Notes: generated by a model not told the origin, from the letters alone. A DNA stretch of 64,000 nucleotides from Candidatus Heimdallarchaeota archaeon (GCA_019057635.1 DXJL01000056.1:14774-78773); one strand, 5' to 3'; shown: positions 1 to 64,000, counted from the stretch's first letter. Program-made: numbers and translations.

Positions 1-84
1 GAAGTCGAACGATCCACTTCCGTGTAGAACCGGCTCCACTTCCTCCACCTTTAAGCCATTGACCAAATTTATCAAAAACCATGT

Positions 85-765
85 TTATGACCTCAAACCT
101 TCTTCAATCTGTTTCCGCATCTCATCTAATTTCTTTTTGTCTGCTTCACGTTTTTTTCCAGTGGTGTTTTCTGATATTGGAGAACTAGGTGTTGCAGGAA
201 CACTTGTTTCACTTGCTGGAAGAGAACTCGATGATAATTCCGCTTCTAATTCCGCCATTTGCATAGATATTCGATCATCTGCTTCAACATCCATTCCGAT
301 TTCAGTTATCGAGGTATCTGTAAGAGAGTCCTCCATATCTGAAACCATTTCTATGGAATCCTCTAAGGACATCATTACTTCTTCTGTCCTTTCAGGTGAA
401 GCTGCTTCAACATTGCTATCAATTGCAATTTGTGCCTGCGCTAGTGTCTCTGTTAAAGTAACGTTATCTGCAGAAATATCAAGCGTTTCAATGATACGTT
501 GTAAGTTTGCTATCTTGCTATGAGTGTTCGTTGTCTGGGTCAAATATAGCTCACGTCGCTTCAGAGCTTGTTGAGCTCCAGGTTTGTTCCCAGATTTTAA
601 CAGTTTACGTGCTAACTCATATTGCTCATCAGATTGCCTTGAATAGTTTTTTACCTTTATTTCCATTTGATTTATAGTTCTTTTTAACTTCGCTTTTGTT
701 TCAGTTGATGAAGATGGTTTCGATCCCGTTAAAAACCCTTTAAGTCGTTTCACTTGTATTTTCAA
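85..765 (-). CDS. ESCRT-III subunit, Snf7 family (Vps20/32/60-like)
   Basis: 226 aa with a basic N-terminal helix, heptad-rich helical core and acidic C-terminal tail. Segment 'QQALKRRELYLTQTTNTHSKIANLQRIIETLD...TETLAQAQIAIDSN' matches the Snf7/CHMP core pattern. Confidence 0.75.
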   Translation of the reverse strand: MKIQVKRLKGFLTGSKPSSSTETKAKLKRTINQMEIKVKNYSRQSDEQYELARKLLKSGNKPGAQQALKRRELYLTQTTNTHSKIANLQRIIETLDISADNVTLTETLAQAQIAIDSNVEAASPERTEEVMMSLEDSIEMVSDMEDSLTDTSITEIGMDVEADDRISMQMAELEAELSSSSLPASETSVPATPSSPISENTTGKKREADKKKLDEMRKQIEEGLRS

Positions 766-964
766 CTCTCATCTAGCTTATCTGAAATGAGTATCTTCTT
801 TCAGTTAAATATCTTAAGCTAGGTAAACAAGGAGTTCTTCTTAAGACTTACTATTGTGCTCCTCTAAATGTTACCAGAAGAGTATTCAGAGAGAATAGGA
901 GAATATTTCATACCTTTTTATGCATAAAATTATTTCTAAATGACTGTATTGTAATGTAAGAGAA

Positions 965-1684
965 CTATCCTACGCCTGGAAATGATATTAATACACCATC
1001 TAAGGTATTAGATTTGATTGCTACTTTTTTATCTATCAACACTTCTATAGATCGTTCTACTCGTTCTATTGTCCAAGTTGATTTTTGAACTAATTCAGTC
1101 ATTGAAAGCTGGCCATTAGCCTGTGCTGCCAACTCAAGTATACGTTGATGATCTTGTGTCAGTTCTGGGTCAGTAAACTCGATAATTTTCATTCCTACGA
1201 GTGTTCGTATCTGATGAATTAATCCATTCGAAGTTAAAAGTTTCAAAGCGTTATTGACGTCTGAAATAGAAACCACAATTCCTTTACTTTCATCATTAAG
1301 CTTCAAGATTAATTCTGATACGCTTAAGATACCCCCTGTATGATTCCGTATCTGTTTACCAATCTCTATAATTCTTAGTCCTAAATAGTTAATATATTCA
1401 TCATTTCCCTGCAATCGTGATTTGAATGAAGGTCTATTACCTACATCATATATTCCAATTGCAAGAGGAAGTCCTAATTCCTCCCTTAGTTCCATAACCT
1501 TTTGGGCAAGGTCAGGATTCTTCTTAATATCAGAGTTGTACTGAGATTCAAGCTTCTGAAGTTCCTTGTGTAAATTTCTTATTTTTTTACTCATCTCTTT
1601 GAGAGACAAGAGGGCCAATTGACTACCCTTTACCTTCATTGCCGCTTCCTGAGTTATTTTCTCTTCTATACGTCTAAGGCCCAT
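965..1684 (-). CDS. ESCRT-II subunit, EAP30/Vps22/Vps36-like (tandem winged-helix)
   Basis: 239 aa with an N-terminal coiled coil followed by two winged-helix-like repeats. Neighbours are Snf7, Vps28-like and UEV genes. Confidence 0.6.
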   Translation of the reverse strand: MGLRRIEEKITQEAAMKVKGSQLALLSLKEMSKKIRNLHKELQKLESQYNSDIKKNPDLAQKVMELREELGLPLAIGIYDVGNRPSFKSRLQGNDEYINYLGLRIIEIGKQIRNHTGGILSVSELILKLNDESKGIVVSISDVNNALKLLTSNGLIHQIRTLVGMKIIEFTDPELTQDHQRILELAAQANGQLSMTELVQKSTWTIERVERSIEVLIDKKVAIKSNTLDGVLISFPGVG

Positions 1685-2024
1685 TTTATTTTTCCTCGAG
1701 ATTCAATTAAGTCAAGTTCAGTTAGATTTCATAGTTCTTCATTTATAATTTTTTACAATACGATACAATAAATCAGAGTAGATAATTTGTTTAATCTTTT
1801 CGTCAAGAAACAGTTCTCTATGGAGAGTAGGAAGATGAAAAACGGGATATATGAGGAGGTTATCGCTTTTTATGAAAGAATTGATTTTTAGGTTCTTAGT
1901 AAATAATAGATTCAAAATAGAGCTAGATCTTTTCCTCCTCTACTTGTTCCTTTCTTGTCATCTTACTGTAGTGTTATATTTACTTAAAAATCTACATTCA
2001 TTCTATGATAGATAGGGAACGTCT

Positions 2025-3371
2025 TTGGGTCTTAGTTCGTCTTCTTCTGAGTCGACGGGTTACTGTTCCTTTTGTGGTTCAGCACTCGTTTCTTCGGAGG
2101 TACACAAGTGTTTAGATTGTGGTGCTACTTTTTGTCAACAATGTGCAACACGATCTCTTATGACTGGTTCCCGACTCAAGTGTTCCTGTGGATCACCAAA
2201 TATTGACGCTTTTGACCACATTAAAAATGGAAAAGCGGACTTATTAGAAGAAATTTTCGTCCTTAAACGATCTCTCAAGCACGTAGGATATCGTCCTGTT
2301 ATTCTCTTAAAACGAACTGGCCAATTGGAGTCAAGATTACGTTCCTTTCGCAAACAATTTCTCATCCCTGGCAATTTGATTGACAAAATCTTTCTAGAGA
2401 CAAAGAAAATTGAAAATTTTACTTTGAATGAATTTCAGGAATATGCTTCAAAGCTCCAAAGAATCTACCATAATGTAGTACGTCACCCAATATCGGAGAA
2501 TTCTTTTCGTAACTCATCTTTGCAAATCTCTCTATTTCAAAAACATATAGCGAGCTTTGATCAGACGGTTGTATCGAAGCTTGAAACCATCTCCGCGCTT
2601 ATAGAACAAGTAGAGAAAAAATGTGATTTATTTGATGAAACACGAAAACACTTAGCCCGATGTCTCGATATTTTTGTTTTAATCCCAGGTGAATTGGGTA
2701 TTGGCTATTTTTCAAATTTAGATCTACATAATGATAGCTTTAGGAAGACTACTATTGATTTAATTATTACAACGGATAGGATTGTATTACTTCAGAAAAA
2801 GAGAACTAATGTTTTAAGCCATAAAACTATCATTTGCGATGAATTCTCTCCCAAAGCGCTACTGGATGTACAAAAAAAGAATTCTGGATTTTTAAAGCGG
2901 GATAAGCTTTTAATAACTGCTATTAAACGAGATTTTGTCATACAGTCTGATGCTCAAAATCTTATTCGGATATTCAATTCACTAAAGTTGAGTTATCTGG
3001 GTCGTCCAAGTGACTTGTATATCAATGAACCATTCCGTGATTGGTCTTCGGAAATTTATCAGGAAAAAATCCTTTCAGCATTAAATTTTCAGAACCATAA
3101 AAGTACCCCATCTTCCTCCAATAAGCATCCAAGTAAGAATCCAGAGAATATCCCAGATTTTATTAATGGTTTTTTAGAGGAAAGACTACGAGACTTGCGA
3201 ATTCATGAACTTGCATCAAAACGAGCTTTACAGGAACTAAAAGAAGGCCGTAAAAAAGTAGCGGGTCGTGAATATTTCGAACTCTTGAAACAATTTGAAT
3301 TTGAATTAGCGAAAATTGCTGAAGAAAGGACAGAGCTGCTTATAAGAACTGGTAAAACTAATCTTTTATGA
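2025..3371 (+). CDS. Zinc-finger (cross-brace/B-box-like) protein of unknown function within the ESCRT cluster
   Basis: TTG start. N-terminal 'CSFCGSALVSSEVHKCLDCGATFCQQC...KCSCGS' gives an 8-ligand Cys/His cross-brace arrangement, followed by ~400 aa that are mainly helical. It lies between the EAP30-like and Vps28-like genes. Confidence 0.45.
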   Translation: MGLSSSSSESTGYCSFCGSALVSSEVHKCLDCGATFCQQCATRSLMTGSRLKCSCGSPNIDAFDHIKNGKADLLEEIFVLKRSLKHVGYRPVILLKRTGQLESRLRSFRKQFLIPGNLIDKIFLETKKIENFTLNEFQEYASKLQRIYHNVVRHPISENSFRNSSLQISLFQKHIASFDQTVVSKLETISALIEQVEKKCDLFDETRKHLARCLDIFVLIPGELGIGYFSNLDLHNDSFRKTTIDLIITTDRIVLLQKKRTNVLSHKTIICDEFSPKALLDVQKKNSGFLKRDKLLITAIKRDFVIQSDAQNLIRIFNSLKLSYLGRPSDLYINEPFRDWSSEIYQEKILSALNFQNHKSTPSSSNKHPSKNPENIPDFINGFLEERLRDLRIHELASKRALQELKEGRKKVAGREYFELLKQFEFELAKIAEERTELLIRTGKTNLL

Positions 3372-3380
3372 GAACGATTC

Positions 3381-4001
3381 TTATAGATTTTTTAGTTCCC
3401 TTCTAAAGTCAGAAAGCCAGCGAGAACCTTGTAATTCTAATTTCTTAATCTCCTTGTTTTTCAATAATTGTCCTGGTTTTTGTTTATCCATCCAGTTAAT
3501 CCACTGATTTATGTCCTGTGTTACCCAATGATCATTTCCATACATTGGTGCTCTAACTACAATATCGTGAATTTCATCAAGATAGGGTAACACTCGATCA
3601 ACAGTTGCGATTGATTCTAAGTGTAGAAGATCTAGTAATTCAATCGCATTGGCTACAAACTCCGCAGCAATTGTTGGAAGTTTCTTTATGCTTGAATAAT
3701 CAATTCGACTATAAGCATTATCATCGGCTCCTTCAGTCATTTTGAGTTTTGAAAGACCCGAAGGGAAAAGTTGGCTAATTCCTTCTTCTTCAATAAATCG
3801 ATCAACATCAAAATTATACTGTTCTAACTCTGAACGTGTCTTTATAATACTAGTTAGAAGGGTTCTATGCTGTTTATGATATGTACTCGAATCGATCTCT
3901 CCACGATCATAAGTACGTGAAATTAAATCGAGGGTCCCAATATTCGCAAATAATCGGGCTTCTAGATCCCATCTGTGTGATAAGTTTTGAGGAAATGACA
4001 T
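3381..4001 (-). CDS. ESCRT-I subunit Vps28-like
   Basis: 206 aa. The N-terminal 'LFANIGTLDLISRTYDRGEIDSSTYHKQHRTLLTSI' resembles the Vps28 N-domain signature 'LYSIIKTLDHLEKAYVRD..EYT..C.RLL', and a C-terminal helical bundle follows. Confidence 0.6.
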   Translation of the reverse strand: MSFPQNLSHRWDLEARLFANIGTLDLISRTYDRGEIDSSTYHKQHRTLLTSIIKTRSELEQYNFDVDRFIEEEGISQLFPSGLSKLKMTEGADDNAYSRIDYSSIKKLPTIAAEFVANAIELLDLLHLESIATVDRVLPYLDEIHDIVVRAPMYGNDHWVTQDINQWINWMDKQKPGQLLKNKEIKKLELQGSRWLSDFRRELKNL

Positions 4002-4010
4002 TGTTTTTAC

Positions 4011-4754
4011 CTAGCTCAAGTATTCTAACTGTTTCCGAAGTAAATAAAGCTCTTTGGTATATTTCTTGTATAAACGTGAATATTCAAAGATTGAGATCTC
4101 ACCAGCAGCATATCTATCTTCTAATGATGATAGGAGATCAGAAATGGCAATTCTTTCAGATTCTAGCACTTGTTGATCGGTAACTTCCATTCTCAGAGTC
4201 TTTGATGACTCCTCGGAGCTCATCATGGACCTAGCTCTTAATCTGGCCAATTCTTCATCCTTTGCAGTTAATTGGGCATTTTTAGCGGTTAATTCTGTAC
4301 GTAATGCTTTTGTTTCTGCAGCTGATCTAGAATCTCTGTTTTCAATTGCTGGTTCAGTTATTCTCACCATAGTATCGCGTACTGACTTAGCTGTTTCTCC
4401 GCGCGGGGTTGGTGGTACACGAGACATAAGATTTTTTAAAGCAATAATCACCTGGTAGAGATGAAATTCCGCTCGCCAATTATCCAGAATCCGTAACTGA
4501 ATAAATCCATCTTTATCAATATTTGGATGATCCATCCACCCAATTGCAGTTACAACTGGAGGTACATTGGGAAAGTACTCTGGGAGGAAAATCTCAAATG
4601 TGAACATATTCCTTCCCCTGTTTGTTGTATAAGTTAATGTTCCTTGCCAACGAACAAGAGATTCTCCTACTGGATTGAATCCTGATGCAGCATTATTTGA
4701 ATATGTTAATTGTGCCTCTCTTGCTAATATAAAGTCTCTATCCATTAATTTCAC
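4011..4754 (-). CDS. ESCRT-I Vps23/TSG101-like protein (UEV domain, coiled coil, C-terminal steadiness-box-like region)
   Basis: UBC-fold signature 'HPNIDKDGFIQLRILDNW' with the catalytic Cys replaced, which makes it a ubiquitin E2 variant. A long coiled-coil stalk and conserved C-terminal helix follow. Confidence 0.7.
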   Translation of the reverse strand: MKLMDRDFILAREAQLTYSNNAASGFNPVGESLVRWQGTLTYTTNRGRNMFTFEIFLPEYFPNVPPVVTAIGWMDHPNIDKDGFIQLRILDNWRAEFHLYQVIIALKNLMSRVPPTPRGETAKSVRDTMVRITEPAIENRDSRSAAETKALRTELTAKNAQLTAKDEELARLRARSMMSSEESSKTLRMEVTDQQVLESERIAISDLLSSLEDRYAAGEISIFEYSRLYKKYTKELYLLRKQLEYLS

Positions 4755-4946
4755 CTAAAACTATGGAAATAGGGAGGAAGATTACTTCTCTTCAAGAATA
4801 CTCCGCTATCATTTTATCTCTTAGTCAGGTTAACATTACTTGCTATGCTTAAAAAATCCTCACAATTAGGAAGAGAAAAAACCCGTAGTACACTGTGATT
4901 CGCCTATAATACTAAAAATTCTCTTAAAGCTCTTAACCACAGTTCA

Positions 4947-6161
4947 TCATTTCTTTGCTGATTCAAAAAAGTCCATTACTGCCTCTCCCAATAACTCAAA
5001 TGCTAAATTGATATTTAAACCTGTTTTCGCACTTGTTGGGAGATAATGAATGTTAAAACCCCTATATTGCTTAGCCACATGAGAAAGTGTACTAGCAAAT
5101 TTTCTAGCTTTTGCATCAGAAACACCCATTACCCCTTCATCACGTAAATCCGCTTTATTTCCTAATATAATAATGGGAACTGGTCCCCTACCATTAAGTT
5201 TCCAAAATTCATTCATCCACCCAACAGTGTTTTGAAAACTCTCGACACGAGTGGTATCAAAAACCACAATAGCTCCCATAGCGGACATATAATAAGCTTT
5301 TCGGACTCCTTCAAACCGAGGCTGACCAGCAAGATCCCAAATTAAGTATTTGACTTGCCTTCCACCAGAATATAAAACGGGTGACTCTTTGCTCGCTAAA
5401 TCAGCTCCTATGGTCATCTGATAATCATTCCTGAACCCTTCTCCCAGATATTGTCTTCTAATCGATGTTTTTCCGACTGCACCGTCTCCGATTAGAATTA
5501 TTTTAAGTGTATGGCGTTCTTTAACAAAAGAAGCTTGAAAACCATCTATTGTTTTTAGTACTTCTTGTTCAAAGTCAGTACTTACCCGTAATCGCTCATC
5601 GGAGTACCGTTTCATGATCGTAACAATCTGTACTGCGAGCTGTCCTATTCTATCTCTAGTGATTTGTTTTGTTGTGACAATTGAAATTATGTATTTCTCC
5701 TCGATCACAAAGAAATGAATTATTTGAGATTCCAAGGACAATTCTTCAATGAGTTCCCCAAGTTTATGTCGAACGTAATTCTTCATCACATTTAAAATAA
5801 AACTCAAAGAAGTTTGGCAGCTAGCCTTATTTGAAAGACAAATCTCAAATAAAGGACGTCCAGAGTCCTTGAAACACGTTACCATCACTATTTCTTCAGT
5901 CTTTTGAGAGTGAAATAACCCAAATTCTTCGAATTTCTTCTGTTCTTCCTCCTCTGTTGGACGGGAATGGGAGTAGGCATCTTCTAGAATGTGAAGAAAA
6001 TCACCACCATCAGTTAACGCATTTTCTAAATCCACTTGTGCCTTTAAATAGAATTCTTCCATTTCCATGGCGGTAATATCTGATTCTATTTGTTTCTCAA
6101 GAATGGAAGTATAATCTGGGCTATCTTGGGGAGAAGACTTCCTATCATCTTCATCTGGCAT
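4947..6161 (-). CDS. Ras-superfamily small GTPase (Rab-like) with a ~190 aa N-terminal extension
   Basis: C-terminal G-domain motifs are present: G1 'GDGAVGKTS', switch-I Thr, G3 'WDLAGQ', G4 'GNKADL' and G5 'TSAKTG'. The N-terminal region could be a roadblock/longin-like fold. Confidence 0.8.
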   Translation of the reverse strand: MPDEDDRKSSPQDSPDYTSILEKQIESDITAMEMEEFYLKAQVDLENALTDGGDFLHILEDAYSHSRPTEEEEQKKFEEFGLFHSQKTEEIVMVTCFKDSGRPLFEICLSNKASCQTSLSFILNVMKNYVRHKLGELIEELSLESQIIHFFVIEEKYIISIVTTKQITRDRIGQLAVQIVTIMKRYSDERLRVSTDFEQEVLKTIDGFQASFVKERHTLKIILIGDGAVGKTSIRRQYLGEGFRNDYQMTIGADLASKESPVLYSGGRQVKYLIWDLAGQPRFEGVRKAYYMSAMGAIVVFDTTRVESFQNTVGWMNEFWKLNGRGPVPIIILGNKADLRDEGVMGVSDAKARKFASTLSHVAKQYRGFNIHYLPTSAKTGLNINLAFELLGEAVMDFFESAKK

Positions 6162-6361
6162 AGTTTATCTCCATTTCAATTTGGGGTCTGATATATTAGA
6201 GTCCCTGTTCCTTAAATATTGCACTATATTTCAGGAACGAAAAAAATGAAATCCAATTCGTAGACCAAACAGATTTCTTTTATATTGAATAAGTTTTTTT
6301 GGTTGCTTCCTATTGAGGTGAAAAGGAATTAATTTTAACTGGATAAAAATTAATTCAGAAC

Positions 6362-7366
6362 TTATTCAAATTTAGAAAACAACCAAGGGATTATATACGC
6401 GATACAAAAAGCTATTACGAAATACGACAAAAAGTTGGTTACTTGAGTAATCCATACGAGTTCAGACTGGAAAATCATCGCAAAATCTTCAATTCCCTTC
6501 GCTGCAAAATATAAAACCACAACTGAGACAAATCCAAATATTACGCGAAAGAAAACGCTTCCTCTGCTCAAATTCTTAGTTGTAAACTTCACATGTTTTA
6601 ATTCTAATACTTGGCCAACAACAATACCTGCGAACAGACCAGGGTATGTTCCCAGATCAGTTTCAACCCATACCCCTGGATCAGATAATGATATTGATTC
6701 ATTAAAAGGAAAAATCGTTCCAAGTACGAAAGCTATGAAACCTAGAATGATCAAGAGGCCACTAAATAATATACCGAACATAATTTTCTTGGTGTCAGTC
6801 CATACCTCAATCCTGGATCCTAGATAAGGCTCAATCTTGATATATGCCCATGATAGAATAACACCAAATAATACACCAACGACAATGTCGCTTGGCCAAT
6901 GGACTCCTAAATACGATCTACTTAGAGGAATGGAAATTAAGAGCACAATACCTACAACGAATAAGGGTACATGTTTTACTTTCTTAATGATATAACCCCA
7001 GATAGTTCCTTGGACTTGAGAATGTCCTGATGGGAAAGAAAAACCTTCTGCACCCCAAATTGTCTCTTGATTGAGTACATTTGTAGTAACCTGAAACTTT
7101 TCTGCATTATATACGTAGGGGCGAGGATTATGAAAAAAGATCTTTGCTACAGAGTTTAAGTGAGCTGAGAACACGAGTAAATAAATTAATCTAGGTATTA
7201 ACTCTTTATTCAATGTATAATAAAGTAGTACTAAGATTATCAAAATAGGTAACGTGTTTCCAAGAGTTGTCAAAACTCCAAAGTAAATATCAAAGAACAT
7301 ATTTGATATACCTTGAATTAACTGTAATATACTCTCGCCTAAAGGGCCAAATAACAGATCGGACAT
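6362..7366 (-). CDS. PAP2-family membrane phosphatase (phosphatidic acid phosphatase type 2)
   Basis: Multi-TM protein carrying the three PAP2 motifs: 'KIFFHNPRP' (KxxxxxxRP), 'PSGH' and 'SRSYLGVHWPSD' (SRxxxxxHxxxD). Confidence 0.75.
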   Translation of the reverse strand: MSDLLFGPLGESILQLIQGISNMFFDIYFGVLTTLGNTLPILIILVLLYYTLNKELIPRLIYLLVFSAHLNSVAKIFFHNPRPYVYNAEKFQVTTNVLNQETIWGAEGFSFPSGHSQVQGTIWGYIIKKVKHVPLFVVGIVLLISIPLSRSYLGVHWPSDIVVGVLFGVILSWAYIKIEPYLGSRIEVWTDTKKIMFGILFSGLLIILGFIAFVLGTIFPFNESISLSDPGVWVETDLGTYPGLFAGIVVGQVLELKHVKFTTKNLSRGSVFFRVIFGFVSVVVLYFAAKGIEDFAMIFQSELVWITQVTNFLSYFVIAFCIAYIIPWLFSKFE

Positions 7367-7550
7367 GATTTCGGACCAGTTTGGATGAAGTATAAAAGAT
7401 TACATTTAAACTTTCTTCCAAATTAATATAAGAATAAGGCGAGTTCTTCTTCATAACATTCTTAGAAATGAAAATAATTATCAATAAGTGAATTTGATAA
7501 ATCATTATTCCATAATCAGAGAAGTACCCGTCTTTTCGAAGTGATCTCTC

Positions 7551-8300
7551 GTGAGTGAATCTGAATCAATCGTATGTCCAAATTGTAGTGAAAGAAGTCC
7601 AGCTGGATATATTTTGTGCCCCTACTGTGGATTTGATCTAACAAAGATACTGCGTCAAAAACAAAGAATAGGTCTAACTTTCAAAGAACGATTTTCACGT
7701 ATATGGAGAAGTCTTTCAGATCCTCGTGATAGTAAAATTCTGTTTAATGAAATTGGTGTTAATCCAGATCGACTAGGAGTTATTATCTTATTGTACCTAT
7801 TATCGGTCTCATATGCAACCCGGATTGGAGCTTTTGTAATTAAAGCAAGTAACACGACTTGGCATGATTTTCATTTCATTTACTTCCTCATTCTTCCTTG
7901 GCTCGCAGGAATAGCTTTTCTTATATTGGCATTGTTTGGCTGGATTATTACTACACTTGTCATTTGGCTAATAGCTAAAACACTTGGTGGAAAAGCCAGC
8001 TTGCGAGATACATATAGTATTGTAGGTTATTCATTAGGGCCACTTATCACTGCTTCTTTAGTTGTTTCCATTTTTATCATCTTGTTGGGTAGTCCCCTCA
8101 ATACTGTTGACAATACCACTTGGATGAATTATGCTATTTTTGAAATCATATACCTACCGTTTCTAGCAGTATGTGCTTATCATTGTGGTAATGGTCTCCA
8201 ATCTGGACATCTGCTAAATCCTACCTACTCCTACATAATTTCAGGCGCAATAGCGGGAGGTTTTGCTTTATTTTACCTTATTATTCCCATTATTCTTTGA
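7551..8300 (+). CDS. Zinc-ribbon–Yip1-domain membrane protein
   Basis: N-terminal 'CPNCSERSPAGYILCPYCGFDL' zinc ribbon followed by a 5-TM Yip1/DUF1282-like hydrophobic core. Confidence 0.5.
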   Translation: MSESESIVCPNCSERSPAGYILCPYCGFDLTKILRQKQRIGLTFKERFSRIWRSLSDPRDSKILFNEIGVNPDRLGVIILLYLLSVSYATRIGAFVIKASNTTWHDFHFIYFLILPWLAGIAFLILALFGWIITTLVIWLIAKTLGGKASLRDTYSIVGYSLGPLITASLVVSIFIILLGSPLNTVDNTTWMNYAIFEIIYLPFLAVCAYHCGNGLQSGHLLNPTYSYIISGAIAGGFALFYLIIPIIL

Positions 8301-8319
8301 GCAAAACAAGTATAAGATA

Positions 8320-9360
8320 TTAAGAATCAAAAGTTACTTGGAACTTCAACGGTTTAGACAAAGAGGGATCTATTACACGAACAATATCTGCAGATTTTAG
8401 TACCGTCGATAATTTTTCCTTGGAGGAGTCAATTTTTACTGTTCCATGGATCATGACCATTTCCTTTCCAAGATTGAAAGAATAACGTAACTGAGTAACA
8501 AAATCATTGATTTGTTGGTCTAATGCTGATCTTACAGGAATTGCATTCAGTTGATATTCACTAGAGCATACAAAGCAGTTTTTACGCCTTGAAAGTTCGA
8601 TAGCAGTAAATACTCCAACTGAACCATCCCAAAATAAGTAATCTTTGAGTGGTGATAATTTTAAGAGGATTTTCAACGCTTCTTGAGCCATTAATCCTCC
8701 TATCACAAACGATACGCTTGAGACTGATGGAATATTCTCTTCTGCAGGTTCTTCTTGACGAACTTCTTTTCTTCCCTCCCCAAAAGGAGTACAAGCTTTC
8801 TGTAATTCTTCTTCTGGGATTAATGATTGACACTCCAAGCATGCATTCTCATGAGGGATTATTACCTGTATGTTTCCTAAGAATCCAAACATTCCTCCTG
8901 AAACTAATGGAATGTTATGTTCAACAATATATGAATTGACCCATCTTCGATCAATGAATGTATCCAACCCTTCTACAATAACAGATACTGATTCCAAGTC
9001 AGATTGTGGAACATCCTGTATCTTCATGTTAAGTGCTGTAATTTTTAACTCGGAATTAATTTTCAATAACTCTCGAGTGGCTACTTCTACTTTAGATTTA
9101 CCAATATCATCCATTCGGAATAGTAATTGCCGATTTAAATTACTTATTTCGATCGTGTCAAAATCAACTAATATAAACTCTCCTACTCCCGCCATTGCTA
9201 GTGAAACAGCTGCTACTAATCCTAATGCACCCATCCCTACTATTATAACCTTACCTTCACGAATTTTATCCTGATTCCAATTTTCTATCAAAACTTGCCT
9301 GTCATAGCGAATAGTTTGGGAATCGTGAGTAAATATATCCATTTTTCCTACCCGAATCAA
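8320..9360 (-). CDS. E1-like ubiquitin-activating enzyme (ThiF/MoeB/UBA family) with C-terminal extension
   Basis: 'YDRQ' motif, Rossmann 'VGMGALG' nucleotide-binding loop and a Cys in 'NACLEC'. It has ~100 extra C-terminal residues relative to MoeB. Confidence 0.8.
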   Translation of the reverse strand: MIRVGKMDIFTHDSQTIRYDRQVLIENWNQDKIREGKVIIVGMGALGLVAAVSLAMAGVGEFILVDFDTIEISNLNRQLLFRMDDIGKSKVEVATRELLKINSELKITALNMKIQDVPQSDLESVSVIVEGLDTFIDRRWVNSYIVEHNIPLVSGGMFGFLGNIQVIIPHENACLECQSLIPEEELQKACTPFGEGRKEVRQEEPAEENIPSVSSVSFVIGGLMAQEALKILLKLSPLKDYLFWDGSVGVFTAIELSRRKNCFVCSSEYQLNAIPVRSALDQQINDFVTQLRYSFNLGKEMVMIHGTVKIDSSKEKLSTVLKSADIVRVIDPSLSKPLKFQVTFDS

Positions 9361-9565
9361 ATATAGTAAGATTTTATGTTCATTTGCTTTGTGTTTTTAA
9401 CATATCAATAGAGATTTTAAATTTCCTTGGAAACAATGACAAAAGAAATCCAAAAGGATATAGAAAACAGTTCCTAAGAACCGATCTTTCTTAAGATAAA
9501 TGTCCCTTAGAAAACAAAATTATCATACAAATGTCCACAAAAGGGGAGGATAAAAAAAATGATGA

Positions 9566-9808
9566 TTAACGAACTATTCCGCCAGTTGTTCTTGTAATCA
9601 TATATAATTTATCTAGATCTTCTATCCCTGCTGATTTTAAGGTCTCGCTCTCATCAAGCTGCTTCCCCTGAAATACAAGAATGACTGAACGAGCAGGAAT
9701 TCGTTTTTGTTGAGCAACTCGCTCTTTAATTGATGCCAAAGATTCTGTTTTCTCACAGGTGAGCGTAATCTGTCCTCCTCCAATTGCCTGAACGATATTT
9801 ATCTGCAT
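9566..9808 (-). CDS. Ubiquitin-like protein encoded as a precursor (..TTGG-IVR)
   Basis: 80 aa that align along their length with ubiquitin (MQI...IPA...FQGKQLDE...L....GG). A di-Gly is followed by 3 extra residues. Confidence 0.8.
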   Translation of the reverse strand: MQINIVQAIGGGQITLTCEKTESLASIKERVAQQKRIPARSVILVFQGKQLDESETLKSAGIEDLDKLYMITRTTGGIVR

Positions 9809-9987
9809 ATTTAATTCCCAGCTTTTAAATTATTCACCAAATCAAGTTAACCGTAATTTATCTGTCTTTGAGGATAACTTGTAGATCCCACGTATTCACT
9901 TGACCTTTAACTTATAAACGATACGAATGGGGATTTTGAGAGCCTATAGAACTATTCTTCTTCTCTAAATAAATAGTAGGATTACAC

Positions 9988-10788
9988 CTATTCATCATCA
10001 TCTGCTTCGAGAAATATTATCCCGTCATTTGTGATCTGAAATGTCAATGTTTTAGTAGTATGTTTTGTTCCTCTCATTTTACTGATTCTGAGGATTCGCA
10101 TCATTTCTCCTCGTACTGACAGCATATCCAGATGAATTATCGAATCGGCAATATACTCTTCTCCAAAGATCGAAGTGCCTGTATTACTTGGTAATTCTGA
10201 TATTGCGAGTGTGGTTACATTTAGTGAAGCAATATTAGCTAAAAAGCCTGTAGTTAATTTCCTTAAGAAACCCTGATCATTACCATAGTCATAAAATCGA
10301 AATGCCGCTAGAGGGTCAATAACAATGCGTTCAATTTTCTTTTCTTCCACAACTTGACTTATATGATAAAAGACTCTATGTAGGAATGTTGGTAAGGAAG
10401 TCTCATCATATGGCACACCTTCGGCTTCAATGACAAAAGGAGAGCCTTCTGTTAAATTAAGACTATCAGGATCCCATAATTCCCAACCTGAAGGAGTAAA
10501 ATCAAGCATAACTATTTTTTCTGGTTCAACATAGTGATTATGATCAAAAAAAGAAAAATTACTCGCATCACGACGAATAGCCCATGGAGGTTCCTGCATA
10601 GCTACAAGTAGACCATTTTCATTCTTTAATGCTCCTTCTGACAGAAAATGCAATCCGAAGATAGTTTTTCCAGCTCCAGCAGGTCCAATAATCAGATTTG
10701 TTGTACCTTTGATAAGGCCGCCTTGTGTAAGCTCATCTAAATAAGGAATACCACTAGTTACTCGTATTTTTTCGAACAAGTGTAGCAC
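9988..10788 (-). CDS. KaiC-like RecA-superfamily ATPase
   Basis: N-terminus 'GIPYLDELTQGGLIKGTTNLIIGPAGAGKTIFGLHF' is the KaiC/RadB-type Walker A context. Confidence 0.7.
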   Translation of the reverse strand: MLHLFEKIRVTSGIPYLDELTQGGLIKGTTNLIIGPAGAGKTIFGLHFLSEGALKNENGLLVAMQEPPWAIRRDASNFSFFDHNHYVEPEKIVMLDFTPSGWELWDPDSLNLTEGSPFVIEAEGVPYDETSLPTFLHRVFYHISQVVEEKKIERIVIDPLAAFRFYDYGNDQGFLRKLTTGFLANIASLNVTTLAISELPSNTGTSIFGEEYIADSIIHLDMLSVRGEMMRILRISKMRGTKHTTKTLTFQITNDGIIFLEADDDE

Positions 10789-10968
10789 ACATATCCTCTA
10801 AGGGGATCTGGTGAAAAATAGTACCCCACTCCTTATTAGTTGAACTCAATTCAAGGGAACCAAAATACTATCTTAGAATTGAAAATTAATATTCTAAAAC
10901 GCGTAAAAAAGGTTTAAACTTAGCTAGATTTGTCTATAAGGATAAATCTTAATATTTTCATTTGATTT

Positions 10969-11538
10969 TCAAATTTGGGTTTGCTCAACCACAACTTTAC
11001 GATATTTTATCATTTCTTCTACTAGATACTCAAAAGCTACTTCAAGATTTTCACCACTTCGAATCCCACCAGGATCTGTCGCTACAGTGCCAAAAATTTG
11101 ATATGCATACTCCTTTAGATGAGCTTCAACAAATGCTTTGTGAATAAAGTCTGGAGATAATGCTATAGGTAAGTCCTGTTTATTTGCTATTACTAAGATT
11201 GGTATCTTGCCAGGTATTAAACGTAATGCTTCATCTAACCACTGTTCATCGTATCTAAAGTTTCTTTGTGAACTATCTATGACAAAAACAATTCCATCAG
11301 CAGTACGAACAAAGCGTTCATGATACCGCATATCTAAAAATCTCTTCTGCCCGCCCACATCGATTAAACCCAATAACGTAGATCCAATCTCGACATGAGA
11401 GATTCCAAAGGCAATCGTTGGTTTTATATTACCTGGTGCGGGATAACCATGTTCTAAGTAAAAGGCGATGGAGGATTTTCCCACTCCACTTGTACCGAGT
11501 AATATTACCGAGAATATGTTTTCAGATGATGTTTGCAT
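10969..11538 (-). CDS. Arf/Arl-like small GTPase
   Basis: P-loop 'GTSGVGKSS' and the Arf-type G3 'DVGGQ' and G4 'NKQD' motifs. Confidence 0.8.
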   Translation of the reverse strand: MQTSSENIFSVILLGTSGVGKSSIAFYLEHGYPAPGNIKPTIAFGISHVEIGSTLLGLIDVGGQKRFLDMRYHERFVRTADGIVFVIDSSQRNFRYDEQWLDEALRLIPGKIPILVIANKQDLPIALSPDFIHKAFVEAHLKEYAYQIFGTVATDPGGIRSGENLEVAFEYLVEEMIKYRKVVVEQTQI

Positions 11539-11762
11539 ATGGAAATAAATCCTTTCATTAATGCTAACGTCTGAAATAGAACTCAGACATTAAAGATACT
11601 GATGTATGTTGTATCTCCTATACACGGATTAAAAAAGGAATAGAAACTTTAAAAGAGATTCCAAACTAAAATTGAATCTAGGGACTTAGAAAATAAGAAT
11701 GTCATTTCAATAGAATTTTATGGGTAAATTTCTTAGCTGTACTGAAGCAAGCATATTACTTT

Positions 11763-12158
11763 TTGTGGATTAAAATGGATAAAAAATCTCGTGAAATCAA
11801 AATTGAATCTTTGAAAACTCCAAAAGGAGACGTACCGACTGTTAAAGGATTGGAAACGGTAATTGATTCAGTCTTTTCTGAATATGGAAAAATAGAAAAC
11901 AGGTTCAATATGCTTCAACAAAAATTGGAAACCGTTTCAAAAGAAATCGCGAGTCAATCAGGTCTCATAACCGATCTGAGTAAAAGTTTCTCTGATTTAA
12001 TTGTAATATTAGGAAATTTAGACCGTAAAATTGAACAACAGCAATCTATTACAACCAATAACCGACATATTGAAACAATTGATTTATTAACATTGAAAAA
12101 GGACTTATCACGGATTCTCAGCAAATTAGAGTCGCTAATGACAACAAATGAGAGGTAG
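11763..12158 (+). CDS. Coiled-coil hypothetical protein
   Basis: 131 aa with heptad-like periodicity and no recognisable catalytic motif. Confidence 0.35.
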   Translation: MWIKMDKKSREIKIESLKTPKGDVPTVKGLETVIDSVFSEYGKIENRFNMLQQKLETVSKEIASQSGLITDLSKSFSDLIVILGNLDRKIEQQQSITTNNRHIETIDLLTLKKDLSRILSKLESLMTTNER

Positions 12159-12249
12159 ACACACTCTTATGGGACAAATCATTCAGTACAAAATTAAATT
12201 CACTCTCGAAGGCTCTATATACCGAAAAAAGTGGATGGAGAATTAAAAT

Positions 12250-12462
12250 ATGAAAGGGAATCGAATAAAATTAATTTCTCGCCCCATTGGAAACTGGGAT
12301 CCATTTCAAACCTCCTCACGGTGTATTATCTGTTGGAAGCCTGTTAAAGATAACGATCCATTAATGGAATGTCCCCACTGCCATAGTAGAGCCCATCAAG
12401 AACATATGCTACGTTGGTTAGCAAAGAAGAATTATTGTCCTTACTGCAATAAAAAGTGGTAA
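12250..12462 (+). CDS. Small RING-like zinc-finger protein (putative E3-like)
   Basis: 'CIICW...x13...CPHCHSRAHQEH...CPYC' has cross-brace Cys/His spacing reminiscent of RING-H2/RING-variant. It is translationally coupled to the next ORF. Confidence 0.45.
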   Translation: MKGNRIKLISRPIGNWDPFQTSSRCIICWKPVKDNDPLMECPHCHSRAHQEHMLRWLAKKNYCPYCNKKW

Positions 12463-12463
12463 T

Positions 12464-12919
12464 ATGAACGAAATAACGTACTTACCTATAGTTCTCCAAG
12501 AACTGGTACAGGCACTAGAAAATCATCTGGACCAATTAACACCAAATCGCAAAAGAACATTACCTGTTAAGATAAAGAAACAGAATCAAAATACCATTAT
12601 AACTTGGAATATCTACTCTGAGCCTCAAAAGGAAATTACAGGAATATTCTCTGATTTACAGAAAATAATTTCACAAATTCTTGAACAACCTCTAGATGGC
12701 GAGCTCATTTATTTTGAAATTAAAAAGGGTCAAATTATTGATGCAGGAATTAATGCTTTTTCCATTAAACAAGGTTTTTCTTGGGATTTATACCTTTACC
12801 AACCTGAAACGTTTGTATACGTACGTTTGCTACATGAAACAAATCTTGACAGTTGTATCGATGCATGGATTTCAATTGATATTGACCTAATTGAAAACTC
12901 TGCTTGGTTTCTTGATTGA
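12464..12919 (+). CDS. Hypothetical protein (coupled to the RING-like ORF)
   Basis: ATG overlaps the upstream stop (TAATATGA). No recognisable motifs. Confidence 0.4.
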   Translation: MNEITYLPIVLQELVQALENHLDQLTPNRKRTLPVKIKKQNQNTIITWNIYSEPQKEITGIFSDLQKIISQILEQPLDGELIYFEIKKGQIIDAGINAFSIKQGFSWDLYLYQPETFVYVRLLHETNLDSCIDAWISIDIDLIENSAWFLD

Positions 12920-12929
12920 AGAAATGACT

Positions 12930-13874
12930 TCAGATAATGCTCCATCGTTTTGAATGAATTTCATAATGGGTACGGCCCTCATTCTCCATCTCCCTTAGAA
13001 ACGCCGTTACAGTTGTTGATGCCACTCCTAACTCTTCAAATGGGGAATCCCAAGATATTCCAATAGTGTTAAGGTATTCTTCGGCGATGTAATAGGTTTT
13101 CGCTTCTCCTACACTTACAAGTATATCATATATTGTATCTTTCGTGTGTTTGTGCTCAAATATCAAATTGTGCAGGTATAAATCGAAAGGATGTGGAACA
13201 GGACTCTGGTGAGCAGGACAAATAATATCTGTAGATAAATTAGACAACATTTTCAGCACTTTCAACCGTTTCTGAGAATCTCCAGTACCATCTATGAAGA
13301 ATGAGGCAGGTTTTTCTGGAGCAATATTTCCTTCATCGCCTATGAATGTACACTTGGCTGAATAGGCTTGAATTAAGAGAGAATCTTTAGAATGTCCCCC
13401 TGTTGATTGCAAAATTAGTTCTTCAGACCCTAAATCAATTGTTTCACTATCACTAATACGTGTAATGAGTTCTTCTTTTACTTTCCCAATTTTTGAGAAG
13501 AGAGATGATTTCATTGCTAACCTAAATTTTGAAGGATTTGGGAATTGCTTATCCAATATATATTTTTGTCCTTCGGTTAGGGCTTTTATTCCTGACTCAT
13601 GAATTACGATTTGTGGTTTTATCTTTGATAGTGCGCTAATACCCGCCCAATGATCAGGATGAGTATGGGTTAGAATTATGTATTTGATATCCGAAGTATC
13701 TCTACCTGCTTTTTTAATGAAAGAAATTATGTCCTTTCCAACGGATCTCGAGGGTAAATCAATTATTGCTATCTTTTCCCCCATGACCAAATAGCTAGCA
13801 AATTCTTCTTTTTGTTTACCTGTTTTCCCTATAATCCGAAATACTCCAGGAGCCCATTCTACGAAGTTCCCCAT
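12930..13874 (-). CDS. Metallo-beta-lactamase-fold hydrolase
   Basis: 'ILTHTHPDHWAG' HxHxDH metal-binding motif. Confidence 0.75.
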   Translation of the reverse strand: MGNFVEWAPGVFRIIGKTGKQKEEFASYLVMGEKIAIIDLPSRSVGKDIISFIKKAGRDTSDIKYIILTHTHPDHWAGISALSKIKPQIVIHESGIKALTEGQKYILDKQFPNPSKFRLAMKSSLFSKIGKVKEELITRISDSETIDLGSEELILQSTGGHSKDSLLIQAYSAKCTFIGDEGNIAPEKPASFFIDGTGDSQKRLKVLKMLSNLSTDIICPAHQSPVPHPFDLYLHNLIFEHKHTKDTIYDILVSVGEAKTYYIAEEYLNTIGISWDSPFEELGVASTTVTAFLREMENEGRTHYEIHSKRWSII

Positions 13875-14047
13875 AATTGTTCACACATTTCATAGTAAAG
13901 TGTTTTTTTACGTTTAATATCCTCTAAATTTCTTTATTAATGCCTTTCGGTGGAGGAGGTAGGATTTCTGTTTAGGATTTTCTCTGCAACAATAAAGGAT
14001 AATTTTTAAAAAGAATCACTAGAATCAAGATCGTATACGAGAGTCCT

Positions 14048-15079
14048 TTGAGGGATACCATATTGAACTTAGACGAATTAATCGAACATGGTTTTATTCC
14101 TGTAATTGATCCTACTACACCTGATTCGCTTGCAGGCCAAGGAGCAAATGCGTTTCTTGCCGAGTACGGAGGAGTGGTTGAAGAAGTAGCGCTTGTTTGC
14201 AAGAAAGAGGATGGATTGGTGACTTTTCGAAGTGGAGCGGCGCCTAGTGATCGAAATTATGAAAACTTCTTTACAGATTTTACAGAATTGGCGAATGATC
14301 TTGGTATGAAAACCCATGCATTTTCGTATGCCTTTGGTGATTCATATCTCGGATCGGATCCGAATTATTCAATTGGTCGCTCTGATGGCACTCTAATGAC
14401 TACATATGTCGACCCCAGTATGGAGGGATACTGGAAACATCTGAGCCAAATATCTCGTGAAGTGGCCCGTAAACCCATTCGATCATTAGTTCTGCAAGAA
14501 TTTCTCTTCCCGAGACAGGAATTTTCATTTTCGAAAAGAGCAGTTCGAAAATTTGCGGAATTATCAGGTGTAAGTCTTGATACCAGCTACCTAGATATCC
14601 AGAAGGACCCTTCTATTCAACGAATGTTTGAAGATTGGCGTGTTGATCTTATCAGTAGAGCATTTCGTCAAACAGTCGAGAATGCAAGAAGCGAACGACC
14701 TAGCTTAGATATTGGCATGGTTGTCCCAGTGGATCCTGAAACTGAATGGCACGAAGGATTTATTCGTCATTATGGGATAAATCTGGATAGAATTATAGAA
14801 ATTTGTGGATATGTAATATATCATATCATGCCTTATTCTCCCATGTATCCAGAACCTGGTACACCGAGTTGGGATGCTTTAACTCATGCACTTCGTAGTT
14901 CAACTCTCTATGAAGAAAGTGGATATAAAAAAGCATTATTTGTATGGGGATTAGATGCAGAAGATGACATAACTTGGTTAGAGACCTTAAAACAGGAAGT
15001 CAAGGCTGATAAAATCTTTGCGAGACTTGAATATCCTGAAAAATATTCAGTCAAGCGGGAAATTCATCGAGGAGTTTAG
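14048..15079 (+). CDS. Hypothetical protein
   Basis: 343 aa ORF with good coding appearance. No motif recognised. Confidence 0.4.
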   Translation: MRDTILNLDELIEHGFIPVIDPTTPDSLAGQGANAFLAEYGGVVEEVALVCKKEDGLVTFRSGAAPSDRNYENFFTDFTELANDLGMKTHAFSYAFGDSYLGSDPNYSIGRSDGTLMTTYVDPSMEGYWKHLSQISREVARKPIRSLVLQEFLFPRQEFSFSKRAVRKFAELSGVSLDTSYLDIQKDPSIQRMFEDWRVDLISRAFRQTVENARSERPSLDIGMVVPVDPETEWHEGFIRHYGINLDRIIEICGYVIYHIMPYSPMYPEPGTPSWDALTHALRSSTLYEESGYKKALFVWGLDAEDDITWLETLKQEVKADKIFARLEYPEKYSVKREIHRGV

Positions 15080-15086
15080 ATTCCAT

Positions 15087-15539
15087 CTATTTTTGATTCC
15101 AGTGGGCATAGCGTCGAATATAATCCAGAACCTGATTTCGAAATACATTCTTGTTCCGTTTCCATTGACGTGCTGCGGTCGCGTTAAGCGGATCCTCTGG
15201 ATTGGGACTAGTTAAAAGAAATCGAATTGTTTCGACAACCTGTACCAAGCTATATGCGGGACTCCAATCCTTTCCAAGAACACCTACACACACTTTCTCC
15301 CTGAATATATTCACATGCCAAATAGGGGTTTTAAATCGTACCTTAGGTGGTTCAAATGGGTAACTCCGAGGAATTTTTATTTCTATTACAAATACACCAC
15401 CCTCATATAACCCCGAACCAAGGATTTCTCCTTTCCAAAAAGTTAAATCATTATTCACTGATCGGAAGGTAGGTTGTTCCCGAGTTAGTTCTTGAGCTTC
15501 AATTGCGAGTCGATCTAACCATTCTTCTTCCGTTAGCAT
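15087..15539 (-). CDS. Ubiquitin-conjugating enzyme E2 (UBC fold)
   Basis: 'HVNIFREKVCVGVLGKDWSPAYSLVQVVETIRFLLTSPNPEDPLN' is the UBC active-site region with catalytic Cys, the downstream Trp and a PxxPxP patch. It reads HVN in place of the canonical HPN. Confidence 0.8.
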   Translation of the reverse strand: MLTEEEWLDRLAIEAQELTREQPTFRSVNNDLTFWKGEILGSGLYEGGVFVIEIKIPRSYPFEPPKVRFKTPIWHVNIFREKVCVGVLGKDWSPAYSLVQVVETIRFLLTSPNPEDPLNATAARQWKRNKNVFRNQVLDYIRRYAHWNQK

Positions 15540-15785
15540 GGTATCTTCACCGAAATTTTTCCCTGTATCAAAGGAGAGGCTTCTAATTAATAAGTATAAG
15601 TGAATAAAGCTCTGATTGTACTTGCAATTATGTATCTATAAAATTAGGTTTATAGGAAAGTTGGTTCTATAACAAACATAATCTGACGATAACACTTTTA
15701 TTTATTTTAAAAGGCAATAATTTACGATCATACTCCTCAATATATTAACCTTTCAAAATAATTACGAATTAGGTGACTCTGTTCC

Positions 15786-16082
15786 ATGAGTGAAGCGTAT
15801 AAAGATATTCTTGACCGGTTTAACAAACTCCAAGAAATTATGGTTCTTGATGACAAGGAATTTCGCAAAAATCCAAAAAAAACAGCCCGAATCGCTAGTA
15901 TGTTAGTAATGGCGAGCTTGTATTCAAAATTCTCCTTGGATCGTCAATATGCAGTCTTCAAAGCAATGAAACAATCGATGCGGGAAAAAGTTGATAGCTA
16001 TAAAGCACTAGGAGATTCAGTTGATGATATTGCAGCTACCTTAGTCTACGCATCAGAAATTAATAAGAGTAAAACAGGTTAA
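15786..16082 (+). CDS. Hypothetical small protein
   Basis: 98 aa ORF with no motif recognised. Confidence 0.3.
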   Translation: MSEAYKDILDRFNKLQEIMVLDDKEFRKNPKKTARIASMLVMASLYSKFSLDRQYAVFKAMKQSMREKVDSYKALGDSVDDIAATLVYASEINKSKTG

Positions 16083-16753
16083 CTCCGAGCTAACCATCAA
16101 AGAGACAAGTAATGGGCACTTTGCTAGAGAAGAACTATTCTTTATCCATTAAAAGTCATAATTAGGCGAGTTCAACAAAGTAACTAGTCATCAGTTTATT
16201 GAAATTTTTAGTTTTTTTCGATTTTTCTGAAAACAAAAAAAATGCAATCGAAAATTCAATTAAAGCAAAATGCGTTATTAAATAAGAGAAACAGTAAGAG
16301 GGGGGAGGGAGGGGATCCAGCGCTAATAAAAAACAATGTTTTTTGGCACGCTGAATCCCATCGTATTCTAGTTTTTATACCGATTAAACCTCAAGTGTCT
16401 AACTGGTCATGAGAGCTTCCTTTGCAGAACTTTATAATATTTTTTATAAGTTACACGAAAAAAACCCATATTCTCTTCACAGACAAAATACACACTTCGC
16501 AGTAGATACTCGACAGTATAAGCTCCACATTTTTCTTTTATACACCTACTAAAAATTTTCCAAAATTGAGTAAACCCTCGAAAGAATTTTAAATACTCGT
16601 TTTTCTGCTCTTTTTGAGGCGAAATAACATGTGGGATTGCCAAATGCTTGAATTACTTTGAATTCTTTTTTGGTTTCTTTCAAGATAATACCTTAGTTCG
16701 CCTTATTAGGGTTGAAACTTTTTATTCTACTTGCCTCTCAACTCCTCCCTTAA

Positions 16754-18892
16754 TTGTACTTGATAATTATTTTAGTAAAAAAAATAGCCATTATTTTGGA
16801 TGTGTCTCTCCTGGAAGATTTAACTGATAAGAAATTTGTTGTGTGTCCTGCATGGCCATACGTTAACGCCGTTCCCCATCTTGGAACAATTTTACACCTA
16901 CTCAGTGCTGATATTTATGTTCGTTACTTGAAGCTCCGCGGAGCAAATGTAATTTCAGCAACAGGTTCGGATTGTCACGGGACACCGATTGAAGTTGCGG
17001 CTCTAACTGAAGGAATTTCGCCTGAAGAGCTAGTTAATCGAAATCACATTCAAATTCTAGAGTTACTCCGCACATGGAATATTGATCTCAACTATTCAAA
17101 AACTGCTAATTCTTTCCATTATCAATGGGTACAGGATTTCTACCGTCGATGTTTCGAAAACGGATTTATATTTAGTAAAGAGATTGAGCAATTGTACTGT
17201 GAAACAGATAAGCGATTTTTACCAGATCGATTTGTTGAAGGGACTTGTCCGCATTGTAAAACTCCAGGAGCACGAGGTGATCAGTGTGATTCTCCAACTT
17301 GTGGAAAACCACTTCGTCCAGTTGAATTAATCAGTCCTGTATGCAAAATTTGTGGAAAATCCCCAGTGTATAAATCTACAACCCAATGGTATTATGATTT
17401 CAGTGCTTTTCAAGAAGAATTGACTGATTTCATACAACGAAATCAACAGTTCCCTGATAACGCACGAAAATTTTCCAACCATATTTTGGAGGAGGGGTTA
17501 CAAGCAAGAACATTAACTCGGGATTTAGCATGGGGGATTCCTGCGGGTCCAGCAATACCTGAAGCAGAGGGAAAATCAATTTATGTCTGGCTAGAGGCGG
17601 TTTTAGGATATATTTCTGCTTCAGCTGACCTTGGACTGCGCTTATACAAAGATCCAGACTATTGGAAGCAATTTTGGCTTGATCAAGAAACTCGTACTAT
17701 TTTCTTTATTGGTAAGGATAATATCTTCTTTCATACTCTTCTTTTTCCAGCACTCCTTTTAGGAACGAAAGATAGCTACGGGGATCCATTTGTTCTCCCC
17801 TACAATGTGAGTACTACTGAATTTCTTATATTTGATGATAAAAAATTCAGTAAATCTCGAGGTGTTGGTATCTGGATTGATGAAGCCGCTAAACTTCTAC
17901 CAACTGATTATTGGAGATATTATTTGGCAGCAACTCGCCCTGAAATTAAAGATACTTCTTTTACATGGCCTGAATTAGAACAACGTGTGAATAGCGATCT
18001 CAATGACGTTTTGGGTAATTATATTCATCGTGTTTTTGTTTTATTACACAAATATTTCGAAGGTAAGATTCCTGAATGTCACAGATTAGATGCTACGGAT
18101 AGAGAATTTGTTTCAGCTATTCATACTGTTCCCGAATCTGTTGCTGATAATTTTGACAATTTTGAATTTAAGAAGGCAACTACTGCCATAATTGATTTTG
18201 CACGAACAGCTAATGGGTATTTGAGTTCAAAGGAGCCTTGGAAATTGATAAAAACTGACATTACTGCAGTAGAAACCACTTTGTATCTTTGTGTTCAATC
18301 AGTTGCTACACTAAGTATTTTGCTATCACCAATCATACCTGATTCGGCCACTAAAATATGGGAAGTGCTTAAACAGAAGGGAAACGTCCATAATCAGCTT
18401 TTAAGTGAGGCAGGAAAACTCAAATTAAATCCTGGTTCTGAAATACTAGAATCAAAACCCCTATTCGCTAAAATTGAGATAGAAAAGATACAGAAACAAC
18501 TTGAGGATATTCATCGAAAACAAAGAAAGAAGACAAAAAAGGTGAAAAAATTGCCAGATAGAAGAATTATTCCATTCAAAGATTTTGAAAGACTTGATAT
18601 CCGAATAGGAACAATTAGAAAAGCCGAGAAAATACCTAAAGCCAAAAATCTCCTTAAAATAAGGGTCGATTTAGGAGAAGAAATTGGAGAAAGACAATTG
18701 GTAGCTGGACTCGCATCTTTCCGCAATACTGAAGAATTGATAGATAAAAAAATTACAGTTATTGTTAATTTAGAACCTGCAACCATTCGTGGTGTTAGAT
18801 CTGAAGGAATGCTTCTTGCAGCAGTAGAAGGTAAAGATTTAGGATTATTGATTCCTGATAAAGATGTCTCTAATGGAACGAAAGTAAGCTAA
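16754..18892 (+). CDS. metG: Methionine--tRNA ligase with C-terminal tRNA-binding (EMAP/Trbp111-like) domain
   Basis: HIGH-type motif 'PHLGT', KMSKS-type 'KFSKSRG' and zinc knuckles 'CPHCK...CDSPTCGK'. The real start is probably the in-frame TTG at 16796 or GTG at 16802. Confidence 0.9.
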   Translation: MYLIIILVKKIAIILDVSLLEDLTDKKFVVCPAWPYVNAVPHLGTILHLLSADIYVRYLKLRGANVISATGSDCHGTPIEVAALTEGISPEELVNRNHIQILELLRTWNIDLNYSKTANSFHYQWVQDFYRRCFENGFIFSKEIEQLYCETDKRFLPDRFVEGTCPHCKTPGARGDQCDSPTCGKPLRPVELISPVCKICGKSPVYKSTTQWYYDFSAFQEELTDFIQRNQQFPDNARKFSNHILEEGLQARTLTRDLAWGIPAGPAIPEAEGKSIYVWLEAVLGYISASADLGLRLYKDPDYWKQFWLDQETRTIFFIGKDNIFFHTLLFPALLLGTKDSYGDPFVLPYNVSTTEFLIFDDKKFSKSRGVGIWIDEAAKLLPTDYWRYYLAATRPEIKDTSFTWPELEQRVNSDLNDVLGNYIHRVFVLLHKYFEGKIPECHRLDATDREFVSAIHTVPESVADNFDNFEFKKATTAIIDFARTANGYLSSKEPWKLIKTDITAVETTLYLCVQSVATLSILLSPIIPDSATKIWEVLKQKGNVHNQLLSEAGKLKLNPGSEILESKPLFAKIEIEKIQKQLEDIHRKQRKKTKKVKKLPDRRIIPFKDFERLDIRIGTIRKAEKIPKAKNLLKIRVDLGEEIGERQLVAGLASFRNTEELIDKKITVIVNLEPATIRGVRSEGMLLAAVEGKDLGLLIPDKDVSNGTKVS

Positions 18893-18902
18893 AGTTTTTT
18901 AA
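18893..18902 (+). terminator. T-tract immediately after the metG stop (possible archaeal terminator)
   Basis: 'AGTTTTTTAA' directly after the TAA stop. Confidence 0.25.
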
Positions 18903-18945
18903 TAATCTATTCCCATCAAGAACTAATTTATCTCATATTTTAGGG

Positions 18946-20088
18946 ATGAGCATTATGTCTGAATGGGATTTAGTTCTTTACACAGATGATAAACGAAAAA
19001 ACGTCAAGAATAAATTAAAGCTTTCTGATAAAACTCTGTCTGCAGCTGGCCAACATGGAAAAGCCACGATTCTCGTTGACCATCAAGGGAAAGAGTGGCT
19101 TCTGAAAGTGTTTTCTCACATTATCGACTTTGACGTAAAAAAAGTATCAGACTTGGAAGTAGATATCCAAGATACTCCCGAACGTAGCCGAGATCGTCTT
19201 CATTTATGGCGAGCTTTAAACGAAATGACTGCTTCGCGTCTTGGGAGACGATTATATTTAAATGTACCAGAAACACAGCTAATCTGCTCGCGGAAAGTTG
19301 CCAAATTCGTACTCAAACCTTCTACAATCCTGAAAGAGGAAGATGTAATAATTTTGGATGAAGAGGAGGAAGAAGGGGAATCAGCCGAAGAATTTTATCA
19401 CTTGTCTGAACGTGAAATTGGATCTTTAACTACCTCAGATCGTTTTGAGAATGTATTGGCCAGAAAAAGCAATCGTAAAAAAGCTGTTGACGTCTTAGCT
19501 CTCCTTCAAGAGAAAATTCCTGATAGTAAGAATATCGATGAATACTTAGATGATCGAAAAGATGATTTAGACGCTGGATTTGATGCAATACAAAACATCG
19601 ATGACGCCTATCTTCTATTACCATTCGATATTTGGTTAAATGATCCTGATCGGAATGCTGGTAATTACTTAGTTCAAATGGAAAAGAGCAATAAAGCTTC
19701 AAGAATATGGGGAATCGATTATGAAATGTGGTCCTTTGGAAGTGATATTTGGATGGAGGAGGACAATGTAACTCAAGGGAGAAGTTATTTAACCGCTATT
19801 ATTCATCCTAAAAGCCATATTTTTGATTCTCGTGTAAATCAAACGTTTTATCGAATTCGAATGCTTACTGATGAGGAAATCATCCAAATGACAAAAGCTC
19901 CTCAATTGGTGTGCAAATTTTTTGAATATCACATAACTAAAGGCAATTTACTTTCTGATGAAAGAGAGAAATTGAAGCAGGTTGAAGTAAATCTTGAAGA
20001 TTTCCTTTTAGAATCCCGTCCACGGTTCGATAAGCTAAGCAATCTGCTAGTTAGACAAATTGGATTACCACCCGATTTTCGAAGTTAA
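18946..20088 (+). CDS. Hypothetical protein with a possible atypical kinase-like catalytic region
   Basis: 380 aa. Motifs 'LNDPDRNAGNYLV' (DRxxxN-like catalytic loop) and 'WGIDYEMWSFGSD' (DFG-like), with an upstream 'LLKVF' lysine. Confidence 0.4.
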   Translation: MSIMSEWDLVLYTDDKRKNVKNKLKLSDKTLSAAGQHGKATILVDHQGKEWLLKVFSHIIDFDVKKVSDLEVDIQDTPERSRDRLHLWRALNEMTASRLGRRLYLNVPETQLICSRKVAKFVLKPSTILKEEDVIILDEEEEEGESAEEFYHLSEREIGSLTTSDRFENVLARKSNRKKAVDVLALLQEKIPDSKNIDEYLDDRKDDLDAGFDAIQNIDDAYLLLPFDIWLNDPDRNAGNYLVQMEKSNKASRIWGIDYEMWSFGSDIWMEEDNVTQGRSYLTAIIHPKSHIFDSRVNQTFYRIRMLTDEEIIQMTKAPQLVCKFFEYHITKGNLLSDEREKLKQVEVNLEDFLLESRPRFDKLSNLLVRQIGLPPDFRS

Positions 20089-20108
20089 TACTTGGCATTA
20101 AGAGTTAA

Positions 20109-21005
20109 TCAGAGTTTTAATAACCTTTCTTGTGATATTTGACCTAATAAGACTTGATAAACTAGTTCAGAGAATTTTTTTATATTTCTAGAAGGAGTAA
20201 GATGGTAGACATTTTGCCAAAATGATGGTAGAATTGACGTTGCCAAGAATGAAGATAGAAAATGTTTAAATTCTTTTTGACCTTTCTTATCTTCAAGGTT
20301 ATCCTCAACGTCTAGGTAGTGGTTTCCAACTAATAACGAAGCAATTAGAAAAATAGATTTAGCATTAATTAACGATAATTGAAGACCCACTGGACTCCAT
20401 GAAAGCCAAGTGAGGACAGAATTAATAATTTCTTTTAGATCTGAATCAGAAAATATTATTTCGCAATTAAGAGATGATCGAAAAGATTTCTCGAAAAAAT
20501 TACTGATCGGCTCTAGATTTAGAGCTTTTTCATGAATATAATCCTTTTTATTGTTATCAAGGAAGTGAATTTCATTTTGAACTCTTTTTAGGGGGATTGA
20601 GCTGAATGGATTATTTGAATCTATCTTTTCCCCCCAATATTCTTGATAATATGGAATGGCTTCCTCAAGGATATACTCAATCGATGAGTTTTTTATTTGG
20701 TCTTGTGGTTGAGCAATCCAATAAAACCCAAATCCCCTACATGGATTAATCCATACCAAGGTCTGTTCTGGATTTACTTTCCATAGGATTAAGGGATAAA
20801 TTTTACATGTTAACGGTTTCAATACAGTTTTGTGTAATCTACATAATCCTTGGTTATCGAGAAAAACACACTTGTCTCCTCTCAGCAAATAGTCTCGTGA
20901 ATCATCTTTGTAGAGCAATATTTCACAATAAGAATATCTTTTGAAGAGTGATTCTCTTTCTTCAGGGAGAAGTGGGAGTGAATATTCGGTTGCACAGCAC
21001 TTCAT
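20109..21005 (-). CDS. Cys-rich protein, YkgJ/UPF0153-like putative Fe/Zn-chelating domain
   Basis: 'C..C...CC' then 'C.FLD..G.C..H......C..YP' spacing. The first Cys pair is encoded upstream of the listed ATG, so a non-canonical start or an error is possible. Confidence 0.4.
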   Translation of the reverse strand: MKCCATEYSLPLLPEERESLFKRYSYCEILLYKDDSRDYLLRGDKCVFLDNQGLCRLHKTVLKPLTCKIYPLILWKVNPEQTLVWINPCRGFGFYWIAQPQDQIKNSSIEYILEEAIPYYQEYWGEKIDSNNPFSSIPLKRVQNEIHFLDNNKKDYIHEKALNLEPISNFFEKSFRSSLNCEIIFSDSDLKEIINSVLTWLSWSPVGLQLSLINAKSIFLIASLLVGNHYLDVEDNLEDKKGQKEFKHFLSSFLATSILPSFWQNVYHLTPSRNIKKFSELVYQVLLGQISQERLLKL

Positions 21006-21120
21006 ATGGCAAGTGGTACAATTATACCCTGTTTGTAAAGAGAATCCTCGAATAAAATTGCCTATAGTAAATCCTCCGGACTAAGAATACATATTATTGA
21101 TTTTTTTTCGGTATTCATCT

Positions 21121-22893
21121 TTAATAGCTGAGATTTAATTTATGTAGCTTCTCTTTAGTTGGTACTCCTGAACTATCCCATCCTCTGACATCATAATATT
21201 CAGCAAGCATTTTATCAAGTTCTACAACACGGTTTCTTGAACCACCAACTATCAACGGATTTTCTAAAAATCGTTTCGGCAGTCGGTCGTCCTTCATTGA
21301 AAAACCTGCTTTCAAATTGAATATTTTTTCAAGGTTCCAAGTTCTTTCACCAATTTTCATTATATCCTTTTCTGAATAATCCTTCTTATGCACAACAGAC
21401 AATAAACGCGCATAATCTATGGCAGAGAGAGCAAATGATGAAAAACGACATAGGATGAGAGAATCTACTACTGCGGATAGATCTTCATAGACCTTGACAA
21501 TTTTTGCTTTACCTGTTGAAGAAAACCTGTCCATTGGAATCGGGTTGTTAAGTACCTCTGTACTAATCATATAGGATCGAAGATGACAGGCACCTCTATT
21601 CGAAGTGGCGTATGCGAGTCCTTGGCCTTGAACGCCTCTTGGATCATATGCAGGTAGTTCTAGAGATTTTACAGATATAGATAATTCTGGTTGTCCATAT
21701 TTTTCTGCAAATCTTCTGGATCCTTCACTTAATTCGTTACCAATCCCCTTTTTGTGAGCAATATTTCTTATAAGGTCCTCCAAATTATCTGTTTCTCCAA
21801 ATTTTGGAAAAGAATCTAGAATTCCTTGTTCAGCTAGCTCCATTGCACAACCTATTGTATTCCCCGTCGATATTGTGTCAAGACCAAGTTGATTGCATAA
21901 ATAATTAAGTTTACATATCAGAGCTAGATTATTGTTGCCAATTTGTGATCCAAATGCCCAAATTGTTTCGAATTCTGGACCTTTTCCCTGTTCTTTGTCA
22001 TTTATTCGGGTTATATGTCCACACGCAATTCGACAACCTGCACAAGCATGTTTACCTACCACATAGAGTTCTTTGAGTTTTTCCCCAGAAATTCCTGGAG
22101 CATCATCAAAGGTACCCTCTTGAAAATTTCGCGTTGGAAACATTCCTAATTCATTAATAACATTGACAAGTACAGGGGTACCAAAAACTGGGAGCGCAGA
22201 CTTAGTTACAGGATTTTTTCTTAAGGCTAAATGTAATTCATCTGAAATTGCCTTTAATTTAGGATTTTTTGCTATCTTATTACCTTTGACTACAATCGCT
22301 TTCAGATTTTTAGACCCCATTACTGCTCCTAACCCACCGCGCCCGAGTGCATGACCTTTATCATTTATAACACATGCTAATAATCCTAAAGATTCTCCTG
22401 CAGGACCTATACAAGCAATTCTTGCATCTTTCTTAGTTTTTGAATTTAAAATGTCAATTGTTTCCCATGTATCAATATTTTTTAATTCTTCAGCATTACG
22501 TACCTCGTAAGTTTCATTCTCCGCATCTAAATATAAATAACTTAATGTTGGGGCCTTTTCTTCAATTATTACTGCTAAGACACCTAATCCCCGTAGTTCA
22601 GGACCAAATCTTCCACCTGAGTTACTATCAAAGATTGTAAGAGTTAGTGGAGATTTTGTGATACAGCTATATCGTCCAGAGGTTGGAGCTGATGAACCCG
22701 TTAGAGGCCCAACAACAAAGATTAACTTATTTTCTTTTGAAAGGGGATCAATCTTTGGATTAACCTCATCTGAAAAATATTTTACAGCTAATCCTCTACC
22801 GCCTACGTATTCTGACGTAATATCAACAGGAATCTCTTCTCTGGTTATTGCTCCAGAAGACAGGTTGCATCTCATAATATACTCTGTGCTCAT
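21121..22893 (-). CDS. Aldehyde:ferredoxin oxidoreductase family (tungsten/molybdopterin)
   Basis: 590 aa. AOR N-terminal domain and Fe-S cysteine motif 'CAGCRIACG'. Confidence 0.8.
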   Translation of the reverse strand: MSTEYIMRCNLSSGAITREEIPVDITSEYVGGRGLAVKYFSDEVNPKIDPLSKENKLIFVVGPLTGSSAPTSGRYSCITKSPLTLTIFDSNSGGRFGPELRGLGVLAVIIEEKAPTLSYLYLDAENETYEVRNAEELKNIDTWETIDILNSKTKKDARIACIGPAGESLGLLACVINDKGHALGRGGLGAVMGSKNLKAIVVKGNKIAKNPKLKAISDELHLALRKNPVTKSALPVFGTPVLVNVINELGMFPTRNFQEGTFDDAPGISGEKLKELYVVGKHACAGCRIACGHITRINDKEQGKGPEFETIWAFGSQIGNNNLALICKLNYLCNQLGLDTISTGNTIGCAMELAEQGILDSFPKFGETDNLEDLIRNIAHKKGIGNELSEGSRRFAEKYGQPELSISVKSLELPAYDPRGVQGQGLAYATSNRGACHLRSYMISTEVLNNPIPMDRFSSTGKAKIVKVYEDLSAVVDSLILCRFSSFALSAIDYARLLSVVHKKDYSEKDIMKIGERTWNLEKIFNLKAGFSMKDDRLPKRFLENPLIVGGSRNRVVELDKMLAEYYDVRGWDSSGVPTKEKLHKLNLSY

Positions 22894-22920
22894 TTTTCAT
22901 CCTCATTTCAATTCTGAAAA

Positions 22921-23790
22921 TTAGTCATAAAATAGATTATATTGTTTATATTGACACATGTGACATCTACTCTTATGGTAAGAATATTGACTTTCTGACA
23001 TTTTACCAAATGTAGTAGCCCGGACAGGACACAAACGACAAGGAATTTCATCAATAACCCAGTTATCACTTAACGATAACCATTTCATGTTATTAATTAT
23101 ATTGATCCCTGCACTTGCACCTAACCTGAATTTTAATGGATCAATTATATTCCCGTTAGCAAGTATCGCCCGTGCAGCATCAGCAAAATTTTTAATTCCT
23201 CCCGCAGCCTTTACCCCCATATTTGGACCAACAATTTTTCTCATAATGTTAATGTCATATGGAAAAGCTCCATAGGCACCAAAACCTGTTGATGTCTTGA
23301 CAAAATCTGCTCCCGATTCTTTAGAAAGCTCACAAGCCTTTATTTTTTCTTCATCAGTTAGATAACAGGTTTCAATGATGACTTTAACAAGTGCAGAATC
23401 TGCAGCTGAAACAACATCTTCGATATCAGCCTTCACATACTTTTCTTGTTGACTTTTCAACATTCCTACGTTAATGACCATATCAATCTCATGAGCACCA
23501 TTTTCAACGGCTTGTTGCGTCTCCCACGCTTTGGATCTAGATTCCATCGCTCCGAGTGGGAATCCAACAACCGAACAAACCTTTATATCAGTATTCTGCA
23601 ACGTTTCTGCGGCAAGAGAAACATAACAAGAATTGAGACAAACAGAATAAAAATTGTATTGAATCGCTTCCCTACACAGATTTTTAATAGCTTCTGGACC
23701 TTCCCAAGCATTTAATTTTGTGTGATCAATTAACTGTGCTATTTCTTCAGGTGTTATCTCAAGTTGAAACGCTTTATATTCAATATCCAT
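22921..23790 (-). CDS. deoC: Deoxyribose-phosphate aldolase (DeoC family) with C-terminal Cys-rich extension
   Basis: 'FVKTSTGFG' Schiff-base lysine region and 'GVKAAGGI'. The last ~70 aa carry CxxC...CxxC. Confidence 0.7.
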   Translation of the reverse strand: MDIEYKAFQLEITPEEIAQLIDHTKLNAWEGPEAIKNLCREAIQYNFYSVCLNSCYVSLAAETLQNTDIKVCSVVGFPLGAMESRSKAWETQQAVENGAHEIDMVINVGMLKSQQEKYVKADIEDVVSAADSALVKVIIETCYLTDEEKIKACELSKESGADFVKTSTGFGAYGAFPYDINIMRKIVGPNMGVKAAGGIKNFADAARAILANGNIIDPLKFRLGASAGINIINNMKWLSLSDNWVIDEIPCRLCPVRATTFGKMSESQYSYHKSRCHMCQYKQYNLFYD

Positions 23791-24089
23791 ATCCTTTAAA
23801 CGACTCCTTTCATTTTAAACAAGAGATAAAGCAATTATTTACCTAATTTCCTAATTATTTGATCATTAGCAGAGTCTTTTCTCTACTTTTCTTTTTTATT
23901 ACGTTTGATAGGAAAATATGTACAGTTGTTCTACTCTAATGGATAGTTACTCCACTTCTTTATAAGTTCTCAGACTTTCTTTCTTGACGGATGGATTCTT
24001 CAAAAATACTTCGTCTCAAGAGTAAAACATTAAGAAGGATTTAGAAAAGAGAGTAGAACAACGAAGATTCGTTATACGAGTGAATTATT

Positions 24090-24272
24090 ATGGCAGGTAG
24101 TCACGGAAGCCTTACAAAAGCTGGAAAAGTTCGAAATCAGACCCCTAAAGTTGAAGGGCGCAAAAGAAAAGGACTAACACCCATCTTACGCAATAAAAAG
24201 AATTATATAAAGAGAATCGTAAGAGATATGCCAGTTGGTCAACCAGAATTTCGTCAAGAAAGACGAAGATAA
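24090..24272 (+). CDS. rps30e: Ribosomal protein S30e
   Basis: 'HGSLTKAGKVRNQTPKV' matches the eS30 core 'HGSLARAGKVRGQTPKV'. Confidence 0.8.
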   Translation: MAGSHGSLTKAGKVRNQTPKVEGRKRKGLTPILRNKKNYIKRIVRDMPVGQPEFRQERRR

Positions 24273-24349
24273 TTTTGTTTGCTCTATTCTCTATATTCTT
24301 GTTTTCAAATTAGCTTTACTTGAAGTAAGGCCGTTTGTTCAAAACCTTT

Positions 24350-24859
24350 TTACAAAATTTCCTTTACAACTCCATATTTTCCCCGCGAATAAGTAATCAT
24401 TCCAGGATACCCTTCGGTCTTCCATTTATCATCAATGTGTAGAGCAACGATCCTTGCAAGAAATAAATCATGCGTTCCCAGAGTAATAATTTGCTCTACC
24501 TCACATTCCATATTAACAGGACACTCTTTGATGGAAGGAACGCTTACTTTACTGCTCTTCTCTCTTGATAAATTACACTCTTTCCATTTATCGATATCTT
24601 TTCCTGACTTAGTTCCACATATTTTTACTTGAGCTAGCAAAGCTTCTGTAGGAAAGTTAATTACAAATTCTTCTGACTCTTTAATTAAAGTATACGAATA
24701 CCGTTCAGGTCTTACTCCTATTGAGACTATTGGGGGATTTGAACAACACGTACCTGCCCATGAGAGCGTAATTATCGATTCTTTTGTGTTTTGTTTCGCT
24801 GATACTAAGATAACTGGGTTGGGATAAAAAAATGTATTGATAATTTCCTCATTTTTCAT
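24350..24859 (-). CDS. Flavin reductase-like (FMN-binding split-barrel) protein
   Basis: 169 aa with the flavin-reductase-domain pattern. Confidence 0.7.
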   Translation of the reverse strand: MKNEEIINTFFYPNPVILVSAKQNTKESIITLSWAGTCCSNPPIVSIGVRPERYSYTLIKESEEFVINFPTEALLAQVKICGTKSGKDIDKWKECNLSREKSSKVSVPSIKECPVNMECEVEQIITLGTHDLFLARIVALHIDDKWKTEGYPGMITYSRGKYGVVKEIL

Positions 24860-25011
24860 GCGTTAAACTCTTCCTTAATATCGTCATGTGGAATAAACGA
24901 AAATTTGACGAGCTATGGAGGCAAATATATCAGGATAAAAAATTATGGTTTATTAACCACCCCTATTACAATCTAGGAGTAATTAGTGTTAAAATTCGAT
25001 TCATTTCTGAA

Positions 25012-25254
25012 TCATTTTTTAATATGATTACCACATCGTTCGCAAAAACGAGATTCGGGAGAGAGTTGAGCTCCACATTGAGTGCAAAATCGAAATTGAG
25101 GTAATTTTTTCTTTGTATTACTCGGTGGGCCCTTATTTTCATCATAATCTGCCCAAACTGACTTATGAGGATCTAATCCCTTCTCTTCTGCAAATTTAAA
25201 CCATACAGACTTTTGTGTTCGCTTTTTTTTCAAGTCAGCACCTCTAATTACCAC
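25012..25254 (-). CDS. Small zinc-ribbon protein
   Basis: C-terminal 'CTQCGAQLSPESRFCERCGNH' double CxxC. Confidence 0.4.
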   Translation of the reverse strand: MVIRGADLKKKRTQKSVWFKFAEEKGLDPHKSVWADYDENKGPPSNTKKKLPQFRFCTQCGAQLSPESRFCERCGNHIKK

Positions 25255-25507
25255 TGATTATGTTGCCACCTTTCGTTGTTTTTCATGTATGAAATGCCTC
25301 AAGAACTAAAAAAGCCTTACCATTACGGAATTCAAAGATCTATTTCTAGGAGTGAAAGAGGAGCTAGTTGCATCCGAGTTTAGCTATTTGTCTTTCCTTT
25401 GATCTCATTTTCTCAAGAATTTAATGCCTTATTTCGACTTAAATTCAATGGACGTATAAAAGAACAACCCAAGAATCACAATGGGAATGGTAGAATGACA
25501 AAAAGAG

Positions 25508-25605
25508 GTGGTAGCGGCTGGAGGATTTGAACCATCCGATCTCGGGGTTTCGCAAGAATTCCTTCTTTATGAGCCCCGCGGGATAACCTAGCTACCCTAA
25601 GCCGC
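25508..25605 (-). tRNA. tRNA-Met (CAT) with a ~18 nt anticodon-loop intron; initiator-like features
   Basis: The reverse complement folds with acceptor AGCGGCT/AGCCGCT (A1:U72), an encoded CCA and anticodon stem CGGGG/CCCCG. The loop CTCATAA is interrupted after position 37, and a single-nt bulge sits in the T-stem. Confidence 0.7.
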
Positions 25606-26498
25606 TAGCCAAATCAAACAAGGAAACTTTCCCTTTTCCGAAGCTAAGATTACTAGTTTCGTAAGGTGCTTATTCCGAGTGTTTCCAAGCAATATGAGTC
25701 TACTAGCAGTTTTCATTTAACCTTTTCTAACGACGATCTGTCCGTTTTCCCTCAAAATACTGGTATGTGAGGGAGGCCTCCTTTGGTTTATTCTCATGGT
25801 TTCTATTCATCGCAGTCAAATCTTTAAAGTACTCATCTAATGCTAGCATTTTTGTACTTGGTTTCTTACTTGTAGTGGTGATTAACGAACGGTATTTCTG
25901 TAACTTTATGATTTCTCTAGTTACGAATCTACACCTCGTTAGTCAATTGGATCCAGATTTAATATTACCTATTCTTTTTATGGTTGAATTCAATGATTTG
26001 TGTAACTCTTGTATTTTTAGACGAAGAACTGAGATTAATATTTTCCTCTCATCGTCAGATTTAGCCTGATCAATGATATGATCCAGTAGCATTGGTTCGC
26101 TTGCTATGGCAAATATGATTAATGGTTCATCAAATCCTGTAGGTCTACCCATCATTGGTATGAATAATTCATTACTATTAACGAGATCCTTCATGTCTAA
26201 CCTATCGATTTCCGCATTAGTAAATAGTCCTTGAAATATATTTCTCGGAAATTTCCCTTGCTTACGAAAAGGAAAATCTGAGTTATTAGAGCGTTTTTTA
26301 TTTTCATCATGTATAAAATCTCTACAAAATGGTATGACAAATGATGAGACTTCTAAGATAATTGATACTAAAAATTGACCATAAATCCTTCCAGAAGGAT
26401 TGATTAATCAAAATTATTATAAAATATTACATTTAGTTCCAAAATTATCACCACAATTTAGAGTGTTTATCAAATAATTAATAATTCACCTCCTTTCT

Positions 26499-27572
26499 TT
26501 GAGAGATAAGACTAGGTACTGTATTTTGAAGCGTGGTAAGCTGATGTTTGAGTTAAAGTTTGATGAAGAAAAGTGTTTAGCATGTCCTACCTTTGACTGT
26601 CTTGTTAAATGCCTGTATATGGACATTGATAGAGACATCGCAAAAACAGAAATGAAAAAAATAATTTCTGGTGAAGATTCATTTGTCTTACACCAGTGCA
26701 CAACATGCTACTCATGTGAAGAGTACTGTGAACGAGGAAACCATCCGTTCTATTTAATTACTGATCTTCAGGAAAAAAAAGGAATCCTTCCAATGCCTAA
26801 ACCTTTGAAGACCCAATTCATTAACATACCAGTACCAACAAGAAGAGATATCCCACAATTTTGGGCTGCTGAAGAACCGGTAATCTCTCTATGCATTTTC
26901 CCAGAGTATATAAATGTAATAAATGAATCGAAGCTTTTCGAAGAACTCTCAATTATCATAGGAAGATACTTCTTCTGCCAGCTCATGTATCTCCATTCTG
27001 GCAATCCCTCCCTGATTCGAGAAAGGCTGCCTGGAATAATAGAAAACATTGCGAAACATAATTTTAAAGAAGTTATTTTCTTCCACGATGAATGCTATTC
27101 AACTTTTACTTCCTATACCGATGCATATGGTATCAAGGTTCCCTTCAAACCCATTCACTTCTTTACTTATCTCTATAATAAATTAAAAGAGCGTAAAGAA
27201 GAGATAAAACCACTGAATAAAAAAGTTGCATACCAACGTAACTGCTCTGCTCGTCTTACTCCAGATAGAGAACATCTCATAGATGATATCTTTGAATTAA
27301 TAGGAGTAGAAAGAGTAGAAAGAAAGTTCGATCGAAAAAATGCCTTGTGTTGCGGCGGTGTCATTCGTGGCCAACAAAAATACGATCTATTTAGGGATGT
27401 ACAAAAGAAAAATGTTGAGGATATGGTAGATGTGGGAGCTGAATACTGTGTGTTCAATTGTCCCGCCTGTTTCGATTCTCTCTCAGAGAATGTTTCTAAA
27501 AAGGATATCAAACCCATAATGATGCATGACCTTTGTCTACTCGCTCTTGGTGAGAAAACTGCAAGAAAGTGA
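26499..27572 (+). CDS. Fe-S oxidoreductase, GlcF/HdrD/LutA-like (ferredoxin-type clusters + CCG domain)
   Basis: N-terminal C-x2-C-x..-C clusters and a C-terminal 'ALCCGG'/'CPAC' CCG-domain signature. The start is possibly at the internal Met (~26544). Confidence 0.65.
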   Translation: MRDKTRYCILKRGKLMFELKFDEEKCLACPTFDCLVKCLYMDIDRDIAKTEMKKIISGEDSFVLHQCTTCYSCEEYCERGNHPFYLITDLQEKKGILPMPKPLKTQFINIPVPTRRDIPQFWAAEEPVISLCIFPEYINVINESKLFEELSIIIGRYFFCQLMYLHSGNPSLIRERLPGIIENIAKHNFKEVIFFHDECYSTFTSYTDAYGIKVPFKPIHFFTYLYNKLKERKEEIKPLNKKVAYQRNCSARLTPDREHLIDDIFELIGVERVERKFDRKNALCCGGVIRGQQKYDLFRDVQKKNVEDMVDVGAEYCVFNCPACFDSLSENVSKKDIKPIMMHDLCLLALGEKTARK

Positions 27573-28957
27573 TTGAAATGAATACTATATACAAGTCCTT
27601 GGTTGAAATAGTGGATGAGGAGTACGTTTCTAATAGGAAAGAAGATCTCTATATCTATTCCCAAGATCCTGGAATGATGGAACCACATGAACCAGAGTAC
27701 GTGGTGATGCCAAGAACGACAGAGGAGGTAGAAAAAATAGCTAAACTAGCCAATGATAAGAAAATACCTATAGTACCAGTGGGAGGATCATTGAGCTTAT
27801 CAGGTTTAGTTATCCCTCATCATGGTGGTATTGTGGTGGATTTAAAAAGAATGGATCAGGTGTTGGAGGTTAATGAAAAGAGTCGATATGTTATTATTGA
27901 AGCAGGTGTCACAACAGGTAAGTTAAAAGCGTACTTGGAAAAAAATCATCCAGACCTGAGATTTTCAATACCAGATGCTCCTCCCTCTGCGACAGTTGTA
28001 GGAAATATAGTTATTCATGGTCAGGGGCGTTTGACTCAGCAATATGGCTTCAATTCTGACATGGTTACTGGATTAGAAGTTGTATTACCAACTGGAGAAG
28101 TCTGTAAAATTGGGTCGGGTTCAGTCAGTCCCTACTGGTTTTCCCTAGCTCCTTTACCTGATTTAGCTGGACTCTTTTTAGGTTGGTTTGGCACAACAGG
28201 TATCATAACAAAATTGGGGTTGAAGCTTTATCCAAAGAAGAAGATACGAGATATTGAGGTGTTCGTCGTGGAAGACCCGAATCTTGTTCCAGATGTAATA
28301 AATCGAGTCACTCATACAGAGATGGCAGAAGATATTTTCATTGGTGCCCAACCGTACCCACCTGTGTTTAAAGACATTATAATGATTGGAATGCTATTGA
28401 CTGGTGACTCTGAGGATGAAATCGAATTCAAGAGAAAAATGATTTGGGATGCTCTCCGTATACATATAGATAGTAAAGAGGGAGGGTTTATGATGATGAC
28501 ACCTAGTATCAAGCAAGATCTTTTAGAGATGCCAACAAGCAGTACCACCAGATTTGCTGATGTGATGAAGGGAGGAGGATTCGAATATTGTGGCCCCATT
28601 ATTCCAGTTGAAAAATTCCCAGAGGCTTTTCAGAAGTTACTTGAAATTACCACTAAATACGGGATCACATATGGCAACGCATGTAGGATTATTGGAAGAA
28701 GTCACTGTATGATGTTTTCTTTTGGTTACCCATTCAACCGTGCTGACCCTGAAAATGTCGAAAGAACGAAGAGTGCTTTACATGACACAAATGTGGCTAG
28801 CTTGGATATTGGTGGAGTTCCTTGGAAGCCTGAAGTTCCTGCTCAGAAAATGATCATGGAGAAAATGGATAAGAACACACTTGAACTAATGAATCGTATA
28901 AAGAAAGTCCTGGATCCTAATGGGATAATGAATCCAGGAAATTGGGAGGTAGAATGA
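27569..28957 (+). CDS. FAD-linked oxidase (GlcD / D-lactate dehydrogenase-like, PCMH FAD-binding)
   Basis: 'PIVPVGGSLSLSG...HGGIVVDL' FAD-binding motif, with the expected length and C-terminal cap domain. Confidence 0.8.
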   Translation: MIEMNTIYKSLVEIVDEEYVSNRKEDLYIYSQDPGMMEPHEPEYVVMPRTTEEVEKIAKLANDKKIPIVPVGGSLSLSGLVIPHHGGIVVDLKRMDQVLEVNEKSRYVIIEAGVTTGKLKAYLEKNHPDLRFSIPDAPPSATVVGNIVIHGQGRLTQQYGFNSDMVTGLEVVLPTGEVCKIGSGSVSPYWFSLAPLPDLAGLFLGWFGTTGIITKLGLKLYPKKKIRDIEVFVVEDPNLVPDVINRVTHTEMAEDIFIGAQPYPPVFKDIIMIGMLLTGDSEDEIEFKRKMIWDALRIHIDSKEGGFMMMTPSIKQDLLEMPTSSTTRFADVMKGGGFEYCGPIIPVEKFPEAFQKLLEITTKYGITYGNACRIIGRSHCMMFSFGYPFNRADPENVERTKSALHDTNVASLDIGGVPWKPEVPAQKMIMEKMDKNTLELMNRIKKVLDPNGIMNPGNWEVE

Positions 28958-30114
28958 TGTTCGAATACGCGGACCAAATCCACAGGTGTTTCAGATGTGG
29001 CTTTTGTAAGTTTCCGAGCGATTTTACGGATTTGAATTGCCCATCTTACAATAGATTTCGATTTGAATCTTTTTCCACGGGTGGAAGATTGTGGCTTATA
29101 TGGGCGTGGTTAAAGGGAGAAATTGAGTGGTCAAATCATTTAGCGAAAGTTGTATTCTCATGTACCACATGTAAAAATTGTGTTGAACAATGTCCTATGA
29201 AATTTAGTGAAGATATCATTGACTGGATTGTTGGAACAAGGATGGATATGGTAGAGAAAAGTTTAGTTCCAACACAAATCAGTGAATTCTTGGATAACAT
29301 CTACAAATACGGAAATCCTTGGGGATTACCAAGAAATGAAAGAGATTCTTGGGCTGAAGGAATAAATCGTTACACCTCTGGTGATGAATATCTTTTTTAT
29401 GTGGGGTGTGCTGGATCGTATGAGACACAAGGCCAGAGGATGGCTAAAGCTTTTGCTGATTTTCTAAAAAGTACAGGAAAATCTTTTGGAATTCTTGGTT
29501 CCGAAGAAGATTGTGATGGGAATGAAGTATTTTATGTTGGAGAAAAGGGTTTGTTCCAAGAATTAGTAAAAAAGAATATTGATAAATTCAATGAACTAGA
29601 CGTGAAGAAAATCGTCACCCTTTCCCCACATGCATACAATTCCATGAAAAACAAGTATTTAGGACTTGGAGAGATCGAAGTAGTTCATTACACGCAGCTT
29701 CTATTAGAAATGATTCAGAAGGGAGAGATACAATTGAAAGAGCTCAATGCAAAGGTAACTTATCATGATCCCTGTTTCTTGGGGAGGTACAACGAAATAT
29801 ATGACATACCAAGAGAGATTCTAAAGAATATCCCAGGAATAGAGCTCATTGAAATGGAGAGAAATAGACAAAACTCTTTCTGCTGTGGTGGTGGAAGTGG
29901 TAATTTTGTCTTTGATCTACTAGGACGATCTGAAGATAGCCCTAGCAGAATTAGAGTTAGAGAAGCTCATGGGACTGGTGCTGAAATTTTGATTATAACA
30001 TGTCCAAGCTGTTATTGTATGTTAGATGAAGCGATAAAAACTGAAAAATTAGAGGGAATTCTGACCTTAAAAGACATCTCAGAGTTGGTAAAAGAATCAT
30101 TAGAAAAGATTTGA
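28942..30114 (+). CDS. Fe-S oxidoreductase, GlcF/HdrD-like (CCG domain)
   Basis: 'CFRCGFCKFP..CPS' and 'CTTCKNCVEQCPM' 4Fe-4S motifs plus 'FCCGGGSG' CCG signatures. It overlaps the upstream gene, so is probably co-translated. Confidence 0.75.
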   Translation: MGGRMMFEYADQIHRCFRCGFCKFPSDFTDLNCPSYNRFRFESFSTGGRLWLIWAWLKGEIEWSNHLAKVVFSCTTCKNCVEQCPMKFSEDIIDWIVGTRMDMVEKSLVPTQISEFLDNIYKYGNPWGLPRNERDSWAEGINRYTSGDEYLFYVGCAGSYETQGQRMAKAFADFLKSTGKSFGILGSEEDCDGNEVFYVGEKGLFQELVKKNIDKFNELDVKKIVTLSPHAYNSMKNKYLGLGEIEVVHYTQLLLEMIQKGEIQLKELNAKVTYHDPCFLGRYNEIYDIPREILKNIPGIELIEMERNRQNSFCCGGGSGNFVFDLLGRSEDSPSRIRVREAHGTGAEILIITCPSCYCMLDEAIKTEKLEGILTLKDISELVKESLEKI

Positions 30115-30633
30115 ATGAATATTTGAAAATATAGTAAAAAAAATTTCTTGCAGGTTCCGCTTCTCAACCATCCTTCTAATTAAATGTCTAGTATATACCA
30201 CGATATATACTTCTCTAGTCTGATTGTGCGATTGTCGAAGCTTTTCAAGAGTAGATTGTCGTATATCCAACGTATGCCCTCTCTAAATCTTTATATTTTA
30301 TTTATATACTCTGACGGTTGCATATCCTTAGTTAAACAACTTCCCTCAATCTCGGTTCTCCCCCTGTTTTGACTAGCTTAACGAGTAGAATGAACAGCTC
30401 AATCTGTCACTAGCTTTCGTATTTTAGAGATTATAAAAAAAAATCATTTTCCCCGTTGTTGATTTAACCGCAGTAGTAGCTAGTTTGGAGTTATTCATAT
30501 CCAAATATTCTCTTGATTGGGTAGTAAATCCACTTCGGCTCACTTCGTGCTAAGTAGAAATATTTAGTTAATAAATTGTCTGATATTGGAACAAGCTGAA
30601 TTTATGAGAACGATTTGTGTTTCCTAGAAAATT

Positions 30634-31002
30634 CTATTCAAAGAAAAATCCTTTGAATTCAGTTTCTTGCTGTAACAGCTCTATCACTTGGAGACCTAAA
30701 GGCGTTAATTGCCAACCTTTCTCTCCACGTTCGACTAAACCAATATCTAAAAGAGAACGACTGTACTTCCCTGTTCGAATATGACTTCTGATCGTGTCTA
30801 ATCCAACCCCAATAATTTTGCTTAATCTCTTATAACCCACTGAATCACGATAGAGCTCAATTAGTATTCTCTTCTTCGTCCGACCTAATCGCTCCATAAA
30901 TTCTTTTGGGTCTTGACTTATTTGAGAAGAATTGTCTTGTAAAAGCTCTTCAGAAGAATTTGGATTAAGTAAATCGTCCCTAGGTTCTTCTTTTTCCGCC
31001 AT
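30634..31002 (-). CDS. Winged-helix DNA-binding protein (putative transcription regulator)
   Basis: 122 aa with an acidic N-terminus followed by an HTH-like segment 'RILIELYRDSVGYKRLSKIIGVGLDTIRSHI'. Confidence 0.4.
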   Translation of the reverse strand: MAEKEEPRDDLLNPNSSEELLQDNSSQISQDPKEFMERLGRTKKRILIELYRDSVGYKRLSKIIGVGLDTIRSHIRTGKYSRSLLDIGLVERGEKGWQLTPLGLQVIELLQQETEFKGFFFE

Positions 31003-31045
31003 AATTAATTCCCAAAGATGCTTGTAGGTAACCTAATAGCTGATA

Positions 31046-31348
31046 TTAGGCTCTTTGAAGTTCTGATCTTCTTGCTCTGGGTCGGCTACGAATCCATTTT
31101 TTCCCGCACTCGCCACATGTAATTCGGATGTCGACTTTTTTAGTCGTTTTTGATGTCATATTTCGTGAAGCAATGGGTCGTCTTGAATAACGACCATGAT
31201 TTCCAATTCGTGAAGTCCATCGAGCCATTCTTCGGCTACCTTGCCCCATTCCACCACCTCGTTGTTTTGCTTTTTCAAGTTTCACTGATTGCACTGTATG
31301 TTTGTTGCAGTGTGGACAGAATGTTCGCATTTTTGCGGGAATTTTCAC
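31046..31348 (-). CDS. rpl44e: Ribosomal protein L44e
   Basis: 'FCPHCNKHTVQSVKLEKAKQRG...ITCGECGK' is the eL42/L44e zinc-ribbon pattern. Confidence 0.85.
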   Translation of the reverse strand: MKIPAKMRTFCPHCNKHTVQSVKLEKAKQRGGGMGQGSRRMARWTSRIGNHGRYSRRPIASRNMTSKTTKKVDIRITCGECGKKWIRSRPRARRSELQRA

Positions 31349-31537
31349 CTTATCTAGCTCCAGTCCGATTACCGAAATAACCTTTCTTTGATTGTAAGAA
31401 GGTAATTAGTAAATCAATTTTTCCCCAATGTTAAAAACTTCCTGCTTTTCTGACGATCATTCTTTGGATACTCTTTATTCTCCAACTTCTGCGATAGTCC
31501 TAAAAAGTCGATTTTGACCAACTGATTTTGAAGTAAC

Positions 31538-32671
31538 TTGCCATTAGATAGAAAGTACAAATCAGTAATTGAATCTGGTATTTTGTTAGGATCCGCTATC
31601 TTACTTGCGATATTTATAGCTCTATCATTAGCAAATTATCTTGGTAACTCTTCAATGCCAAATGTTGCAGTATCTACCACCAGTATGATGCCAATTTACC
31701 GTGGTTTTCAAGACGGAACAGAAAGAGTCGGTACTCTTTATCCTTTTCGTGGTGATATATTGTTGGTTAGAAAAGTACCAGCAGATACATTAGAGGTTGG
31801 TGATGTTATTGTTTTTGATACACCAGCAGTTTCTGATCCAGTTGTCCATCGCATTGTAGCTAGGTGGCAAGACGAATCGAATACCCTTTTTTTCAAAACG
31901 AATGGTGATAACAACCTACCTCCTGATAATTGGATCGTTGAAGAAAGCGACGTCATTGGGGTGGTCGTAATTCGTATTCCTCATATTGGTTGGTTTTTGT
32001 TAGTAATGCAAACGAATTTGGGAAAAATGTTGATTCTAACCCTTGCAGTGTTGGTTCTTTTCGGAGAAGAAATTTTCAGTTATATAGGGTTAATTAAAAC
32101 CGATAAAGAGGAGGAAGAGAATGAGAATGGCACAAAAAACCAAGATGTTGAAAAATTATCAACCAAGACACAATCCAATTCATTCAAGACAATTATTAGA
32201 AAGAAAGGAACCGTTTATATCATTATAGGAATAGCTATACTTATCTTATTCACCTCTAGTAATCTCATAGCTAGTGTATCCCATTCACCTTCTATTGATT
32301 GTTTTGCACTCAATGACGCATCAGGTAATCAAAGCTTATTAAAATCCTCAAAATATTCACTGAGAACACTTATTTCACGGTATAAATTAGTAGATACAGT
32401 ATCTGAAACTAGTTACTTCTACCCCATTATGATCAAACTTAAATCTGGGGGAATTCTCAATAATATCGATTATTTTGAAATTCGTGTCAATCAGAGTGAA
32501 GGATTATATCGGTGGACCATTGTAAATAATTATATTGGTGTACATACAATAAGAGGGGGAATAATATCTCAAATAAACGGAACAGTTGAAATTTCGATTT
32601 ATCTATATACAAGAGGTCTATTTGCATCTTCACCTCTAATTTATACTTTTCAGATTTTTCTTCAGGGTTAA
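31538..32671 (+). CDS. Signal peptidase I, archaeal/eukaryotic Sec11-type, with long C-terminal extension
   Basis: N-terminal TM, 'SMMP' catalytic Ser box, 'GDILLV' and 'HRIV' boxes, plus ~200 extra C-terminal residues with a second TM. Confidence 0.65.
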   Translation: MPLDRKYKSVIESGILLGSAILLAIFIALSLANYLGNSSMPNVAVSTTSMMPIYRGFQDGTERVGTLYPFRGDILLVRKVPADTLEVGDVIVFDTPAVSDPVVHRIVARWQDESNTLFFKTNGDNNLPPDNWIVEESDVIGVVVIRIPHIGWFLLVMQTNLGKMLILTLAVLVLFGEEIFSYIGLIKTDKEEEENENGTKNQDVEKLSTKTQSNSFKTIIRKKGTVYIIIGIAILILFTSSNLIASVSHSPSIDCFALNDASGNQSLLKSSKYSLRTLISRYKLVDTVSETSYFYPIMIKLKSGGILNNIDYFEIRVNQSEGLYRWTIVNNYIGVHTIRGGIISQINGTVEISIYLYTRGLFASSPLIYTFQIFLQG

Positions 32672-33439
32672 GTGATATTTTATATGGTAAATATGTGTTA
32701 TTTAGTCGGTACGGCGGGTTCAGGTAAAACAATGCTGATTTCATCTCTTCAACAATATTTAAAACAAAAAGGAGCAAGTCTAACCATCGTTAACCTTGAC
32801 CCAGCAGTTCGACATATCCCCTATCAGGCTGATATTGATATAAGAGATTATATTGACTTTGATCAGCTTGTAGACGAATATAAACTTGGACCGAATGGTG
32901 CACTAATTGCTGCGACTGATCTTGTGGCTGATTACATAAATGATATTAAGGAAAATGTCGAAGAGTTAGGAGAAAGTTCTGATATTGTATTAGTAGATAC
33001 ACCTGGTCAAGTGGAGCTTTTTGCTTACCGAAACGCAAGTATAAAAATCACAAGAAGCTTCCCTATAGATTCAAGTTTACTTACCTTTTTATTTGATTCT
33101 GCCTTGGTGTCTAATATTTCAGGTTATTTATCTGTAAACCTTTTAGCGACTTCTGTACAGATTCGTTTGAATATACCGATAATTCATGTAATGTCGAAAA
33201 CGGATTTACTCAAACCTCATCAAGTTGATGAAATTTTAGATTGGCGAGAAAATCCCTACGATGCAATTGATCAACTGTATGGCATGAATCGCGAATTTGC
33301 TTTAAAAACGGGTCAAATATTTGAAAATATGGGAGATATTCCGCTTATTCCAGTCAGTTCATTATCTGGAGAGGGGCTCGATCTTCTTAGTGCTCAATTA
33401 AGTCGTACTTTTTCCGCAGGGGAAGATTGGTCAATATAA
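32672..33439 (+). CDS. GPN-loop GTPase
   Basis: 'VGTAGSGKT' P-loop and 'LGPNGAL' GPN motif. Confidence 0.85.
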   Translation: MIFYMVNMCYLVGTAGSGKTMLISSLQQYLKQKGASLTIVNLDPAVRHIPYQADIDIRDYIDFDQLVDEYKLGPNGALIAATDLVADYINDIKENVEELGESSDIVLVDTPGQVELFAYRNASIKITRSFPIDSSLLTFLFDSALVSNISGYLSVNLLATSVQIRLNIPIIHVMSKTDLLKPHQVDEILDWRENPYDAIDQLYGMNREFALKTGQIFENMGDIPLIPVSSLSGEGLDLLSAQLSRTFSAGEDWSI

Positions 33440-33450
33440 TTTTACTCAAT

Positions 33451-33855
33451 TTAAAATCGGGGACCAGGTAACATCCATATTAGCGATGTTAGTACGATAA
33501 ATAGCAAGGTAAAAGTAAATGTCCCAGAAAAAAGTAATCGTTTTTGGTCAACTACATCTGGAGTAATTCTCAGTACAAATCTAATGACGGCCATACTTAG
33601 CCCTAAGCCAGTTATCAAGAAAAGAAACCATGTACTGCTAGGGGAAATTTCAGGGAATAGAACAAAAAAGGTTCCAGTAACGATACCGGTAATTCCACCG
33701 AAAACTACTTTTGTATAGTACATTCTAGTATTGGGAGAAAGTTCATTAAACCTGTAGTTCGATCTTCTAGTTTCAGTAATAGTACTATCCTCATCAGGAC
33801 GTCGAGTTATCTTACGTATTTTTCTCTGGCTGATATTTCGTCGTTCTCTTGACAT
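33451..33855 (-). CDS. Small membrane protein with basic N-terminus
   Basis: 134 aa with 3 predicted TM helices. Confidence 0.35.
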   Translation of the reverse strand: MSRERRNISQRKIRKITRRPDEDSTITETRRSNYRFNELSPNTRMYYTKVVFGGITGIVTGTFFVLFPEISPSSTWFLFLITGLGLSMAVIRFVLRITPDVVDQKRLLFSGTFTFTLLFIVLTSLIWMLPGPRF

Positions 33856-34129
33856 CTTAATTTCCTTCTACTGAAGATTCTGAAAATTACCTTTAAACGT
33901 AGAAATAACTGAGATTGTAAAATATATATACAATTCCAAGTTATTTTGGCTAATAATGGAAAATTAGACACTGAGTTTTATTTTTTTTGAGATCGGCCAG
34001 CTACTAAGAGTGATGAACTTCACTTGGTTTCACCACGGTATTCAAAGTTTTATACTAATATTTTGGAGATATAAAATTAAAGGATTTTGAATCCTGGACT
34101 TTTAAAATCAAGGCTACCTAGAGCGAGAG

Positions 34130-34756
34130 TTGAAGACAATTATGGAATATTCTGGAGAGTATTTGGTTAAGCTTGCGAGGAGGACTATTGAAACCTATTT
34201 AAAGAATAAAACAAAAATTAAACCCCCAAAAGATGCTCCTGGAGATCTCATGGATCAATCAGGTGTATTTGTGACTCTCCATCGTATTGATCAAGGTGAT
34301 GAACCAGTTTTACGGGGATGTATTGGAAGAATTCAAAGTCCAGGGAGTACTCTCATCCAATCTACCATTGACTCTGCTATAGATGCTATTATTCACGATT
34401 ATCGATTCCCTAATGTTACTTTTCCCGAATTAGATAAGATTACAGTCGAGGTTACAATATTAACAGTTCCTGAAAAAATCATAGTTGAAGATCCAAAAGA
34501 ATACTTTGATATTATTAAGATTGGCCGACATGGGTTAATTGCAGAGCGAGGTTCATTCCAACGTGGGTTATTATTACCCCAAGTACCAGTCCAACAGGGA
34601 TGGGATATTCAGACGTATCTTGATCATGTATGTCAGAAAGCTGGGTTACCATCACATGCCTGGCAAGATCTTGAAACAAATATTTCATTTTTTGAGGGAT
34701 TTATCTATTCAGAACTTGCGCCAAATGGAAAAATAAAACAAAATACAGATCATTGA
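34130..34756 (+). CDS. AMMECR1-domain protein
   Basis: 'RGCIGRI' hallmark and the typical ~200 aa length. Confidence 0.8.
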   Translation: MKTIMEYSGEYLVKLARRTIETYLKNKTKIKPPKDAPGDLMDQSGVFVTLHRIDQGDEPVLRGCIGRIQSPGSTLIQSTIDSAIDAIIHDYRFPNVTFPELDKITVEVTILTVPEKIIVEDPKEYFDIIKIGRHGLIAERGSFQRGLLLPQVPVQQGWDIQTYLDHVCQKAGLPSHAWQDLETNISFFEGFIYSELAPNGKIKQNTDH

Positions 34757-35892
34757 GTCTTTATTTTTTCCAAAAATATTTCAATTTTCTTTTTATTAAT
34801 AGGATTGGGTAAAGCAATTTCTAATTTATCCCGATAAGCGCAGCAAGTTTTATCATCTAATGACTCAATTGACGGTACATTTCCATGATAACCAAATTGT
34901 ATTGGCCGTAAACCAACTATATTCGATTGAGACTCCATTGCACTTAGTGCTTTAAAACTAATCGTTTCACCATTATGATTAAAGCAGGTAGGACTGATAA
35001 ACGTCTGAACACTTCCATCTGAAACGTAATTTTGACATATTGCTTCACAGACGGTCTGACAGTAGAAACAAAGATTATTATCATCCTTATGTAAATCAAA
35101 AAATGATTTTAGTTCAATAAAAGCATGTATTGGAGAAAAATGTTTTTCCACATATTTAATAAAAATATTTTCTGACTTTTTACCAGTTCTGAAGAACAAT
35201 GGTAGAATTTTGACTCCCCTCTTTTTCATAAGCCATGCGGCTAATATTGAGTTCACATTAGGACGAATTAAAGCTATAGCAGTTCCTTGTGAGTTTGAAG
35301 GGATTCCATCCATCCCCTTTATGATCTCTGAATAAATAAATGTCAATTTTCCTCGAACGTCAAGGAATATCTCAACTTGAGGTACCGTAAGATTGACTTT
35401 AAGTCCAGAAATGTCAGATTCTAAAATTTTACTTCCTAGTTTTGCGGCGATTTCCATTGAGGAAAATGGATGTAAGCCCTCACGTCTGACCCTTACTGCA
35501 AAGCTACTATGAGGTGGAAAAAATTCAAGTGCCAATTTGACACCATTGGCTAGGATTTCTTCTTCATCACTTCTAATGACGAAAGCTTGACTTAAAGAGG
35601 AGATCCCACTTATTTGCTGTGCAATTTGGAGAATAATATTCTGAGGAATAACTGGAGGATTAAAATTAATTAGAAGACGACCACGAAAATCAATTATCGA
35701 AAAAGTTAGCTCAGCCTTTTTCAATAGTTCATTGATATTTGCACGAAGTAAACTGATCATACGACGTCTAGTTCTTCGACTTTTGATCCCAAGTTCTCCT
35801 CCCATCCGAATGAGTAGAACATTACTACCAATAAGTTCAGAATAACCCTTATTTTGATCCAATGTAAACCCAAGGGGATTAGGAGAATTCAA
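34750..35892 (-). CDS. THUMP-domain, ThiI-like protein with degenerate PP-loop and Cys-rich C-terminus
   Basis: N-terminus 'LLIRMGGELGIKSRRTRRRM' resembles the ThiI N-terminal ferredoxin-like/THUMP region. The canonical SGGxDS PP-loop was not found. C-terminal 'CFYCQTVCEAICQ'. Confidence 0.5.
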   Translation of the reverse strand: MNSPNPLGFTLDQNKGYSELIGSNVLLIRMGGELGIKSRRTRRRMISLLRANINELLKKAELTFSIIDFRGRLLINFNPPVIPQNIILQIAQQISGISSLSQAFVIRSDEEEILANGVKLALEFFPPHSSFAVRVRREGLHPFSSMEIAAKLGSKILESDISGLKVNLTVPQVEIFLDVRGKLTFIYSEIIKGMDGIPSNSQGTAIALIRPNVNSILAAWLMKKRGVKILPLFFRTGKKSENIFIKYVEKHFSPIHAFIELKSFFDLHKDDNNLCFYCQTVCEAICQNYVSDGSVQTFISPTCFNHNGETISFKALSAMESQSNIVGLRPIQFGYHGNVPSIESLDDKTCCAYRDKLEIALPNPINKKKIEIFLEKIKTQ

Positions 35893-36025
35893 TTAGAGAA
35901 AACAGAAGTCTAATATTGTGTGCATATAAATGAGCGTTTCAGAGTAACTATAATCTATCATAGCAAAGCTCAAACTTGTCAGGTTTCATCATTACGCTCA
36001 TAAATATGAATTTGAGGATTTTCCT

Positions 36026-36442
36026 TTAATCCTCAAGATCATCGTCGTCTTCTTTGAGTTCCTCTGAAGCACGTATTAATTCAGCCATGGAATATTGCTG
36101 ATCAAACTTTTTCCAGATCGAAGATACTATTTCTTCATCTAGTCCTTTAACCTTCTTTTCGACCAGTTTTTTAGCTTCAGCACGTTTCGCAGGTAACTCT
36201 GTAAATCCCCACATAGCAGCTGGGACAGCTTCAGGGTTTTTCTCAATGATGTAAACTGTTCCCTCTTGTTGTTGAAATGAAAAAAACTGAGGTTGGATAA
36301 GTGGACAATCTGATAATTTATGTAGTCCAGTTACAGTAAATAAATGATTACATCTTGTTTTATCTGGGGATGTTGCAGATGTTTTAAAAGCACAGTGACC
36401 TTTATCAAGGTATCTCCATGCTGTGATTATTTCCGTTTTCAT
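36026..36442 (-). CDS. Hypothetical protein with acidic C-terminal tail
   Basis: 138 aa ending '...EELKEDDDDLED'. It lies downstream of the aIF2-gamma/PIN pair. Confidence 0.35.
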   Translation of the reverse strand: MKTEIITAWRYLDKGHCAFKTSATSPDKTRCNHLFTVTGLHKLSDCPLIQPQFFSFQQQEGTVYIIEKNPEAVPAAMWGFTELPAKRAEAKKLVEKKVKGLDEEIVSSIWKKFDQQYSMAELIRASEELKEDDDDLED

Positions 36443-36499
36443 GATTTATCACTCTAATATTTTGAAAGATAACTTTATTGTTTAATACAATAGGATAAT

Positions 36500-36572
36500 A
36501 GCCGCTGGTGGGACTTGAACCCACGACCAACAGATTACAAATCTGTCGCTCTACCAACTAAGCCACAGCGGC
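36500..36572 (-). tRNA. tRNA-Thr (TGT)
   Basis: Reverse complement GCCGCTGTGGCTTAGTTGGTAGAGCGACAGATTTGTAATCTGT...GGGTTCAAGTCCCACCAGCGGCT gives a perfect cloverleaf. Anticodon loop is TTTGTAA. Confidence 0.85.
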
Positions 36573-36784
36573 AACTCTTTTATTTTACTCTCATGTCGAT
36601 ATCAATATAATCTCGAATGGTCGATTGGTAGAGTTTACTTTGCCTTAAGTTGGGATAACGAAATAAGGTTCACCCCATACATTATTCAACCTACAGGTGG
36701 CTTCTATCACCACTCCTTTAATCCGCTCTTAAATTTGCTTAAAGCCTTACCGAGTAATAAATGATATGATATCGGTTAATTTCG

Positions 36785-37255
36785 TCACTCAATCATTAAA
36801 TAACTTTGATTTCGAATAAAGAGAGTTAGGAGCCCTTTTTTTCTAGCTAGTCGCTTCAATTGCCTGTCATTTGTGGCGATCATCCCGTTATGTCTTTCCC
36901 CATACTCTAAAAGAATAAAATCGATATTTTTGTGATCATAATCTGATTGCCAAATCTTGCAATATTTTTCTACATAGGTGAGGGCAATCTGAGCTTCTTT
37001 TTCCACCTTTATTTTTCCGCTCTGGTGTAGTTTAGTCAGTTCATTGAGAATAGGTCTCAAGACAATTAATTTTCGTTTACCTGGTAGAACACGATCGAGT
37101 TCATAGCTCAAATTAAAACTTGTCATTTGGCCAATGGCCATTAAAAAATTAGTGTCAAGAAAAATAACTTTTCCAGAATCTTCAATAGACGAGATTATTA
37201 CCCAGCCCGTTGTTCTTTTCCGCTTGTGACCGTTCCCCAGCCTATCAAACGCCAT
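36785..37255 (-). CDS. PIN-domain protein (Nob1/VapC-like nuclease fold)
   Basis: 'VIFLDTNFLM' and 'IATNDRQLKRLARKKG' acidic PIN motifs. The listed start overlaps the aIF2-gamma 3' end by ~58 nt, so the real start is probably internal (non-ATG). Confidence 0.65.
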   Translation of the reverse strand: MAFDRLGNGHKRKRTTGWVIISSIEDSGKVIFLDTNFLMAIGQMTSFNLSYELDRVLPGKRKLIVLRPILNELTKLHQSGKIKVEKEAQIALTYVEKYCKIWQSDYDHKNIDFILLEYGERHNGMIATNDRQLKRLARKKGLLTLFIRNQSYLMIE

Positions 37256-38727
37256 CTTCTGTCTATTTGGCGACTAATTGCGATTCTTATACCAGTTTCA
37301 GCACATACAGGTAATCGTAAGCTCACAGCAACATTCCCTTTTGCAGCCATTACCACTTTTCCGACAGTTTTGGCTGTTCCAACACTTAACATCAGATTTT
37401 CATGCATTTCTATATTTTGAACCGTGCTTTGAGATTCGCTTCCAACTACGCGTTCCATCAAATGTGATTCAAATTCTAAAGTATCCCAACTAGGAGGTAA
37501 AGAATCAGAATATCCGACAACATTTCCTACTAACATATCACTCTTTGTTAGAGCAGGATCTAAATTTGTACCAATTCCTATCAATCCCCCTGGATGCGCG
37601 GTATCTAATTCCCCAAATCCAGAACGTAGGCTCACAATTTTTGTATTTAAGAATTTGTATTTGTTCCCTCTCCTAACTCCCGGTCGTATTTGTATATCGT
37701 CTCCTACAGAAAATTTCCCCTGAATAATACTACCTCCAACAACACCCCCTTGAAGTTTCCCAGGAGATTGACCAGGTTTATTCACATCGAATGATCTGGC
37801 TATAAGCATTTGTGGTGGAATATCTGCATCTCGGGGAGGTGTCGGAAGATTTTCTTCAATGTTCTGTATCAATAAATCAATATTAGAGTGATGTACAGCA
37901 CTAATAGGGATAACTGGTGATTTTTTAGCAGATGTGGTCGAAATGAATTTTTTTAAATCTTTAAAGTTCGTAACAGCTTCTTTTTCGGTAACTAATTCAA
38001 TTTTATTCTGGCAAACAATAACTTTTTCCATTCCTATTATGTCCATGGCAGCTAAATGTTCACGAGTTTGAGGCATAGGTACTCGTTCATTTGCAGCTAC
38101 CACTAAGATAGCTCCATCCATTATACTTGCCCCAGAAAGCATTGTTGCCATTAACACTTCGTGACCTGGTGCATCTACGAAAGCAACACGTCTTAGCAAG
38201 ACAGTTTCCTTCCCACAATTGGCACAGACTTTTTTTGTTGTGTATTTAGTTGGTGCTTCACACTTTACACATTCACGAAATTCTGTTTCAGCGTATCCAA
38301 GTCGAATAGAAATTCCTCTTCGAATTTCTTCACTATGAGTATCTGGGAATTTTCCTGTTAGTGCTTGTGTCAAAGTTGATTTACCATGATCTACATGACC
38401 AATCATACCCAAACTAATCTCTGCTTGATTTGGTATTTCATCAGTTTTCTTTGGCCTTGTAGAGGTTTTTTTCTTTGTCGCAGTTTTAGTTGTCTTTTTT
38501 GCTGCAGCTTTCTTTTCTTTCGCTGGTGTTGTCTTTACTGCTTTTTTTGTTTTAGCTTTAGTTGTGATCTTTGTTGCAGTTTTCTTTCCTTTCGTTGCTG
38601 TTGCCTTTGTTGTCTTTGTAGTTTTTTTTGTCGTAGTCTTTGGCAATTTAGACGAATCAACCTCAGTTGATTTCGCTGGGGCAGCTTTTGTCTTACTTGT
38701 TAGCGCTTTCTTCTTCCGTGGCGACAT
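37198..38727 (-). CDS. eif2g: Translation initiation factor 2 gamma subunit with ~100 aa Lys/Thr/Ala-rich N-terminal extension
   Basis: 'GMIGHVDHGKSTLTQALTG', zinc knuckle 'CVKCEAP...CANCGK', 'DAPGHE', 'QNKIE' and the full three-domain EF-Tu-like layout. N-terminal repeats are of (K/T/A)-rich TKK type. Confidence 0.95.
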   Translation of the reverse strand: MSPRKKKALTSKTKAAPAKSTEVDSSKLPKTTTKKTTKTTKATATKGKKTATKITTKAKTKKAVKTTPAKEKKAAAKKTTKTATKKKTSTRPKKTDEIPNQAEISLGMIGHVDHGKSTLTQALTGKFPDTHSEEIRRGISIRLGYAETEFRECVKCEAPTKYTTKKVCANCGKETVLLRRVAFVDAPGHEVLMATMLSGASIMDGAILVVAANERVPMPQTREHLAAMDIIGMEKVIVCQNKIELVTEKEAVTNFKDLKKFISTTSAKKSPVIPISAVHHSNIDLLIQNIEENLPTPPRDADIPPQMLIARSFDVNKPGQSPGKLQGGVVGGSIIQGKFSVGDDIQIRPGVRRGNKYKFLNTKIVSLRSGFGELDTAHPGGLIGIGTNLDPALTKSDMLVGNVVGYSDSLPPSWDTLEFESHLMERVVGSESQSTVQNIEMHENLMLSVGTAKTVGKVVMAAKGNVAVSLRLPVCAETGIRIAISRQIDRRWRLIGWGTVTSGKEQRAG

Positions 38728-38747
38728 AAGAATCCTCGAAGTTTGGT

Positions 38748-39122
38748 TTACAGTAACTCTTCTATCGGGCTACTTCCTCTTTCGGTAATTTTCAGATTAA
38801 TTTGATAAATATCTTCACTAATCAGAGAACCCCGAACACGTTTTCGTCTTCTCCGCCCTTTCCGTTGTGGTTTGTATCCTACTCCTCTGTGACCGATGAG
38901 TATTCGTTTTGGCATTGCACCGTCTACACCCGGAGCCATTGGAAAACCTGAATGATCAGAACCGCCAGTTATCTTGAATTTATACCCTTCAAAACCAATT
39001 GTTGAACCTTCCAGCTCATCCCCAACGGACATTCCGATTAATGGGCGAGTCATAGAGTCTTCATCTATTTCCTTTTTATAGCTCTGTTTCGCATCAGCTA
39101 AATTTAATTGAAATCGAACCAT
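38748..39122 (-). CDS. rps6e: Ribosomal protein S6e
   Basis: 'GYKFKITGGSDHSGFPM' and 'KGRRRRKRVRG' eS6 signatures. Confidence 0.9.
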   Translation of the reverse strand: MVRFQLNLADAKQSYKKEIDEDSMTRPLIGMSVGDELEGSTIGFEGYKFKITGGSDHSGFPMAPGVDGAMPKRILIGHRGVGYKPQRKGRRRRKRVRGSLISEDIYQINLKITERGSSPIEELL

Positions 39123-39391
39123 GTTCTCATCTCTTACCTTTTTACAATACTACAAAGGTGTGAATTCCTTGTAATCAATAGTAATATCGCTAACAGGTCA
39201 ATGGTGTCGTTAGATGTTCTTAAGTTCCAGATTCTTATTTCTTCTTATGAAAGATTTTAAGTCTTTACAGAAGAGCTTTTTCCTATTGGTTAGTTTGTTA
39301 CAGAAGAAAAAACGTTACCAATTCCATTCTACAAATATCTGAGCATTCAACTAATCTCGTGGAATGAACACTTATAAGATACAAATTTTTG

Positions 39392-41185
39392 CTAAACAGC
39401 CCAATATTTGTTAACAGTTCTTCGTTTTATTTCAATCAGTTCACTTAAAGCATCCATTTCTGATCCAGACAGAATTTTATCAGCCAATATCTTTCGAGCG
39501 TGAGTCTCTGGAACATTTACCCAGAGTTCATCACCTTCTTTAACTTGACGACCAGCGGTGGGGCCTTTGATCGCGACAGCAACTTGATTACTCACTTGAG
39601 CTTTTGGTAAATTTTCCCCACTGTCTTGAATTTGCAATAGATGTCCAATTACTTTGTTATCACGGTTTATTAAATCAACCTTCGGAGTCAAAATTCCAGA
39701 TAGGACTTCTACACCTACAATACAAGGTTTACACTGCCTAAATATGAAGGGAAGAACTTTAATCTTACTTGGTCTAATAATATCTTTCAGGGCTTCTAGT
39801 TCTTCTTCTTGTTGTATTTTGTATTGATATTCTTGGTATTCTTCACTAAGCTGATAGATAATATCACTTTGCAATATTGGAATTTGTAATCTATTACTTT
39901 CTTCTTGTGCATCCTCGAGAACGGTTGTTCTAAATGCCAATATAATACCAAATGTTTTATCTTTCTCCTTTGATAGAGAGGCTTGGTAAATATCTTTTTT
40001 TGTAACATCACCCACCGCCGCGAAACGAATCTGTATACTCGAGTCTCTTAAGAAGTTTACTAGGGCTTCCAGTGAGCCTAAAGCATCAGCTTTTACAATA
40101 ACACCAGCCTCATCTGTTTCCACTAAAATACTAGCAAGTTCATCTTCAATTCGTTGAACTGCATCCTTTTCACTTTTTTCAGTAACAACATACAATGAAG
40201 AGCCTGCAATTGCATCTTCAAGCTCTGGAGCGACAATTTTCACCCCTATTGCTGCTATTGCTTCATCAACGTTTTCAAACTTGTTTCTTGGATCCCGAAT
40301 CTCATCTAGATCTTTTGGTAATAAAAGTGCACGTACTTTGGTGGATATCACACCATTTTTTCCTGCTATCACGATTTGGGAATCATTTCGAATTATTCCA
40401 TCAAAGAGGATAACATCAATGGTTGTTCCAAGCCCTACCTCTTTTTTAACTTCAAGGGCTACTCCTTTTCCACTGTCGAGATGAAGTTCCAGCTGTGTTT
40501 TCAGATACTGTTCGGTTAAAGTTGCTAAGACAAGGAATAGTTCTGGAATACCTTCTCCTGTCACAGCGGAGGTGGGTATTATCGCAATTTTCTTTGCAAA
40601 GTTTTTAATTTTATCATATCTTTCAGGTTCTAGGTTAAAATGGCTTAATTCAGCCATAATTTCGTAAATGACTGTTTGGAGAGCATCTTGTGTACTAGCA
40701 GACTGTTTTTTTAATGATTGCACAAGTGATAATTTTGGATAACTTTTCCAGCCAGGTAGTCTATCGATTTTGTTTGCTGCGATTAAGAAGGGTACTTTAT
40801 TTCTTACTAGAATTCGTAATGATTCAACAGTTTGAGGTTGAATCCCCCTCCGTACATCAATTACAAGAATTGAAAAATTGGCTGTGCTGGCTCCTCTTGA
40901 TCTCAAATTCATAAAGGCTGCGTGGCCTGGAGTATCAATTATTAGAATTCCAGGTATATGTAATTTCTTCTTCGCTTCACCCAATAACTTACCACACAAT
41001 GCAGTAACAGTGTCAATCGGGAAAAAACTGGCACCTATATGCTGAGTTATCCCTCCTGTTTCTCGTGCTTGCACTGCTGTGCCTCTTACTTTATCTAGCA
41101 AACTTGTTTTTCCAGAATCAACATGACCCAAGATAACGGTAATTGGACTCCTCATTAATTCTATAGACTCGTTTTCTTCCGTCAA
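39392..41185 (-). CDS. infB: Translation initiation factor aIF5B (IF2 family GTPase)
   Basis: 'ILGHVDSGKTSLLD', 'DTPGH' and 'ANKID' motifs; 597 aa four-domain layout. Confidence 0.95.
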   Translation of the reverse strand: MTEENESIELMRSPITVILGHVDSGKTSLLDKVRGTAVQARETGGITQHIGASFFPIDTVTALCGKLLGEAKKKLHIPGILIIDTPGHAAFMNLRSRGASTANFSILVIDVRRGIQPQTVESLRILVRNKVPFLIAANKIDRLPGWKSYPKLSLVQSLKKQSASTQDALQTVIYEIMAELSHFNLEPERYDKIKNFAKKIAIIPTSAVTGEGIPELFLVLATLTEQYLKTQLELHLDSGKGVALEVKKEVGLGTTIDVILFDGIIRNDSQIVIAGKNGVISTKVRALLLPKDLDEIRDPRNKFENVDEAIAAIGVKIVAPELEDAIAGSSLYVVTEKSEKDAVQRIEDELASILVETDEAGVIVKADALGSLEALVNFLRDSSIQIRFAAVGDVTKKDIYQASLSKEKDKTFGIILAFRTTVLEDAQEESNRLQIPILQSDIIYQLSEEYQEYQYKIQQEEELEALKDIIRPSKIKVLPFIFRQCKPCIVGVEVLSGILTPKVDLINRDNKVIGHLLQIQDSGENLPKAQVSNQVAVAIKGPTAGRQVKEGDELWVNVPETHARKILADKILSGSEMDALSELIEIKRRTVNKYWAV

Positions 41186-41470
41186 TACATTCTCTCCAGT
41201 ATTTTTTCACAATCATTACAAATCATTCTGTGACTTGACCTGAGAAGATGACAAATGAATGAATTTAATATATCATTTCAATTCGCATTATCTTGATAAG
41301 CACCCAGTCTCGCCTAGATTCAATCATAAATGCTGATCCAAGTAGCTTACATGTCATGAAATAGAAAATCCTAACACATTGAATTACTTACCGTTGATTA
41401 AAAGCGAAAATTTATGACCCTATCCCAATTGTATTGATTTGTGTTAGAATTATACGGAGACTGAAACTCT

Positions 41471-41878
41471 TTGCGTAGGGACAATACTCATTATTTCATT
41501 TACCCAGAATATTTCGATAAAACACTTAAACGCAGCGAAGGACGAAGATTATCTATTGAAGATTCATTAGACAATCCTTCAATATTGGAAATTCGATTAG
41601 CAGCAGAAAAATTGGGTCTCAATTATGAGATTAGAGATTCTGGGAGCTATCCTCGCCAATGGTGGAATCCAAAGGGCTTAATTCTCGTCGAGAAAAAAGA
41701 ATCAAAATTAAAGACAATTCGAACTTTGAGTTTTGAGATTGACAAAAATATTAAACCTGCGCTTGAGAAAAAAAGAAAAGAAGTCAAAGAAGCAAAGAAG
41801 AAAAGAAGTTCTAAACCTAGTATAAAAATGTCAAAGAAAAAAAGTAAATCTGAATTTCGTCCAAAAAGACGAAGATGA
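41471..41878 (+). CDS. srp19: Signal recognition particle SRP19 protein
   Basis: 'IYPEYFDKTLKRSEGRRLS..NPSILEIRLAAEKLGL..YPRQWWNPKGLILVEKK' matches the SRP19 consensus. It has a basic C-terminal tail. Confidence 0.85.
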   Translation: MRRDNTHYFIYPEYFDKTLKRSEGRRLSIEDSLDNPSILEIRLAAEKLGLNYEIRDSGSYPRQWWNPKGLILVEKKESKLKTIRTLSFEIDKNIKPALEKKRKEVKEAKKKRSSKPSIKMSKKKSKSEFRPKRRR

Positions 41879-41990
41879 ATCTTGAATATAGAATTTTTCA
41901 CTTCTACTGGATTCGTAGCTAAAAGAATCAGAATTTCATGAGTATTTCAAGCTTAAAAACAATTGGTAAGGGTTCAACAATGTTTGTATT

Positions 41991-42650
41991 TTGTTGAGGG
42001 GGGATAGAATGCGAAAAAAACGTGATATATACACGAAACGAGCAAAACAGGAGGGGCATCGGAGTCGTGCATACTATAAACTATTACAAATAGACAAGAA
42101 ATTCAAGATCTTTAATCCCAAACAAATCGTGATCGACCTTTGTGGGGCACCTGGTGGGTTTTCTCAAGTAGCTCGTGACTGTACAAAAGGAAATGCATCA
42201 ATAATTCTAGTAGATTTTGCTAGAATAAAACCAATACCAGGAATCAATAAAATTATTAAAGGAGATATCACCCAGCAATCCACCGTTCTTGAAATTCGTG
42301 AATCGGTTGAAGAATATCGGTCTACCTATAACAGTATTATTGTTCTCGCTGATTGCTCACCAAATGTATCAGGAAATTGGTCAACGGATCAGGCCATCCA
42401 AATATGGTTATCTGATGTTGCTCTTGGAATCGCCAATTTTTTCTTAGCCGTTAAATTTGTTTCCAAGGCGTTTCAAGGAGAATCGTTCAGAAATTTCTTT
42501 GATAAAATCAAATTGTTTTATGCAGATGTGAAAATTAACAAACCTCCGACGTCTAGAAAGACAAGTGCAGAAATATATGTCATTGCACAGAAAAGACGTG
42601 ACCTAGGATTGAAATTATACGATACTAATTCACTCCTCGCCGATGAATAA
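41991..42650 (+). CDS. rlmE: 23S rRNA (uridine-2'-O)-methyltransferase RlmE/FtsJ
   Basis: 'RSRAYYKL' and 'DLCGAPGGFSQV' SAM-MTase motifs. Confidence 0.9.
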   Translation: MLRGDRMRKKRDIYTKRAKQEGHRSRAYYKLLQIDKKFKIFNPKQIVIDLCGAPGGFSQVARDCTKGNASIILVDFARIKPIPGINKIIKGDITQQSTVLEIRESVEEYRSTYNSIIVLADCSPNVSGNWSTDQAIQIWLSDVALGIANFFLAVKFVSKAFQGESFRNFFDKIKLFYADVKINKPPTSRKTSAEIYVIAQKRRDLGLKLYDTNSLLADE

Positions 42651-43838
42651 GTGACACAAATGGAATTTTCAAAAATCATTGAAGGAGGAAAAGAATATTA
42701 TGTCCTTTCTCCAATTATTAACAATACGATTCCTAGAAAGTCAGATGAAGTGTTTTTCAATCCCCATCAAAAAATTAACCGTGACATTTCTGTCTTAGTT
42801 TTGAAAGTATTTGCCAAATTGAATAATAATGATAATATTGTAATTTGTGAACCTTTTGGAGGGATAGGTGTCAGAACCTGCCGTTATGCGTTAGAAGTTC
42901 CTTCTTCTACTATTCATTACAACGATGTTAATCCAAAGGCTTTCAGAATTGCTCAACACAATTTTTCACACTTATCAGAACCGTATAGGGATAAAATTTC
43001 TACTCACAATGGGGAATTCACAGATTTCCTAAATTCATTATATCTGGATCATCCTATAATGGATTTTATGGATATAGATCCTTATGGTTCGCCTATACCC
43101 TTTGTACACAGAAGTCTTAAATTCGTTACAACACAGGGGTTACTTGCTTTCACAGCAACAGATCTGGCAAGTCTTTCTGGATTATATCCAAGGGCAATGT
43201 ATGCGAAATACGGTATTGGAATGTTTGAGGATCGTATCGGTAATGTACATGAGTTAGCTGCACGTTCATTAATTACCGGAATACAAAGTATAGGTTTAAC
43301 TCAAAACCAATCTTTACTTCCAGTTTTTACGCTGTATTACAGGCATTTTATTCGTACATTCATGATTAGAATTCGTGGGGTTGACAAAGTTCTTGATCGA
43401 ACAGGTTTTCTTTGTAAATGCGATAAATGTAATACAATGTTTCAAACTTCCCTAACTACAAAAGGAATAGAATGCTCTTTCTGTGAAAGCAATCGAATTA
43501 GGAGAGTAGGTCCTTTATATCTTGGAAAACTTCACAATGAGTCTTATTTAACTCCTCTTAACGATGATCCCAACATTAAAGACAAAAATAGTTCGAAAAA
43601 TTTGTCGAAGATAATTAATCTAATACATGAAGAAAACAAGCTAGATATTCCTTGGTCTTACGATTTACCGCACGTGGCGAAAAAAATCAGTCGACCAATT
43701 CCCCCAATGGACTTTATAATAGAAAAACTAACCGAATTAGGTTATAAGTGCCATAAAACTCATTATTCGGGTACTAGTTTGAAAACAAATGCAAATTTCT
43801 CTGACCTCTGTGAGATACTCAAATTATCTAGTGATTAA
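42651..43838 (+). CDS. trm1: tRNA (guanine26-N2)-dimethyltransferase Trm1
   Basis: 'FFNPHQKINRDISVLVL' and 'EPFGGIGVRTCRYALEV' Trm1 signatures. C-terminal Cys cluster 'CKCDKC...CSFCES'. Confidence 0.9.
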   Translation: MTQMEFSKIIEGGKEYYVLSPIINNTIPRKSDEVFFNPHQKINRDISVLVLKVFAKLNNNDNIVICEPFGGIGVRTCRYALEVPSSTIHYNDVNPKAFRIAQHNFSHLSEPYRDKISTHNGEFTDFLNSLYLDHPIMDFMDIDPYGSPIPFVHRSLKFVTTQGLLAFTATDLASLSGLYPRAMYAKYGIGMFEDRIGNVHELAARSLITGIQSIGLTQNQSLLPVFTLYYRHFIRTFMIRIRGVDKVLDRTGFLCKCDKCNTMFQTSLTTKGIECSFCESNRIRRVGPLYLGKLHNESYLTPLNDDPNIKDKNSSKNLSKIINLIHEENKLDIPWSYDLPHVAKKISRPIPPMDFIIEKLTELGYKCHKTHYSGTSLKTNANFSDLCEILKLSSD

Positions 43839-43952
43839 ATTATCCAAAAAATCATCCGAAAAAAGATTTATTCTCAATTCAAAATACTCCATTCGGTAAA
43901 AGAATCACGTGTGCTTCCTTTATTAATTGGATATTACTATCTATAAAATATC

Positions 43953-44065
43953 AGGGACGTAGTCTAGCATGGTTTTAATTGCTTTCTGAATTAACACAGA
44001 GGTAATGACTAGATGATTCTTGGTTTGGGACCAAGAGGTCGCGGGTTCGAATCCCGTCGTCCCTA
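43953..44065 (+). tRNA. Candidate tRNA-Pro (TGG) with a ~38 nt non-canonical intron in the D-arm region
   Basis: Perfect 7-bp acceptor AGGGACG/CGTCCCT, discriminator A, anticodon arm CTTGG-TTTGGGA-CCAAG (G37) and T-arm GCGGG-TTCGAAT-CCCGT. The D-arm is interrupted by an insert flanked by the TAGTC/GACTA helix. I could not place the exact splice junctions. Confidence 0.4.
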
Positions 44066-44346
44066 CCTTTCTTATCTTCTCAAAGAGTTTCTAATTTTGA
44101 ATAAAATTAAGACTATCAACGGTATTTAGTTAATTGAAGTAACATTACTTCTAATGCTCTTTCTGGTTAGAAAAAGAATCAGCCTTTGATAATATTACTA
44201 TACTAATTTTCTTCCTGTAAATGTTAAAGAATGATCATTTTTGAAGAGTAAGCTGTTCATCTTCCTCAAGACATAAAACTCAATTATCGTGTTTTAGTTT
44301 TTTCAACAATATAAAACGGGTTTCGGATAACAAGGAACTTTAGATT

Positions 44347-45222
44347 ATGCTAGATTCATCAATGAAAGGAAAAATCTGTATGATTACAGGTTCAAATAGC
44401 GGAATCGGGAAATTCACAGCTCTTGAATTAGCCAAATTGGGATCCCATATCATTATGGTCTGTCGGGATTACGAAAAAGGCACCAATACTCAACGGGAGA
44501 TAATGGAAAAAACTGGAAATTCTGATATTGAGCTTTTCATTGCGGATTTAGCTTCACAATCATCGATCAAAGAATTTGTGAAGAGATACAAGGAAAAATA
44601 TAAAGTGTTACACATTCTGATAAATAATGCAGGAACTATGACAAAAAAATGGACAGCCACAGAAGAGGGAAATGAAAGAACATTTGCCATTAATCATCTC
44701 GGTCCCTTTCTTTTAACAAATCTTCTCCTTGATCTGTTAATTGCAGGAGCACCTTCAAGAATAATAACTGTTAGTTCAGGTTTACATCATAATGGTGTCA
44801 TAGATTTCAATGATATTCAATCTAAAAAGAAATATGGGAATTTGAAAGCTTATTCTAAGTCAAAATTGGCTAATATCCTTTTCACTTATGAACTCCATGA
44901 TCGCTTGCAAAGCTCTGGAAACTTGGATATTACAGCTAATGTAGTACATCCTGGCTTTACCAGAACTAGCTTTGGGAAAGAGGGACTTTCTTTACTGCAA
45001 AAAATTGGATTAATGGTTATTCATCCTATAATGGCTATTCCTCCACAAAAAGGTGCAGAGACATCCATCTATCTAGCATCTTCCCCTGAGGTAAAAAACA
45101 TAAGTGGCAAGTATTTTGTAAAAAAAGAAATAACCGATTCTTCACCAAAAACCTATGATCGTGAAAGTCAGAAACGTTTATGGATCATTAGTGAACAATT
45201 GACTGGAATTGCAACAATTTAA
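44347..45222 (+). CDS. Short-chain dehydrogenase/reductase (SDR)
   Basis: 'ITGSNSGIGK' and 'NNAG' motifs, with 'YSKSK' as the catalytic YxxxK. Confidence 0.85.
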   Translation: MLDSSMKGKICMITGSNSGIGKFTALELAKLGSHIIMVCRDYEKGTNTQREIMEKTGNSDIELFIADLASQSSIKEFVKRYKEKYKVLHILINNAGTMTKKWTATEEGNERTFAINHLGPFLLTNLLLDLLIAGAPSRIITVSSGLHHNGVIDFNDIQSKKKYGNLKAYSKSKLANILFTYELHDRLQSSGNLDITANVVHPGFTRTSFGKEGLSLLQKIGLMVIHPIMAIPPQKGAETSIYLASSPEVKNISGKYFVKKEITDSSPKTYDRESQKRLWIISEQLTGIATI

Positions 45223-45234
45223 GGGAGTTTTACA

Positions 45235-47376
45235 TCAGTCTTGTTCTTGAAGTTCCGCCAAAAGCTCTTCACTAAGCGTTTTCGGAGAGGGAAACCGAAT
45301 CCGGTTGACAGAGAGCTCTTGACGTTGAATAGTTTCTTCCTGAACTTCTTGAGTACGTAATTGGACACGGCCTTTAATTTGTACAGTCTTCCCTTCGGAG
45401 TCTTTCCGCATTTTTTCAAATATTTGATCATCTGTGTTTCCTTCCTCAACCATTCGTTTAACATCACCGCTTTTGAAACCAGTCAAGATTTCACCTGACA
45501 TTCCAAAGAATGTTACCTTAATTGTTCCAGTACCGTCGTCTAGTAAGCCACTCAATCTTAGCCGAATAGTTGGATCGATTTTTCCATGTTCACGACAGCT
45601 CCATTCCTGTCCTTCTTCGGACTGATCAACCTTCTTTTTACATACAGAACAACCCCAATAATAGGGAGATTGCTGGAATAATCTGATTACCTTTCCCACA
45701 ACTTCGATAGTATCACCATCAGCCTCCTTTGATAATTCAGCTAGATGGGTTTTAATATAGTCAATAGAAGCTTGACCAGAATCAGTAATTTGCTCTTTCC
45801 TTTCAATATTTTGTAGCTCAGAGGGAATATCGCTAAATCCTTGAATCTCACTTTGGAAATTTAGATGAATTTCCATCCGACCGTCTTGGTTCTCACGAAT
45901 TCCACCGTATAGTACTTTAATGTACTGTGTGGTTTGAAAGTCAAATTCTTCTAACTTCAGAACGTTTTCATTCCAAGCAACGATTCTTGTTGTTCCTGAG
46001 CCATCTTCTAGTGTTAAAGAACCTACCTTCCCAGTAGAACCATCAGAGCGATTAAATTCTCTGATTTCCGATTTATTTTGTAATATGCCATGAACACAAG
46101 CAATCCCTTTTTCGGGATTAAGGGTAGCAATATCATTCAAGGGTGGGTCTACATTAATACTCTCTCCTTCAAGCTCTGAAAATTTTGTATTTGCCGTAGT
46201 ATGGAGTTCTATCGTTTGAAATTTCGATAGTGATACACGAAGATTCTCAATTAATAGAGTTTGATCCTTAAATGTATCGAAATCAGAATTTGTCTCATTC
46301 CAGATTACAATGGCTGTTACCCCGGTATCATCAAAAATAAAAGCACGACGTACACTTCCAGTTGATCCATCTTTACGGGAAAATTCACGAATATCATTTA
46401 GTGGCCCTTTTTTCACTTTTACTGACACATAGTCGTCCTCAGAACTAATAGCTTCAATGTTTTTCATGGGGGTACTTCTTTGTGTTTCTTCAGACACACT
46501 AGATTCCTCCAAAGGTGGCAAAGATTTGTGGCCAATTTTCGTGACATATGTGGAACGCGTAGAATGAATCTCCGGATTTCCATCACGATCTAGTTTCACA
46601 TTGGCTCCCTGAATTAGGAGTTCATCTCCCCGTGTGAAAATAAAGGCTTCCTCTGCTCTTTGATCCCAAAAAACAATTCTTCTGGTAACTCGTTGACCTT
46701 TTATGTGCAAATTAGCAACACGACCTTCTGTCCCATCAGCTCTATTAAATGTAACAAGCCGGCCAAGTTTAATAACTGTTCCTTTTGTATCAATTTCTTG
46801 AAGTTCTTCGTCTAGAACATCAAGGTCAATAATCTCGTCTTCTGGATCGGGATAAATATCCTTCTTTACATCTGTTAAAATTTTAATAATCCCACGATCA
46901 CCTATATGAAGTTCTAAGTTTCCCGTCCGTCCCGATTTTGTATAAGCTTGCTTTAGATTAATTATTAACCCACGTTGAAGCTGATTTTCAGATATCTGTT
47001 TCGCTTTTATTCCCCAAAGTATTGTTCTGATGCTATCAGTACCATCATGTAGGAGGATTGGCGCTAATAATCCTTTTCCTCCCTCTCGCGTAAATTCTAT
47101 GGGATGAAAGATACGTAGAATAACACCAGATATATTTACTCCTGATAATCCAGGTTCCATTTGTTTTAAGCTTTTAATCGTCAATTCAGGTCGTTTTTTG
47201 GTGTCAGGTCTTCCAAGTGGGACACTATAATCTTTTGCTATTATATGGGCTGCAGCAATGTCGTTTATGAGAAATTCTAATTCTTCTTTTTTCTTGTCGA
47301 TTTTCTGTTTGATATCAGCTCTTGAAAGGCCTGTATGCTGAGAAATCTTCTGAATCAAATCTTCTATGTTAGTCAA
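45235..47376 (-). CDS. Replication protein A-like ssDNA-binding protein (multiple OB folds + C4 zinc ribbon)
   Basis: 713 aa with repeated OB-fold-like segments ('...KVGSLTLEDGSGTTRIVAWNE...') and 'CSVCKKKV...CREHGK' zinc ribbon. Confidence 0.7.
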   Translation of the reverse strand: MTNIEDLIQKISQHTGLSRADIKQKIDKKKEELEFLINDIAAAHIIAKDYSVPLGRPDTKKRPELTIKSLKQMEPGLSGVNISGVILRIFHPIEFTREGGKGLLAPILLHDGTDSIRTILWGIKAKQISENQLQRGLIINLKQAYTKSGRTGNLELHIGDRGIIKILTDVKKDIYPDPEDEIIDLDVLDEELQEIDTKGTVIKLGRLVTFNRADGTEGRVANLHIKGQRVTRRIVFWDQRAEEAFIFTRGDELLIQGANVKLDRDGNPEIHSTRSTYVTKIGHKSLPPLEESSVSEETQRSTPMKNIEAISSEDDYVSVKVKKGPLNDIREFSRKDGSTGSVRRAFIFDDTGVTAIVIWNETNSDFDTFKDQTLLIENLRVSLSKFQTIELHTTANTKFSELEGESINVDPPLNDIATLNPEKGIACVHGILQNKSEIREFNRSDGSTGKVGSLTLEDGSGTTRIVAWNENVLKLEEFDFQTTQYIKVLYGGIRENQDGRMEIHLNFQSEIQGFSDIPSELQNIERKEQITDSGQASIDYIKTHLAELSKEADGDTIEVVGKVIRLFQQSPYYWGCSVCKKKVDQSEEGQEWSCREHGKIDPTIRLRLSGLLDDGTGTIKVTFFGMSGEILTGFKSGDVKRMVEEGNTDDQIFEKMRKDSEGKTVQIKGRVQLRTQEVQEETIQRQELSVNRIRFPSPKTLSEELLAELQEQD

Positions 47377-47679
47377 AATATTTCAATCCTCTTTTTTTCA
47401 GTTTAGTTAGTATAATGCGATTTAAAGCCTTCTTGTTTGATAATAAGCATACAACAAAGAAATTGCAGATTAATTATACCAATTTTTGTATGGATGATTT
47501 TTCCTGTTTATATGTTAGTCAAAGTATATTCTTGACCTAGCTTATATATTCATCAAAAAATGAATATGATAGATTTCATCTTACGAAAAGGGGCACAGTT
47601 TCCTTTAATTGATATAACGGTAACAAATCAAGGAATTACAATGATTAAAAATCTTTCTGTAGATAATATCAATAAAAGC

Positions 47680-48267
47680 TTACCAGTTTTGATATTTAAC
47701 ACCCAATACCTCTACAATCAGATTGCGAAGCATGTTACGAAATTCACGACACCCATCCTTTGTTTTAAATGAAATAGAATGTACTTCCAATTTTGGAAGG
47801 GAGTATGTTGTCAGAATATCGATGTTCTGTTTTAACAGGGCTGTGTTTACCTTATCTCTTTTGTTCATCAGTACAAAAGGGGGATATTTCGTTGTTTCAC
47901 CTAAAAATTGTATCATTTCAATATCGATTGGTATTATCCCCTTTTTTTCTAAATTTTCTGTAACAATATGAAAAGTGGATGTGTCAATAACATGAATTCC
48001 AAAGATTATAGAATTGTTAGGTTCATCTAGGAATTGAACGATTTGGTCTTTAATTTTATCTTCCAGTGTTCTTGATCGTTTTGTAATTCTCCCAAACCCA
48101 GGTAAATCTACTAAGAAGACATCATTAATTAATTGTATAGGGGCAATTCTTAAGGTTGTACCAGCTTTTTTTCCAACTGGTCGTCTAGTGTGGGCCAAAT
48201 AATTAATCAGAGATGTTTTACCAGCATTAGGACGACCTGTTACTGGAATATTATAGGTAATTTTCAT
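47680..48267 (-). CDS. engB: EngB/YihA-like GTP-binding protein
   Basis: 'GRPNAGKTSLIN' G1, 'DLPGFG' G3 and 'NKRDK' G4. Confidence 0.8.
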   Translation of the reverse strand: MKITYNIPVTGRPNAGKTSLINYLAHTRRPVGKKAGTTLRIAPIQLINDVFLVDLPGFGRITKRSRTLEDKIKDQIVQFLDEPNNSIIFGIHVIDTSTFHIVTENLEKKGIIPIDIEMIQFLGETTKYPPFVLMNKRDKVNTALLKQNIDILTTYSLPKLEVHSISFKTKDGCREFRNMLRNLIVEVLGVKYQNW

Positions 48268-48269
48268 AA

Positions 48270-48911
48270 TTAAAACTTTAACAAGAAGGTAAGTAGTAGA
48301 CCAGAAATTATTGGAACAGTGAGATTATCATTTAATTTATCTCCTGTAGTTAATTCAATTATGGCTGAAAGAAGTGATACAAACATATTAACTAATAGAA
48401 AATAAGATACAATGATTGTTTGCGGATCTCGAATGCTAAACAGATCTAAGATTGGTGCAAATTCTGGATTTATCGAAACGAGAAAGAAAATAAATGTACT
48501 GCTAATGAAAGCAGCCAGAAAAAACGCTAAGAAACCTTCAGCGCTTTTATTCTGAAAACGTTGATATCTATGATTTCCAAATCTCGTTCCAACCACATTG
48601 GCAAATCCATCGCCAAAAGCCATCATACAAAATACAGATGCTGCTATCCTTAGATCGAGAAAAGTAACTAAAATTAGAACCATGAGAATATACAAAAGTG
48701 GACCATATAAATAGCCAGTTCTGATATCTCTCTCCCGTGATGCCATAGCCTCAAAACCCTTTTTCCACATTGATGGACGAGCAATGACTATTATAAAAAA
48801 CAATGCCACAATTGTTATCAAAATTAACAACATGCGTGGTAGGATAGCTATTAAGGGAGTTAAGAACCCAAATCCGATATGGATTGTCTTTCTCTTCGTT
48901 TCTTGATCCAT
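48270..48911 (-). CDS. Membrane protein of the dolichol/polyprenol kinase – CTP-transferase (DUF92-like) family
   Basis: 6-TM protein with a 'GDGFANVVGTRFG' motif of the GDG.A..VG type. Confidence 0.45.
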   Translation of the reverse strand: MDQETKRKTIHIGFGFLTPLIAILPRMLLILITIVALFFIIVIARPSMWKKGFEAMASRERDIRTGYLYGPLLYILMVLILVTFLDLRIAASVFCMMAFGDGFANVVGTRFGNHRYQRFQNKSAEGFLAFFLAAFISSTFIFFLVSINPEFAPILDLFSIRDPQTIIVSYFLLVNMFVSLLSAIIELTTGDKLNDNLTVPIISGLLLTFLLKF

Positions 48912-48953
48912 CTAGTTCATTTCCAACTAATAGAATCAGAGATTCTGTACCCC

Positions 48954-49250
48954 TTACGATTCATCAGTTATATCCGATTTTTCTTCTGACACTGGGGTCT
49001 TTTGGCCTTCCTCAGATTCCTCAACCAAAGTATCTAACCAATCCCCAAACACATCAACTCGTTCTTCAATAGGACGGATGGGCTTAGTTGTTTGTATTTT
49101 GCATTTTCCACAAAATATTACAGCCGTACGGATCTTTCGATCTATGTCAATGTTGATCGAATTAGTAGTGCCACAGATAGGACAATCGAACACAGTAGGT
49201 AATGTTGGAATCGGTTTTGTTCTAATTATTCTTTTTCTTTTACGTCCCAT
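48954..49250 (-). CDS. Transcription elongation factor Elf1 homolog
   Basis: 'MGRKRKR..', then 'FDCPICG...IFCGKC' Elf1-type zinc finger, 'VDVFGDWLD' and an acidic tail, collinear with eukaryotic ELF1. Confidence 0.8.
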   Translation of the reverse strand: MGRKRKRIIRTKPIPTLPTVFDCPICGTTNSINIDIDRKIRTAVIFCGKCKIQTTKPIRPIEERVDVFGDWLDTLVEESEEGQKTPVSEEKSDITDES

Positions 49251-49255
49251 ACTAT

Positions 49256-50410
49256 TTACTTCCTTCTATCACTTTTTGTATGCTTCTTAATTTGACGAAG
49301 TCGTCTATCACGCTTTGTTTGTTTCGAAGCTCCAATAGATGCCTCTTCGGACTCTTTTGTCCTTTTGTCTTCTACTATGTCTTTAACTTTTACTACGCTT
49401 ATTTGTTGGCCTGAACCAACCATAAATAGGAAAAATCCTCCAACCAAGAATATGATAGCTAGTGTGGTCATTCCGAGTAGAAATGGACCATTAAGATCAG
49501 TCTTTGGTTTCTGAAGATTTTCCTCCTGAATTTCAGTACTTAACCATTTGATAAGATTTCTCCATAATTTCGAATTATCAGCTGCTTCATACCATGAAGA
49601 TCCTAAATAAGGATCCACAACATCACTAAACATTATCGTAGATCCTCCCATTGCCACACGGGTATTGAAACCTTCAGCTCTGCCAGCTAGTACTAATACT
49701 GCTATATTAGTTGAAAAACTATGGGGATCTCCTAAAGGTGGATCAGCATAGGCTTCTGTTGAGCCAACTATTAATTCCTCACGTGCATCTTGGATCGAGC
49801 AGCTTGAAGTAATTATGGTACTAATATTATCATAATCGGAAAAAATTTCATGATTTGTGTCATTAATGTCAAGAACTAAATATTCAGGTTTTCCTGCATT
49901 TGAAAAGTCATTTTTCACAACATCATTAGGTTTTCGTAACTCTATAGCCTCAATATCCGTCCAAAATCGAGCTAAAATTGATAATTCCTCCTCGTTCAAG
50001 ATATAATTTAGATAATCACCGTGTCCATCAAGGGAAGCATTGGTTTCAACCAAAGGATTGGCAAGGACCAGCATTGATTTTTCTTCAAGGAGATAATCTC
50101 TGACGTGAATTCGTTCTCTGAAGGTTATAGATTCCTGTGGATCAGTTATTATGACGATATCTACTCCCTCAAAAGTAGTTTCATTGAATGCTTGGGAATT
50201 AAATACTACCTGCATTCCTAATTCTTCGAGATCGGCGAGTGCTTGACTATATAATGTTCGATTAAAAAATTGTCTATGGGCTTCATCAAAGAGAATAATT
50301 ACTGGGTTTTCTTCATCGAAAACCACACTATTAGCACCTACAACGAAGTTAAGACCAACTAAAAAGCATAGGAGGGAACTAAATAATATACGTTTAATGC
50401 TAACTGACAA
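49256..50410 (-). CDS. Exported, C-terminally membrane-anchored protein of unknown function
   Basis: N-terminal signal peptide, ~300 aa ectodomain, a C-terminal TM and a basic cytoplasmic tail 'KRDRRLRQIKKHTKSDRRK'. Confidence 0.45.
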   Translation of the reverse strand: MSVSIKRILFSSLLCFLVGLNFVVGANSVVFDEENPVIILFDEAHRQFFNRTLYSQALADLEELGMQVVFNSQAFNETTFEGVDIVIITDPQESITFRERIHVRDYLLEEKSMLVLANPLVETNASLDGHGDYLNYILNEEELSILARFWTDIEAIELRKPNDVVKNDFSNAGKPEYLVLDINDTNHEIFSDYDNISTIITSSCSIQDAREELIVGSTEAYADPPLGDPHSFSTNIAVLVLAGRAEGFNTRVAMGGSTIMFSDVVDPYLGSSWYEAADNSKLWRNLIKWLSTEIQEENLQKPKTDLNGPFLLGMTTLAIIFLVGGFFLFMVGSGQQISVVKVKDIVEDKRTKESEEASIGASKQTKRDRRLRQIKKHTKSDRRK

Positions 50411-50658
50411 TATCTTTTCCTCAACACCATAATCACTATAAAATTCACTTAAACCATCAATTAAGGTAGAATTTTCAAAAAAGAGGGAATTTGAGAATAT
50501 CTTTTGTGTCTTTTTATTCCTCTTCTACTTCCAATTGAAAAAGCCAAAATTCTAAAAACCACAACGAATTTCTTCCTCTTGGTTTAAGACAAGTAATAAA
50601 GGTATTTGTTTACTATTTAACAAATCTTATTTGAGTCACGTTAATTGGAGAAATAATC

Positions 50659-51105
50659 ATGGTTTCCGCACAGATGGTTCCCAGTAAATTCTTGATAGAA
50701 GTCATTGCTGAGGAACTACGATCAAATGAAAACATATTTCAACCACCGACTTGGGCAGAATATGTTAAAACTGGTGTTTCTCGTGGAAATGCCCCAGAAA
50801 ACAGAAAAGACTGGTGGTATACGCGTGTTGCATCGGTATTAAGAAAGATATATATTAAAGGTCCAATAGGAGTTATTCATCTAAAGAAATCATATGGGGG
50901 TCGAAAAAATCGTGGTAGTAGACCCGAAAGATCTGAATCGGGATCAGGGGCTATTATCAGGTTGGCTATTCATCAACTTGAAAAAGCTGGATATGTAACC
51001 ATCGCCAATACGAGTGGTAGAATAGTTACTCCAGCTGGACGAAGCTTTGTGGATAAACTGGCTATGAAAGCAAAAGAAGAACTACCAGAGCTTGCCAACT
51101 ATTAG
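50659..51105 (+). CDS. rps19e: Ribosomal protein S19e
   Basis: eS19 pattern 'PPTWAEYVKTG...RKDWWYTRVASVLRKIY'. Confidence 0.9.
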   Translation: MVSAQMVPSKFLIEVIAEELRSNENIFQPPTWAEYVKTGVSRGNAPENRKDWWYTRVASVLRKIYIKGPIGVIHLKKSYGGRKNRGSRPERSESGSGAIIRLAIHQLEKAGYVTIANTSGRIVTPAGRSFVDKLAMKAKEELPELANY

Positions 51106-51232
51106 TTTAGTGACTTGATCAAAGAATAGATCAATTTTCAGAAGAATTAACTTGAAATAGGATTGAAAGTTCTTAACACGTAAAATTTAATAAATCAATT
51201 TCTCAACATCTAGTCAGAAAGGGGTTTACCCG

Positions 51233-51586
51233 ATGGTTGATGAAGATAGCGAATTGGAAGAACTTCGAAAAAGACGAGCTGCTCAGCTCCAGAATGACCA
51301 AATAGAGCAAGCCCAATTACAAAAGCAGCAAGAAGAACAACGTCGTCAGGTTGAAAATCAACGTCAAATAGTCCTGAAAGGAATATTGACTGACGAAGCA
51401 CGTGAACGTCTTGGACGGATCAAATTAGCAAAACCTGAATATGCTACCTCTTTGGAAAATCAGTTAATACAACTTGCATCAACTCGCAGAATTTCAGAAA
51501 AGATTACGGATGAACAGTTAAAATCTCTCCTTAAACAGATGACTCAATCAAAGAGAGAAAGCAAAATTACTTTTAAAAGACGGTAA
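51233..51586 (+). CDS. PDCD5/TFAR19-like dsDNA-binding protein
   Basis: 'ELEELRKRRAAQLQ...ILTDEARERLGRIKLAKPE' and the conserved position after S19e. Confidence 0.8.
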   Translation: MVDEDSELEELRKRRAAQLQNDQIEQAQLQKQQEEQRRQVENQRQIVLKGILTDEARERLGRIKLAKPEYATSLENQLIQLASTRRISEKITDEQLKSLLKQMTQSKRESKITFKRR

Positions 51587-51597
51587 AGGGTTATTAC

Positions 51598-52047
51598 ATG
51601 AGTACGATATCACATTTCTCTTGGACACGTATGGAGGGCATAGGGCTTATATTAACCTCACTAGGTATAGCGTTAATTTCACAAATACCACCAACTTTTT
51701 TCACACTAAATTTACTAGAATTTGATCTTGAAGCATATTTTCTAACAATGGTTGGTGTAATTGTAGGAACAATAATCCTCTTAACAGCAATTTCTTGTTC
51801 ACTTACAGAAGACTGGGATGATTCTAAATCACCAACGTTGAACACAATTCTCAATTTTTCTCTTATAATCACTTTCCTTTTCATTTTAGGATTTTTTATC
51901 TTTTTTGTGTTACAGCCAAGTTTTCCCCCCGAAATACGTAATCTAGAGACAAATCAACGTTATCTTGCAGCTTATACCACAGGCTTGAGCTTAATCGCCA
52001 TTCTTTTGGTGATTTTTTATAAGGGGAGAGCGTTCTTCAACAGATAG
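51598..52047 (+). CDS. Hypothetical membrane protein
   Basis: 149 aa with 4 TM helices. Confidence 0.4.
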   Translation: MSTISHFSWTRMEGIGLILTSLGIALISQIPPTFFTLNLLEFDLEAYFLTMVGVIVGTIILLTAISCSLTEDWDDSKSPTLNTILNFSLIITFLFILGFFIFFVLQPSFPPEIRNLETNQRYLAAYTTGLSLIAILLVIFYKGRAFFNR

Positions 52048-52173
52048 CCCTTATAACCTGTTAGATTCTGATTTACCAGTGTTAACACCTATTCTCTAAA
52101 AGTCAGGTACCATTCGGGATAACGCAGTTCAAAGAATGAATTAATTCTACATTTAACCAGGAGAAATTAACTC

Positions 52174-52950
52174 ATGACGGGGTTACTCAGAAAAACCAAT
52201 TTAGATTCTGATCTCATTTCAAAGATATATCACTATTCAGAACTAGGATCCACAAATAACGTCGCCAAGAGCATGATTTTAACGGAAAAAAAGCATGGAT
52301 TTGGAATTTGCTCAAAAACACAGACCTCAGGGTATGGTCAGCGAGGGAATTATTGGGAATCTCCTGAAGGTGGTCTATGGTGTTCACTTGCGATCAAACC
52401 TGATATAAAGCCTAGTAAAATTGGCCTTATTCCAAGTTTGTGTGCTCTGAGTGTAGCTAAAGCTCTTAAATCATATAATATCTCCACTCGGCTCAAATGG
52501 CCAAATGATATATTAAATTCAAGTGATAGTAAAAAGATAGGAGGCATTATAGTTGAGGGCAAAGTATCTTCAAAGATATTGGAATATTTAATTATTGGAA
52601 TTGGAATTAATGTAAATAATACTCTTGACCAGTACTCACTCCCATTAAGAACGAACATTACTACAACCTTGGAAATAACAAAAACCAATATTTCATTGGT
52701 TGAATTATTAAATGCCATTATAAATTTTCTTGAGGAGGGGTTATACAGGATAAAAAGTGGTGAAGAAAAAGTTATCCTTCTAGAATGGAAAGAATGGGAT
52801 AATATTTTAGGTAGGAAAATTGTACTAACCTCAAATAATATAGAATATGAGGGAATTGCAAAAGATCTTACTTTATTTGGGCAAATAATTTTGGAACTGG
52901 ATGATGGTAGAAAAATCACGTTTTCATCTGGACACGTTTCACTTTGTTAA
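52174..52950 (+). CDS. birA: Biotin--protein ligase (BirA catalytic domain)
   Basis: 'SGYGQRGNYWESPEGGLWCSL' and 'KWPNDIL' BPL motifs. Confidence 0.8.
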   Translation: MTGLLRKTNLDSDLISKIYHYSELGSTNNVAKSMILTEKKHGFGICSKTQTSGYGQRGNYWESPEGGLWCSLAIKPDIKPSKIGLIPSLCALSVAKALKSYNISTRLKWPNDILNSSDSKKIGGIIVEGKVSSKILEYLIIGIGINVNNTLDQYSLPLRTNITTTLEITKTNISLVELLNAIINFLEEGLYRIKSGEEKVILLEWKEWDNILGRKIVLTSNNIEYEGIAKDLTLFGQIILELDDGRKITFSSGHVSLC

Positions 52951-53177
52951 AAGAAAAATGAGGTAGAGGTATATAGAGGTGAATAAGTATAGTCTATAAC
53001 ATAAAGACTGGACAAAATACAGTTCTAAGAGGTTTAATAGCAGAGGAATTTGCACGTTATACCCTTATTCAACGCTATCCATTAATAGTTCTTAGACCAT
53101 CTAAAGTAATAGAAATATTATCACCAGATCTAATTGAAGGTCCTCATTTTAAATTCTTAATTCAATATCAAAAAACA

Positions 53178-53546
53178 ATGGATTTCATCGGTTTTGGCCC
53201 CATTCAACAAACTGATATCTCTGTTCCATTATCAATAAGTGATTTAGTAAGAAAATTCTTTTATCAACAGGATGGTTTGATAAGATTTTTACCTTCTAAT
53301 TCATTACAAAACAGATTAAATGGTTATATCATTGAAGTCAAGTCACGATCAACAAAAAATCATTGGAATCCGTTTATTCACTCGTTTTCCCCTAAACAAG
53401 AAGAAATGTTTTCAAAAGCGACGAAATATAGGTTTAAAGAGATTCTCTGCGGAGTTACATTTGCAAACGGTTGGAAAATCTCAGTGCTTTTCACAAATGT
53501 AAAAGGAAAAATACTCTCTAAAGATTATTTTAATTTAAATCAATAA
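53178..53546 (+). CDS. Hypothetical protein
   Basis: 122 aa ORF with no motif. Confidence 0.3.
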   Translation: MDFIGFGPIQQTDISVPLSISDLVRKFFYQQDGLIRFLPSNSLQNRLNGYIIEVKSRSTKNHWNPFIHSFSPKQEEMFSKATKYRFKEILCGVTFANGWKISVLFTNVKGKILSKDYFNLNQ

Positions 53547-54693
53547 AAATGGGCTCTGCATTAGTGAGAACTTTAGGCCCATTTCTTGTTATAAGAATAT
53601 CATTTTCTAAACGAAATCCGCCTACGTCCTTCTCATAAATGCCGGGTTCAATAGTTATTATCATTCCTTCTTCAATAGGACTAGGAGTCCAATGTTTTAA
53701 CATGGATTCGTGAGTTGGCTTTTTTCGTAACATCGGAGAGTCATGCACAGTTAAACCAATTCCATGACCTAGAGAATGTGGCATCCGATAACCTTGGCCC
53801 TCTATTATATTTACCGCGACATCAGCAACTTCATGTAGATATTCTGCATCTGATAACGCCTCTATTGCCGCATCATGAGCGTGTTTTACTGTATCCACAA
53901 TCGTTTTCATTTTACTGTTCATTGGTCCCATTATGAATGGAAGGGTAACATCTGAAGTTAAGGCGTCCGCTTGTACCCCGAAATCAATTAATGCAAGACC
54001 TTTCTGGTATAGTGATTGCTTGGGATCAGCACGTGGATATGCGTGTATCTGCCAAGATCTCGCACTACTAGCTACTAATGATTCAAACCCTACTGCAAAT
54101 GCTCCTAATTCTCGCATCCTACTTTCTACAAAAACGGCAAGATCCATTTCAGTTTTGACTCTGGATCGTGAAATCATTATCTCTTCAATTTCTTTGACCA
54201 GTTGATTACTTATGTCAACTGATTTTTGCATTAATGAAATTTCATGGTCGGATTTTGTTGCTCTTAATTCCGCTAGCAGTCTGTCGATAATTTTCGGATT
54301 GTAAATTATCTCGGTGTTGGGCACAGCATCTAAAAGGACTTGAACATTATCATATGGGATACCTCTTGGGATCCCTACTTTGGGATTTGAGGAAGTTCTT
54401 TTCTCAAAAAAGTCAATTGTAGCGGTAGAAATTACTCCATGATAATCTGCGACATCAACTATTTCATCAGCTTCAGAACTCATTTTTGCTAATTGATAAT
54501 CCCATGGAATAAGTGTGGTTTGACGATTCTTGATATCTACAAAAAGCCCAGCATCTTCTGGATGGCCAGTCAGATATTTTACATTTACATCTCTATGGGC
54601 CTCTGAATCAGAAATGAAGAGAAAATCTAGCTCGTGGGCCTCCAATGAATCATATAACTTCGTTAATTTTTCTTGCGTAATAAATCGTGCCAC
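53530..54693 (-). CDS. M24-family Xaa-Pro aminopeptidase/dipeptidase
   Basis: Creatinase-like N-domain plus 'HGIGLTVHDSP' metal-binding motif. Confidence 0.85.
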   Translation of the reverse strand: MARFITQEKLTKLYDSLEAHELDFLFISDSEAHRDVNVKYLTGHPEDAGLFVDIKNRQTTLIPWDYQLAKMSSEADEIVDVADYHGVISTATIDFFEKRTSSNPKVGIPRGIPYDNVQVLLDAVPNTEIIYNPKIIDRLLAELRATKSDHEISLMQKSVDISNQLVKEIEEIMISRSRVKTEMDLAVFVESRMRELGAFAVGFESLVASSARSWQIHAYPRADPKQSLYQKGLALIDFGVQADALTSDVTLPFIMGPMNSKMKTIVDTVKHAHDAAIEALSDAEYLHEVADVAVNIIEGQGYRMPHSLGHGIGLTVHDSPMLRKKPTHESMLKHWTPSPIEEGMIITIEPGIYEKDVGGFRLENDILITRNGPKVLTNAEPIFIDLN

Positions 54694-55394
54694 TAGGAAT
54701 CACCTGAACCTACTTCGGGTTGCTAGAAAAAGCAAATCAAGAATTTTAAAAATCTGCTCTTGGATAATAATAAAAAATATCTAGATAGATAGCAACACCA
54801 GTTCCTAATACTAACATCAAAAAGGATAGTATCATAATACAGCTGATTCTCCAGCCAGGTTCAAATTTATCGAACAAAATCGGTTCAGATTAAGTAGAAA
54901 ACGACAATTTTTTCTCATACGCTTAATCTACTTTAATTTTATGCCATTTCTTGTTTGAGGAAGCAGGTTGCGCGGTCTTTCTCTGAGTTTTTCCCGTGTA
55001 CCGTCTTTTTTGTTGTTTGAGGAGATTTCTCTGAGTCATATTGCTAATTTTACTTGTTATCAATTGCAATTCAGAATTGTTTGGACGATAAGATTTTAAT
55101 AACTTCTGAAATTCAAGAAGAAGCGCATTTACCTTTTCCTTATCTACTACCATCCTGTTTTACCAAAAAATTTAAGAAAAATAAATATTTGGGAGCGATT
55201 ATACTATTCCCTCCGAAATTCCTTATTATCCAAATCATTGTTAAAGTAAATATATTAATTCTAAAATTTCCAGATTGAAGATCTGCATGCTTTCAGTCCC
55301 CATTTTATGAACTATACCGTAAATGAAAGTATGTTAACTAATTAAACTAATACTAACTAATTATTCTATTAGCGTTGTTATGGAGTAATATCAA

Positions 55395-57830
55395 ATGCCA
55401 AAATTTACTATCGAAGAAGCTCAAAAACTTCTCATTCATCGAGAATTTGTACGAAACCTAGGAGTTATCGCTCACATCGACCATGGGAAAAGTACACTTA
55501 CAGATTCGCTTCTTGCTGCAAGTGGATTGTTAGCAGACAAAGTAGCTGGAGAAGCTAGAGCAACAGACACACGAGAAGATGAACAGGAACGAGGAATTAC
55601 TATTAAAACTACAGGAATCTCTCTAGTCCATGAATTAAACAAACAGACTTACCTTGTAAATCTACAAGATACTCCTGGACATGTAGATTTTTCTGGCGAG
55701 GTTACATCAGCTTTACGGGTTGTAGACGGAGCTCTCGTCGTAGTGGATGCTGTCGAAGGGGTCATGGTTCAAACGGAGGTTGTAACTCAACAAGCACTTG
55801 CTGAACGCGTTCGTCCCGTCCTTATCATTAACAAAGTCGATCGATTAATAACTGAAATGCGTATGACACCCGAAAATGCGTACGAACAGTTTAAAAAGAT
55901 AATTAGTGATTTCAACTTGTTAATTGAAACATATGCTCCTCCTGAATTCAAGAAGATATGGAGAGTTGATCCTAGAGAGGGAACAGTTGCATTTGGATCT
56001 GCCATTCATCGTTTTGGTCTGACTATACCAGCACTTGCAGATATTTGGCACGAAAAAACTGGTCAACCCAAAGATAAATTGATTAAGAATTTGTGGATGA
56101 AGAATAACTTCGTAAATGGTGTACTTAAACCAACCTATGAAATCTATGAAAAAGCCGAAGAAAATGATACTGTTTCGTTAAAAAAGGTTGCAGAGCAATT
56201 AGGACTTCGTTTAGACGAGGGAGTATGGCTCGAACCTCCAAAAAGGATCGCTAAAGCATTATTGGAGAAATGGTTACCAGTAGAAAAAGCTGTACTAGAT
56301 ATGGTAGCAAATTTCTGCCCTTCTCCCATCGAGGCGCAGAAGTATCGATTTAAAAGTTTTTGGAAGGGGGATTTCGAGTCAGCTGAAGGAAAGGGTCTTC
56401 TGAGCTGTGATTCTGATGCTCCAGTAATGATCTCTATATCTAAAATGATCCCTGGGAGAGCAAAACGGATAATTGCAATGGGTAGAGTCTTCTCTGGGAC
56501 AGTTAAAGCAGGACAAAAGATAACTGCACTTCTGCCTGGATACAAACCAGGAAGTAAAGAAAGAACATTTACCACGAATATACAACAAGTGTCAATGCTA
56601 ATGGGAGCGAAGGCGGAAAAAGTCGACTTTATTCCGGCAGGGAACATTATTGCTTTGCAAGGACTCCGCGGAGCGACAGCCAGTAGTACTATTACAAGTT
56701 TAGAGACGGTTCTTCCATTCCAAGCTCTGAGTTATGCAGTAGAACCAGTAGTTACGATCGCAATTGAAGCAAAATCTCCTAGTGAGCTGCCCAAGCTTGC
56801 AGAGGGATTACAACTTATGGAATTGGTTGATCCTTCGCTTAAAACCAAAGTTAATGAAGAAACTGGTGAATTCTTGTTATCTGGAACAGGTGAACTTCAT
56901 CTAGAAATTGCTGTGAAAGATCTACAAGATTTACAAAAAATTGAAGTTACCCAAAGTGAACCTATCGTTGTTTTCCGAGAATCAGTAGCAGGTGAATCCT
57001 CTCACCAAGCTCTAGCAAAATCTCCCAATAAACATAATCGATTATGGGTTCGAGCGGCCCCATTAGAAAAAGATGTCATTAAACTCATTGAAGCTGGAAC
57101 TATACACCAATACACAGATCGAAAAGAGATGGGACAAATTTTGCGAGATCAGGCTGGATGGGATGTCAAAGTCGGTCGTAAAGTATTGGGTATGGGCCCA
57201 GCTGAAAATGATCCAAATTTCTACATTGATTCAACTAAAGGTGTCCAATACTTACGCGAAGTAAAGGATTATCTTATTCAAGGGTTCCGTTGGGCAGGAA
57301 AGGAAGGTCCTTTATGTGGTGAACCATTTTTCGGTATTAAATTTTTATTAGAAGATGTTAAGCTTCATGAAGATCCTGTGCACCGAGGAGCGGGGCAAAC
57401 AATGCCTGTCTCGCGAAGAGCATGTTTTGGTGCAGTTTTATTGGCGTCTCCTATACTCCTTGAACCTGTCTATAAGGTTCAAGTTCAAGTTCCAGAGCAA
57501 TACCTCGGTAATGTCTTTAAAGTTCTTACAAAGAGAAGAGGTAGAGTTATGGATACTCAAAAACGAGAAGGAACCCCCCTAAATGTCATCATTGCAGAAG
57601 TTCCAGTTTCGGAATCTTTCGGAATTACCACTGATTTACGTTCTGAGACTTCAGGCTTCGCATTTTCTCAAATGGTCTTTGATCACTGGGAAAAGGTACC
57701 TGGAGATCCCACAAAAGAAGAAGAACAAGGTGGTGGGATAGCTCGCAAATTTGTAATGGAAACTCGAAAACGCAAAGGATTCCACAACCCTAATCCTCCA
57801 AAGGCAGAAGATTACTACGATAAACTCTAA
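55395..57830 (+). CDS. fusA: Elongation factor 2 (aEF-2), long form (811 aa)
   Basis: 'AHIDHGKSTLTDSLL', 'DTPGHVDF' and 'NKVDR'. The diphthamide-loop 'HRGAGQ' His is conserved. Confidence 0.95.
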   Translation: MPKFTIEEAQKLLIHREFVRNLGVIAHIDHGKSTLTDSLLAASGLLADKVAGEARATDTREDEQERGITIKTTGISLVHELNKQTYLVNLQDTPGHVDFSGEVTSALRVVDGALVVVDAVEGVMVQTEVVTQQALAERVRPVLIINKVDRLITEMRMTPENAYEQFKKIISDFNLLIETYAPPEFKKIWRVDPREGTVAFGSAIHRFGLTIPALADIWHEKTGQPKDKLIKNLWMKNNFVNGVLKPTYEIYEKAEENDTVSLKKVAEQLGLRLDEGVWLEPPKRIAKALLEKWLPVEKAVLDMVANFCPSPIEAQKYRFKSFWKGDFESAEGKGLLSCDSDAPVMISISKMIPGRAKRIIAMGRVFSGTVKAGQKITALLPGYKPGSKERTFTTNIQQVSMLMGAKAEKVDFIPAGNIIALQGLRGATASSTITSLETVLPFQALSYAVEPVVTIAIEAKSPSELPKLAEGLQLMELVDPSLKTKVNEETGEFLLSGTGELHLEIAVKDLQDLQKIEVTQSEPIVVFRESVAGESSHQALAKSPNKHNRLWVRAAPLEKDVIKLIEAGTIHQYTDRKEMGQILRDQAGWDVKVGRKVLGMGPAENDPNFYIDSTKGVQYLREVKDYLIQGFRWAGKEGPLCGEPFFGIKFLLEDVKLHEDPVHRGAGQTMPVSRRACFGAVLLASPILLEPVYKVQVQVPEQYLGNVFKVLTKRRGRVMDTQKREGTPLNVIIAEVPVSESFGITTDLRSETSGFAFSQMVFDHWEKVPGDPTKEEEQGGGIARKFVMETRKRKGFHNPNPPKAEDYYDKL

Positions 57831-57840
57831 TTTTATGAGT

Positions 57841-57890
57841 TTATTTTTTCTTCTATTTTTCCTTCATTGTTTTTCTTTAGGAAAGTATCT
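57841..57890 (+). terminator. T-rich tract downstream of the EF-2 stop
   Basis: 'TTATTTTTTCTTCTATTTTTCCTTCATTGTTTTTCTTT'. Confidence 0.25.
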
Positions 57891-57931
57891 ATTTTTTGAT
57901 ATCTGAGGAAGAATCGGAACATTATTTATTA

Positions 57932-58006
57932 AAAAAATAAACGGATCCGGAGGGATTTGAACCCACGACATTCTGCTCCGAAGGCAGACGCTCTATCCAT
58001 GCTGAG
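57932..58006 (-). tRNA. tRNA-Arg (TCG)
   Basis: Reverse complement GGATCCGTGGCTCAGCATGGATAGAGCGTCTGCCTTCGGAGCAGA...GGGTTCAAATCCCTCCGGATCCG. 7-bp acceptor, anticodon loop CTTCGGA and one U:U mismatch in the T-stem. Confidence 0.8.
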
Positions 58007-58202
58007 CCACGGATCCAGTAAAATTAACTTCACATGTTTTGTAAAAAGCACTTTCTAGAGTAGATTAGGAGACAATAGTTAGATTAATAAGAATTTATTG
58101 GAAACCAGATTCATTACTTAGTTTGTCATGGAGGAAGTCTTTTCTAATTTTAAACAGTTTTACTGTTTATTTTCAGAATTTAAGACTGGAAGGGGAATTT
58201 AC

Positions 58203-58478
58203 TCATCTTGACTTACGTTCGTCTGCAGATCGGATTTTCACTTGATGTCTGTGAATTGCACAGGAAACGCAGAAATATCGAATATATGGGACCCGAGCGA
58301 TTTGAGTTCCAGCTTGACGTAATTCCTTAGCAATCGTGAAATCTACTAAGTTTTTATAGCTAGTCTTACGCTTGGCCTTATCTCTTGGGACTAATCTCCT
58401 ACATGAAGAGCATTGAACTTTACCTAAGCTACCTTTCCCGCCTTTACTTCGGCCACCAGATTTTCGTTTTTTACCCAT
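58203..58478 (-). CDS. rps26e: Ribosomal protein S26e
   Basis: 'VQCSSCRRLVPRDKA' and 'YFCVSCAIHRHQVKIRS' match eS26 ('CTNCARCVPKDKA', 'HYCVSCAIHSKVVRNRS'). Confidence 0.9.
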   Translation of the reverse strand: MGKKRKSGGRSKGGKGSLGKVQCSSCRRLVPRDKAKRKTSYKNLVDFTIAKELRQAGTQIARVPYIRYFCVSCAIHRHQVKIRSADERKSR

Positions 58479-58554
58479 TACGAGACCACCTTTAATATAT
58501 GAGAATACGGTAAAAGAATTGGTTAATTTGGTAATAACACTCTATTTCATGTTT

Positions 58555-59226
58555 TTAATCGGTGTTTTTAATCTCTCCCATGACTGGAGCAATGGTTTTC
58601 TTTGTCACGAAGATGGCTAAATTCTCTAAATTTAAGTGATACGATTGATCCAAATCAAAAAAAGCAGAAACTTGGGGAATTTCTCCTGTTAAAAACTCGT
58701 AAACACTTTTTCTTATAACATTCACCTGTTTAAAATACTCTTCTGAATACCGTTGGTACTTTGTTAAGAGTTCATTTGTCAGGAGAACGAAGTATGGTGC
58801 CTCATCAGAGGACAGAATTTTCTCACTAATTAATTCGTATAAATGTTCTTGATTTTTCCCATTCATAATGAAAAGAAGAAAGCCAGGCATTGGTAGAAGA
58901 AATAAAATCATAATCGATGAAAATTGGCCAAATTGCATATCAAATTGCGACAGAGATTCATTTGAAATTATTAGTGCTGAGATAATTAAATTCAAGGAAG
59001 CGATAATTGTTGCTTGAAAGGATCCTCTCCCAGTCCAGTATAACTTGCCAGAATATTGGTAAAGGGGGTCTTTATGCGTGAAACTGATGCCTTTAAAGTT
59101 TAATATTGTATAAAATACAATAGTCCACGGTAATAAAGACAGTAGTAAAAGATAGCTATCATAGAAACCAAGGCTGAAGACGACTAAAAAATTGATTAAA
59201 GACAGAATAAAAAAAAGGGAGGGCAA
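58555..59226 (-). CDS. Hypothetical polytopic membrane protein
   Basis: 223 aa with 5–6 TM helices. Confidence 0.4.
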   Translation of the reverse strand: MPSLFFILSLINFLVVFSLGFYDSYLLLLSLLPWTIVFYTILNFKGISFTHKDPLYQYSGKLYWTGRGSFQATIIASLNLIISALIISNESLSQFDMQFGQFSSIMILFLLPMPGFLLFIMNGKNQEHLYELISEKILSSDEAPYFVLLTNELLTKYQRYSEEYFKQVNVIRKSVYEFLTGEIPQVSAFFDLDQSYHLNLENLAIFVTKKTIAPVMGEIKNTD

Positions 59227-59260
59227 AGAAATTGCATTCCTGTTTTAGATAGTGTTTTGA

Positions 59261-59695
59261 TTAACTCAAAAGATCTTTTAGCTCTGAAACAAGGCTAGAA
59301 ATGTCTTTTTCCTCTTCTTTAAATATTTCAGGGATTTTATGACTATAACGTCGAAGAACACGTATTGCTAGTCCGAGAGAATGTGCTTCATTGGATGCAC
59401 CAATTAGGATAAAATCTTCTGCAGAACTTAATACTGTGTAACCCTTCTCTCCACGAACCAAGACTTCCCACAATTGTCCATGATCCATTCTGTCAACAAC
59501 CATTCCACCTGTAGAAAGAACTGCAGCTGAAAGGGCGGAGAATAAATCTGGATCGGCGTCTTTTTCTGAAAAGAATGCAACACTCATTCCAGTACGAGTA
59601 ACTAGTGCTAACGCTTCTAAATCAGCATAACGTACGATTTCTTGTAACAATTTGATTAATTTCTTTTTTTGCTCAACTGTAAGTGCAAAGGCCAT
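59261..59695 (-). CDS. Roadblock/LC7 (MglB-like) domain protein
   Basis: 144 aa with the Roadblock pattern 'DLEALALVTRTGMSVAFF...AAVLSTGGMVVD...GYTVLSSAEDFILIGASN'. Confidence 0.7.
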   Translation of the reverse strand: MAFALTVEQKKKLIKLLQEIVRYADLEALALVTRTGMSVAFFSEKDADPDLFSALSAAVLSTGGMVVDRMDHGQLWEVLVRGEKGYTVLSSAEDFILIGASNEAHSLGLAIRVLRRYSHKIPEIFKEEEKDISSLVSELKDLLS

Positions 59696-60001
59696 TTTTT
59701 CACCTTCAGAAAGGTTCTCACAATATTGATTATATTTTTTGTATTTGATATAAGATTTTAAATGGAGATACTGGTCATTACGACTAATAAGCTCTAATTA
59801 GGTAATTATCATCGGGTAATGATTTAAACCTTACTAAACCTCGAATCAGAAGAAAGTGATTTTCATTATTCTTTAATCAGGGATTTTTAGCTAGAATTCG
59901 AATTGATTCTTGTAGAAAATCCTAGAAATTACCAATACAACGGATCGATTTTATTGATGGGAGTTAGAAAGAATTTAACTCACAGACCTGAGAGAATCAA
60001 A

Positions 60002-60991
60002 ATGGATACTTCATGTAAAAAAGTTATTCTTGGTTTGTTTGTTCTAGACAAAATTATTACTTCAGAATCAGAAAGATCCTTTTCAATCAATGCTAAAAAC
60101 TCTGATCTATCGCTTGGGGGGCCTCCCACATTTATGTTGTTTATTTCTAACATTTTCAGGGAACTAATACCTGCTATGGAAGAACCTATTCTATTTGCAT
60201 ATATTTCTAAACAAACAAGGGAATTGCTGGATAATCTTTCGATCTTTGAGGAGAAAAATAGTCAATTAATTTCTCGTTATAAAAGCCCAAATTTCATACT
60301 AGATTACTCCCGACCATCTACTGAAAGGAACTTAATGCTTTTTGATCCTCCAGGTGAGTTCAATTGTAATCCATTTATATGGCAATTTGATAAGCCTCCT
60401 ATACTTATTATTAGTTCAGTTTACCAAGAATTTAATTCATACGAAATCTTCTCTTTCTTAAGAAATAAGGGTAGCTTCTTAGTTTTTGATCCTCAAGGAT
60501 GTTTCAGAAAGATTTCATCTGACGGGAAGATATTCTACTCTGAATGGTTTTCTCGTGAAATTTTATCACAAATCAATTGCATTAAACTTGCTGACAGCGA
60601 AGCTATACTCCTTGGGTTGGGAAATGACCTTGTAGATATTACTCAGCAACTATTAGCAATTGCTTCGAATTACGTGATTATTACTAAAGGGAGGAAGGGA
60701 GCACTGTTAGGAATAAAGAGTACTACTTTGGAAAAGATTAATATATTTTCCGTCCCATCGTATCCTGTAAATAATGTAATTAATGAAACTGGGGCGGGAG
60801 ATGTCTTTTTATACAGTTTTATAAGTTTTTTACAAATTCTTGAAGATGAATTGGAAGCAATCGCGTATGCTACAAGTTTAGCGTCCTTGCTAATTGAATA
60901 TGGCTTTGATAAAGAAAAATATATGTTGCACGAAATTAAATATCGACAGAAAGTGATCCGTTCTAGAATCAAAAATATTAGCCTTGATTAA
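60002..60991 (+). CDS. PfkB-family (ribokinase-like) carbohydrate/nucleoside kinase
   Basis: C-terminal 'ETGAGDVF' anion-hole motif and 'IITKGRKGAL'. The start was moved to the internal Met (MDTSCKKVILG...) because the upstream 33 codons look non-homologous. Confidence 0.55.
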   Translation: MDTSCKKVILGLFVLDKIITSESERSFSINAKNSDLSLGGPPTFMLFISNIFRELIPAMEEPILFAYISKQTRELLDNLSIFEEKNSQLISRYKSPNFILDYSRPSTERNLMLFDPPGEFNCNPFIWQFDKPPILIISSVYQEFNSYEIFSFLRNKGSFLVFDPQGCFRKISSDGKIFYSEWFSREILSQINCIKLADSEAILLGLGNDLVDITQQLLAIASNYVIITKGRKGALLGIKSTTLEKINIFSVPSYPVNNVINETGAGDVFLYSFISFLQILEDELEAIAYATSLASLLIEYGFDKEKYMLHEIKYRQKVIRSRIKNISLD

Positions 60992-61046
60992 ATAACGAAT
61001 AAGTAGAAATTTTCTATTCCATTACAATTACAGGAGACCTAAAATT

Positions 61047-61265
61047 TTAATCAACCTTTATATAAAGGATATTGTTTCCCCGAAGAAACGCTCGTCCATA
61101 TCGTTTAGTTATTTTTCCATCCTCCATTTCAGAACAGTTTTCTAAAATTAAGTTCATATATTGGTCTGTTATTTTTAATCGTCCCGTATAGGACTGATTA
61201 CTTTTCAATGTAACGGTGATTGTTTTGCCGACTGATTTTTCTAATGTTTGTAATGGATTGGACAT
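61047..61265 (-). CDS. Sm-like (LSm/SmAP) protein
   Basis: 72 aa with Sm1/Sm2 pattern 'KTITVTLKSNQSYTGRLKITDQYMNLIL...RGNNILYI'. Confidence 0.8.
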   Translation of the reverse strand: MSNPLQTLEKSVGKTITVTLKSNQSYTGRLKITDQYMNLILENCSEMEDGKITKRYGRAFLRGNNILYIKVD

Positions 61266-61364
61266 GTTACTGGTTCCTCAAAATTCGAATATAGTAAAAA
61301 TAAGATCAAATTCCTCTCATTTTGATAAATTCTAAAAATGTTTCTTCACCTATACTGAGGAAAA

Positions 61365-63569
61365 TCACTCTTCTTCTGAAAATGATTCTTGATAAAGAAT
61401 AGAATCAGGAAATTGATACATTGCGATATATTCTTCTTTAAAGTCATTTAATATATTTTCAAAACTAAATTCATCCACACGAGTGTTTCGTAAAGCGACT
61501 TTCTTCTTAATGAGCAAAGACATACGTTTTCGCCTCAATTTCTCCTGTAATTGCAGCTCCTGCTTCCTAATCTCCTCCTTGACTGATATATCGGTCAGAT
61601 AAAGCTCATTGTACACCCAAATTTCAAGCGGTGGATCAATAGAAGTCCGATCTCTATTGGCATACTCACTCAATGGTAGTTCAAGACAAGGAACACAATT
61701 CTCATTAAAAACTAGTAACGCTTGATCGGAAAATTTTGGACTTTCTTCTGGTATAATTACCCCTCTTATTCCAAAATCAATTAGCTTGAACGCCGTTTGT
61801 GCTCCTCCACCACTAGGGTCAAGCACTAATACAATATCACCCTCATGTAATCCATAATTGGTGTTAGTATCCCGAATCGATGAATCAGAAAAAGATTTTA
61901 GAGGCTTTAGAGGAAACTCATGACCTTGAACCCAAAAATTCTTAATTTCTTTTAATTGCTTTATTTCTAACTTGTTCTTTCTGATCGTCTGTCGAAATAA
62001 TTTATTTTCCTCTTTGATCTGGCCGACTTCTCTTTCAACGACATCAGTGACTTTTTTTCGAGTCTGTCTGGAATTTCTGACTTTGGTCTTCTCAAGTGAA
62101 GTACTTAATCGTTTTATTTTCCAACTCTGATCTCGTGATTGGTTCCGCCAATACTTTACTTCTTGGTCAAGTTTATCCATTTCCTCCGACATAATTTCAA
62201 ATTTGGTTTGCCATTGGATATTTTCATTTTTCAACGAAGTAATCAAATGCTTAAAATCGGTCTCTTTAATTTCTGTAACAAAAGAATCCTCTCTTCCATG
62301 TATTAAAGATATTGCATTGCTTATACTATATCCTGCAAGAACCAACCGCTGTATCTCAGAGAGATGGGAAATTAAAGATGGATGTGTTTCCTCTATTACT
62401 CTTTTAACTTTTTGAAACTGGGATTTGAGGAGATTATAGCCTTTAAGTGCTCCAAATAAAGCATCTCTTTCATGAGAGTTCAGATGACTATAATTCACAG
62501 TTAAGTCAGAATAATCTTGTAAATAGGATCGTTTTTGAGAAACAGTAGCAAGTACTGAAGGGGTTAATAATTTACCCCCCGTTATCTTTGCTACTCGTTC
62601 GACCATAGCCGGTGCGGGAATAACATCTGCAGCAACACAACTAACTTTTCCATATCTGGTAGAAATACGTATGATTTCTGAAATACCACATTCTCGTTTT
62701 GACCCCAAATAGAGGACATTTCCACGATTACAATCTAAAATAGCAATTCCTGTTGTTGTACCTGGGTCTAGTCCTAGAATAATATTTTTTAATGATTTTA
62801 CTGAAGGGGCCATAGCCACATCCAGTGGTTTAAAGTCTAAAGTGGCCCTAGTCACCCTCTGAACTATAACCTTCACTAAATCTGTATTTAGTTGTTTAGT
62901 TTTCATTTGAATTGATGCAATTAACTCGTTTTCTAATTGAATCAGATAAACACGCTTTTGTGGATATTTGAAAATGTCCCATTTCAGATTCTTCTCTTTG
63001 AGAACCGATTCTACTTCTTTTGCGGCCTGTTGGACTGCTACTCTACTAACACGTTCAAAACGAGGGGCTGACCAACCCCCTTTTCCAGGTGATTTCTTTC
63101 TTGTTATTCCAATCTTGATTTCTTCTTCGAAAGCCTCGACAATGTGGCCAACTTGTTTAACACACAATTTAGCAGCCACTTCAGCAGCTTCAATAGCTGA
63201 TAACTTTTGAGAGTTATAAGAAAAACTTAGATCTTTCCTGAGATTATGTTTCGTAATGAGATGCGATAATTTTTCCATCCCAGTACGGGGATTTCCAGTC
63301 ACTTGTACTAGTAGGGAGGTGGGAGGTATTAGTTCGAGTAATCTAATGATCCCTTGAGCATTTGGAGCTAACTCAAAGATATTGTCAATTGCGATGTAGT
63401 CTGGCTTAATATCCTGAATTTTCTTTAATAATTGTCGCTTGGTAATTTTGGTATGCTTCTCGAGATGATCAGTACTCATAATAACTAATGAATACACCCG
63501 CGACGTTTTCTTCCCTCTTTCCTTAAATGCTAAAACGTCTATACCAAAGATGATCAATGAACTCTTCAT
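61365..63569 (-). CDS. Large DUF460-like protein with RNase H-like (RuvC/YqgF-type) segments and central coiled coil
   Basis: 734 aa. 'IILGLDPGTTTGIAIL' (RuvC/YqgF-like start) and N-terminal 'IIFGIDV', with a long K/E-rich coiled coil. Confidence 0.45.
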   Translation of the reverse strand: MKSSLIIFGIDVLAFKERGKKTSRVYSLVIMSTDHLEKHTKITKRQLLKKIQDIKPDYIAIDNIFELAPNAQGIIRLLELIPPTSLLVQVTGNPRTGMEKLSHLITKHNLRKDLSFSYNSQKLSAIEAAEVAAKLCVKQVGHIVEAFEEEIKIGITRKKSPGKGGWSAPRFERVSRVAVQQAAKEVESVLKEKNLKWDIFKYPQKRVYLIQLENELIASIQMKTKQLNTDLVKVIVQRVTRATLDFKPLDVAMAPSVKSLKNIILGLDPGTTTGIAILDCNRGNVLYLGSKRECGISEIIRISTRYGKVSCVAADVIPAPAMVERVAKITGGKLLTPSVLATVSQKRSYLQDYSDLTVNYSHLNSHERDALFGALKGYNLLKSQFQKVKRVIEETHPSLISHLSEIQRLVLAGYSISNAISLIHGREDSFVTEIKETDFKHLITSLKNENIQWQTKFEIMSEEMDKLDQEVKYWRNQSRDQSWKIKRLSTSLEKTKVRNSRQTRKKVTDVVEREVGQIKEENKLFRQTIRKNKLEIKQLKEIKNFWVQGHEFPLKPLKSFSDSSIRDTNTNYGLHEGDIVLVLDPSGGGAQTAFKLIDFGIRGVIIPEESPKFSDQALLVFNENCVPCLELPLSEYANRDRTSIDPPLEIWVYNELYLTDISVKEEIRKQELQLQEKLRRKRMSLLIKKKVALRNTRVDEFSFENILNDFKEEYIAMYQFPDSILYQESFSEEE

Positions 63570-63596
63570 AATGAGTAAACCAATTTATCTGTGCTA

Positions 63597-64000
63597 TCAA
63601 TCCAATATTTGTATTATTTCTGACATGTCATAATGAATTTTCACTAGGAATTTTCTCTCAAAAAAATTTAAGATATTCTGACAATCACGAGTCAGAATTT
63701 CTTCTGCTTGAGATTCTTCTGTGCCCACAAACTGAGGCCAATCTATTAAAACAGGGAATTCATCTTCATTTAAACGAATATTATGTTCGCTTAAATCGCC
63801 ATGAATATATCCGTGCTGGACACACTTCTTAACTTCTTGAATGATGTTCTGGAAAAGGATGGCTATTTCCTCCTCAGAACCAAAATCACTCCTTCTTACT
63901 CGAAAGAGATCTTGTCCCTGGATAATTTTCATTGTTACTAGATGCCTATTCTGAGCTATTGGTTCTGGTACACTAACCCCTTTGGTATAAAGCGCTTTCA
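63597..64000 (-). CDS. rio: RIO-type serine kinase (C-terminal part; gene continues beyond window end)
   Basis: 'HGYIHGDLSEHNIRL' catalytic loop and 'LIDWPQFV' metal-binding loop. The frame stays open upstream of the listed Met to the window edge. Confidence 0.75.
   Translation of the reverse strand, partial: KALYTKGVSVPEPIAQNRHLVTMKIIQGQDLFRVRRSDFGSEEEIAILFQNIIQEVKKCVQHGYIHGDLSEHNIRLNEDEFPVLIDWPQFVGTEESQAEEILTRDCQNILNFFERKFLVKIHYDMSEIIQILD

Follow-up and report, generated by a model that had tools for sequence, protein, structure and literature searches.

A predicted longin–Rab-like GTPase, a PAP2-superfamily phosphatase and a zinc-ribbon–Yip1 protein in an Asgard ubiquitin–ESCRT gene cluster

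Described systems and layout of the locus

The ubiquitin–ESCRT gene cluster of Asgard archaea has been reported previously (Zaremba-Niedzwiedzka 2017; Hatano et al. 2022, PMC9192718; bioRxiv 10.1101/2023.07.25.550441), and its core genes, i.e., Snf7, Vps4, Vps25, EAP30, Vps28, UEV, E1, Ub, E2, and RING, are shared with the cluster studied here. The occurrence of Yip1 and a Rab-like GTPase in the Hodarchaeia ubiquitin–ESCRT cluster has already been stated (bioRxiv 10.1101/2023.07.25.550441), but in the literature searched there was no description of a longin domain on the cluster GTPase, of the PAP2 slot and its turnover, of a deeper linkage between Yip1 and E1/Ub, or of the pair formed in the cluster by a KaiC-like ATPase and a second GTPase, which is Arf-like. 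In the plot of the B3_Heim cluster by Hatano et al. (PMC9192718) such genes carry no annotation.

RB or longin domains are found in 26 out of 74 small GTPases of MK-D1 (bioRxiv 10.1101/2020.10.19.343400; PMC10933270), and the longin/roadblock–GTPase fusions described from Asgard archaea are mostly Rag/Arf-like (Liu et al. 2020/21, bioRxiv 10.1101/2020.10.19.343400; Tran et al. 2024, PMC10933270). The protein reported here likewise combines a predicted longin-fold domain with a small GTPase. However, its G domain is Rab-like by sequence and structure, not Rag/Arf-like, a conserved region of acidic helices precedes its longin domain, which is N-terminal, and its gene is fixed inside the ESCRT cluster. 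In TRAPP, Mon1-Ccz1, DENN, and SRα(SRX longin)–SRβ the longin domain resides on a separate polypeptide (the GEFs and SRα), whereas here it would be an N-terminal fusion in cis; the roadblock domain of Rag GTPases is C-terminal, again unlike the arrangement predicted here.

The preliminary description placed three genes directly past the ESCRT genes, and all three ORFs are indeed present there in the window (the whole stretch of 64,000 nucleotides analysed, from a Hodarchaeales archaeon of the Asgard group), between ESCRT-I (UEV, Vps28) and E1/ubiquitin:

3381-4001, minus strand: Vps28 of an ESCRT-I-like pair (Pfam VPS28)
4011-4754, minus strand: UEV/E2-like member of the same pair (Pfam UQ_con/UEV)
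4947..6161, minus strand: predicted longin–Rab-like GTPase, 404 aa (ORF and Pfam Ras)
6362..7366, minus strand: PAP2-superfamily lipid phosphate/pyrophosphate phosphatase, 334 aa (Pfam PAP2, motifs)
7551..8300, plus strand: zinc-ribbon–Yip1 polytopic membrane protein, 249 aa (Pfam Yip1)
8320-9360, minus strand: ubiquitin E1-like ThiF (Pfam ThiF, E=8.7e-59)
9566-9808, minus strand: ubiquitin (Pfam ubiquitin)

Pfam identifies Snf7, EAP30, Vps28, and UEV/E2-like genes on one side of the trio and ThiF/E1 and ubiquitin on the other. The UEV/E2-like and Vps28 genes, with 9 bp between them, are conserved neighbours in all loci compared. Each gene of the trio has its own upstream spacer of ~190 bp; since the spacers between the three genes measure 184-200 bp and Yip1 is divergent, the trio is not a tight operon, and with the divergent and convergent orientations (Yip1 and the E1-like ThiF converge across a 19-bp gap) co-transcription is not implied.

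The three encoded proteins

The domains and regions that were delimited in the GTPase and the Yip1 protein are:

4950..5510, minus strand: Rab-like G domain, aa 218-404 (intact G1-G5, catalytic Gln in DLAGQ)
5613..5891, minus strand: predicted longin domain, aa 91-183 (β-β-α-β-β-β-α)
5925..6119, minus strand: conserved acidic helical region, aa 15-79 (alignment conservation, predicted helices)
7575..7628, plus strand: presumably cytosolic Cys4 zinc ribbon, C9-P-N-C12 ... C23-P-Y-C26 (invariant alignment columns)
7710..8279, plus strand: Yip1 domain, aa 54-243, carrying IVGYSLGPL (Pfam, alignment)

Judged from its sequence, the first protein is probably a soluble, catalytically competent Rab-like GTPase. 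Pfam Ras (PF00071) matches aa 220-395 (E=3.3e-36, 124.8 bits vs a cut-off of 21.6), aa 214-395 are matched by Pfam Ras/Roc/Arf, and GDGAVGKT, T250, DLAGQ, NKxD (NKAD in the window), and SAK are the invariant G1-G5 motifs in an alignment of 40 homologues, which bears out the earlier assignment as a Rab/Ras-like GTPase with intact G1–G5. By sequence and by structure the closest relatives of the G domain are Rabs; identity to many of these is 30-34%, and Ypt7/Rab7 are the best eukaryotic sequence matches. The G1-G5 motifs and Rab-type fold are thus shared with eukaryotic Rabs, but the protein differs in its 215-aa N-terminal extension, in a longer α4 region between G4 and G5, and in lacking the hypervariable C-terminal tail and prenylatable cysteines. 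The RabF1-F5 motifs, reportedly the Rab family motifs of Pereira-Leal & Seabra, are only partly matched, with ~2-4 matching positions per motif in an informal count by eye (GTPase vs Rab: TIGADL/IGVDF, KYLIW/KLQIW, RFEGVR/RFRSIT, YYMSA/YYRGA, and VVFDTT/LVYDIT). A scan of the protein revealed no hydrophobic or TM segments, and the C-terminus, which reads ...AVMDFFESAKK, contains no Cys in its last 20 aa and no prenylation motif (CC, CXC, CAAX); a C-terminal Cys is likewise absent from the homologues in the alignment.

The N-terminal extension, previously described as a roadblock/longin-like domain of ~190 aa, is in fact ~215 aa long and is conserved from Met1 across ~57 full-length homologues (at least 53% identity), so that it is not a start-codon artefact. 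Longin domains are the best structural matches of its AF2 model (pLDDT 76.8 for the GTPase), in which a second helix (aa 195-217) completes a β-β-α-β-β-β-α-α topology, and the extension is therefore predicted to hold a longin domain. This part of the earlier description is retained on structural comparison and not on profiles: there was no Pfam match, longin included, to aa 1-215 or aa 87-215 at E<=10, and a profile search against PDB with the extension returned nothing relevant. A roadblock/LC7 identity was rejected, the extension having neither a PF03259 match, nor a roadblock domain as best structural match, nor the order α-β-β-α-β-β-β-α. Among solved structures, none spans both the longin and G domains (TMq <= 0.38). 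The acidic region upstream, with helices predicted at moderate to low pLDDT, includes the near-invariant EMEEFxLKVxVDLExAL, and E35, E36, K40, L45, E46, A48, and D54 are conserved alignment columns; no Pfam or PDB sequence match was found for aa 15-79.

The second protein is, by its motifs, a presumably catalytically intact lipid-phosphate phosphatase. Pfam PAP2 (PF01569) matches aa 60-181 (E=1.4e-20, 73.8 bits), and the catalytic motifs K75xxxxxxRP, PSGH112, and SR149xxxxxHxxxD (starting at K75, P112, and S149) are intact, as they are in 13 out of 13 copies in the orthologous slot. The C1/C2/C3 motifs and membrane-embedded core are those of PgpB, undecaprenyl-/dolichyl-diphosphatases, and LPPs. 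However, none of the NCBIfam equivalog cut-offs is even approached (36.8 bits vs 250), the best matches of the protein, to undecaprenyl-diphosphatase and PgpB, being weak (31-37 bits vs cut-offs of 229-261), and it differs further by an extra C-terminal membrane extension of ~150 aa for which no family match was found. Consequently, of the earlier label "PAP2 phosphatidate phosphatase" the superfamily assignment stands, while "phosphatidate" reflects the superfamily name only.

The third protein had been taken for a Yip1-family polytopic protein with an N-terminal zinc ribbon, and both features were recovered. Pfam Yip1 (PF04893) matches aa 54-243 above threshold (E=3e-12, 47.2 bits vs a cut-off of 28.6, profile positions 3-170 of 173), and four hydrophobic segments stand out in a Kyte-Doolittle scan (77-95, 123-141, 162-180, and 229-247), with a possible fifth at about aa 195-215. 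The Cys4 ribbon at aa 9-26 follows the pattern CPNC-x10-CPYC; the stretch around it, MSESESxxCPNCxERSPxGYxLCPYCG, is nearly invariant in the alignment, indicating strong purifying selection on the ribbon. CxxC-x10-CxxC is the spacing of NZF/RanBP2 fingers, so that the ribbon equals these in spacing. Generic zinc-ribbon models were its only Pfam matches, all below cut-off, with none to RanBP2/NZF, and the Thr-Phe dipeptide by which NZF fingers bind ubiquitin is absent from its sequence.

Eukaryotic YIPF proteins possess three conserved motifs, located around TM1 and in TM3 (PMC6682643). With these proteins (Yip1p/Yif1p) the window protein shares the above-threshold Pfam Yip1 domain, multiple membrane spans, and presumably the cytosolic location of the N-terminus. 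It also carries motif 3, φφGYxφφP: in I157-V-G159-Y160-S-L-G-P164 the G-to-P spacing is that of yeast G175-P180, G159 and Y160 are invariant, and P164 is at least 90% conserved. Motifs 1 (R50...P58) and 2 (P72-D73-x-L-G76), in contrast, agree only roughly, being shifted by one residue or arranged in another order; a zinc ribbon replaces the acidic EPPLEE-type N-terminus; and no second Yip1-domain gene or Yif1-like partner was found in the ubiquitin–ESCRT cluster. Orthologues at 49% identity or more number 55, and an exhaustive hmmsearch of 1.84 billion representatives (E<=1e-3) yielded only 112 relatives. All 20 match clusters that were looked up are environmental; the named ones are Hodarchaeales, Heimdall-, Njord- or Hermodarchaeota, one relative is labelled Korarchaeota, and none bears a eukaryotic name, so that eukaryotic YIPF was apparently not reached. 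The relatives thus appear, from these searches, to be a small environmental family with almost exclusively Asgard named members, and the window Yip1 belongs with the prokaryotic COG2881/arCOG02054-type Yip1 proteins, the function of which is not known (PMC5898192, PMC6682643).

Gene order across Asgard genomes

In all 16 informative Hodarchaeales-type GTDB species-representative genomes of the main clade, as well as in the window, the longin-GTPase and Yip1 genes are adjacent or separated only by PAP2. Their juxtaposition exceeds chance within this lineage. They are part of a collinear supercluster of ~16 genes (Snf7, EAP30, a 448-aa Zn-finger protein, Vps28, UEV, longin-GTPase, [PAP2], Yip1, E1, Ub, KaiC-like, Arf-like GTPase, orf131, RING, orf151, and MBL), the order of which is held at protein identities down to ~40-60%. 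Genes outside the ESCRT/Ub set, for ribosomal protein S2, RNA polymerase subunit N, RimK, and RadA, are collinear as well; as all main-clade loci come from one order with ~25 collinear genes, the GTPase–Yip1 adjacency could be inherited and not selected.

Co-occurrence held for this pair and not for PAP2, which is present in 12 and absent from 4 of the 16 informative main-clade loci. Three losses of PAP2 are seen, one of them a clean and recent 906-bp deletion in the nearest relative, B3_Heim, which lacks window positions 6417-7322; in loci without PAP2, the GTPase and Yip1 genes form a divergent pair ~160-200 bp apart. The slot is occupied by two types, A and B, ~31% identical and in opposite orientations, both with all motifs intact; type B occurs only within a single nested clade. 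The slot persisted through one replacement or inversion. PAP2 is, therefore, a variable and dispensable filler between GTPase and Yip1.

The E1/ubiquitin pair is the most constant neighbour of Yip1, which follows the ubiquitin E1 gene more closely than it follows the GTPase. E1 adjoins Yip1, tail to tail, in 19 out of 19 main-clade loci, and is its immediate neighbour in 23 out of 24 Heimdallarchaeia-type loci, ubiquitin taking this place in the remaining one. The five divergent Heimdallarchaeia-type loci, in which the remaining genes are rearranged and the longin-GTPase is missing from the neighbourhood, all have Yip1 beside E1 (L058, L059, L061, L062) or ubiquitin (L060, L061). It seems, therefore, that Yip1 is linked primarily to the ubiquitin system and that the GTPase is not obligatory for its function. 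This pattern raises the possibility, somewhat unlikely in our view, that the zinc-ribbon Yip1 is itself a component of that system (by serving as membrane receptor for E1/E2/RING, by being ubiquitylated as a cargo, or by binding ubiquitin or Vps28 in the manner of the yeast Vps36 NZF fingers), with the longin-GTPase and PAP2 as later, independent insertions at the ESCRT-I/ubiquitin junction. The NZF-like cysteine spacing, the co-directional Yip1→E1 order in L058 and L062 (a 22-bp gap in the latter), and the behaviour of the GTPase–Yip1 junction as an indel hotspot, which besides PAP2 gain, loss, and inversion received a 5-kb metabolic insertion in L019, all agree with it. However, the convergent main-clade Yip1 and E1 genes are not co-transcribed, the ribbon lacks the NZF profile match and dipeptide mentioned above, and the GTPase is still kept beside Yip1 in every main-clade genome.

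Possible roles of the trio

We tentatively prefer, at slightly short of an even chance, to regard the trio not as a self-contained trafficking operon but as accessory genes that this lineage has in its ubiquitin–ESCRT supercluster (the Hodarchaeales version), with the zinc-ribbon Yip1 as a membrane platform and the GTPase as a switch. Yip1 would be the membrane-embedded platform of the ubiquitin–ESCRT system, and its invariant zinc-ribbon N-terminus would be the membrane docking site for soluble products of the cluster, namely the ubiquitin machinery, ESCRT-I and/or the GTPase. Having no lipid anchor, the GTPase would reach the membrane through a protein partner and, as a nucleotide switch, could gate the time and place of ubiquitin–ESCRT remodelling. 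The longin domain may act in cis on the switch regions, like the longin platforms of TRAPP, Mon1-Ccz1, DENN, and SRα-SRβ, or may be a dimerisation module like the roadblock domains of Rag GTPases. PAP2, where present, might locally dephosphorylate a polyprenyl or phospholipid phosphate but would be dispensable.

A eukaryote-style Rab–Yip1 logic, as envisaged in the preliminary description, received no specific support. Under such a reading, which we deem clearly unlikely, the locus would be an archaeal counterpart of Ypt/Rab–Yip1, a proto-trafficking module and functional homologue of Yip1p–Ypt1p, with Yip1 recruiting or releasing the GTPase and PAP2 tuning the lipid. The invariable main-clade adjacency, the Rab-like G domain with its Ypt7/Rab7 matches, the GY...P motif, and the need of an anchorless GTPase for a protein receptor are in line with this. 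So are L062, where in a rearranged context a GTPase whose G domain belongs to the same subfamily (51% identical, with a helical N-extension and without longin) lies three genes from Yip1→E1, and rate covariation, in which the G domain is the best partner of Yip1, the signal being weak (partial r = 0.53, n=9 taxa). Against it, 4-5 divergent loci keep Yip1 beside E1/Ub without the longin-GTPase, and in Njordarchaeia the zinc-ribbon–Yip1 architecture occurs among ribosomal genes, away from any GTPase or ESCRT surroundings. In yeast, Yip1p binds Rabs in a prenylation-dependent manner (the YIPF review, PMC6682643, cites Calero et al.), and the C-terminal cysteine for a prenyl group is absent here; eukaryotic YIPF, moreover, was apparently not reached by the exhaustive HMM search. 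The role of YIPF–Rab binding has itself been questioned (PMC6682643), and as small GTPases make up ~2% of Asgard genes (PMC10307638), one within a few genes is not rare.

Genomic hitch-hiking of three genes functionally unrelated to each other or to ESCRT/ubiquitin, in a block that rearranges slowly and has been inherited within a single order, accords with the extended collinearity, the separate spacers, the dispensability of PAP2, and the unrelated cargo at the GTPase–Yip1 junction, but is decidedly unlikely given the E1/Ub neighbour that Yip1 keeps in the five shuffled loci, the PAP2 slot refilled or retained with intact motifs, and the gene order held at ~40-60% identity.

Returning to the preferred reading of platform and switch, a bolder version, which we regard as very unlikely, would have the Yip1 receptor recruit the anchorless Rab-like switch via the zinc ribbon and the longin/acidic helix and so gate ubiquitin-dependent engagement of ESCRT-I, with PAP2 tuning the target membrane, as a prenylation-independent forerunner of Rab/Yip1 and of the endosomal Rab7–ESCRT link.

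Asgard small GTPases are abundant and generally without lipid anchors, and we know of no established route by which they reach membranes, nor, to our knowledge, has the Asgard ubiquitin–ESCRT machinery any identified partner embedded in the membrane. The locus offers clonable candidates for both: a Yip1-type protein, polytopic and conserved, encoded beside E1/ubiquitin and with an invariant zinc ribbon that presumably faces the cytosol, and a predicted longin-fused Rab-like switch beside ESCRT-I. Among archaeal orders, Hodarchaeales is at present placed nearest to eukaryotes. If the GTPase and Yip1 do not interact, the cluster would simply be an elaboration particular to this lineage, and "Yip1 next to Rab" should no longer be read in the eukaryotic manner; if they do, Rab–Yip1-type recruitment and its coupling to ubiquitin/ESCRT would predate both eukaryotes and prenylation.

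Gene content and conservation of gene order

The genome that holds the region has a GC content of ~35%, the proteins encoded in the region share 91-100% identity with those of MAGs that bear the label Candidatus Hodarchaeales, and its DNA is collinear, at 94-97% identity, with that of Heimdallarchaeota archaeon B3_Heim. Open reading frames for a GTPase with a predicted longin domain (longin-GTPase, 404 aa), a PAP2 protein (334 aa) and a Yip1-family protein with an N-terminal zinc ribbon (ZnR-Yip1, 249 aa) were found where the preliminary description had placed them, and the order of the Pfam matches agrees:

85-765 (-), Snf7 (Pfam)
965-1684 (-), EAP30 (Pfam)
2025-3371 (+), 448-aa Cys-rich protein without family (ORF)
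3381-4001 (-), Vps28 (Pfam)
4011-4754 (-), UEV/E2-like (Pfam)
4947-6161 (-), longin-GTPase (Pfam Ras)
6362-7366 (-), PAP2 (Pfam)
7551-8300 (+), ZnR-Yip1 (Pfam Yip1)
8320-9360 (-), ThiF/E1 (Pfam)
9566-9808 (-), ubiquitin (Pfam)
beyond ubiquitin: KaiC-like ATPase, 189-aa Arf-like GTPase, two ORFs without family, RING finger, metallo-β-lactamase

Since the spacers between the GTPase, PAP2 and Yip1 genes measure 184-200 bp and not all three genes are co-directional, co-transcription is not implied. Elsewhere in the window, tRNA matches (Rfam) lie at 36500-36572 (-), 57942-58016 (-) and 43996-44065 (+), the last barely at the gathering score (29.5 vs. 29 bits).

The arrangement is alike at the loci of four divergent GTPase orthologues (54-59% identity overall, 39-45% in the N-terminal part), one of which lies on CP070695, a closed 4.9-Mb chromosome. 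A Yip1-based scan in which a single genome represented each GTDB species, with loci mapped by tblastn and blastp, yielded 19 Hodarchaeales-type loci (the main clade), throughout which a supercluster of ~16 genes is collinear. The check on co-occurrence in related genomes that the preliminary description had suggested bore out the pairing of GTPase and Yip1, which adjoin each other or have only PAP2 between them in 16/16 loci with that flank present; PAP2 itself occurs in 12/16 main-clade loci, and E1 lies directly on the other side of Yip1 in all 19. Several MAGs carrying this supercluster (L013, L014, L016, L018, L026 and others) have NCBI labels of Thorarchaeota, Hermodarchaeota or Promethearchaeota, with identical gene order and protein identities of 60-80%; for these records, the taxonomy given by the submitters does not look reliable.

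Besides these, five ZnR-Yip1 loci of greater divergence (26-36% identity) came to light:

L058: UEV-Vps28, then Yip1 followed by E1, then EAP30
L059: Vps28-UEV, β-CASP, Yip1, E1, ubiquitin, RING
L060: Yip1 beside ubiquitin; UEV and Vps28 at 5 kb
L061: ubiquitin, Yip1, E1, and further on E2
L062: Yip1 followed by E1 (22-bp gap), DCC1-like, 301-aa GTPase

Both longin-GTPase and PAP2 are absent from all five. From the contexts in the main clade and at these loci, therefore, a ranking emerges in which the linkage of Yip1 with E1/ubiquitin (24/24 Heimdallarchaeia-type loci) comes first, that of Yip1 with longin-GTPase (main clade only) second, and the facultative PAP2 last. The ZnR-Yip1 architecture recurs in Njordarchaeia amid ribosomal protein genes and TatD, and the distant longin-GTPase relatives P0061 and P0063 (≤42% identity) have no Yip1 or ESCRT neighbours on their short contigs.

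Other members of the cluster were noted as well. Every main-clade locus has the 448-aa protein, with its N-terminal Cys-rich finger, in the place between EAP30 and Vps28 (44-98% identity), and it is detectable also in L058 and L059; its profile matches to C1, FYVE and RING are sub-threshold only, so that the ESCRT cluster has in it a constant member without annotation. Past ubiquitin, a KaiC-like ATPase (PF06745, E=2e-45) and the 189-aa Arf/Arl-like GTPase form an adjacent pair (9988-11538, -) in every main-clade locus. The best PDB matches of the latter, which is without a long N-terminal amphipathic helix, are Arl2 and Arf1, and the supercluster therefore has both Rab-like and Arf-like GTPases. 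After it, in all main-clade loci and partly in L058-L060, comes a block (11763-13874) of a coiled-coil-like ORF (orf131), a 70-aa RING finger (PF13639), an ORF without family (orf151) and a protein with the metallo-β-lactamase fold; this block is probably the E3 part of the ubiquitin system.

Domain architecture of the longin-GTPase and the Yip1 protein

As proposed in the preliminary description, the GTPase is Rab/Ras-like with intact G1-G5 motifs (Pfam Ras, aa 220-395, E=3.3e-36); these motifs and the switch-II glutamine are invariant across 40 aligned homologues. No hydrophobic segment was found in the protein, and a C-terminal Cys is absent from it (it ends in FFESAKK) and from every aligned homologue, so that the GTPase is Rab-like yet, as far as its sequence tells, without prenylation, a defining Rab feature.

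Its N-terminal extension of 215 aa is conserved from Met1 in ~57 full-length homologues of at least 53% identity. Neither the 215 aa nor aa 87-215 matched a Pfam family even at E≤10, a profile of the region retrieved only a spurious FtsH match (E=0.11) among PDB sequences, and when homologues were sought through a word index with the N-terminal alignment, only three family members came back. AF2 gave the same layout for the full-length protein (pLDDT 76.8) and the N-terminal part alone (74.4): a disordered tip, helices at aa 15-79 of moderate confidence, within which the acidic EMEEFxLKVxVDLExAL is near-invariant, a β-β-α-β-β-β-α unit at aa 91-183 that is predicted confidently (pLDDT 83-91), and an additional helix at aa 195-217 joining this part to the G domain. 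The extension, previously described as possibly roadblock/longin-like and ~190 aa long, is thus larger than thought, and its unit at aa 91-183, going by the model, is best read as longin; a roadblock identity was rejected. Longin/roadblock-GTPase fusions are a known Asgard theme, mostly on Rag/Arf-like G domains (bioRxiv 10.1101/2020.10.19.343400; PMC10933270), whereas the G domain is Rab-like here, and a Foldseek search with the full-length model found no PDB chain matching both longin and G domain. Five GTPases of 300-320 aa (P0071, P0084, P0064, P0069, P0076) share the signature of this G-domain subfamily (WDLAGQP..F, ELWK..G.GP, GF.V.YLPTSAKTGLN) and have helical or low-complexity N-extensions without longin.

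The assignment of the third protein to the Yip1 family, with an N-terminal zinc ribbon, held up: the Pfam match is full-length (47.2 bits, cut-off 28.6), and four hydrophobic segments stand out clearly, with perhaps a fifth. Among orthologues whose identity elsewhere is only ~60%, the first 33 residues, with the Cys4 ribbon (CPNC-x10-CPYC), hardly vary, which implies that they may form a conserved cytosolic binding surface. An NZF or other ubiquitin-binding finger finds no support in the profiles and is a hypothesis only: the matches were to generic zinc-ribbon models, none of them reaching its cut-off, and the second Cys is not followed by Thr-Phe. Of the three motifs defined for eukaryotic YIPF proteins, the third (φφGYxφφP, G175...P180 in yeast; PMC6682643) reads IVGYSLGP in the window, where G159 and Y160 never vary; the first two motifs have only approximate counterparts. 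Searched exhaustively with a profile, 1.84 billion representatives gave no more than 112 relatives at E≤1e-3, and 42 at the stricter E≤1e-10. Names were looked up for 20 hit clusters: all are environmental, the named members being Hodarch-, Heimdall-, Njord- or Hermodarchaeota plus one sequence labelled Korarchaeota, and the eukaryotic YIPF family was evidently not reached. The protein belongs with the Yip1-domain proteins of prokaryotes (COG2881/arCOG02054), for which no function is known (PMC5898192, PMC6682643).

Turnover of the PAP2 gene

All three PAP2 catalytic motifs (K75xxxxxxRP, PSGH112, SR149xxxxxHxxxD) are present, and the extra C-terminal membrane region of ~150 aa has no family match. 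PAP2 membership thus stands. The label "phosphatidate phosphatase" is not established, because the NCBIfam resemblances, to undecaprenyl-diphosphatase and PgpB, are both sub-threshold; the protein is presumably a lipid phosphate or pyrophosphate phosphatase.

The gene occurs in two forms. Type A runs in the same direction as the GTPase (50-72% identity within type), type B in that of Yip1, ~100 bp upstream of it (58-79%); the two are ~31% identical over ~314 columns, with the catalytic motifs intact in all copies. When the cluster proteins were concatenated and clustered by UPGMA, type A fell in basal lineages and type B only in one nested clade, and three losses are seen. One of them is in B3_Heim (L010 9752-9772, NJBF01000010.1), which has a clean 906-bp deletion corresponding to window positions 6417-7322, nearly all of PAP2, with stubs of ~50 bp left at either end between flanks of 94-97% nucleotide identity; either the gene was truly lost of late or the assembly is at fault. 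The Yip1 proteins of the window and B3_Heim are 85% identical, their neighbours 94-99%. One Hodarchaeota MAG (L019 700-5430) has 5 kb of unrelated metabolic genes between PAP2 and Yip1, whose translations resemble an MFS transporter, a glyoxalase, two aldo/keto reductases and possibly an HTH regulator. The turnover and this insertion mark the GTPase-Yip1 junction as a hotspot of indels, in which a PAP2 gene has nevertheless mostly been retained.

Probable accessory genes of the ubiquitin-ESCRT supercluster

The three genes do occur together, but the best reading of them is not a self-standing "membrane-trafficking-like module"; they rather look like accessories to the ubiquitin-ESCRT supercluster, placed at its ESCRT-I/ubiquitin junction. 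Beyond their domain identities and conservation patterns, which the analysis shows, Yip1 may serve as a membrane-embedded platform whose invariant zinc ribbon docks partners, the anchorless GTPase would need a protein receptor and act as a switch, and PAP2 could supply optional lipid remodelling.

A specific Rab-Yip1 partnership between the GTPase and Yip1 is possible. Their adjacency is constant in the main clade, and P0071 (L062 2347-3252), a GTPase of the same G-domain subfamily (51% identical) with a helical N-extension and no longin, lies three genes from Yip1-E1; however, other loci have Yip1 without longin-GTPase, and the affinity of the window's Yip1 is prokaryotic. Binding of Rabs by yeast Yip1p depends on the prenyl group, which the GTPase lacks. 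Small GTPases are, moreover, frequent anyway in Asgard genomes (~2% of genes; PMC10307638). Rates compared by mirror-tree and partial correlation covary weakly between Yip1 and the G domain (0.53), which would fit the partnership, and the highest partial correlation, above all Yip1 pairs, is that of Vps28 and longin (0.76); these weak, non-independent signals from 9 genomes, too small a sample to interpret, are not counted as evidence, although the latter hints that the longin domain may have its partner in ESCRT-I.

The Asgard ESCRT-ubiquitin cluster itself is well known (PMC9192718), and in the literature searched only one preprint mentions Yip1 with a Rab-like GTPase in it (bioRxiv 10.1101/2023.07.25.550441). 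No published description was found there of the longin assignment, the conserved acidic helical region of the GTPase, the invariant zinc ribbon and GY...P motif of Yip1, the dynamics of the PAP2 slot or the deeper Yip1-E1/ubiquitin linkage; these findings refine known kinds and constitute no new type of system. The locus sets up concrete experiments on how Asgard GTPases reach membranes and on the membrane partners of the Asgard ubiquitin-ESCRT system.
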